In this document: positions 1 through 40,501 of the stretch, one piece after another | How the letters are laid out: each line of letters opens with the position of its first letter | How positions within the stretch are numbered: position 1 is the stretch's first letter | Notes under the pieces: generated by a model | Databases searched by the model: none | What the model was told of the DNA's origin: nothing | The model's input: only the letters and a program-made list of their open reading frames with translations | Assembly: GCA_913040915.1 (NCBI GenBank) | Contig: CAJWHW010000017.1 | Span: 1-40,501 of the forward strand | DNA from: an uncultured Fidelibacterota bacterium | GTDB taxonomy: Bacteria; Fidelibacterota; Marinisomatia; Marinisomatales; UBA1611 | DNA length: 40,501 nt | Reading direction: 5' to 3' | Program-made: the position numbers and the translations under genes

Positions 1-59
1 CTATCCGTGAAGGTGGCCATACTGTTGGTGCTGGTGTAGTTACTGAAATTGTTGAGTAA
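1..59 (+). CDS. tuf: Elongation factor Tu, C-terminal end (partial)
   Basis: Frame from nt 3 reads IREGGHTVGAGVVTEIVE-stop, the EF-Tu C-terminal motif; directly upstream of rpsJ. Confidence 0.95.
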   Translation, partial: IREGGHTVGAGVVTEIVE

Positions 60-65
60 AAATTA

Positions 66-374
66 ATGGCTAATCAAACAATAAGAATTAGCCTTCGGGC
101 TTATGATCATCTTCTTTTAGATAAATCAACTGAAAAGATTGTAAAAACTGCAAAGTCAACTGGTGCAATTATTTCTGGTCCAATTCCTTTACCTTCCAAG
201 AGGTCGGTTTACACTGTATTACGTTCTCCTCACGTTGATAAAAAGTCCCGTGAGCAATTTCAAACCAAAATTCATAAACGATTGGTCGATATTCTAAACT
301 CCACACCTAAAACGGTTGAATCATTAATGAAGTTAGATTTACCTGCTGGTGTTGATATTGAGATTAAGGTTTAA
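66..374 (+). CDS. rpsJ: 30S ribosomal protein S10
   Basis: [31 protein letters not shown] motifs. Confidence 0.99.
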
Positions 375-376
375 TA

Positions 377-994
377 ATGCGTGGATTAATTGGAGAAAAA
401 ATTGGAATGAGTCGTGTCTTTGATGATAATGGTCATATCATTCCAGTGACTGTACTCCAGGCTGGACCTTGTACTGTCACGCAAGTAAAATCGATTGATA
501 AAGATGGATATGATGCGGTACAAGTTGGGTACGGGAAAAGAAGGGAAAAACATACATCTAAGCCACTTCAAGGACATTTTTTTACTGCTGGTGTTAGTCC
601 TCAAAAAGTCTTAGTTGAATTTAATAAGGTACCTGGATTTGAATATAAAACAGGTCAGGCATTTCACGTTGGTTTGTTTCAGGAAGGTGATTTTGTAAGC
701 GTTTCCGGAACATCAAAAGGAAAGGGTTTTACAGGAGTAATAAAGCGTCATAACTTTTCCCGTCAAAAGAAAACACATGGCACTGGACATACAGAAAGAG
801 CACCAGGTTCGATAGGGCAAGCATCAGACCCTTCGAGAGTTTTTCCAGGTATGAGAATGGCAGGCCACCATGGTAATTCCAAGGTTACAGTAGAAAATCT
901 ACAGGTAATTAAAGTTGATAAAGAAAATAATCAGTTATTGGTAAAGGGTTCTGTCCCAGGAGCTAAAAACGGAACCGTAATTATTTTAAAATAA
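377..994 (+). CDS. rplC: 50S ribosomal protein L3
   Basis: G.KIGMS, SKGKGF.G, RAPGSIG motifs; operon position. Confidence 0.99.
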   Translation: MRGLIGEKIGMSRVFDDNGHIIPVTVLQAGPCTVTQVKSIDKDGYDAVQVGYGKRREKHTSKPLQGHFFTAGVSPQKVLVEFNKVPGFEYKTGQAFHVGLFQEGDFVSVSGTSKGKGFTGVIKRHNFSRQKKTHGTGHTERAPGSIGQASDPSRVFPGMRMAGHHGNSKVTVENLQVIKVDKENNQLLVKGSVPGAKNGTVIILK

Positions 995-995
995 A

Positions 996-1622
996 ATGAA
1001 GTTAGACGTAATAAAATTGGATGGAACTAAAGCTGGAGATATACAGGTGGATAAATCTGTATTTTCGATAAAACCCAATGAAGCTGTTGTTCGGCAGGCC
1101 GTATTAGCTGAAATGACTAATATGCGTCAAGGAACCCATGCTACAAAAAACCGTTCTGCAGTTCAGGGGGGTGGTAAAAAACCATGGAAGCAAAAAGGTC
1201 GTGGTGTTGCTCGTGCAGGAACCATTCGTTCTCCATTGTGGAAAGGAGGGGGAACTGTATTTGGTCCGGAACCACATGATTATCATCATAAATTGCCGAA
1301 AAAACTAAGCCGTCTAGCCAGGAAATCAGTATTATCCGATAAGGCAAAAGAAGGTAAACTATTAGTAATTGAAGAATTTACATTAGATTCTCATAAAACT
1401 GCGGAATTCCTATCTATTTTAAAAAAATTAGAAATAGATACTAAAAAGATTACACTGTTAATTAGCGGATTCGATGAAAATTTAGATAAAGCAACAAGAA
1501 ATTTATCAAATGTTTATATGGTAGATGCTGTAAAGGTCAGTACATATGATTTAATTGATTGTGAAATTCTTGTTGTTGATAAAGCCAGTATGTCTGTTTT
1601 AACAAAAATATTAACATTGTAA
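996..1622 (+). CDS. rplD: 50S ribosomal protein L4
   Basis: RQGTHATK, KPWKQKGRGVARAG, RSPLWKGGG. Confidence 0.99.
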   Translation: MKLDVIKLDGTKAGDIQVDKSVFSIKPNEAVVRQAVLAEMTNMRQGTHATKNRSAVQGGGKKPWKQKGRGVARAGTIRSPLWKGGGTVFGPEPHDYHHKLPKKLSRLARKSVLSDKAKEGKLLVIEEFTLDSHKTAEFLSILKKLEIDTKKITLLISGFDENLDKATRNLSNVYMVDAVKVSTYDLIDCEILVVDKASMSVLTKILTL

Positions 1623-1624
1623 AC

Positions 1625-1942
1625 ATGTATTCACAAATTATTATAAAACCAATTTTGACTGAGAAAATGGCTATTCTTGAAGAGCGTGAAAATAAATTCG
1701 CATTTCTTGTTGCACCAAATGCAAATAAGTCTGAAATCAAAAAAGCTGTAGAAAACAAATTTGATGTTAAAGTTGAAAAAGTTGCGACAATGAATCGTAT
1801 GGGCAAACATAAACAAATGACAGTGAGAAGTGGTGGTAGAACCATACGAACCACTGGTAAACGAGCTGGTTATAAAAAAGCAATAATTACGCTTGAATCT
1901 GGTTCAGTAATTGATCTCCTTCGTGGAGAAACAGCGAATTAG
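1625..1942 (+). CDS. rplW: 50S ribosomal protein L23
   Basis: [25 protein letters not shown]. Confidence 0.98.
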
Positions 1943-1944
1943 TT

Positions 1945-2769
1945 ATGGGTGTTAGACAATTAAAACCTGTAACGCCTGGTTCACGATTTGCATCTCGTCC
2001 TGATTTTGCAGATTTAACAACAGATAAGCCTGAAAAAAGTTTGACTACCCCCTTGCGAAAAAGTGGAGGTAGAAATAATTCAGGGCGGATCACAATCCGA
2101 CGCCGCGGTGGTGGGCATAAACGCAGATACAGACTAATTGATTTCAAGCGGGATAAGTTTGATGTCCCGGGTAAAGTTGCTACTGTTGAATATGATCCAA
2201 ATCGGTCTGCTTATATATCCTTGATTCATTATGCGGATGGTGAAAAAAGATATATTTTGGCTCCTCTGGGATTAAAAGTAGGCGATCCTGTTTTGTCCGG
2301 AGGGAATACACCTCTCAAAGTGGCAAATGCATTGCAACTAAAAAATATTCCAGCAGGTCTATTCGTGCATAATGTAGAAATGATTCCAGGAAAAGGCGGA
2401 CAAATGGTTCGGTCGGCAGGTGCAGCAGCGCAAGTCATGGCTCATGCAGATGGATTTTGTACCTTAAAATTACCTTCTGGTGAAATTCGTATGGTTCGAG
2501 AAGAATGCATGGCCACTATCGGTCAGGTTGGTAACCGAAGTCACGAGCAGGTAGTGTCCGGTAAAGCTGGTCGTAATCGGTGGTTAGGCCGGCGTCCAAA
2601 AGTTAGGGGTGTCGCTATGAATCCTGTAGATCATCCTATGGGAGGGGGCGAAGGAAAATCATCTGGAGGTCGCCATCCGAGCACACCATGGGGTAAACCG
2701 ACTAAGGGTTATAAAACTCGGAAAAAAAATAAAAAAACAAATCAGATGATTATAAAGAGGAGAAAATAG
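1945..2769 (+). CDS. rplB: 50S ribosomal protein L2
   Basis: [34 protein letters not shown]. Confidence 0.99.
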
Positions 2770-2775
2770 AAAAGT

Positions 2776-3045
2776 ATGGCACGCTCTTTAAAAAAAGGAC
2801 CATTTGTTGACGAGAAACTTTTGAAAAAAATTCAAAAGATAAATGAAGGCGGTAAGAAACAAGTTATCAAAACTTGGTCGCGAAGTTCTATGATTACACC
2901 TGATTTTGTGGGGCATACTTTAGCTGTTCACAATGGGAATAAATTTATCCCAGTTTTTATTTACGAAAATATGGTTGGACATAAATTAGGTGAATTTTCA
3001 CCAACACGTATTTTTAGAATGCATTCAGGCGATAGGAAGAACTAA
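2776..3045 (+). CDS. rpsS: 30S ribosomal protein S19
   Basis: [28 protein letters not shown]. Confidence 0.99.
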
Positions 3046-3047
3046 AA

Positions 3048-3392
3048 ATGGAAGCAAAAGCAAGTACAAGATATGTACATCAGTCTCCCAGAAAAATACG
3101 TAAGACGCTTAATAATGTTCGAGGCTTGAAAGTAGGAGATGCATTAAATCAACTCCATTTTTCACCTGAGAAAGCTGCTGGTTTAATTGAAAAAACACTG
3201 AGATCGGCGGTAGCAAACCTTATTAGTCAGAATGATGAATTAAATATTGATCCCGAGGGACTGGGGGTTAAAGAAGCATTTGTTGATGGTGGTCCTGTCA
3301 TGAAGAGATTTCGTGCTGCATCTATGGGTAGGGCATCTCGTCTTCGCAGGCCTACTAGTCATGTAACTATCGTTGTAAGCGACGGAAAATAA
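3048..3392 (+). CDS. rplV: 50S ribosomal protein L22
   Basis: SPRK, LRSAVAN, VDGGP.MKR, TSHVTIVV. Confidence 0.98.
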   Translation: MEAKASTRYVHQSPRKIRKTLNNVRGLKVGDALNQLHFSPEKAAGLIEKTLRSAVANLISQNDELNIDPEGLGVKEAFVDGGPVMKRFRAASMGRASRLRRPTSHVTIVVSDGK

Positions 3393-3403
3393 AGAGGTTA
3401 TCT

Positions 3404-4036
3404 TTGGGTCAGAAAACACATCCAGTTGGATATAGATTAAGCGTCAATAAAAAATGGAGCTCAAGCTGGTTTGCGCCAAAAAATAATTACAGTAATGAAT
3501 TAGAAGAAGACGTTCGAATCAGAAAATATATTTCACATCGACTTCCCAATGCAGGAATCTCAAAAGTTGAAATTGCTCGGACATCCAAAAAAGTGACAAT
3601 TACAATCTTTACAGCACGTCCTGGAATAGTGATTGGTCGTGGTGGAGAAGAAGTAAATCGTTTAAAAAAAGAACTTCGTCAACTTACAGGGAAAAAAGAT
3701 GCACAAATCAATATTTCAGAGGTAAAACGTCCAGAACTGGATGCAGCATTGGTCGGATCAAATATTGCACATCAATTGAGAAAGAAAATTTCATACCGCC
3801 GGGTGGTAAATAAGACCATTCAATCGACTATGAGAATGGGTGCAGAAGGAATTAGGATTAATGTTGCGGGTCGTCTTGGAGGCGTAGAAATTGCCCGCAG
3901 CGAAAAATTTTCAGATGGGAGTGTCCCATTACATACACTTAGAGCCGATATCGATTATGCTTTGACTGAAGCTCATACACAATACGGTGTGATTGGTATC
4001 AAAGTATGGATCTGTAATGGACAGTTCAAACGTTAA
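3404..4036 (+). CDS. rpsC: 30S ribosomal protein S3 (TTG start)
   Basis: GQKTHPVGYRL, ARPGIVIG, VPLHTLRADIDY; SD GAGG upstream of TTG. Confidence 0.99.
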   Translation: MGQKTHPVGYRLSVNKKWSSSWFAPKNNYSNELEEDVRIRKYISHRLPNAGISKVEIARTSKKVTITIFTARPGIVIGRGGEEVNRLKKELRQLTGKKDAQINISEVKRPELDAALVGSNIAHQLRKKISYRRVVNKTIQSTMRMGAEGIRINVAGRLGGVEIARSEKFSDGSVPLHTLRADIDYALTEAHTQYGVIGIKVWICNGQFKR

Positions 4037-4049
4037 GAGTTAATAAATA

Positions 4050-4463
4050 ATGTTAGAACCAAAAAAAGTAAAATTTAGAAGAGTCCATCGTGGAAATCGT
4101 CGTGGTATGGCTATGCGGGGAAATCACGTTGCCTTTGGCAATTATGGATTAAAAGCGACCGAATCCGGATGGGTTACCGCAAGGCAAATCGAAGCATCAC
4201 GTATTGTGATTTCAAGAATTGTAAGGAAAATAGGTAAGATGTGGATTCGCATTTTCCCTGATAAACCTGTAACTGCGCGTCCAGCTGAAACAAGAATGGG
4301 TAAAGGTAAAGGTACCCTAGATCATTGGATTGCTGTTGTAAAACCAGGTAGAATATTATTTGAGGTTGATGGTGTAACTCGTGAACAAGCTGATGAAGCA
4401 TTTCGTGATGCAGGGCATAAACTTCCAATAAAAACAAAAGTGGTAGAACGGAGGAAATTTTAA
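4050..4463 (+). CDS. rplP: 50S ribosomal protein L16
   Basis: [24 protein letters not shown]. Confidence 0.99.
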
Positions 4464-4687
4464 TGAAACCCGCAGAGTTGAGAGGCATGAATGAGGTCGA
4501 ATTAAAACTCAGATTGGATGAAAATTTAGAGGCACTTCAAAATCTTCGTTTTCAGCAAGCTTTGCAGCAATTAGAAGATGGTACTATGATTTCCAAGATA
4601 AAAAAAGAGATTGCCCAAATCAAAACAGTTTTAAATGAAAATAAAATGGGTATCCGAATGGTTCAGGTTCAAGGTGATAAAGTATGA
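4463..4687 (+). CDS. rpmC: 50S ribosomal protein L29
   Basis: ELR, NLRFQ, IKKEIAQIKTVLNE; position. Confidence 0.96.
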   Translation: MKPAELRGMNEVELKLRLDENLEALQNLRFQQALQQLEDGTMISKIKKEIAQIKTVLNENKMGIRMVQVQGDKV

Positions 4688-4950
4688 AATCTGAACGTAA
4701 ACGTCAAACCTTGATTGGTGAAGTAATTAGTACTAAAATGCAAAATACTGTAGCCGTGAAAGTCACTCGAAAAATACCGCATCCTGTTTATCATAAACGA
4801 GTAAAAAAGTTTAAAAACTATTTAGCTCATGTTACATCTATTTCTCCAAAGCATGGAGATATAGTGAAAATATCAGCAATCAAACCAATGAGTAAAAGAA
4901 AACGTTGGCAGGTTAGCGAAATTATCCGTGAAGTTGTAAGAATAGGATAG
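4684..4950 (+). CDS. rpsQ: 30S ribosomal protein S17
   Basis: [22 protein letters not shown]. Confidence 0.97.
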
Positions 4951-4957
4951 TAGTAAA

Positions 4958-5326
4958 GTGATTCAACAAGAGACAAGATTAAAAGTTGCAGATAATACAG
5001 GAGCAAAGGAAATTCTATGTTTCAAAGTATTAGGCGGATCAAAACGGAAATATGCAAGCATTGGAGATCAAATTGTTATTACTGTGAAAAAAGCATTACC
5101 AGGCGGGATGGTGAAAAAAGGTGAAGTGCACCGAGCTGTTGTTGTTCGTACTCGAAAAGAAATTAGCCGAAGAGACGGAAGCAAAATTCGATTTGATGAA
5201 AATGCTGCTGTTTTATTAAATAGTGCAGGTGAACCAAGGGGGACACGTATTTTTGGTCCTGTAGCCCGTGAATTAAGAGACGGAGGCTTTATGAGAATTA
5301 TTTCCATGGCACCGGAGGTCCTTTAA
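4958..5326 (+). CDS. rplN: 50S ribosomal protein L14 (GTG start)
   Basis: [29 protein letters not shown]. Confidence 0.99.
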
Positions 5327-5328
5327 AA

Positions 5329-5637
5329 ATGCATGTAAAAAAAGGTATGATCGTTAAAATAATTAGTGGGAACCATCGAGGTTTGGAAGGGAAAATTCTT
5401 CAAGTTTTTCCTCAAAAACAGCGGGTGATAGTTGAAGGAATTAACTTTATGAAGAAGGCCGCTCGTCCTACACAAGAGAATCCTTCTGGTGGAATAGTAG
5501 AAAGAGAAGCATCAATTCATATTTCGAATGTAATGATTGTATATGGTGGACAGGCAACACGTACAGGATTTAAAAAACTGGAAGATGGCTCTAAAGTCCG
5601 TATTTCAAAAAAAACTAGTGAAGAGATTGAAGTATAA
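5329..5637 (+). CDS. rplX: 50S ribosomal protein L24
   Basis: KOW-type start, [16 protein letters not shown]. Confidence 0.98.
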
Positions 5638-5639
5638 GA

Positions 5640-6275
5640 ATGGCAGAGACGAAAAAAACGAAGACAATGAAAGCAAAAGCGAATACTGAAAAATTAGTTT
5701 ATGTTCCTTCTTTAAAATTATTTTATAAAGAACAAATTATAGCTTTGATGCAAAAGCAATTCAATTATGATAATATGATGGAAGTCCCGAAACTAACAAG
5801 TATCGCTTTAAATATGGGGTTGGGTGATGCAAAAGCAAATTCAAAGAGTTTAGAAAGCGCAGTGGATGAAATGTCTTTAATTTCTGGTCAAAAACCTGTT
5901 ATAACTAAATCTAAAAAAGATATATCAAACTTTAAAATTCGTAAAGGATTTCCAGTCGGCTGTATAGTAACATTGCGTTCAGATAGAATGTATGAATTTC
6001 TAGAAAGGTTAATCTGTGTAGCTTTGCCTAGGACAAGAGATTTTCGTGGATTGTCATTTAAATCTTTTGATGGGCGAGGGAATTATAACTTTGGAATTAA
6101 AGAACAAATAATTTTCACTGAAATAGATTATGATAAAATTGAAGCTATTCGTGGATTGAATATTACAATCACAACTACAGCAAAAACAGATAACGAAGCA
6201 TACCATCTATTAAAATACTTTGGCTTGCCATTAAGAGATAAACCAGTAAGTCAGGAAGTTGAAGAGGCGGCCTAA
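5640..6275 (+). CDS. rplE: 50S ribosomal protein L5 (Lys-rich N-terminal extension)
   Basis: [23 protein letters not shown]. Confidence 0.99.
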
Positions 6276-6460
6276 TGGCAAAAAAATCACAAATACATAA
6301 ATCAAAAAGAAAAGCAAAATTTTCTACACGAGAAAAGAATCGTTGTTTTAAATGTGGACGGCCACATGCTTACTTAAGACGGTTCGGTCTTTGTCGTATT
6401 TGCTTTAGAGAAATGGCACTGAAAGGTGAAATTCCTGGTGTAACTAAAGCGAGTTGGTAG
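6275..6460 (+). CDS. rpsZ: 30S ribosomal protein S14, type Z (zinc-binding)
   Basis: 61 aa; RCFKCGR and [17 protein letters not shown]. Confidence 0.97.
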
Positions 6461-6472
6461 GGGAGAAATTTT

Positions 6473-6874
6473 ATGTCAATGTCTGATCCAATAGCAGATT
6501 TTCTAACGCGAATTCGGAATGGGTTATCAGCCAATAAACGTTGGGTGGATATTCCCAGTAGTTCATTAAAAAAACGAATCGCATTGGTTTTAAAGGAAGA
6601 AAAATATATTGAAGATTTCTTTTTCATTGCACAGGATAAAGGGAAAGAAAATATTCGCCTATTCTTAAAATATGATTACCAAGGTAAACCAGTCATTGAT
6701 AGTATAAAACGTGTCAGTCGTCCTGGTTTACGCGTTTATGTGGGAGTAGGAGAAGCACCTCGTGTTTTAGATGGGTTAGGTATCTCAATTCTTTCAACGT
6801 CTGTGGGTGTGCTTTCAAATAAAAAAGCCAATCAGTTAGGTGTTGGCGGTGAATTACTCTGTGAGGTTTATTAA
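6473..6874 (+). CDS. rpsH: 30S ribosomal protein S8
   Basis: [26 protein letters not shown]. Confidence 0.99.
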
Positions 6875-6879
6875 ATACG

Positions 6880-7419
6880 ATGTCAAGAATAGGTAAGAAT
6901 CCAGTAAGTATACCCGATGGCGTAAAGGTTGACTTTGAAGGAAGTCTTGTTAAAGTCTCAGGTCCGAAAGGTTTACTCGAATTCAATGCTCATAAGGATA
7001 TGAAAATATATCAATCTGATAGTACAGTTGTTGTAGAACGCCCAAGTGATACGCGTGAACACAGAGCTCTTCATGGAACAACACGCCAAATGCTAAATAA
7101 TATGATCCTAGGTGTGTCTGTAGGTTTTACAAAAGAGCTAGAAATTATAGGTGTTGGATATCAAGCTGAAGTGCAGGGTAATCGTTTGAAACTACAATTG
7201 GGATATTCACACGATATTTATTTTGATATGCCTGAAGGAATAAAGGTAAGTGCAAACCGCACTGAGTTAAAAGTGGAAGGGAATGATAAACAGTTGATTG
7301 GTGCTGTAGCAGCAAAAATTCGCTCGTTTCGGAAACCTGAACCCTATAAAGGGAAAGGTGTGCGTTATAAAGATGAGTATGTTCGCTCAAAACAAGGTAA
7401 AACTGTGGGTGCTACATAA
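6880..7419 (+). CDS. rplF: 50S ribosomal protein L6
   Basis: MSRIGK, GPKG, PEPYKGKGVRY. Confidence 0.99.
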   Translation: MSRIGKNPVSIPDGVKVDFEGSLVKVSGPKGLLEFNAHKDMKIYQSDSTVVVERPSDTREHRALHGTTRQMLNNMILGVSVGFTKELEIIGVGYQAEVQGNRLKLQLGYSHDIYFDMPEGIKVSANRTELKVEGNDKQLIGAVAAKIRSFRKPEPYKGKGVRYKDEYVRSKQGKTVGAT

Positions 7420-7790
7420 TGGCTCAACATCGTTCAGTAATACGTAGAGATGAAAGAAGGCGAAATAGAAGTAAAAAGACGTCCAGGCTCCATTCGGAAC
7501 GGCCGAGGTTGGTTGTTTTTCGGAGTAGTAAGCATTTTGAAGCCCAGATTGTTAATGACTTTGATGGTCATACTCTAATAGCAGTTTCATCCAAAGAAAA
7601 AGATTTAATACCTGATCTTAAAAAAGCAGGAAATAAAACAGATATCAGTCGTATTGTAGGAAAAGCTTTAGCGAAAAAAGCACAATCCGAAAAAGTTGGA
7701 TCTGTTGTATTCGATAGAAATGGTTATCCCTATCATGGCAGAGTTAAAGCATTTGCAGAAGCCGCCCGTGAAGGTGGATTAAAATTTTAA
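7419..7790 (+). CDS. rplR: 50S ribosomal protein L18
   Basis: RPRLVVFRS, VVFDRNGYPYHGRVKA, AREGGLKF. Confidence 0.99.
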   Translation: MAQHRSVIRRDERRRNRSKKTSRLHSERPRLVVFRSSKHFEAQIVNDFDGHTLIAVSSKEKDLIPDLKKAGNKTDISRIVGKALAKKAQSEKVGSVVFDRNGYPYHGRVKAFAEAAREGGLKF

Positions 7791-7802
7791 GGGGAGTCTG
7801 AT

Positions 7803-8306
7803 TTGGCAATCATAAATCCAGCTGAGCTTGACCTAAAGGAAGAGGCGGTTGTAAAAATAAATAGAACAGCGAAAGTTACTTCTCGCGGAAAAAGATTTCG
7901 TTTTTCCGCTCTAGTTGTTGTTGGTGATGGTAAAGGTCATATCGGTATTGGTTTGGGAAAGGCTAATGAGGTTATTTCATCAATTCAAAAAGGAAAAGAG
8001 ATTGCCAAACGAAATATAATTAAGGTTTCTATTGTAAATGGTACAATTCCTCACACCATTATAGGTAAACATGGCGCGAGTAGAATTTTCCTTAAACCTG
8101 CATCACCGGGTACTGGAATTATTGCTGGAGCTTCTGTAAGAGCAGTTATGGAGCAAGTTGGTATTCATAATATATTGACAAAACGTCAAGGTTCTAAGAA
8201 TTCCATGAATTTAGTTCATGCAACTATGGATGGACTGGTCAGGATGAAAGATGCAGTTGCTGTTGCAAACAAACGTGGGATGACTATTGGTGAGGTTTTT
8301 AGTTAA
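7803..8306 (+). CDS. rpsE: 30S ribosomal protein S5 (TTG start)
   Basis: [35 protein letters not shown] upstream. Confidence 0.99.
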
Positions 8307-8494
8307 TGGCTAAAATAAAAACATTAAAAATTACGCAAGTAAAAAGTGGTATTGGCTATAAGCCAAAAGCAAAAGCTACGTTGCAAGCTTTGGGATTGCG
8401 TAGATTAAATCAGACTGTAGAGCACACTGATACAGCAGCGATACGGGGGATGATAAATGTGATACCCTATTTATTGAAAGTGGAAGAATTATGA
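8306..8494 (+). CDS. rpmD: 50S ribosomal protein L30
   Basis: [21 protein letters not shown]. Confidence 0.98.
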
Positions 8495-8928
8495 ATTTAG
8501 AATCATTAACTCCTATACCTGGCTCAACTAAAAATCGGAAGCGTGTAGGTCGTGGAAACGGTTCCGGCTTAGGTAAGTCTGCTGGACGAGGAGATAAGGG
8601 AGCAGGACAAAGGTCAGGTTTTAAGCGTAGACCTTGGTTTGAAGGTGGACAAATGCCGTTGGCGCGTCGTTTACCTATGCGTGGTTTTACTAATTTATTC
8701 AGAAAAGAATTTCAAATAGTTAATTTGGGAGCTATTGAATCATTGGGATTAAAGAAAGTTGATGCGCAAGTTTTAGCTAAAAATGGATTAGTTCGCTCAG
8801 CATTGAAACCAATAAAAATATTAGCAAATGGTGAATTTTCTTCAAAGGTGCATATTACTGCTACGGCATTTAGTTCTTCATCAAAAGAAATAATTGAAAA
8901 AGCAGGTGGGACTGCAACCGTCCAGTGA
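8491..8928 (+). CDS. rplO: 50S ribosomal protein L15
   Basis: [24 protein letters not shown]. Confidence 0.99.
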
Positions 8929-10253
8929 TAGATAAAATCCAAAGTATTTTTATAATTCCGGAACTACGTCGCAGAATTCTATTTACGATAGGTATTTTGA
9001 TTATAGTCAGGGTTGGTGCACATATTCCGATTCCTGGTGTAGATGGTGAAGCTCTTGCTGGTGCATTTACCAATTTGCAAAACTCATTATTTGGTCTATT
9101 TAATACATTTGTTGGTGGTGCATTCGAAAAAGCATCTCTGTTTTCATTGGGTATTATGCCTTATATATCATCTTCAATTATTATTCAATTAATGGGTTCT
9201 GTTATTCCTTATTTCCAAAGGTTACAAAAGGAAGGTGAAGCAGGTCGTAAAAAAATTACTCAAATTACTCGTTATGGAACCGTTCTTTTAGCATCAATGC
9301 AATCTTATGGTGTCGTAGCAGTATTTCTCCCAAGTTTGACAGCAAATGGGCAACCGGTAGTACTGAATCCTGGCTGGATGTTTACATTTACTGGATTAAT
9401 TAGTATGGTAACAGGCACATTATTTTTAATGTGGCTTGGTGAAAGAATTACAGAGAGGGGTATTGGGAATGGTATCTCTCTCATCATTATGGTTGGTATT
9501 GTTGCAGCTTTCCCAAATGTAATATTAAGCGAAATCACATTGGTTCAAGAAGGTGTACGTGGTTTATTATCTGAATTCATTCTTATGGGAATCATGTTTT
9601 TAATTATTTGTTTTGTGGTTTTACTTACTCAGGGGACGAGGAAAATCCCTGTTCAGTATGCAAAGCGTGTTGTGGGTCGAAAAGTTTATGGGGGTCAAAA
9701 TACACATATCCCAATGAGAGTGAATACAGCTGGAGTTATGCCAATTATCTTTGCTCAATCAATCATGTTTATTCCCAGCACTATTTCTACATTTTTAGGA
9801 GATAGTTCTTTTGCCCAAACATTAATGAATTGGTTTTCTTTTGAACATCCATTTTATTGGTTTGTATTTGGTTTAATGATAATTTTCTTCACATATTTTT
9901 ATACGGCAATTGCATTCGATCCTGTTCAAGTTTCATCTACTATGAAACAGCAGGGAGGGTTTATACCCGGTGTTCGTCCTGGCAAAAAAACTGCTGAATA
10001 TATTGATAATATTTTAACTCGTGTGACTTTACCCGGCTCTATAGCTTTAGCATTTGTTGCAATTTTTCCTTATATCCTCATGCAAACCATGAATATCAAT
10101 TATGATTTAGCTTCATTTTTTGGTGGTACAAGCTTGTTAATAATCGTAGGTGTTGCCTTAGATACATTACAACAGATTGAGTCCCACTTAATGATGCGGC
10201 ATTACGACGGGTTTTTAACGAAAGGAAAAATTCGTGGTCGGAGAAGAATGTAA
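8925..10253 (+). CDS. secY: Preprotein translocase subunit SecY
   Basis: LGIMPYISSSII, GIGNGISL, GFIPGVRPG, GGTSLLI; multi-TM. Confidence 0.99.
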   Translation: MIDKIQSIFIIPELRRRILFTIGILIIVRVGAHIPIPGVDGEALAGAFTNLQNSLFGLFNTFVGGAFEKASLFSLGIMPYISSSIIIQLMGSVIPYFQRLQKEGEAGRKKITQITRYGTVLLASMQSYGVVAVFLPSLTANGQPVVLNPGWMFTFTGLISMVTGTLFLMWLGERITERGIGNGISLIIMVGIVAAFPNVILSEITLVQEGVRGLLSEFILMGIMFLIICFVVLLTQGTRKIPVQYAKRVVGRKVYGGQNTHIPMRVNTAGVMPIIFAQSIMFIPSTISTFLGDSSFAQTLMNWFSFEHPFYWFVFGLMIIFFTYFYTAIAFDPVQVSSTMKQQGGFIPGVRPGKKTAEYIDNILTRVTLPGSIALAFVAIFPYILMQTMNINYDLASFFGGTSLLIIVGVALDTLQQIESHLMMRHYDGFLTKGKIRGRRRM

Positions 10254-11008
10254 TGATACACACAAGATCACAATCAGAAATTGATAAAATTGCACGAAGT
10301 TGTCAAATTGTTGCAGATACTTTGATTATGCTAGAATCTCATGTAGTTGTTGGAACAAGAGTCTCTGATTTAGATCAAATGGCAGAAGATTTTATTTGCT
10401 CCCAAGGAGCACGCCCAGCATTTAAAGGTTATATGGGCTTCCCTGCAACTTTATGTGTATCTATTGATGATGCAGTTGTTCATGGTATACCCGGTAACGA
10501 TATTCTTCAAGAAGGTCAGATTGTTGGTATTGATTGTGGTGCTGAATTAGATGGTTATTATGGAGATCATGCCAAAACATTTGCTATTGGAAAGATAGAT
10601 AATGATAAACAAGAATTAATGGATGTTACGCGTGTATCGCTTAAAAAAGGAATTGAACAAGCTATTCCTGGAAATTATGTAGGAGATATTGGTAATGCTG
10701 TTCAAAGTTATGCTGAAGGCCATGGATTTTCAGTTGTAAGAGAATTGGTTGGTCATGGCATTGGTACAGAGCTTCATGAGGAGCCGCAGATTCCCAATTA
10801 TGGAGAAGCAAAACAGGGTTATAAACTTCAAGCAGGTATGTGCATTGCAATTGAACCAATGATAAATGCAGGTAGAAAAGATGTTTATACCGCTCAAGAT
10901 GGATGGACAATATTTACAAGAGATGGTGCAGCATCAGCACATTTTGAGCATACTATTGCAATAACAGAAAGTGGACCTAAAATTTTAAGTGTTGGATCTC
11001 ATGGCTAA
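10253..11008 (+). CDS. map: Methionine aminopeptidase type I
   Basis: VVHGIP, GHGIG.ELHEEP, AIEPM, SAHFEHT. Confidence 0.98.
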
Positions 11009-11228
11009 GGAAAAACCAATTACAATTGATGGAATTATCAAGGAGACATTGCCAAATGCTATGTTTCGCGTTGAAGTAGAAATTGGAGGCGATTCACACG
11101 AAGTATTAGCTCATGTTAGTGGGAAGATGAGAATGCATTTTATAAAAATATTACCTGGTGATGTGGTGACATTAGAAATTTCACCCTATGATCTGAGCCG
11201 AGGAAGAATTACGTACAGACAAAAGTAG
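11001..11228 (+). CDS. infA: Translation initiation factor IF-1 (start at ATG 11001)
   Basis: [29 protein letters not shown]. Confidence 0.98.
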
Positions 11229-11234
11229 AGTCCA

Positions 11235-11348
11235 ATGAAAGTTCGTCCATCCGTAAAAAAGATTTGTGCTAAGTGCAAAGTCATAAGAAGAAAAGGCGTT
11301 GTACTGGTGATTTGTGAAAACCCAAAACATAAACAGCGTCAAGGATAA
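11235..11348 (+). CDS. rpmJ: 50S ribosomal protein L36 (not in ORF track)
   Basis: Manual translation [38 protein letters not shown]+ zinc-ribbon form. Confidence 0.98.
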
Positions 11349-11357
11349 ATTAGATAT

Positions 11358-11729
11358 ATGGCACGTATAGTTGGAGTAGATATTCCACGGAATAAAAAGG
11401 TTCCTTACTCATTGCGGTATATCCATGGTATTGGTTTAACTACTGCAAAAAAGTTGTGTGAAAAAGCCAAAGTGAACCTGGATACCCGTGTACAAGATTT
11501 AACTGAGGAACAGGTTGTTGCCCTTCGAGATGCTATCTCTGATTTAGGGTTCATGGTTGAAGGTGAATTACGCTCTCAGACTGCGATGAATATTAAGCGA
11601 CTTAAGGATACTGGTACTTATAGAGGTTTAAGACACCGTCGAGGACTTCCTGCCAATGGCCAGCGAACAAAAACCAATGCACGAACTCGTAAAGGGAAGA
11701 AACGTACCATTGGGTTAGGAAAAAAATAA
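11358..11729 (+). CDS. rpsM: 30S ribosomal protein S13
   Basis: [34 protein letters not shown]. Confidence 0.99.
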
Positions 11730-11749
11730 TAATTAATTGAGAGAATATT

Positions 11750-12136
11750 TTGGCTGAAAATAAACCGAAAAAGAAAAAAAAGAAAAATGTAGAGCCTCAT
11801 GGCGTTGCCCACATTAAATCTACATTTAATAATACCCATATTACCCTAACAGACAAATTAGGAAATGTGATTGTATGGGAGAAAGCTGGTACGTCTGGTT
11901 TTAAAGGCTCAAGAAAAAGTACAGCATATGCAGCAACAATGGCTGCAGATAAAGCTGCTCAAACTGCTATGTCTTTAGGAATATCTAGTCTAGATGTGGA
12001 AGTGAAAGGACCTGGTTCAGGACGAGAATCAGCAATTCGTGCATTAGCTGTTGCAGGGATACAGATTACAAGTATTAAAGATGTAACACCATTACCTCAT
12101 AATGGTTGTCGCCCTCCAAAACGAAGACGAGTATAA
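11750..12136 (+). CDS. rpsK: 30S ribosomal protein S11 (TTG start)
   Basis: [39 protein letters not shown]. Confidence 0.99.
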
Positions 12137-12145
12137 GGAATAAAT

Positions 12146-12763
12146 ATGGCAAAATCAGATACTACAAAAGGGAAGTTAGTACGGAAATTTGGGGAAAATA
12201 TTTTCGGAAATCCAAAATTTGATCGTTTACTCAATCGTAAACCTTATGCACCGGGTCAACACGGTCAAACTCGTCGTTCAAAATTATCGAATTATGGAAT
12301 ACAATTACGAGAAAAACAAAAAATTAAATTCATGTACGGATTATTAGAAAAACAATTCCGTCTGAGTTTTTTAAAAGCGGATAAAATGAAAGGTGAAACC
12401 GGTACAAACATGCTTCAATTGCTGGAAAGTAGATTAGATAATGTAGTGTACCGTTTAGGGTTTGCACCTTCTCGTCCAGCCGGAAGACAGCTTGTGAGTC
12501 ATAAACATTTTTTGGTTAACAATAAAGTTGTGAATATTCCCTCATTTATTGTGAAACCAGGCGATGTGGTTCAAGTAAGAAAAAGAAGTAAAAAAATGGA
12601 TATTATTTTAGAATCCATTAAACGCATCAAAGGTGATATTGATCTTCCTTGGTTGGAAATCGATAAAGCAAAAATGCGTGGAACATTTATTTCTGTTCCG
12701 GAAAGAGATGAAATGCAGCTTACTGTAAATGAACAGTTAGTTGTAGAATTATATTCAAAATAA
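12146..12763 (+). CDS. rpsD: 30S ribosomal protein S4
   Basis: PGQHG, QLREKQK, LESRLDNVVYRLG, VVELYSK; no Zn-ribbon cysteines. Confidence 0.99.
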   Translation: MAKSDTTKGKLVRKFGENIFGNPKFDRLLNRKPYAPGQHGQTRRSKLSNYGIQLREKQKIKFMYGLLEKQFRLSFLKADKMKGETGTNMLQLLESRLDNVVYRLGFAPSRPAGRQLVSHKHFLVNNKVVNIPSFIVKPGDVVQVRKRSKKMDIILESIKRIKGDIDLPWLEIDKAKMRGTFISVPERDEMQLTVNEQLVVELYSK

Positions 12764-12786
12764 TTTAAAAAAAGGGAAAATCCTTT

Positions 12787-13761
12787 ATGGCAACCAAACA
12801 ACTAGAACTAAATGTAGAATTCAAAGAAAATACAAAAACTGAAAACATTGGAAGTTTTTCTATACAACCATTAGAGCGTGGTTATGGTACTACACTAGGC
12901 AATGCTATGCGTCGTGTTTTACTTACAAGTATTCCCGGTGCTGCAATCACCCATGTAAAAATTGATGGTGTCCAACACGAATTTTCCACTATAACAGGGG
13001 TAAAAGATGATGTTGCAGATATCATTATGAATCTGAAAAAAGTTCGATTTAGACTGATGGATAATAATCCTGATAAGGTAACATTAACAATGAAAGGGAA
13101 AAAAGTTTTTACTGCACAGGATTTACAAGATGCAAGTGATCAATATGAAATTTTAAACCCCGAACAATATATCACTGAAATTAATGCTAAAGGAAAACTT
13201 GAGTTAGAATTGAGAATTGGTATTGGTAAAGGATATGTACCATCAGAAGAAAATGAATTGCCAAATCTGACCGTGGGAACATTATCAATTGATAGTATAT
13301 TTAATCCTGTAACAAAAGTTACATTTAACGTGCAACCTGTTCCTGGTGCAAAGGATCCTATCGAAATTCTCACTTTATCTGTTGAGACTGATGGATCTAT
13401 TACAGCAAAAGATGCAGTTTCTTATTCTGCTACTTATTTACGTGATCATCTGAAATTTGTTGAAGCAATTTCAAATCCTTCTGTATTGGAAATTTCTGAT
13501 GGTGTTTCTGATGAAACAATGGCTCTGAGAAAGCTTTTAAATCAAACTATTGACGAAATGGAGCTTTCTGTACGCAGTTATAATTGCTTGCAAGCAGCAG
13601 GAATCAAATATATCCATGAATTAGTCAGTAAGGAAGAGAACCAAATGTTGAAATATAAAAATTTTGGTAGAAAATCCTTAACAGAGCTAGTTGAAAAATT
13701 AGATTCTATGGGTCTCCATTTTGGAATGGCTGTCGATTCAATTATGGCAGAAGAAGGCTAA
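12787..13761 (+). CDS. rpoA: RNA polymerase subunit alpha
   Basis: PLERGYGTTLGNAMRRVLL, HEFSTI.GV, ELSVRSYNCL, NFGRKSL. Confidence 0.99.
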   Translation: MATKQLELNVEFKENTKTENIGSFSIQPLERGYGTTLGNAMRRVLLTSIPGAAITHVKIDGVQHEFSTITGVKDDVADIIMNLKKVRFRLMDNNPDKVTLTMKGKKVFTAQDLQDASDQYEILNPEQYITEINAKGKLELELRIGIGKGYVPSEENELPNLTVGTLSIDSIFNPVTKVTFNVQPVPGAKDPIEILTLSVETDGSITAKDAVSYSATYLRDHLKFVEAISNPSVLEISDGVSDETMALRKLLNQTIDEMELSVRSYNCLQAAGIKYIHELVSKEENQMLKYKNFGRKSLTELVEKLDSMGLHFGMAVDSIMAEEG

Positions 13762-13763
13762 TA

Positions 13764-14156
13764 ATGAGACACAATAAATCTGGACGGAAGTTAGGTCGAA
13801 AGACTGCACATCGTAAAGCACTGATGGCAAACTTAGCATCTGCATTAATCACTCATAAAAAGATAAAAACCACTGATGCGAAGGCCAAGCAACTCCGTAC
13901 TTTTGTTGAACCTCTTGTTACTTTTGCAAAGAAAGGTGATCTACATTCGCGTAGACAAGTACTGAAAAAAGTTCCACACAAGGCAATCGTCCGGGAATTA
14001 TTTGAAAATGTAGGTCCAGCATTCCTTGAAAGAAATGGCGGATATACTCGTATAACAAAACTGGGATTTAGAGATAATGATTGTGCTCCTATGTCTCTAA
14101 TAGAATTTGTAGACTTGGTCGGTGATAGCGCACCGAAAGTTGAAGCGGAAAATTAA
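13764..14156 (+). CDS. rplQ: 50S ribosomal protein L17
   Basis: MRH..GRKLGR, IKTTDAKAK, RNGGYTRI. Confidence 0.99.
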   Translation: MRHNKSGRKLGRKTAHRKALMANLASALITHKKIKTTDAKAKQLRTFVEPLVTFAKKGDLHSRRQVLKKVPHKAIVRELFENVGPAFLERNGGYTRITKLGFRDNDCAPMSLIEFVDLVGDSAPKVEAEN

Positions 14157-14174
14157 ATTAGTTTAAATACTCTT

Positions 14175-15314
14175 GTGAACCTAGAATGGAACACTTTTCG
14201 AAGGGCGACACTTGTTGCCCTTCTTTTTTTATCTATGGGAGTAGTCAAAAGTGAAGTTTTTGATGTAAGAGCTCTTTGGGTTGTTAGAGACCATATTATT
14301 TCTGAAGATAAAATAGATGCTGTTCTACGATTTGCAAAAGAAAATAATTATAATCATCTTTTTGTTCAAATTCGAGGTAGAGGTGATGCATATTATAAAT
14401 CCAATTTAGTTCCAAGATCACACCTATTAGCTAAAACTAATTTTGATCCACTATCTTATGCATTGAAAAAGGGCCATGAATCCAACATTAAAATTCATGC
14501 ATGGTTGAATATTTATTACCTATGGTCATCACCACAATACCCTTTACAGTCTGACCATTTATTACTTTCACAGCCTACATGGGTTGATTCAAAAACCCCA
14601 GATTTGATTAATATTGAAAGTACGATGAAACAAATGCAGAATGATAGAAAATCAAATGGGGAAGGATTTTATTTAGCACCTACTCACCCAGAAGTAGATG
14701 CTCACCTCCAAAATGTTATTACGGAATTATTACAAAATTATAAATTAGATGGCATACATTTTGATTATATCCGTTACCACGATTTAGGATGGGGAATGAA
14801 TCCAATTGGATTAAAATATTTTCTTAATTATCAGACAAATATCCCTGGGTTGCCACCATTAGAAATAAATGAAAGACCCTCTTTTTCTGATTATAAACGT
14901 TCTGCAATTACAAGATTTCTAAGTAAAGCATCTACCCGAATTAAAGCATATCAGCCAAATTGTATAATTTCAGCCGCAGTTAAACCTAATTTAAATAATG
15001 CAAGAAATACATTTGGTCAGGAATGGGATGTATGGTTGGCCGGAGGATATATAGACTGGGCAGTCCCTATGAATTATAGTATGAATTTGAGTACCTTTGA
15101 TAAAAATATTCAAATAATGAAACAAAGTCTGCCTAAAAAGTATATTGCTAGAGTTATTATGGGTATTGCTACATATAATCAAAATGCAAATTCTGCAGGG
15201 AAAAAAATCTATCATACAGGTATTAATGACTTTAGCGGTATTAGTATTTTTTCATACACTGTTTTTAAAGGTGAGCCATCCTATGCAAAACAACTAATTA
15301 AATATTTTCAGTAA
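14175..15314 (+). CDS. Glycosyl hydrolase-like 10 (GHL10, YddW/DigH-like) protein; start uncertain (GTG 14175 or ATG 14235)
   Basis: RALWV, FVQIRGRGDAYYKS, DPL, IHAWLN, DGIHFDYIRY, Q.W..W..G.ID..VPM.Y. Confidence 0.85.
   Translation: MNLEWNTFRRATLVALLFLSMGVVKSEVFDVRALWVVRDHIISEDKIDAVLRFAKENNYNHLFVQIRGRGDAYYKSNLVPRSHLLAKTNFDPLSYALKKGHESNIKIHAWLNIYYLWSSPQYPLQSDHLLLSQPTWVDSKTPDLINIESTMKQMQNDRKSNGEGFYLAPTHPEVDAHLQNVITELLQNYKLDGIHFDYIRYHDLGWGMNPIGLKYFLNYQTNIPGLPPLEINERPSFSDYKRSAITRFLSKASTRIKAYQPNCIISAAVKPNLNNARNTFGQEWDVWLAGGYIDWAVPMNYSMNLSTFDKNIQIMKQSLPKKYIARVIMGIATYNQNANSAGKKIYHTGINDFSGISIFSYTVFKGEPSYAKQLIKYFQ
14200..14230 (+). terminator. Intrinsic terminator of ribosomal superoperon
   Basis: GAAGGGCGAC-ACTT-GTTGCCCTTC stem-loop followed by T7, about 45 nt after the rplQ stop. 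Confidence 0.75.
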
Positions 15315-15336
15315 AAATCTAATGATAGAGATTTAA

Positions 15337-16995
15337 ATGTCGCGTATGATTCATCCTCCGACCGGGAAAAAAATATCCTGTAAAAATTGGCAGATAGAAG
15401 CTGCATATCGAATGATTCAGCATAACCTTGACCCGGATGTGGCAGAAGTCCCAGATGAGTTGATAGTTTATGGAGGTAGGGGTAAAGCTGCTCGAAATTG
15501 GGAATGTTTTGATGCAATCCTTGAAACATTAAAAAGGCTTAATCCAGATCAAACATTATTGGTTCAATCAGGGAAACCGGTGGGTGTTATAAAAACCCAT
15601 ACAACATCGCCCAGAATATTAATTGCAAATTCTAATCTTGTTCCAAACTGGGCAACATGGGAACATTTCAATGAATTGGATAAAAAGGGTCTGATGATGT
15701 TTGGTCAAATGACAGCTGGGAGTTGGATTTATATAGGTACTCAAGGTATTTTGCAAGGTACCTATGAAACTTTTGTTGCAGCAGCTAAAACACATTGGAA
15801 TACGGATTCTCTATTAGGTAAAATCACGTTAACTGCAGGTTTAGGAGGCATGGGTGGGGCACAGCCATTGGCAGTGAAAATGGCCGGAGGTGTATCTATC
15901 AGTATTGAGATCGATCCTTGGCGGATTCAACGTAGGTTGGAAACTAAATATCTGGATAAATCTACAGAATCGTTAGCAGAAGCACTAAATTGGGCTAATG
16001 AAGCTAAATTACATGGTAATGCAATATCGATTGGGTTAAAAGGGAATGCTGCTGATTTAGTCCCGGAAATTGCAAAAAGCGGAATAGTCCCTGATTTAGT
16101 TACAGATCAAACATCTGCACACGATGAGTTAGTAGGATATATACCAAATAGATATAGTTTAAAAGAAGCTAACGCACTGCGAGAAGCAGATCCTAATAAA
16201 TATATACAAGAATCTATTCGTTCAATGGGTGAACATGTGCAGGGTATATTGGATTTGCAAAAACTGGGTGCTGTTGCATTTGATTATGGGAATAATATTC
16301 GTGCGCAAGCTGTGAAAGCTGGTGTAGAAAACGCATTTGACTTTCCTGGATTTGTACCTGCATATATTCGACCATTATTTTGTGAAGGCAAGGGACCTTT
16401 TCGCTGGGTGGCTTTGTCAGGAGACCCCGAAGATATTTATAAAACAGATCAAAAAATATTGGATATTTTTCCCCATGATGAGGCTCTATGTCGGTGGATT
16501 CATATGGCTGGAAAACAAATTCAATTCCAAGGGTTGCCGGCAAGAATTTGCTGGCTGGGTTATGGTGCTAGAGCAAAATTTGGTTTAGCCTTGAATGAAA
16601 TGGTTAGAAATGGTGATTTGTCCGCACCTATTGCAATTGGGAGGGACCACCTAGATTGTGGATCTGTAGCATCACCAAACCGAGAAACAGAAGCAATGAA
16701 GGATGGCACAGATGCCGTTGCAGATTGGCCATTACTAAATGCCATGGTTAATGTTGCAGGAGGTGCCACCTGGGTGTCTTTTCATCATGGAGGTGGAGTT
16801 GGTATGGGATATTCTCTCCATGCAGGTCAAGTTATTGTTGCAGATGGAACTATTGAAATGGATTCACGTCTTAAATCTGTTCTTACAAATGATCCAGGAA
16901 TGGGAATATTTCGTCACGCTGATGCAGGATATGAAAAAGCAATTAAAAATGCAAATATTTGGAATATTGACATACCTATGTCAAATCAGAATTAG
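15337..16995 (+). CDS. hutU: Urocanate hydratase
   Basis: [62 protein letters not shown]. Confidence 0.99.
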
Positions 16996-17039
16996 GCATA
17001 AGAATTAAATAGTCTGCTTATTTGTTTTTAGCTAATTAG

Positions 17040-18248
17040 ATGAAATCATTATTATTATCAAATATCAGCCAATTGGTCACGTACAACACTGAAAAAAAAT
17101 GTATGGTGACTTACAAGAATGTAGAAATTGCAATTGAAAATGGTAAGATTAGTGAGATTGGTCAAAAACTTAATCCTGCTGATAACTTCCTAGATTGTAA
17201 ATATAAATTGGTCACTCCTGGATTTATTGATTCACATACACATCCAGTTTTTTTAAATGGTAGAGATGAAGAATTTGCTATGCGCCTAAATGGTATTTCC
17301 TATGAAGAAATTTCTGCGGAAGGTGGTGGCATTATTGCTAGTATAAGTGGTGTTCGGAACTCATCAGAATCAGAGCTAATTTCTAAAGTTCAGGGCAGAA
17401 TGGATCAATTTTTAAAACTTGGAACAACTACAATAGAATGTAAAAGTGGATATGGCTTAGATACAGCATCAGAATTAAAATCACTTAAAGTAATAGATGA
17501 AGTGAATCAAGCTCACAAAATTGACATGGTCCCTACCTTTATGGGGGCACATGGATGCCCGCCTGAATTCAAAGATGATTTGGAAGGATATGTTGATTTA
17601 ATTTGTAATGAAATGATTCCTGCTATTGCAAAACAAGGAGTTGCCAAATATAATGATATATTTTGTGAGAATGGATATTTCAATGTTGAGCAAACGGAGA
17701 AAATTATAAACTCGGGAAAAGATGAAGGATTGATTCCAAGAATTCATGCGGATGAATTTGAAGATTCCGGTGCTGCATCATTAGCCGGTTTAACTAATTG
17801 TATTTCAGCAGATCATCTAATGGCTGTAAATGAAGAAGGAATTCAGAAGCTTGTTGAAAATAATGTTATTGCAACCTTACTTCCTGGAACAACTTTCTGT
17901 TTAGGTAAAATAGGGTATGCACCCTATGAAAAACTAAATCAAGCTGGTGTGGATGTAGCTATAGCAACGGACTATAATCCAGGAAGTTGTTACATTCGGT
18001 CTATGCCCTTTATTTTAACACTATCCTGCATTTACATGAAGATGCCTATACTAGAAGCATTAAAAGCAGCTACGTATACATCGGCTAAATCTCTTCAAAT
18101 TGAAAAGGAAGTTGGTTCAATCCAAGAAGGGCATAATGCAGATATGATTGTTTGGAACTTTCAGCGACCAGTTGAAATTCCTTACTTTGTTTCTGACCAC
18201 CCACTTCAGTATGTAATAAAAAATGGAATTCCTGTATTTACTCCTTGA
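17040..18248 (+). CDS. hutI: Imidazolonepropionase
   Basis: PGFIDSHTH, ECKSGYGL, IHADE, SADHL, ATDYNPG; adjacent to hutU. Confidence 0.97.
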   Translation: MKSLLLSNISQLVTYNTEKKCMVTYKNVEIAIENGKISEIGQKLNPADNFLDCKYKLVTPGFIDSHTHPVFLNGRDEEFAMRLNGISYEEISAEGGGIIASISGVRNSSESELISKVQGRMDQFLKLGTTTIECKSGYGLDTASELKSLKVIDEVNQAHKIDMVPTFMGAHGCPPEFKDDLEGYVDLICNEMIPAIAKQGVAKYNDIFCENGYFNVEQTEKIINSGKDEGLIPRIHADEFEDSGAASLAGLTNCISADHLMAVNEEGIQKLVENNVIATLLPGTTFCLGKIGYAPYEKLNQAGVDVAIATDYNPGSCYIRSMPFILTLSCIYMKMPILEALKAATYTSAKSLQIEKEVGSIQEGHNADMIVWNFQRPVEIPYFVSDHPLQYVIKNGIPVFTP

Positions 18249-18299
18249 TTCACCGAAGTTAGGATATGTAAAATCCTATAGAAATTATTGAACTGAACG

Positions 18300-18740
18300 A
18301 TGCAATCTAAACGAATATTATTTCTGGCGCTCCTAGCATTTACTATTGGAACGGAGGGTCTCTTTGCTAATTATGCTTTTAAGAAAAAAGTCAAAAGTGT
18401 TTGTAAATCTTACAGGGTAACTGTTGAATCTTCGCAACTTTCTCTTGATATAGATGAATTTTCAATGACCTTACAAAGTAATAGAAATAATTTCGAAATG
18501 GTTATGCTGGTCGGTTTTGCCTCGGCAGGACAAGCCATTGCACATCAAAAACAACTGGGCCTTGCAAATGCTTATACACCACCCATGGTAATTATTTCTG
18601 TTGAAGCACCTGTTTCTAAAGGAGAAAAAAATATTTTCATGGCAAGTTGTACGGCAGAACAAGCTATCTCTTTAGCAGAAGGCCGTATGGATTCATCACA
18701 ATTTATGCAAGAAATCATGAAAAATATGGAGATTATCTAA
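18300..18740 (+). CDS. Hypothetical exported protein
   Basis: 146-aa ORF with signal peptide-like N-terminus (KRILFLALLAF...LFA). Confidence 0.75.
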   Translation: MQSKRILFLALLAFTIGTEGLFANYAFKKKVKSVCKSYRVTVESSQLSLDIDEFSMTLQSNRNNFEMVMLVGFASAGQAIAHQKQLGLANAYTPPMVIISVEAPVSKGEKNIFMASCTAEQAISLAEGRMDSSQFMQEIMKNMEII

Positions 18741-18749
18741 GGAGTAACT

Positions 18750-18989
18750 ATGTTTCAAGATCCTAATTCACTCGCAGGTTTATTAACACAATATGGCAGA
18801 GCAGTTGGTTGGTCAATTACTGCTGCTGTAGGTTTTGCTTTTGGTGTTGGTATCGCATTAAAAGTTTTTGATTGGCTATCTTCAGATATTGATGAATGGG
18901 AAGAGATAAAAAAGGGTAACATGGGTGTTGCCCTAATTTTTATTTCATTGATTGTAATGGTGGGATTATTAGTCTATAAAGTCATCTAA
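18750..18989 (+). CDS. DUF350-like small membrane protein
   Basis: Two TM segments around FDWL..DIDEWEEIKKGNMGVA; SD AGGAG. Confidence 0.8.
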   Translation: MFQDPNSLAGLLTQYGRAVGWSITAAVGFAFGVGIALKVFDWLSSDIDEWEEIKKGNMGVALIFISLIVMVGLLVYKVI

Positions 18990-19012
18990 ACCACTTTTAA
19001 TACTACTACAAT

Positions 19013-19044
19013 ATAAAGCCCTTCTAAATTAAGAAAGGCTTTAT
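19013..19044. terminator. Probable bidirectional terminator
   Basis: ATAAAGCC...GGCTTTAT inverted repeat with inner TTCT/AGAA pairing between convergent genes. Confidence 0.6.
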
Positions 19045-20525
19045 TATATAATCCTTAAAAAAATATACATAATCAATGGAGAAAAGGCCGTATTGAACAG
19101 ATTGACCATATCATTATTGATCCAAGGATTACCAGAGATAAGGATGGCATCCTTAATCGGTTTTTCAATTATTTCCCCTTTTTGTGTTTCATATTTGGCC
19201 TGAATAGTTGCTCCAAGGATTGAATCAAATATAGCGCCTAAAAATCCACAGAAAATTATTCCATAAATTATAAAACTAGGCATTGGATGAATAATCCAAA
19301 CAGTAAAGCCAATCAGGCATGATCCAAGCAACGATCCTATAATGCCAATTCTAGTAATACCACCGGAAAGACCATGCTGTATTTCTTTCAAGTCTAAAAT
19401 TGATATTGGTTTGTTCTTAGATAGTTTGCCTATCTCAGTTGCCCAGGTGTCAGCCATTGCTGCACTTACAGAAGCATAAAATAATAATAGATTGATCGAA
19501 CTTGGATTAATAAAATTATAAATACATAATATTAAAGAAATACCTCCATTTGCATAGACTTGTATGATATCCCTTTGAGACCCTTTTGTTCGATAAAAGG
19601 AATTACTCTTAGTTATCTTACTAATAAAAGAAGAGAAGATAAAAAAGACTGCTAAAGGTACTAAAAACTGCCAACTACCAATTAACATTATAATAATGCC
19701 CATAATCAAACTACCAAAATATCCGCTTCTTGAAAGTGACTTGAGCTTATAGGCCAATAATAAAAGGAGAATGATAATTAATAGGAGAATAGAAAATTCT
19801 GTAATTGTCAAATCAAAGAATTGTTTGGAACCTGTAAAACGGTGCACATAACCAATCATAAATATTATACTTATTATTGGGATAGATAAATTATCAGTTC
19901 CATGCTTACTTGTAGCCTCAGCAATTGTCGCACCAATAGCAGTAAATAATGCCATACCGAATAAAAATATATTCGAATAATTAAATAATATTTGCGATGA
20001 TATATAGATTAATATTAAAGATGATGAAAAAAAAGTTATGGTACCTTGCAAAGATTTATGATCTTCCCAGATAGTAAAACTTAACGGATTATCAGTAGAC
20101 GAGCCGACATGGGCAGCTAATGGATCTGATATTGTCAATATTAAAAGAGAGATGATAATAAATCTAGGGTATGACCAAAATGCAATTACAATAAGCAAAT
20201 AAGCCAATGGAAAATAAACCGTACCATACGTTTTATTTTTCTGTGAATGTATACCTTGGAATACATCTTTTTTAAGAGTATAAAAATTTAAAATTGTGAA
20301 AATAAATGCGAGACATGCAGGTTGTATATTTGAAAAAAAAACTAAGGGTGAAAAGGAAATAAAAACCCCAATGAAGAAATGAATCAATCTTCGATTAGAT
20401 TCTTGGGGAATTAAACCCGATTTATTTATTTGCTCACTTAAACCAACTATACCTAGTATAAAAATTAATAAAAACCAAAAGGTTAGCCATTCATTCGCAA
20501 AAGGTAACCAGATAGGAAAAGTCAT
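19044..20525 (-). CDS. Fused phytol/dolichol-kinase-like (CTP_transf_1) and DUF92 membrane protein
   Basis: N-half RRLIH, SDPLAAHVG, KSLQG, GTDNLSIP; C-half RDIIQVYANGG, ADTWATEIG, GLSGGIT, DSILGATIQ, NNDMVN. Confidence 0.85.
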   Translation of the reverse strand: MTFPIWLPFANEWLTFWFLLIFILGIVGLSEQINKSGLIPQESNRRLIHFFIGVFISFSPLVFFSNIQPACLAFIFTILNFYTLKKDVFQGIHSQKNKTYGTVYFPLAYLLIVIAFWSYPRFIIISLLILTISDPLAAHVGSSTDNPLSFTIWEDHKSLQGTITFFSSSLILIYISSQILFNYSNIFLFGMALFTAIGATIAEATSKHGTDNLSIPIISIIFMIGYVHRFTGSKQFFDLTITEFSILLLIIILLLLLAYKLKSLSRSGYFGSLIMGIIIMLIGSWQFLVPLAVFFIFSSFISKITKSNSFYRTKGSQRDIIQVYANGGISLILCIYNFINPSSINLLLFYASVSAAMADTWATEIGKLSKNKPISILDLKEIQHGLSGGITRIGIIGSLLGSCLIGFTVWIIHPMPSFIIYGIIFCGFLGAIFDSILGATIQAKYETQKGEIIEKPIKDAILISGNPWINNDMVNLFNTAFSPLIMYIFLRII

Positions 20526-20612
20526 GAAATAAATTATAGTTAGCTATATTAAATGGCAATGACTGATGAAATTATTTGAATTAATTTTTCATAATGAAAA
20601 TCAAGGGGAAAT

Positions 20613-21185
20613 ATGATTGTTGGTGTAAATGATTTTGTCCGTCGTCAGGTTAATGGCTCGGGTAAGACATACTCAAAGACTTTGAGCTTTGAAGAAATAG
20701 CTTCCCATGCTCATACCCAGATGGAAAATGGAAAATTTTCTGCAGGTTATCGAGATGGAGTCCGTATTGTGAAAGTGGATAAATCATTTCTTTCAGAATT
20801 TATTTGCCCATATGTTAAGCTAAGTATGGATACTAAACTAGTCTCTAAGATAGTAAAAAGAAGAACTGATGAAGAGCCTTATATTCAAATCCGTGCAATA
20901 GATGGTAGGCTACTTAAAGCAGGTGCGGTGGATTTAATCCTATACCGACATGATGTATTAAATGAAAATAATGAACGAAGCACTGATTGTGAATGGGAAC
21001 TAATCAGCATAAATGCCATACCGGAAGGTGTAAACAAACTCCCCATGGGTCCTATAACAATGATGAGAAACCAGTTGGAACTAACTGGTGGAACAAAGGC
21101 ATTTTATTCATCGGAAGAATGGGCTGAATCTGTACGATTTTGGCAACAATATGTTGTTTTAGATCCTAAAAATGAAAATCGATAA
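20613..21185 (+). CDS. DUF3228-like protein
   Basis: FVRRQ, GYRDG, DLILY, WELISI, PMGPITMMRN, SVRFWQ motifs recalled for this family. Confidence 0.72.
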   Translation: MIVGVNDFVRRQVNGSGKTYSKTLSFEEIASHAHTQMENGKFSAGYRDGVRIVKVDKSFLSEFICPYVKLSMDTKLVSKIVKRRTDEEPYIQIRAIDGRLLKAGAVDLILYRHDVLNENNERSTDCEWELISINAIPEGVNKLPMGPITMMRNQLELTGGTKAFYSSEEWAESVRFWQQYVVLDPKNENR

Positions 21186-21228
21186 AGATGTTTACAATTA
21201 TTCTTTGAATAATTAAGTTCCCGTGTGA

Positions 21229-21257
21229 TTGCCAATTAGCTAATCCGAAATTATATT
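21229..21257 (+). promoter_or_regulatory. Candidate sigma70 promoter for FN3/pseudo-caspase cluster
   Basis: TTGCCA-N17-TATATT, then SD GAGG before ATG 21282. Confidence 0.45.
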
Positions 21258-21281
21258 GGCACGTAAAAAAACCGAGGTAAA

Positions 21282-24200
21282 ATGAAGGGGATGAAATTCA
21301 TTCTTAAATTGTCTATTTATAGACGATATCCTGTCCTATTAGCACTCCTTTGGACATCCTATATTTATGCCCAAGAATATTCAATTTCAGGTCGGGCATT
21401 CAATGAAGCTGGTAAAAAGATTGGTCCCATTCGTATTGTGCTTTATGATATTGAAAAGAAAAAAATTGTAGATTTTGAAACACCAAAAAGTGGAAAGTTC
21501 AAGCTAAAGAAAATTCAAAATGGTAATTATACCATGAACTTTTATGCAGCAACAGGGCATGCAGGATCAGAAAATATTTCAGTGGATGGTGCGAATGTAG
21601 ATATAGAGCCTGTACTTTCAGCAATTGATGACCAACCACAAGTATTGGCTAAATCTGTGGTTGATGGTGTAGAATTAAATTGGCGTCAAACTCCAGGATC
21701 GATCAGGTTTATTATTTTTAGAGATAACAATGAAATTGGTGATGTAACTGAAACTATATTCGTTGATAAAATACAACCTGGTACAACTTATTCCTATAAT
21801 GTATTACCGGTAAAAAATGATGAATCAAGAGGTACTCGCTCCGTAACTGAATATGGAAAAGCCTTGTTACCTTCCCCTCAAAATATCACAGCAGAAGCGA
21901 GAAAAAATATCGTGAAATTATCTTGGGATCCTGTTGATGGTGCTAGTGGATATAATGTGTTTCGTGATGGTGAAATGGTTAATTCAACATCAGACAACTC
22001 CTATATGGATTTTAAATTAAAATATGATACGGAGTATTCTTATACCTTAGCAGCACTAGATCACCAAAGTGATGAAGGTGATAAATCCCTTGCTGAATTT
22101 GCGACGACGCATCAAGAAATGGTTCAGCCTGAAAAACTTATTGCAGAAAGCGGTCCCGGTCAAATGGTGCTGACATGGGAAGAAGTCTCAGGTGCAGTTA
22201 AATATCTCATTTATTTGAATGGAGCTCTCACAGATTCATCCGAAACTCTTTCAGCTACAATTCCAACTGAACCTGGGGCAGATAACTGTTTTACAGTTTC
22301 TGCAAAGGATATGCATGGGACAGAAGGTCCTCAATCAAAAGCAGCCTGTGATAAAAGCGTTTATCCACCACCGGATTCAATAAAAGCCACTAATGAACTA
22401 AGTAAAAACCTAATTAATTGGAAATTTGTTGATGGCGCTTCATCATATAATATATACAAAGATGGCAAATTGTTAACAAATACAGCAAAACAGCAGTATT
22501 ATGATAAATCGATTAAATGGGATAAAGAGTATGAATATCATATTACTTCAATGACAGAAGATGGTATTGAAGGACCAGAATCAGAGAAATACAAAGTTAA
22601 AGTGCCACCTATTTATGTGATAACCGGTGAATTAATTGATGAAGATGGAAGTTCAAAAAATGTAGATCAAGCTAAGGTTTTTCTCTATGCCGAGGGTGGT
22701 AAGCTCAAAGAAGAATATATTGTTTCTAGTAATGGTAAATTTAGGTTTGAAAGGGAAGTTATTTCTGGAGAATACACCATAAAAGCCTATGGTAATGGTA
22801 GCGGTAATGGTGGTGATAGAATTCAGATTCAAAATAAAGATTTAAAAGGATTACAGATAAGATTATCTACAGATGGTTTAAGGTCTGAAATAAATGTAGA
22901 ACGAGGAGTAGAACAGCTCACAATACATTGGAAAGATATTCCTCAAGCTAAGGCCTATGTGGTTTATAAAAATAATCGTCTTATTGCGACAGTTGAAGAC
23001 ACACTATCATACTTAGATCCAGATGTAGCTCCAGGAATACCAACAACTTATGACGTCAGATCAATTGATATTTACGATCTGGAAGGTCCCAAATCAAATG
23101 AGGTAACTGAGACATCTTCTTTCAGACCACCAGAAATTACACCACTTGTCGTCTCTGGAGGATACACCGAAGAAGGAAGTGGCCGAATTATCAAATTAAG
23201 TTGGACTCCAATTGCAGGTGTCAATGTTTATGCTTTATATAGGGATGGAACACTCCTTTCAAAACAATCGGAAACAGAATATGAAGATTCTGATACTCAA
23301 TTTGGGACAACCTATCATTACGAAATAAATTCTATTGATAAAGATGATATAGAAGGTGTTAATTCAGAAAAACTACCGGTTACAACACACCCGGAAGTTA
23401 TAGATCCAAAATTCAAATTGACATCATTGGTTAATTCAGTCTCATTAGATTGGCCGGCGCTAGGTCCAGCCGTAAATTATAAAATTTTTCGAAACGGGAG
23501 TAATATCGCTGACACACCTGATACGTTTTTTGTCGAGAATATTAAACCTGGTGTTGATTATTGTTATACTGTAGCTGCAGAGGATGAATATCAGACTGTT
23601 GGTCCACAGAGTGAAATTAAATGCGGACGAGCTTATTTTGCGCCTCCTGGGAATTTTTCAGGACAGGTAAACCGGAATGAAGTATTCTTAAGCTGGACAG
23701 GTATTTTAGGTGTTGCTGGATACCGCTTATATAGAGATGGTGAATTGATTTTCTCTACACCTGATGGGACAGAGTATTTGGATAAGGGACTTGAATTTGA
23801 CAATAATTATTTATACGAAATGGCTAGCATTGATCAGGATGATGTTGAGGGTCCAAAAGTTGATATTAAGCTATTAACTCATGAAGAAGTATTACCAACT
23901 GAAGTTACTGGCGAAGCTGATCTTGAAAAAATTTCGTTGGTTTGGAAAAAATCATTATTGCGGGTAGATCATCGATACCGAATTTATCGAGATGGTGAAT
24001 TGTTAGATGAATTAAAAGATACTAGCTATCAGGATATTGTACCTGCAGGTCAAAACTATTGTTATGTTATTCATGTTGTCGACAAGTATGGAACTGAAAG
24101 TTTGAAATCGAATGAAGAATGTCATAAGGTTCTGGTAAATTTCCCCAAAGATTTATCTGTAGTAGGAGATGTAAAACGTGTGCTTTTTAATTGGAAAAAT

Positions 24201-26066
24201 ATGGTAGGTGGAGAATTTTATAATATTTATATAGTTGATAAGAAAACTGAGGAAAAGACAATACATACGAAGACAAAGCAAAACTTTTATGAGCATAAGG
24301 ATTTGGAATTTGATACAGAATATTGTTACATGGTATCAAGTATTGATAAGGATGGCGATGAAGGCCCCTTATCGCCAATGCAATGTGGTTGGGTATTGCC
24401 ACCACCGCATTTAACTTTGGTTGAAAAACGATTTGTTGAAGGTTCAGGAAATGGAATTTTAGATGGACGTGAGCATGGTTGGATAATCGCAAAGATAGTC
24501 AATGATGGCCGCAGTCCTGCACGAGAATTAAAACCCTGGCTTGAATCAATTGAAGGCGCAGTCACACCATCTTTGAAAATTGATTCTGTGGCTATGATAC
24601 CTAAGTTAGATGTAGGTGATACTTTGACCATCCACTTTTCTTTATATGCAAAGCTAAAAATTGAATCTGGAGAGAGAAAATTCAATATAAGAATCAATGA
24701 ATTCACAGGTGTTGATCTAGATCCAGAACCAATCTCATTTGAAACATTAAAAATTATTGCACCAAATTTGGTTGTAACAGATTTTGCTATTGATAATGAT
24801 TGGGGGCAGAATTACATACCAAAAAATGAAACAGTGACAATATCTGTCCGTATACAAAACCTTTCCGAAGGAAAGTCTGATACTGTTAGTGTCCGCTTTC
24901 GAAGAGATAGTTCATTTGTATCTGATGATGCAGATGAATTACATCAATTCGGGTTTGTAAATGCAGGTGAAGTTTTAGATTTTAAATTCGAAATCATGAC
25001 ACGGCAAGATCAATTTACAATTAATTTAGAGCTTTATGATTATTTTGAAACGCGTCAGGATATCCAGCTTCATTTAGAGACAATGAAAAAGTATAAAAGG
25101 TCTGATGAATTAATTGTTTATGAAACACCATATCCGGATAATTTAACCATTGCAGAAGCACCAATTACACCGGAAATAATTACGAGTATTCCGGAAGTAT
25201 CAACTGATAGACAAACAATTGGTATAGTCTTGGGGAATTTGAATTTTTGGAATCCCGAGATCAAAGGTAAAGTTTCAACAACTGAAAATTTAAAAATGGT
25301 TCGGGAATATTTCCGTGAACTATTTGGAATAGAGGATCATGCAATTGTTCCAAGTCAGTACTGGTTTTTTAATGATGGAATTTCTAGTCGTGATTTTCAA
25401 GCAATTTTTGACCCTGACATTGGATTCGTCCGCAAGAAAATTGAATCAAGTCTTGATTATTCAGGTCATGATGCAATGGATCTAATTTTGTATTATAGCG
25501 GTGAGGGAACTACTTTTAACGGTGAAAAAGTTTTAATTCCGTATGATGCTGACACAACTAAAGATTATTCATTTTATTCAGTAAAAGATTTATATAAAAG
25601 TCTATCTGAACTTCAAAAATTTGAACAAGTAGGTGAAATCACAATTTTTATGGATGTCGATTTTAATAATTCGGCGTTTACTCAACATATTGTCAAGGCC
25701 GGTTCTGAAGAAGAAAACGGTAAAAAGAAAAAGAAGAAGAAGAAAAAGAAAAAAGGTGCTGAACCAGAGGTTATTCTACCAAAAGAAATTATGCCTCCCG
25801 AATCTATAACGGCATTCTATGCATCTAATACGACTCAGATTACCTATGATCATCCTGATAAAGGGAATACAATATTTACCTATTATCTCCTGCGTGGATT
25901 ACGTGGAGAAGCGGACAATGGGGATAAGGAAGTAACTGTAGCAGAATTACATAATTACATTAGTAAACATGTTTCTGAGTCTACAGGAAAACTATATAAG
26001 GAATTGCCGCAAATGCCTCAATTGTTCTCTTCAAATCCAGACAGGGTACTTTATAGACTACCCTGA
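21282..26066 (+). CDS. Large exported protein: 2 carboxypeptidase-regulatory-like domains, about 10 FN3 repeats, Ig/CARDB-like domains, C-terminal caspase-like (C14) domain without catalytic dyad
   Basis: Signal peptide; repeated L.W...Y.IYRDG...Y.D...Y.Y.V...EG..S; IFTYYLLRGLRGEADNGDKEVTVAEL..Y...QMPQ; YYSGEG and FMDVDF replace SGHG and DAC. Confidence 0.85.
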   Translation: MKGMKFILKLSIYRRYPVLLALLWTSYIYAQEYSISGRAFNEAGKKIGPIRIVLYDIEKKKIVDFETPKSGKFKLKKIQNGNYTMNFYAATGHAGSENISVDGANVDIEPVLSAIDDQPQVLAKSVVDGVELNWRQTPGSIRFIIFRDNNEIGDVTETIFVDKIQPGTTYSYNVLPVKNDESRGTRSVTEYGKALLPSPQNITAEARKNIVKLSWDPVDGASGYNVFRDGEMVNSTSDNSYMDFKLKYDTEYSYTLAALDHQSDEGDKSLAEFATTHQEMVQPEKLIAESGPGQMVLTWEEVSGAVKYLIYLNGALTDSSETLSATIPTEPGADNCFTVSAKDMHGTEGPQSKAACDKSVYPPPDSIKATNELSKNLINWKFVDGASSYNIYKDGKLLTNTAKQQYYDKSIKWDKEYEYHITSMTEDGIEGPESEKYKVKVPPIYVITGELIDEDGSSKNVDQAKVFLYAEGGKLKEEYIVSSNGKFRFEREVISGEYTIKAYGNGSGNGGDRIQIQNKDLKGLQIRLSTDGLRSEINVERGVEQLTIHWKDIPQAKAYVVYKNNRLIATVEDTLSYLDPDVAPGIPTTYDVRSIDIYDLEGPKSNEVTETSSFRPPEITPLVVSGGYTEEGSGRIIKLSWTPIAGVNVYALYRDGTLLSKQSETEYEDSDTQFGTTYHYEINSIDKDDIEGVNSEKLPVTTHPEVIDPKFKLTSLVNSVSLDWPALGPAVNYKIFRNGSNIADTPDTFFVENIKPGVDYCYTVAAEDEYQTVGPQSEIKCGRAYFAPPGNFSGQVNRNEVFLSWTGILGVAGYRLYRDGELIFSTPDGTEYLDKGLEFDNNYLYEMASIDQDDVEGPKVDIKLLTHEEVLPTEVTGEADLEKISLVWKKSLLRVDHRYRIYRDGELLDELKDTSYQDIVPAGQNYCYVIHVVDKYGTESLKSNEECHKVLVNFPKDLSVVGDVKRVLFNWKNMVGGEFYNIYIVDKKTEEKTIHTKTKQNFYEHKDLEFDTEYCYMVSSIDKDGDEGPLSPMQCGWVLPPPHLTLVEKRFVEGSGNGILDGREHGWIIAKIVNDGRSPARELKPWLESIEGAVTPSLKIDSVAMIPKLDVGDTLTIHFSLYAKLKIESGERKFNIRINEFTGVDLDPEPISFETLKIIAPNLVVTDFAIDNDWGQNYIPKNETVTISVRIQNLSEGKSDTVSVRFRRDSSFVSDDADELHQFGFVNAGEVLDFKFEIMTRQDQFTINLELYDYFETRQDIQLHLETMKKYKRSDELIVYETPYPDNLTIAEAPITPEIITSIPEVSTDRQTIGIVLGNLNFWNPEIKGKVSTTENLKMVREYFRELFGIEDHAIVPSQYWFFNDGISSRDFQAIFDPDIGFVRKKIESSLDYSGHDAMDLILYYSGEGTTFNGEKVLIPYDADTTKDYSFYSVKDLYKSLSELQKFEQVGEITIFMDVDFNNSAFTQHIVKAGSEEENGKKKKKKKKKKKGAEPEVILPKEIMPPESITAFYASNTTQITYDHPDKGNTIFTYYLLRGLRGEADNGDKEVTVAELHNYISKHVSESTGKLYKELPQMPQLFSSNPDRVLYRLP

Positions 26067-26110
26067 TTGATCTCATCGTTTTGAGAGCTTTTTTGTTTTT
26101 CCCCTTCCAC

Positions 26111-29056
26111 ATGTCGCGGAAAATAATTTTATTTTTATCCTTTGTAGTCTTTCTTACTGCAAATCCAGTTTCTATTTCGGGTGTTATACATAATCTCGAA
26201 AATAAACCTGTAAAAAAAGCAAAGGTGACAATCCGAAATTTAAAAGATGAAGTATTGATGGAGGAGGTAACAAATCGGAAGGGTAAGTTTGTTTTTAAGG
26301 AAGTTGAACCAAAATTTTACTTTTTATTCATTGAACATGAGAATGATGGAAATAAACGAATAAAAATTAATCCACGAAAAAAGAGAAATAGAGATTTGGT
26401 TCTGAGTCTAAAACTGACAGGAGAAGATAAAGTCCAATGCTATTTATATTCTCATAATAAGCCAACTGACCATGACCCAATACTGAATGTCAAAGGACTA
26501 CGAGCCACAACGAAAGCAGAATATATTATTATTGAATGGAATGATATAAAGCAAGCTAATAATTATATCTTATACGAAAATGGTATCGAAATATATCAGG
26601 GTAGAGAGAATAGATTTGAAAAAAATGAATTACCTGGAAAGGAGTTCTGTTATTCTGTTCAAGCTATGGGGAATTTTGGATTAGAGGGACAGCGATCAGA
26701 AGAATACTGTACGAGTGTACCTACGACAATACCCAGAGATATTAAGATAGATGTTTCAAAAAATCAATTAACTCTAAAATGGTCTGCTGTAAACGGGGCT
26801 TTATCTTATATTATTTATAGAAACAATGAAAAAATTATTAATACTGATATAACATCTTATAAAGATTCTGGCCTTGAATTTGGAACCGATTATTTCTATA
26901 AGATTTCTGCATTGGATGCTTTAGATAAAGAAAGTCATCCATCAGTGGAAGTGAAGGGAACTACAAGAGGATTTATTGGGTCACCAATATTGGCATCTAT
27001 GAAAAGTGAATCCAGAATCATGCTGATATGGAATGAAGTGAATAATGCCGAATCCTACAATATTTATCGAGATGGTGAATTAGTAACTTTTATTCAAACA
27101 AATACCTTTGAAGATATTATGCCTCCCGGTGAAAATTACTGTTACGAGATTACTTCTGTAGATCAGTACGGTGTGGAAAGCGATCGATCGAATAAACATT
27201 GTACAAAAGTACCAATTCAGCCACCTAAAGGTCTGACTGCAGATGGAGATGTGTCATCGATACATTTAAACTGGGATACTGTAGAAGGTGCTATCTATTA
27301 TAAGATTTATGAAAAGGTGTCTCAGGATTCGGCCAAATTCATTATAAAGGTTAAATCAAACCAGTATACGGTTCGAAATTTGGATTATAGTGCAGATAAG
27401 TGTTACCTAGTAACTGCTTTGGATCCGGAAGGTGAAGAAACAGGCTATTCATCATCTGCATGTAATATGGTATTTGAGTCGCCCCATTTCACAATTCAAA
27501 AGATGACGCTTATTGAGCCATCGGGCAATAGTACTATTGATGCATTAGAACAAGGTACAATCCAATTTTCAGTTTTCAATGATGGTCAAAGTCCATCATA
27601 TAAAGTAAGTATTTCTATTGTACCAAAAAATCCTAATCAAAACTTGTCCTTTGAAAAGCTGATTGTGATTGATACCCTAGCTGCAGGAAGAATTAAGTTT
27701 GTTGATTTTGATCTGGAAGGATTATTGAAATTAGAGACAGGCGAACAAGAATTTGAATTAAAACTTTTATCGCAAGAAGATATAGGTTTGGATAATCCCT
27801 ATCATTTTATGATTAAAACTAAATCAGTTATTCCTCCAAAACTAATTATTGCTGATTTTGCTGTTTCAAATGATTTTGGTACACACTATATACCTAAAAA
27901 TGAAATCGTAACTCTTACCTTGAGAATCCAAAATGTAGGGGAAGGCTCTTCTGAATCCGGAATTATTGAATTGTCTGCAAAACAAACATATTCTACACCA
28001 AATTTCACCGGAAGTTTAAGTCTCCCATCCATGAATCCCGGTGACTATGTCGATTTAGAAATCCCAATTTTAACACTTCAGGATAATTTCGCTATAGATT
28101 TTATTTTAACAGATTATTTGGATAAGGCAGCCGTACAAAGGATTGATCTAGAAGTGATGCGTCACTATCGTTCTCCCTTGGAACTTACCATACAAAATAT
28201 TGGTGCTGGTAATGTAGATTATTATCCGGACGAATTGGGTGAAATTGATGTAGATCGCCGTATTCCTTTAGGAAGAAAAAACCCCAATGCCATGGCAATT
28301 ATTTTAGCAACGGAGCGGTACGATGATAAAAATTATCCAGAGTTAGAATTTGCAAACCGCGATGGCAGCGTTATGAGACGCTATTTTAAACAAGCTTTTG
28401 GATTATCTGATTTTCAATTATTACCAGCCAAAACTTGGCAAATGGAAGGTGGGCCATCAGAAAATGATTTTCGCAATATTTTTGACCCACACCAAGGTGA
28501 CTTAAGAAAACGTGTATTAACAGCGGAAAAATATTCAGATGTGGAAGAAATGGATATTTTTATATATTATCGTGGATATGGTGAATGGATAGATGGTAAA
28601 CCTCTTTTGGTACCAAAAGATGCAAAGCTGAATAGGCATGTAACTAAATATCCACTAGAGCAATTAGTTAACAATTTATCTTTATTATCAGTATTAGCAA
28701 ATATTAGCACAATAACTTTATTTATGGATATTACCTATATCAACCCAAAGAGATCTATGGTATCTATATGGGATTTTCCGGATTTACCTGAAAAAATTTG
28801 CATTTTAAATGCTGCTTCAATTGGTGAGACTTCTCAGGTATATGAAGAGAAAAAACACAGTATTTTTACTTATGCACTTCTAAAAGGATTAGCTGGTAGT
28901 GCCGATGATGGTAATAATGTACTCGAATTGGGAGAACTCATAGAGTATATCTATAAGTCTGTACCGGAATTTGCAAGAACTGTCCCAAATGCTTCCAGAC
29001 AAAATCCTGCATTCAATGGCGTAGATCTCAAACGTACAATTCTTGATCTTAGATGA
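26111..29056 (+). CDS. Paralogous exported protein: 4 FN3 repeats, Ig/CARDB-like domains, inactive caspase-like domain (probable start ATG 26111)
   Basis: Signal peptide MSRKIILFLSFVVFLTA; DVDRRIP..KNPNAMAII, FANRD, HSIFTYALLKGLAG.AD, QNP; YYRGYG and FMDITY. Confidence 0.85.
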   Translation: MSRKIILFLSFVVFLTANPVSISGVIHNLENKPVKKAKVTIRNLKDEVLMEEVTNRKGKFVFKEVEPKFYFLFIEHENDGNKRIKINPRKKRNRDLVLSLKLTGEDKVQCYLYSHNKPTDHDPILNVKGLRATTKAEYIIIEWNDIKQANNYILYENGIEIYQGRENRFEKNELPGKEFCYSVQAMGNFGLEGQRSEEYCTSVPTTIPRDIKIDVSKNQLTLKWSAVNGALSYIIYRNNEKIINTDITSYKDSGLEFGTDYFYKISALDALDKESHPSVEVKGTTRGFIGSPILASMKSESRIMLIWNEVNNAESYNIYRDGELVTFIQTNTFEDIMPPGENYCYEITSVDQYGVESDRSNKHCTKVPIQPPKGLTADGDVSSIHLNWDTVEGAIYYKIYEKVSQDSAKFIIKVKSNQYTVRNLDYSADKCYLVTALDPEGEETGYSSSACNMVFESPHFTIQKMTLIEPSGNSTIDALEQGTIQFSVFNDGQSPSYKVSISIVPKNPNQNLSFEKLIVIDTLAAGRIKFVDFDLEGLLKLETGEQEFELKLLSQEDIGLDNPYHFMIKTKSVIPPKLIIADFAVSNDFGTHYIPKNEIVTLTLRIQNVGEGSSESGIIELSAKQTYSTPNFTGSLSLPSMNPGDYVDLEIPILTLQDNFAIDFILTDYLDKAAVQRIDLEVMRHYRSPLELTIQNIGAGNVDYYPDELGEIDVDRRIPLGRKNPNAMAIILATERYDDKNYPELEFANRDGSVMRRYFKQAFGLSDFQLLPAKTWQMEGGPSENDFRNIFDPHQGDLRKRVLTAEKYSDVEEMDIFIYYRGYGEWIDGKPLLVPKDAKLNRHVTKYPLEQLVNNLSLLSVLANISTITLFMDITYINPKRSMVSIWDFPDLPEKICILNAASIGETSQVYEEKKHSIFTYALLKGLAGSADDGNNVLELGELIEYIYKSVPEFARTVPNASRQNPAFNGVDLKRTILDLR

Positions 29057-29123
29057 TTATTATTGGTTAAATTCCTTCACATTTTAGTTTCAATTTCAAT
29101 TCTAAACGGATCGTATAATTACC

Positions 29124-29654
29124 ATGGATAGAATTTTGTCATTTTTGCTCGTAGTCTTAGTAGCAGGAATGATTTTTGGCTGGAGAGAATATGAATATCG
29201 CGCCAAGGAATCAGCAAAACAGACCAATATTGATACAACCATTGTTCAGGAGATTCATTCACATCCAGTTAGAGATGCACAGAGGGCACAACTGGAGCAA
29301 ATGGCTGGAATAGAAAGGTCAAAAGTGAAAGTGATGGTAGAGCATGATAACTCACCACTGACGAATACATACCCCATGATTATGGATGCAACAGAGTCAT
29401 ATGATCCTGATTTGGGTGATAGAATTCATTTCAAATGGAAACAGATCTCTGGCTCATCGGTAGAACTAAAACCCAATAATTATTCAGGCAAAGTGAGTTT
29501 TGAAGGTACTGCAGGAGAATATACCTTTCAATTATCTGTCTCTGATGATTATGGTGCTGTAAACACACTGATAAAAACTGTAGTGATTGAACCTGAGCCA
29601 AATACAGCTCCCGTTATAGAAATGAATATCCGGCAAGGGTCAGAATTGAAATAA
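29124..29654 (+). CDS. Membrane-anchored PKD/K319L-like Ig-domain protein
   Basis: N-terminal TM; DATESYDPD.GD.I.FKWKQISG, GEYTFQLSVSDDYGA, PEPNTAP. Confidence 0.75.
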   Translation: MDRILSFLLVVLVAGMIFGWREYEYRAKESAKQTNIDTTIVQEIHSHPVRDAQRAQLEQMAGIERSKVKVMVEHDNSPLTNTYPMIMDATESYDPDLGDRIHFKWKQISGSSVELKPNNYSGKVSFEGTAGEYTFQLSVSDDYGAVNTLIKTVVIEPEPNTAPVIEMNIRQGSELK

Positions 29655-30715
29655 TGACCTTTAAAGATTTAACGTTTTTTTCTAAAACTACCTTTTATTC
29701 AACTATCATTTTATTTTATCTCAGCTGCGAATCTATTACAACCGATCAAAGTAAAGCTGAATCCGATGATGGGGATATGGATAATATCTATGAATCCATA
29801 ACCATTACATATCCAATTGGAGGAGAATCTCTTGACCCTGGTACGACAATACCCATTACCTGGGAATCCACCATAGAGGCCTGTGAATGGGGTGTAAACA
29901 TCGTTTTGCTTCGTAATGGACAAGATGAGTCTAATATAGCAATTAATACGCCTAATGATGGATCATTTGACTGGTATATTAACGGAGAGTTGGAATCTGC
30001 TCATGATTACCAAATCAGGATAGATGGATTGTGCTACAATGGTAATTACTGCATCGGTTGCATTTACAGTCAAAGTCAGGCGACCTTTACCATTTCCCAA
30101 AATGTAGTTGAACCCTATATCACTCTATTATCTCCAAACGGCGGTGAAAATATTGAAATTGGAGGAGATTCTTTGCGGGTGCTTTGGGAGACGAATCTGC
30201 CAGACTGTTTTTTCGGTTTTAAGATAAGTCTATATCAGGTTGAAGAACAAAAAGCAATCCTGGCTACCAGTGTCAAAAATGATGGTGATCAAAACGTTTT
30301 TATATCTAATTCCTGGAATTTAGAAAATGGGAATAATTATAAAATCTATTTAGAATCTTTGTGTGAGAATTCCACTACTTATTGTGGTGGTTGTTATGGT
30401 GACTATAGTGATGAAACTTTCCAATTATATTCCAATCAATTGAAAGTAATTAATCCAAACGGTGGTGAAGAATGGACCCGTGGTGAAACAAAGACAATTA
30501 CCTGGACAAATGATAGTACAACGCAAAACATTCGTATAGAACTGTATAAAGACGGATCTAGATTACAGGATATTGAATATAATTTAGAGAATAACTATTC
30601 TTTCGATTGGATATTACAGAATACATTAATTCCTGATGATGATTACCAGATTAAAATAACTAGCTGGGAAACCAATGTGTCAGATTTAAGTGATAATAAT
30701 TTTGCAATAGAATAA
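29654..30715 (+). CDS. Probable lipoprotein with three Kre9/Knh1-like (Ser/Thr-rich GPI-anchored family) Ig repeats
   Basis: Lipobox-like FYLSC; three P.GGE...I.W...Y.I.I....S...F.I repeats. Confidence 0.72.
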   Translation: MTFKDLTFFSKTTFYSTIILFYLSCESITTDQSKAESDDGDMDNIYESITITYPIGGESLDPGTTIPITWESTIEACEWGVNIVLLRNGQDESNIAINTPNDGSFDWYINGELESAHDYQIRIDGLCYNGNYCIGCIYSQSQATFTISQNVVEPYITLLSPNGGENIEIGGDSLRVLWETNLPDCFFGFKISLYQVEEQKAILATSVKNDGDQNVFISNSWNLENGNNYKIYLESLCENSTTYCGGCYGDYSDETFQLYSNQLKVINPNGGEEWTRGETKTITWTNDSTTQNIRIELYKDGSRLQDIEYNLENNYSFDWILQNTLIPDDDYQIKITSWETNVSDLSDNNFAIE

Positions 30716-30725
30716 AGAGTTTAGA

Positions 30726-31670
30726 ATGGTACCAGTTGTATTAGGAATAGATATTGGCGGCACCAATACAGTTTACGGGTTGATTGGTGAAGAAGGTACA
30801 ATTTATCATTCTGCCCAAATTTTAACCCACGGGGACAAGAATGTAACGCATTTACTGAACCGTCTTGAAAAGCGAGTGAATAACCAATTAAACAATGATG
30901 ATGACTATCAATTGACAGGTATCGGGATTGGTGCGCCTAATGGGAACCATCATTCAGGTTTTATTCAGGATCCACCAAACCTGAAATGGGGGAATGTAGA
31001 TATAGTTACCCTATTAGAGGATACTTTTTCCTGTGATGTAAAACTTACAAATGATGCTAATGCAGCAGCCATAGGAGAGAAACAGTTTGGAATCGCAAAA
31101 AAAATGAATGATTTTGTACTTATTACCCTTGGTACTGGTCTGGGAAGTGGAATTTATTCAGGTGGAGAAATAATCTACGGTCATGATAGTATGGCCGGCG
31201 AAATGGGGCATATCTCAATTGACTTGAATGGAAGATTATGTACCTGTGGGTTGAAAGGGTGCCTTGAAATGTATGTGTCTAAAAAGGGTGTGGAGCAAAC
31301 CGTCTCACAATTTCAAGAATCTCATCCGAATGATGAATTTTTAAAAACATTGGATCCAAGTAATATTGATGGAAGAATCATTGATCAAGCTGTAGATAAT
31401 CAAATCCATACAGCGATTCAAATTTATGAATATACAGCAGATAAATTAGCTGCGGGATTGGCTCTGGCAGCGATTATTTTATCTCCAGAAGCATTTATTT
31501 TTTATGGAGGATATAGTCAGGCTGGAGACAGACTACTCGAACCTACACGAAAAGCCCTGGATAATTATTTAATGGATAATTTAAAAGGTAAAATTAAAAT
31601 TCTACAATCTGGGCTTCCGCCGGAGCAAGCAGGAATTCTTGGTGCAGCATCTTTAATTTGGAAATTGTAA
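30726..31670 (+). CDS. ROK-family sugar kinase (glucokinase-like)
   Basis: GIDIGGT, NDANAAA.GE, TLGTGLGSG, GEMGH, C.CG..GCLE. Confidence 0.93.
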   Translation: MVPVVLGIDIGGTNTVYGLIGEEGTIYHSAQILTHGDKNVTHLLNRLEKRVNNQLNNDDDYQLTGIGIGAPNGNHHSGFIQDPPNLKWGNVDIVTLLEDTFSCDVKLTNDANAAAIGEKQFGIAKKMNDFVLITLGTGLGSGIYSGGEIIYGHDSMAGEMGHISIDLNGRLCTCGLKGCLEMYVSKKGVEQTVSQFQESHPNDEFLKTLDPSNIDGRIIDQAVDNQIHTAIQIYEYTADKLAAGLALAAIILSPEAFIFYGGYSQAGDRLLEPTRKALDNYLMDNLKGKIKILQSGLPPEQAGILGAASLIWKL

Positions 31671-31704
31671 TTGTTTTCACTTGAAATTTCCTATTTTTAT
31701 GTGG

Positions 31705-31736
31705 AAAAGCCCGATCATTTGGCGGGGCTTTTATTT
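31705..31736 (+). terminator. Intrinsic terminator after ROK gene
   Basis: AAAAGCCC...GGGCTTTT stem followed by ATTT. Confidence 0.6.
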
Positions 31737-32117
31737 ATCAAATTCTATTGGATATAAAAGAAAGCAGAGAGAAGGCGGCTCAAAGAACCTACTCGATACA
31801 ATGGAGAGTGATTCATCTCTCTGCCATTTAATTTTTCTTAAGGCTCCTGATATGCTAAAAGTCGAATAAAGTTCCAATGCATCCTAATCAAAAAAGAATC
31901 TCAATATGTAGAGAGTAAGGTGAAATTATCCAGTTGATATTATATAAAGTATTACAGTAATATAATTATTTAAATACATACATTACTAAATTTATAGTAA
32001 AATAAAAAATTGAAAACACTTTGGTGATTTGGTCAATCAAGTACCTGATAAAATTCAATAGGGTTGAAAAAGCTTTTTTATATCTGATACATTGACAAAG
32101 AATTGATCTCTGGATAC

Positions 32118-32432
32118 TTAATTCCCATTGACTCCGTCCGATTGTGCCATGGCAGCAAAAGTCTCTTTCATATATGTCAGTGTTTTTAGGTATTCTGTTT
32201 TATCTATTTTGCTTCCGTGCTTGGCAATAAGATTTCCGATATAAAGATGTTGCTTCCAAAAAAATTCAATCAGCTTCTTTATCGTTTTGTGTTGCTTTGC
32301 AAATTCTTCTGGCGAAAGTTGTTCAAGTTTTTCTGAGTCAATATTTCCCAATACTTCAAGTGCTTGTTCATACTGTTCCAATGCTTTGGGTTCAGCATAT
32401 TCTTTGATCCACAATGGCGGTGAATAAATCAT
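32118..32432 (-). CDS. Hypothetical helical protein
   Basis: 104-aa ATG ORF with protein-like composition, no competing ORF. Confidence 0.6.
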   Translation of the reverse strand: MIYSPPLWIKEYAEPKALEQYEQALEVLGNIDSEKLEQLSPEEFAKQHKTIKKLIEFFWKQHLYIGNLIAKHGSKIDKTEYLKTLTYMKETFAAMAQSDGVNGN

Positions 32433-32538
32433 GATAAAATTTAAGAAAGAAAAAAGAAAGCAGTTAGTATATAGAGCCTACCCTGTAGAATGGAAAGGGA
32501 CCGTCCTGATAAGTAAATTCAATATAAGCTATAAATGT

Positions 32539-32763
32539 TCAGTCTTTGTACCAAGTTAAATAGCTGATAATAACTCCCTGGTTGATTAGTATGAAAAATA
32601 TACTGATATCTTGCATTAAGGATGAAAAAATTGTTTCTCCGGAAGCATAATTCCAACCAAAGACAAGTGCAAAAAATAATAGTGAAAAGGGTACGAAATA
32701 TTTTGATGTCTTTTTATCAAAGTTCTTTACATTTTCTACGATTCCCATATTTTTTCTCTCCAT
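32539..32763 (-). CDS. Hypothetical small 2-TM membrane protein
   Basis: 74-aa ORF with two hydrophobic segments; SD-like GGAG before internal ATG (MGIVE). Confidence 0.55.
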   Translation of the reverse strand: MERKNMGIVENVKNFDKKTSKYFVPFSLLFFALVFGWNYASGETIFSSLMQDISIFFILINQGVIISYLTWYKD

Positions 32764-32863
32764 TTTATATAATTAATAATACGAAGCCTGTGGCATAATT
32801 TTACATTTAATATTAGATTATAATGAAGCGCTTATGAATTTTAAAAAAACGCGAACAATCTCT

Positions 32864-32883
32864 GTTGCAAATAGTTGCAAATA
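32864..32883. repeat. Tandem direct repeat GTTGCAAATA x2
   Basis: Exact 10-bp tandem repeat about 100 nt beyond the tRNA-Met 3' end. Confidence 0.8.
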
Positions 32884-32934
32884 CCATGCATTTTCATGCT
32901 ATTTTGTGCATATTTAGCATAAATAGCATATAAT

Positions 32935-32961
32935 AAAAAACCCCACCAAATAGTGGGGTTT
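32935..32961 (-). terminator. Terminator downstream of tRNA-Met
   Basis: Minus strand AAACCCCAC-TATTTG-GTGGGGTTTTTT. Confidence 0.75.
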
Positions 32962-32980
32962 CTCGTTGATGATTTGCAAG

Positions 32981-33054
32981 TAGCGGAGGAGGGACTTGAA
33001 CCCCCGACACGCGGATTATGATTCCGCTGCTCTAACCAGCTGAGCTACTCCGCC
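32981..33054 (-). tRNA. tRNA with CAT anticodon, probably elongator tRNA-Met; CCA not encoded
   Basis: Reverse complement GGCGGAGTAGCTCAGCTGGTTAGAGCAGCGGAATCATAATCCGCGTGTCGGGGGTTCAAGTCCCTCCTCCGCTA folds as a cloverleaf. Confidence 0.95.
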
Positions 33055-33123
33055 AAAAAAGATAGTAAAAAAGTCCGGAAAATTAATTGGTTAATCCGCA
33101 GGATACCAACGAGAATTCCCTAA

Positions 33124-34530
<1,407 letters not shown>

Positions 34531-34544
34531 ATAATTTTTACTGC

Positions 34545-37523
34545 TTAAATTCCGCTGGATTCTTCTTCATCCATTTTTTCTACATCTTTTTTTCTTGGCT
34601 TTTGAATAATACCCTTACCGGACATACCATCTAATATAACCTTCATATTTGATTCTAGATGGTAATGATCCAAATATTTTGTACTTTCAACTAATGAACT
34701 TTCCTCAAGCCATTCTATATCTAATAGATCATTATTTTGTTTCGAATCAATAGTTAGGTAACCAATGTGCAGACTAGTTATATTTTGAAAAAAGTGACTG
34801 CCAAATGATGGTTCAACCGGTAAATTTTCTCTACCCACTTCAACAATTACTTTTGCTTGAGAAATTTGCCGCCAACTGACTGGAATTCCAAGCCAGGGGT
34901 CTGATGAACCCCATCGTCCCGGTCCACAAAGAATGTATTGTTTGTCAGAATTGAACTTATTATTGATTTTCTCTACTTCATTTGCAATCTCAACTGTTTT
35001 CGCTGGGTCAAATGAATCTTCTCTCACAATTACAATATCCTGTATAGAATTAATTTCTCCGTCTCCCAGTGTTATTTGGCTTTTACAAAAAATTATAGAT
35101 TCATCATTCGTTTCTTTTTGAATATTTCGCAATCCAGTCAAGACCATTGGTTTAATTTGTAATAAATAAAATTCAGGTTTTTGATCAGTGTAAAGATTTA
35201 CAGCAAATTCTATTTCAATCGGGCACCCTAAAGCAGTTTGACCAATGGCTAAAATTCTTTCCATGATATTTGCCAGTCGTATCTTATTCCATTTAAGAAT
35301 GGGTGCAAATGATACAATACGTGTTCCGGGTATTGTCAATGAATCCCTAATTGTATTGTCATCTGATGAAATCACACTGCCTACAGATTTAAATGAGCCG
35401 TCTTCTTCTGCATATTTCAGTGGAAATGCACTGAGGTCTTCTCGTGAACTTTTACGAGAATTAAGATCAATGGCATAAAATTGTACTTGGCTATTTTGTC
35501 TTGATGCTTTTGGAGAGTAAAACTGTGGAATTATAGTAGGGTATTTTGGGGAAATAAAAAGACATTTTTCTCCGTCTACAATTGTTCGGCCAAATCCCAG
35601 TGCTAAATATGCTACTCCTTCATCACGCTTCATATAAGAGACGGGATAATAATTAATGCTTTTTAAGACGCCGCTGATTGTAGGATAAAACCGTTTACTG
35701 GTATAAGGTTTCCCCACAACTTCCTGAATGATTACTGCCATTTTTTCTTCTTCAATTCTATGAGCTGTATTTTGTAGTAATGATTTCGCTTCTCCTTTAA
35801 AGGTAGATGCAAATACCCTTTTTATCGCTATCACTAGCTTAGTCAGCCTGTCTTTGGATGTTTTGGAATTATTTGGAAGCATTATGGTTTCATATGTTCC
35901 TGATAAAGGTTGGTATTGAGAATCTTCCAATAAACTGGATGAACGGACTGCAAGTGGATATGTATGATCATGGATAAATGATTCTAATTTGAGCATCAGA
36001 TCAACTGATAACCGAGCATTTATAAATTTCTGCTCTAATTTTTCGTAATCAGAATATTCAAGTGCTATTTTCCAGAGCTGGTTATCCTTCATAAAAAAGT
36101 CAAATTCGTTCGTTCCAATTACGGCGCAGTGTGGAACCCGAATCACTGTATCTTTAAATTCGTTTTGAATTTCTGAATATTTTATCATTGATCTTGCAAA
36201 AGCTAAACCTCTTGCTTTCCCACCTAAAGAACCACCGCATAGTCTGAAAAAATCAAGTTTTTCTTTATTAAATCGTGCTGATGTATAATCCATTACCCTC
36301 GAATCAGGTTCATTCTGTTTTGCTTGCATACATTCCAATAAATAATCTCTTAAGAGTTCACCAGTCTCAAATTGATGGACAAAAACAGGTCTGAGCTTTG
36401 ATGCGAGTTCAAATTCTGTGCGGGCAGCAAGCCAATTTGAAAAATGATGGCTTTTTGCATGATAAACTACCGATTCCACCGGAATTTTTTTAAGGCACTG
36501 AATGAATTCATCAATATTGGATGCAGAATCAACAGTAGTATTATCTGATAGGCGGAAAATAAAATCTCCAAATCCGAAATTTTCGATGATAAATGATCTC
36601 AGGTCAGTTAGAAGTGTATGAGAACCTTTATGTAGAAATGCAGCATCAACTTTTTCTGCCAATTTACTATTTTTCAAATCAGTGGACTGTAACATAATCG
36701 GGATCGATGGATCCACGGAACGTACCCATTTTGCAAATTTCAGTCCCGCTATTGGATCATTAATACCTTTTTTAGGAAAACGAATATCTGAAATAACACC
36801 GATTGTATTGTTTTTATATTTGCGTATGAACTTCTGGGCAGTTTCAAAATTGGGAGTTAACAATATTTTTGGGCGACCACGTAGATGCATTAATTTTTTT
36901 GACTGACTTAAACCACGATTAACCAAATTTTTGGTTTGGTACATAATCTCTTTATAAATCATTGGTAAAAGAACTGAATACATCCTTGGAGAATCTTCTA
37001 ATAATAGGATGGACCGAACATCTCCATTGCAGATATCTTCTTCTGCATTTTTTCTGTCTTCAACATACTTAATAATTGCAGGAAAAACAATTGCATCGCC
37101 AGACCAGATAAATACACGATTAATTGATTTTGGCGTGATAGTTTCAGGAAGTTGTTTCAATTCAGATTCATCGAATGCTAAGAGAATAACCGGTTTTTTA
37201 GGATATCGTTCCTTAATTGCGGTTCCTAAAGTGATTGGGTTCTGATCTGCTATACGTAGCATAACGATAATAAGATCATATTGTTTTTCACTCATCGCTT
37301 TCAGTGCTTCAATTCCAGTTGATACTCTTGTTACCCGAGGAGCATAATTAAAATTCATGCCGATATATTCGGACAATATTTGTTCAGTTAAATGCCCATC
37401 TTCTTCAAGAATAAAAGCATCATAAGGGCTAGCCACCAATAGAATTTCGTGAACACGATGGGCCATAAGATCCTGAAAATCGAATTTGGATTTATTCCCA
37501 ACAAAAAAATCAGCCATAGTCAA
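34545..37523 (-). CDS. Receiver-domain and PPDK_N (PEP/pyruvate-binding ATP-grasp) protein; probable start ATG 37517
   Basis: LGGKARGL, LAVRSSSLLEDS, IKRVFAS, EEKMAVIIQEVVG, ALGFG, IEIEFA, FYLLQIKPM; REC motifs LLEDS...VISDIRFP...QS...K. Confidence 0.88.
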   Translation of the reverse strand: MTMADFFVGNKSKFDFQDLMAHRVHEILLVASPYDAFILEEDGHLTEQILSEYIGMNFNYAPRVTRVSTGIEALKAMSEKQYDLIIVMLRIADQNPITLGTAIKERYPKKPVILLAFDESELKQLPETITPKSINRVFIWSGDAIVFPAIIKYVEDRKNAEEDICNGDVRSILLLEDSPRMYSVLLPMIYKEIMYQTKNLVNRGLSQSKKLMHLRGRPKILLTPNFETAQKFIRKYKNNTIGVISDIRFPKKGINDPIAGLKFAKWVRSVDPSIPIMLQSTDLKNSKLAEKVDAAFLHKGSHTLLTDLRSFIIENFGFGDFIFRLSDNTTVDSASNIDEFIQCLKKIPVESVVYHAKSHHFSNWLAARTEFELASKLRPVFVHQFETGELLRDYLLECMQAKQNEPDSRVMDYTSARFNKEKLDFFRLCGGSLGGKARGLAFARSMIKYSEIQNEFKDTVIRVPHCAVIGTNEFDFFMKDNQLWKIALEYSDYEKLEQKFINARLSVDLMLKLESFIHDHTYPLAVRSSSLLEDSQYQPLSGTYETIMLPNNSKTSKDRLTKLVIAIKRVFASTFKGEAKSLLQNTAHRIEEEKMAVIIQEVVGKPYTSKRFYPTISGVLKSINYYPVSYMKRDEGVAYLALGFGRTIVDGEKCLFISPKYPTIIPQFYSPKASRQNSQVQFYAIDLNSRKSSREDLSAFPLKYAEEDGSFKSVGSVISSDDNTIRDSLTIPGTRIVSFAPILKWNKIRLANIMERILAIGQTALGCPIEIEFAVNLYTDQKPEFYLLQIKPMVLTGLRNIQKETNDESIIFCKSQITLGDGEINSIQDIVIVREDSFDPAKTVEIANEVEKINNKFNSDKQYILCGPGRWGSSDPWLGIPVSWRQISQAKVIVEVGRENLPVEPSFGSHFFQNITSLHIGYLTIDSKQNNDLLDIEWLEESSLVESTKYLDHYHLESNMKVILDGMSGKGIIQKPRKKDVEKMDEEESSGI

Positions 37524-37610
37524 AATTACCGAGCTTAATGAGAAAAAGGAATATCCAACTAATCTGTCTTGGAATGTATTTCTTAATCCATTTAATTTTA
37601 TAATTATAAA

Positions 37611-38175
37611 ATGTCTGTTTATATATTTTTCCGGAACTGAAATCTTCAGTATATGATTTTATAAGTTTACTTTTTTTAAGAGGTATTTAGCTTCTCAGTA
37701 AAGTTATTTCCAATTAACAGATTCAATTTCTAATCAATTTGGTGAATTAATGTTACAAAGTGCAGTGAAAACCAAAATATACGGGTTATGCTTTAATTAC
37801 TATAAAAATGGATTCTTTAAAGATATTGTTAAATACTGTTAGAGATGATATAAGCAGGATTAGTGGATTGTTCTGAGAATCAATAAATCTTTAAGGCTTC
37901 CGGTTTGGAATAAGATAATAAAAAGAGTAAAATACAGTAGCTTACAGGCAACCATAAACCCTGATGAAAGGTTAGAGAATATGAAAATAGTATTTAGGAC
38001 TATGGAAAATATCGGAGGAAAAATAATTGGTATTTTGGATGTTATTTTAACTCCCTTTTCAACTATTTCACCCATAGCAACAGATATTAAGAAAGCTATT
38101 GATGAAAAAGTGAATACACTCGTTGTTGCAATTCCTATAGAGTCAGATAATGATACGTACCTTAAAAGCGTTTGA
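37611..38175 (+). pseudogene. comF: Degraded ComF-family phosphoribosyltransferase-like gene
   Basis: Frame from 37801 reads ...C*R*YKQD*WIV (RGYNQAEWI-like), KRVKYSSLQATINPDERLENMKIVF, GKIIGILDVILTPFST (decayed LVDDV.TTGAT); DFISLLF fragment upstream; boundaries approximate. Confidence 0.7.
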
Positions 38176-39337
38176 TCTCAAAAGAAAAGTCATTTTAATT
38201 CGGGTGGATTTTAATGTTCCGTTAGAAGGTGAAAATATTGCAAATAATTTCAGGATCAAATCTGCTCTGCCCACTATAAATACCTGTTTGGATGCAGGAG
38301 CATCGGTGGTTTTAATGTCCCATTTAGGCCGTCCAAATGGTCAGGTAGATTCAAATTTAAGTTTAATATCTGTTGGTGAAGAATTAGCGGGTTTATTGGA
38401 ATTACCGATAAAATTTTCTGAAGATTGTGTTTCTAATGATGCACTAGATACATCCCTTTCCCTTAAGCCAGGCGAAATTCATCTTTTAGAAAATCTTCGA
38501 TTTCATGCAGGTGAAAAATCCAATGATTTGGAATTTGCATCCAGACTTGCACGCCATGGGCAAATATATATTAATGATGCCTTCGGAACTGCCCATAGAG
38601 CTCATGCTTCTAATGTAGGTGTAACATCTCACTATAAACATGCTGGAATAGGCTGGCTTATGGATAAAGAGCTCAATTTTCTCCAAAGATTTATGAAACG
38701 ACCAAATCGGCCACTTACTCTTATTCTTGGCGGAGCAAAAATTGGAACTAAACTTGAATTGATTAATCATTTCATCGAAAAAGCAGATCACATTATAATT
38801 GGTGGGGGTATGGCATTTACTTTTTTAAAGGCGCGTGGTAAAGAAGTCGGTGGATCTCTTATTCAATCATCTATGATTTCAATGGCAAAAAATATTTTAA
38901 ATAGAGCTAGAAAAGAAAGTGTACGTATTCATCTTCCTGAAGATGTTTTATGTGGAAGAAGTCTAAAGGACACTAAACCATTTGGAGCTTATAAGGTTAA
39001 TGAAATACCTAATGATTTAATGGGTTTAGATATCGGTCCGGAGACAATAATGAAATTCAATAAAATTTTAAGCCAGTCACAAACTGTAGTATGGAATGGT
39101 CCAATGGGTGTCTTTGAAATAAAAGGCTTTGCCAAAGGAACTCGTGAAATTGGAATACACTTGGCAAACTGTGTTGAAGAAGGGCACAAAGTAATTATTG
39201 GAGGTGGTGATACAGCCGCGGCAACAGAAAGATTTGGATTAAGTAGAATGATGACTCATGTTTCAACGGGTGGTGGTGCATCCCTGGAATTATTGAGTGG
39301 ACAACGGCTTCCCGCATTGGAAGCATTGGAGCTATAA
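38150..39337 (+). CDS. pgk: Phosphoglycerate kinase
   Basis: RVDFNVP, SHLGRP, LLENLRF, NDAFGTAHRAHAS, WNGPMGVFE, HVSTGGGASLE. Confidence 0.99.
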   Translation: MIRTLKAFDLKRKVILIRVDFNVPLEGENIANNFRIKSALPTINTCLDAGASVVLMSHLGRPNGQVDSNLSLISVGEELAGLLELPIKFSEDCVSNDALDTSLSLKPGEIHLLENLRFHAGEKSNDLEFASRLARHGQIYINDAFGTAHRAHASNVGVTSHYKHAGIGWLMDKELNFLQRFMKRPNRPLTLILGGAKIGTKLELINHFIEKADHIIIGGGMAFTFLKARGKEVGGSLIQSSMISMAKNILNRARKESVRIHLPEDVLCGRSLKDTKPFGAYKVNEIPNDLMGLDIGPETIMKFNKILSQSQTVVWNGPMGVFEIKGFAKGTREIGIHLANCVEEGHKVIIGGGDTAAATERFGLSRMMTHVSTGGGASLELLSGQRLPALEALEL

Positions 39338-39338
39338 T

Positions 39339-40097
39339 ATGAGACTAAACCCGATAATTGCAGGAAATTGGAAGATGCATAAAACCCCAAATGAGGGATC
39401 TATTTTCGTCGAAAAAACAACTAATTTGCTTTTGGATATAAATCACGTTTCGGTTATTTTCGCCCCGCCTTTTACGGGGCTTTTTGAATTGGATGTAAAT
39501 CCGCCATTTTATCTTGCGGCACAAAATTGCCACTGGGAAAAAGATGGAGCGTTTACAGGGGAAATTTCAGTTTCCATGATACAAGAATGTGGTGCTGAAT
39601 ATGTGATATTAGGACATTCTGAACGGCGTCATATTTTCGGTGAGACAGATGTTATGGTAAATCGCAAAGTAAAGTCTGTTTTAGCCGGTGGTCTCAAGGT
39701 AATACTATGTATTGGTGAAACCTTGGAAGAGCGTGAATTAGGTCAGACTAATTTGGTATTGAAATCTCAATTGGAAATGGGGTTGCTTGATTTAGAGAAA
39801 CTGGACAACGTTATAATTGCTTATGAACCAGTTTGGGCAATAGGTACTGGATTAACTGCTAATACTGAACAAGTGGAATCAGCTCATTATGAAGTGCGAA
39901 AAATTCTGAAAGAATTATTTCCAAACTCAGATGATATTCATGTACTTTACGGTGGGTCTGTCAAACCGCAGAATGCCGAAGAATTATTAAATATTTATGG
40001 TGTAAATGGGTTTTTAATAGGCGGAGCTAGTTTAGATATCGAATCATTTACATCCATAACAAAAACGGCGGAAGTCGTTGAAAAGAGGAAATTATGA
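39339..40097 (+). CDS. tpiA: Triosephosphate isomerase (start ATG 39339)
   Basis: IAGNWKM, GAFTGEIS, GHSERR, AYEPVWAIGTG, YGGSV, GGASL. Confidence 0.99.
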   Translation: MRLNPIIAGNWKMHKTPNEGSIFVEKTTNLLLDINHVSVIFAPPFTGLFELDVNPPFYLAAQNCHWEKDGAFTGEISVSMIQECGAEYVILGHSERRHIFGETDVMVNRKVKSVLAGGLKVILCIGETLEERELGQTNLVLKSQLEMGLLDLEKLDNVIIAYEPVWAIGTGLTANTEQVESAHYEVRKILKELFPNSDDIHVLYGGSVKPQNAEELLNIYGVNGFLIGGASLDIESFTSITKTAEVVEKRKL

Positions 40098-40438
40098 CTG
40101 GATTTTTAATCATTATACATACAATTGTCAGCATTTTATTGATTTCAGTAGTTTTGATGCAAGCTAGCCAAGGAGGTGGTTTATCCGGAACATTTGGAGG
40201 GCAAACCGCAAGTTCTATGCTTGGTGGACAAAATGCGGGTAATGTTTTAAGCAGGATCACAACCTGGCTCGCTACATTATTTTTAGCTTTAGCTGTTTTA
40301 ATCAGTATGTTAAGTGGTCCTACTACCGATTCAGCATCATCAATAGTTAAACAGGCTGCTGAGGATAGACCAGTTTTGCCGTCAACTGAACAGTTACCTA
40401 CTGAATTTGAAGGTACTTTAGATCTTGATGGGGAATAA
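40094..40438 (+). CDS. secG: Preprotein translocase subunit SecG
   Basis: Two TMs, VLMQ...GGLSGTFGG, LSRIT; tpiA-secG-tRNA-Leu synteny. Confidence 0.95.
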   Translation: MTGFLIIIHTIVSILLISVVLMQASQGGGLSGTFGGQTASSMLGGQNAGNVLSRITTWLATLFLALAVLISMLSGPTTDSASSIVKQAAEDRPVLPSTEQLPTEFEGTLDLDGE

Positions 40439-40448
40439 CAAACATTTA

Positions 40449-40501
40449 GCCGAAGTGGTGGAACTGGTAGACACGCTGTCTTGAGGGGGCAGTGGGGGAA
40501 A
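40449..40501 (+). tRNA. tRNA-Leu(GAG), truncated by window end
   Basis: GCCGAAGTGGTGGAACTGGTAGACACGCTGTC-TTGAGGG-GGCAG...; position after secG. Confidence 0.9.

Follow-up and report, generated by a model that had tools for sequence, protein, structure and literature searches.

A conserved tandem pair of pseudo-caspases with fibronectin type III arrays, predicted to be exported, in a Marinimicrobia family

Introduction

Pseudo-proteases are common, but a function has been assigned to few of those known from bacteria, and work on bacterial pseudo-orthocaspases has to date centred on phototrophs. Among eukaryotes, c-FLIP(L) and Trypanosoma brucei MCA4 combine a caspase fold with a dead dyad that is maintained under selection; they are cytosolic or membrane-associated and act with an active paralogue, c-FLIP by pairing with it. 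In bacteria, pseudo-orthocaspases have been catalogued as a class (Klemencic, Asplund-Samuelsson et al., 2019; PMC6426788). According to the available part of that survey, orthocaspases are told from metacaspases by the missing p10 domain, and pseudo-variants make up 8.6% of bacterial caspase homologues. The common pseudo dyads named there are YS, YA, FS, QC, HA, YN and YG, and the two acidic pocket Asp residues equivalent to Asp95 and Asp211 of TbMCA2 are retained. An exported form has been proposed there on account of a TAT-like signal on cyanobacterial YS variants. Table S1 of the survey contains at least five Marinimicrobia rows, all HC among the rows listed.

Here we describe two adjacent genes in the genome of an uncultured marine bacterium of the Marinimicrobia (Marinisomatota), located in a 40,501-nt stretch of DNA (contig CAJWHW010000017.1, hereafter the window), whose products P1 and P2 extend the known bacterial pseudo-caspase class to a new lineage and layout. 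What they add is the tandem pair, the fibronectin type III (FN3) layout and, in P1, an invariant site of Glu/Asp/Asp accompanied by a Lys-rich loop. As in the catalogued pseudo-orthocaspases, a C14 caspase-fold domain has both dyad residues replaced, and P2 is of the Tyr plus Ser/Thr type that is the commonest in the available part of the survey. Of the two acidic pocket Asp residues, one appears to be kept in both families, and the other (the first) in the P2 family, being mostly Asn in the P1 family. Whereas the catalogued proteins come mostly from Alphaproteobacteria and Cyanobacteria and have an N-terminal p20 with C-terminal extensions, the domain of these Marinimicrobia tandem paralogues is C-terminal, behind 10 or 4 FN3 repeats and CARDB-like domains, and the Glu/Asp pair of P1 is not among the dyads named in that part of the survey. 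The original prediction for this locus, that no characterised system resembles it, was thus too broad with respect to the class, catalogued in 2019, and holds for the particulars, for the available part of the survey includes no Marinimicrobia pseudo-variant, no FN3/CARDB layout and no tandem pair. Compared with c-FLIP(L) and MCA4, which have the caspase fold and the maintained dead dyad in common with them, P1 and P2 are predicted to be exported and have no active paralogue in the window's genome (85% complete). Our literature searches on Marinimicrobia caspases returned nothing relevant, and those on Marinimicrobia fibronectin type III returned no paper.

Locus organization

All features lie on the forward strand. 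Gene 1 (21282..26066) is an intact ORF of 1594 aa, and gene 2 (26111..29056) encodes 981 aa from the ATG at 26111; its ORF opens at a TTG at 26081 (991 aa), and the ATG is probably the real start because a 98%-identical orthologue has 981 aa. P1 is built of a putative signal peptide, a prealbumin-like domain, four FN3 repeats, another prealbumin-like domain, six FN3 repeats, two CARDB-like domains and the pseudo-caspase domain; in P2 the order is putative signal peptide, prealbumin-like domain, four FN3 repeats, two CARDB-like domains and pseudo-caspase domain. Signal peptides were called by eye on a basic n-region, 13–15 hydrophobic residues and Ala at −1, and, as read from the translations, signal-peptide-like N-termini cover aa 1–30 of P1 (21282..21371) and 17 aa of P2 (26111..26161), each with Ala at −1. 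The FN3 array of P1 (21657..24377) has 10 repeats in aa 126–435 and 542–1032 and is split by a CarboxypepD_reg-like domain (aa 447–528), while that of P2 (26513..27454) has four. Pfam fn3 was matched with E 2e-15 and 57.1 bits in P1 and E 4e-9 and 36.9 bits in P2 (cut-off 25), and an iterated repeat HMM recovered every one of the 10 and 4 repeats at E<=1e-21. CarboxypepD_reg was matched by Pfam in both proteins and CARDB below threshold. The CARDB-like beta-sandwich pair of P1 (24402..25181, about aa 1041–1300, with a weak CARDB match at aa 1167–1216) encloses a motif at 24780–24839, and that of P2 (27506..28270, CARDB 21.7 bits, slightly below the cut-off) a motif at 27854–27913; the boundaries of both pairs are approximate. 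DFA..YIPKNE.VT and FDP..G motifs occur in both proteins where they had been reported. The intact frames, signal-peptide-like N-termini, FN3 arrays and shared motifs of the original prediction are all borne out.

P1 and P2 are paralogues. They align with a BLASTP E-value of 2e-130 and 30% identity over 875 columns, a resemblance far beyond chance, and P1 aa 701–1566 is collinear with P2 aa 129–963. Downstream lies a gene (29124..29654) for a 176-aa protein with an N-terminal transmembrane (TM) helix and a PKD domain (Pfam K319L-like_PKD, E 9e-8), which is possibly a membrane anchor or partner of the pair. No surface-sorting signal was identified in P1 or P2, and a Sec signal alone would leave them in the periplasm. 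PADLOC matched no defence-system family to P1, P2 and three neighbours.

Predicted caspase fold of the C-terminal domains

The C-terminal domain of P1 (25191..26063, aa 1304–1594) matches Peptidase_C14 (PF00656, gathering score 21.4 bits) at 37.3 bits over profile positions 52–232 of 233. The P2 domain (28271..29053), placed by AF2 and Foldseek, has no C14 match of its own in Pfam at E<=0.1, and it is tied to the family by its 34% identity to the P1 domain (E 1e-23), weak NCBIfam caspase matches, precomputed PF00656 matches of several P2 orthologues and its modelled fold. The Pfam comparison suggested with the original prediction accordingly came out positive for fn3 in both proteins and for C14 in P1 only.

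AF2 models of the domains reached a pLDDT of 90.4 (P1) and 95.3 (P2). Foldseek placed the P1 domain with MALT1 and caspases (best E 7e-10) and the P2 domain with MALT1 (E 1e-11), caspases and metacaspases being among its matches; taken together, the top matches for the two domains were MALT1, caspases, metacaspases and legumain (E 7e-10 to 1e-11). VIA, run for P1 only, gave Z 21.1 to 3h11_B (rmsd 2.7 over 212 residues) and Z 20.6 to Arabidopsis metacaspase-4; 3h11_B is one chain of the caspase-8:c-FLIP complex and may be either of the two proteins. The Pfam match and the fold span the entire C14 unit, including the region that follows the linker. A phmmer search of the C-terminal domains against PDB sequences returned nothing useful and one chance match, and profile A1 (49 rows) did reach MALT1 and metacaspases in the PDB. 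Both C-terminal domains have, in their models, a caspase fold, which agrees with the caspase-family modules originally proposed and argues against another fold, and both are almost certainly pseudo-caspases.

Loss of the dyad and the former active site

The dyad columns were set by alignment to 104 relatives reading ..GHG.. and ..DAC.., and they also match the His/Cys of MALT1 (GHG and DMC motifs) in the profile alignment. The alignment has 112 rows, namely the two window domains and 110 whole-domain library matches; His/Cys is found in 104 of them, and the sole exceptions are eight rows of the two window families. In P1 the motifs read YYSGEG (25491–25508) and MDVDF (25650–25664), with Glu1408 (25503..25505) at the catalytic His position and Asp1458-Val-Asp1460 (25653..25661) supplying Asp1460 at the catalytic Cys position and, in Asp1458, the invariant Asp at −2. 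In P2 they read YYRGYG (28565–28582) and MDITY (28724–28738), with Tyr833 (ORF numbering; 28577..28579) at the His position and Thr885 (28733..28735) at the Cys position, two residues after the invariant Asp883.

The substitutions recur throughout the two families. Family 1, which consists of the window P1 and 42 others (41 new and P0088), has Glu/Asp in 43 of 43 members. Family 2, the window P2 plus 85 orthologue clusters, has Tyr (73), Leu (12) or Phe (1) at the His position and Thr (72), Ser (8), Lys (4) or Arg (2) at the Cys position (n = 86). The original prediction that both dyads are lost by different substitutions therefore extends to every orthologue seen, 43/43 and 86/86. No conserved substitute Cys takes over in either family, the domains having 0–1 Cys in family 1 (n = 43) and 0–2 in family 2 (n = 86); the window P1 domain has none, and the single Cys of the window P2 domain is replaced in relatives. 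Judged by their residues, the dead domains cannot perform cysteine proteolysis, and the dead site of P2 appears to be of the common Tyr/Ser type.

At −2 from the Cys position, Asp occurs without exception in the 49 rows of profile A1, in 43/43 members of family 1 and in 86/86 of family 2. The 'RD' Asp is likewise present in 86/86 of family 2, and in family 1 this position is Asn in 31 and Asp in 12 members, with an adjacent Glu/Asp in 36/43; because the first pocket Asp is mostly Asn, the family-1 pocket is not simply retained. The assignment of pocket residues is putative; it was made by sequence alignment and MALT1 residue numbering, with the TbMCA2 residues quoted from the available part of PMC6426788.

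SGEGTT and FMD-x-DFN show little or no variation across the 43 members of family 1, less than most of the domain does. The linker after the Cys position of P1 forms a loop with 11 consecutive Lys (25722..25754), which has low pLDDT in the AF2 model; a 16-residue window with at least seven Lys occurs in 41/43 family-1 members, and family 2 has at most five Lys in such a window. Phase variation at the poly-Lys tract is ruled out by its mixed AAA/AAG codons and the absence of a long homopolymer.

Origin, conservation and selection

In the tree, a branch with support 98/95 separates the two families from 37 active rows; each family is monophyletic, and the branching order within the two is largely alike. 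The two stems that meet in this clade are long (1.38 and 1.13 changes per column), and long-branch attraction might have produced the grouping; insertions common to the P1 and P2 families and absent from the active rows argue against this. The two dead domains go back to a common origin inside a widespread group of active, putatively exported proteins composed of a variable N-terminal module, CARDB and a C-terminal C14 domain. These active relatives, uncharacterised 'caspase family proteins' of Marinimicrobia and other bacteria, start with WD40, Laminin_G or nothing, followed by CARDB and C14, and most have N-termini that read as signal-peptide-like. They share with P1 and P2 the CARDB-like plus C14 supermodule (30–39% domain identity), the signal-peptide-like N-termini, the FTY.LLKGL.G.AD segment and the invariant Asp. 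Unlike P1 and P2, they read YYSGHGAP and FLDACFSG in 104/104 rows and in 23 loci (L011–L033), have no FN3 array, lack the two shared insertions and, as far as seen, form no tandem pairs. Because they swap the N-terminal module and keep CARDB and C14, it is the C-terminal module that stays constant as the functional core. The window's genome (assembly 85% complete) yielded no other caspase-like domain to a protein search, PF00656 and profile A1; the PF00656 whole-genome search missed even gene 1 and was too coarse as a first pass, and the protein and profile searches are usable.

The tandem pair is conserved across one Marinimicrobia family. P2 is present in 6/6 other genomes of this family and stands in tandem with P1 in five, the contig ending in the sixth; the gene order DUF3228, P1, P2, TM/PKD, ROK kinase is kept in related loci, and the TM/PKD orthologue follows P2 in 5/6, the sixth contig ending earlier. 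Lengths are near-constant across at least five genera, at 1581–1642 aa in 40 of the 43 family-1 members and mostly 963–1006 aa in family 2. The dead domain is the most conserved region, or tied for it, in 7/9 comparisons of the window with orthologues. A single congeneric pair, in which the domains show few non-synonymous changes (8 in P1, 14 in P2), gave Nei-Gojobori dN/dS values of 0.025 (P1) and 0.066 (P2) for the dead domains and 0.050 and 0.183 for the remainder of P1 and P2. Purifying selection acts strongly on the dead domains. The maintained pair of the original prediction is in this way supported by synteny and selection, and the scenario in which orthologues keep the dyad and selection is relaxed is contradicted by the same data, as it is by the loss of the dyad in every member of both families.

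Proposed function and alternatives

As the domains are strongly conserved, they probably bind something. Taken as a whole, we consider it fairly probable, from this conservation and by analogy with other pseudo-enzymes, that the dead domains of P1 and P2 serve as binding modules without catalytic activity, carried on FN3 stalks in the cell envelope. P1 and P2 would be Sec-exported envelope proteins whose dead domains, positioned in the periplasm or on the surface of the cell by FN3, prealbumin and CARDB spacers, bind a ligand, probably a basic peptide or a cation, through the remains of the metacaspase-type acidic S1 groove. P1, P2 and probably also the downstream membrane-anchored PKD protein would work together, and in P1 the former active site would have turned into an invariant Glu/Asp/Asp cluster beside a flexible Lys-rich loop. 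A more specific version, to which we give a small chance, makes the P1 fold a gated receptor for a cation or basic peptide, with a three-carboxylate pocket and the Lys loop as a pseudo-substrate latch, and with P2 and the PKD protein an envelope-spanning device for sensing or capture. Its pocket would consist of the Glu at the His position, the Asp at the Cys position and the ancestral pocket Asp, and the Lys-rich loop would sit where metacaspases have their basic autoprocessing linker. Such a device, if real, would be confined to one abundant marine lineage.

That Glu/Asp/Asp never varies in family 1 might also reflect new chemistry instead of mere binding. Glu1408, Asp1458 and Asp1460 might form a new catalytic or metal centre, as of a carboxylate hydrolase or a site for Ca2+ or another cation, with P2 as a non-catalytic partner, a reading that we regard as unlikely. 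The near-invariance of SGEGTT and FMD-x-DFN in family 1, the P1 domain dN/dS, which is the lowest measured here, and the absence of E/D from the common dyads named in the available part of PMC6426788 all suit it; yet invariance equally fits a binding site, and family 2 has no comparable chemistry at these positions. To our knowledge no fold of clan CD catalyses through carboxylates, which also counts against a new centre. That the arrays themselves do the work, as surface layer, spacer or adhesin, with the caspase fold as a plug for folding, oligomerisation or anchoring that lacks a ligand groove, is rather unlikely in our estimation, even though surface proteins typically have such a layout, family 1 shows little variation in architecture and length, and the repeats, too, are under purifying selection (0.050 and 0.183). 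It is at odds with a dead domain that is best or tied-best conserved in most comparisons, with former pocket residues that are among the most invariant, and with active relatives that vary the N-terminal module and retain CARDB and C14.

Many metacaspases and orthocaspases are monomers, which weighs against regulators of the c-FLIP kind, whose dead domains would regulate an active caspase-family protease by pairing with it, or would bind each other via the caspase dimer interface as an obligate P1:P2 heterodimer. We judge this improbable, given also that the window's genome (85% complete) has no other caspase-like domain and that a query with the gene-2 domain found only the pair in 4/6 related genomes, although the genes are tandem and co-inherited, an active HC homologue exists elsewhere in 2/6 related genomes, there is the eukaryotic precedent, and the best VIA match is one chain, of either protein, from the caspase-8:c-FLIP complex. 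Complex prediction with the two C-terminal domains gave scores of 0.02 and 0.00 where the mark is 0.32, which speaks neither for nor against binding, so that the heterodimer suggested in the original prediction has gained no support. That former proteases are decaying here because selection has relaxed in this one lineage, a view for which dyad loss and nothing more speaks, is refuted by dN/dS values of 0.025–0.18 and substitutions fixed in 43/43 and 86/86 members, besides being at odds with the intact ORFs (1594 and 991 codons) and the near-constant lengths across at least five genera; its probability is close to nil.

Under our preferred reading as envelope-bound binding modules, the pair would point to an unstudied envelope component of Marinimicrobia. 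The two dead domains, of one origin, adjacent and both strongly constrained, offer a clean comparison, with an invariant acidic dyad replacement in one of them (P1), in the setting of streamlined genomes of about 2 Mb in an abundant marine lineage and with active relatives in neighbouring families. This makes the pair a tractable system in which to ask what role the caspase fold plays after cutting ceases.

Expression signals

The marine metatranscriptome library X18 contains five short contigs, 95–100% identical, that fall within the two genes; presence in such a library is no proof of transcription. Three other RNA runs had no contigs matching either gene, and uncovered parts carry no meaning. 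Promoter-like sites are at chance level (53 versus 51.6 expected), and the pair of 10-of-12 sites immediately upstream of gene 1 is no more than a hint. The gaps between the P1, P2 and TM/PKD genes are 44 and 67 nt with no terminator-like site between them, and both features hint at an operon.

Domain architecture and fold of the paired proteins

Both genes are intact on the forward strand, encoding proteins of 1594 aa (P1, 21282-26066) and 991 aa (P2, 26081-29056); the P2 start is probably the ATG at 26111, because a 98%-identical orthologue has 981 aa. The original prediction described the products as exported FN3-array proteins ending in dead caspase-like domains, and its motif coordinates are all exact. 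Sec signal peptides are read by eye at both N-termini. Pfam places fn3 and CarboxypepD_reg (prealbumin-like) above cut-offs and CARDB slightly under cut-off in both proteins, while Peptidase_C14 matches P1 at 37.3 bits (cut-off 21.4; profile positions 52-232 of 233). With an iterated repeat HMM, P1 shows 10 FN3-like repeats, arranged as 4 + 6 with a second prealbumin-like domain between, and P2 shows four. P1 aa 701-1566 are collinear with P2 aa 129-963 (30% identity, E 2e-130), which makes P2 the counterpart of P1's C-terminal 870 residues, comprising four FN3 repeats, a pair of CARDB-like domains and the caspase-like domain.

AlphaFold2 models of the two C-terminal domains, built from 49-row alignments, have pLDDT 90.4 and pTM 0.88 for P1 and pLDDT 95.3 and pTM 0.93 for P2; low confidence in P1 is limited to a linker (domain residues about 160-200) containing a Lys run. 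In Foldseek searches of the PDB the top match of either domain is MALT1 paracaspase (E 7e-10 for P1, 1e-11 for P2); caspases come next for both, joined by legumain in the case of P1 and by metacaspases in that of P2. VIA-align matches P1 with one chain from the caspase-8:c-FLIP complex (Z 21.1, rmsd 2.7, 212 aligned) and to Arabidopsis metacaspase-4 (Z 20.6). On these models and matches, both domains have a caspase fold, as proposed.

Loss of the catalytic dyad

Scanned in full with HMMER, a set of 1.84 billion representative sequences yielded 3252 proteins matching the P1 domain at E<=0.001, and the two window domains were aligned with the 110 whole-domain matches among the best 150 of these. 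At the columns of the catalytic His and Cys, which the family profile aligns with MALT1 GHG and DMC, 104 of the 112 rows carry ..GHG.. and ..DAC..; the remaining eight all belong to the P1 and P2 orthologue families. Within the P1 family (n=43: the window protein together with P0088 and 41 others) Glu replaces His and Asp replaces Cys in every member, and the SGEGTT and FMD-x-DFN segments are invariant or nearly so. The P2 family (n=86: the window protein and 85 clusters) has Tyr (73), Leu (12) or Phe (1) at the His position and Thr (72), Ser (8), Lys (4) or Arg (2) at the Cys position. The claim that both dyads were lost by different substitutions therefore holds across both families. An alternative Cys at the active site would have argued otherwise, and no conserved one was found in the domains of either family; the window's P1 domain has no Cys, and the single Cys of its P2 domain is replaced in relatives.

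In the parts of a survey covered here, pseudo-orthocaspases are a described bacterial class that accounts for 8.6% of caspase homologues in bacteria; most come from Alphaproteobacteria and Cyanobacteria, and YS is the commonest pair of dyad residues (PMC6426788). The P2 dyad positions resemble them in fitting Tyr/Ser-type chemistry. Five Marinimicrobia rows occur in the covered part of its Table S1, all retaining both catalytic residues (PMC6426788), and literature searches combining Marinimicrobia with either caspase or fibronectin type III found nothing relevant. The novelty lies in the lineage, in an FN3/CARDB layout whose caspase-like domain is C-terminal, in the conserved tandem arrangement of two paralogues, and in the Glu/Asp/Asp site of P1, which is invariant and accompanied by a Lys-rich loop.

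Origin and maintenance of the pair

The P2 domain finds matches in 42 of 201 sampled genomes of the phylum, and all 23 loci examined outside the window's own taxonomic family (L011-L033) are of the active type (YYSGHGAPD ... FLDACFSG; 25-33% identity). In a maximum-likelihood tree of 49 rows (LG+C20), the P1 and P2 families group together against the 37 active rows (support 98/95), each is monophyletic, and their branching orders largely match. Both stems are long, so attraction could account for the grouping; as a counterpoint, two insertions are common to both families and missing from the active rows. The simplest history is one divergence from an active exported protease, followed by duplication, ahead of the family radiation. 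Most active relatives have signal-peptide-like starts. Ahead of CARDB and a C-terminal C14 domain, the active relatives carry WD40, Laminin_G or nothing recognisable, so CARDB + C14 stays constant as the core and the N-terminal module can be exchanged. Past the FTY.LLKGL.G motif, after a conserved helix, active relatives also have an EF-hand-like 12-residue loop (D-x-N-x-D-x-x-[IL]-T-x-x-E), one residue shorter in both dead families (about 25905-25950 and 28895-28940 in the window).

All six further genomes from the window's family have a P2 orthologue; in five of them a P1 orthologue immediately precedes it on that strand, and in the sixth the contig stops short of that position. In seven of nine window-orthologue comparisons no region is better conserved than the dead domain (identity 53-64% for P1, 43-66% for P2). 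For the single congeneric pair at hand (loci L037 and L038), Nei-Gojobori dN/dS is 0.044 for whole P1 and 0.140 for whole P2, 0.025 and 0.066 for the dead domains (on small non-synonymous counts of 8 and 14), and 0.050 and 0.183 for the rest. Relaxed selection is excluded by the dead-domain values from this one comparison, which together with the synteny uphold the view that the pair is maintained. The dead-caspase pair is real and well conserved, and its function is testable. Between the same two loci dS is uneven across the cluster (P1 0.33, P2 0.23, the downstream TM-PKD gene 0.12, ROK kinase 0.06, the last two resting on only 12 synonymous changes each); recombination, or a different mutation/selection regime on large genes, could explain this.

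Possible remaining pocket and function

Two residues ahead of the Cys position lies an Asp that never varies, either among the 49 rows of the domain alignment or within the two families; from the profile alignment, we take this to be MALT1's pocket Asp. A second, putative pocket Asp, in the 'RD' motif preceding helix 1, is kept in the sequences of all 86 P2-family members, and the P1 family has Asn (31) or Asp (12) there, with an acidic neighbour. In P1, a Lys-rich loop with mixed AAA/AAG codons sits just past the former Cys strand; 41 of 43 family members have a 16-residue stretch with 7 or more Lys, against a P2-family maximum of 5. In the covered parts of the 2019 survey, the equivalent TbMCA2 Asp211 is named as a ligand of the substrate's P1-Arg/Lys, and other pseudo-orthocaspases keep two pocket Asp residues and are argued still to accommodate basic substrates (PMC6426788). 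These features lead us to read both dead domains as probable non-catalytic binding modules, which would be carried on rigid spacers. A c-FLIP-like role against an active paralogue would call for such a paralogue, and an active homologue is encoded elsewhere in two of six related genomes; it is unlikely as a general function, because no further caspase-like domain was found by protein, Pfam model or family profile in the window's own assembly (85% complete).

Genomic neighbourhood

The window comes from the core chromosome of an uncultured marine bacterium (GCA_913040915.1; 1.86 Mb, 71 contigs), which the names of its database relatives assign to Marinimicrobia / Neomarinimicrobiota; the pair's surroundings include a ribosomal-protein operon, urocanase, amidohydrolase, DUF92, DUF3228, ROK kinase, glutamate dehydrogenase, PGK and TIM. 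As far as related contigs extend, the kept order is amidohydrolase, a 146-aa gene, DUF92 (opposite strand), DUF3228, P1, P2, TM-PKD (29124-29654, forward strand) and ROK kinase. Co-expression of P1, P2 and TM-PKD is suggested by their unbroken linkage, by short gaps (44 and 67 nt) and by the lack of terminator-like sites between the genes in a sequence scan. Five short near-identical contigs from one marine RNA library lie within P1 and P2, a weak hint only of expression. A 184-nt marine RNA-library contig (21251-21423) begins 31 nt before the P1 initiation codon, preceded by 11 unmatched letters, and lies beside two 10-of-12 promoter-like sites at 21229-21283; this is too slight for a transcription start to be assigned.

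Two antisense ORFs of 101 and 126 aa lie inside P1 (24187-24706, reverse strand); two related loci contain matches to the longer one, which is what a conserved frame on the other strand would be expected to produce, and nothing marks it as a gene. At locus L034, about 1.3 kb (7915-9261) separates the P2 orthologue from TM-PKD, against 67 nt in the window. A 353-aa protein (29654-30715, forward strand), which begins like a lipoprotein and carries Kre9_KNH / Big_7 Ig-like repeats, overlaps the TM-PKD stop by one base; it looks like a lineage-specific insertion into the cluster, because none of six related loci has an orthologue between TM-PKD and ROK kinase. The 493-aa integral membrane protein at 19044-20525 (reverse strand) is conserved in related loci and has DUF92 confined to its C-terminal half (aa 250-481), its N-terminal 250 residues being hydrophobic and unassigned. 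A 992-aa protein (34545-37523, reverse strand) unusually fuses a response-regulator receiver, PPDK_N (pyruvate phosphate dikinase ATP-binding) and a DUF5752 match.
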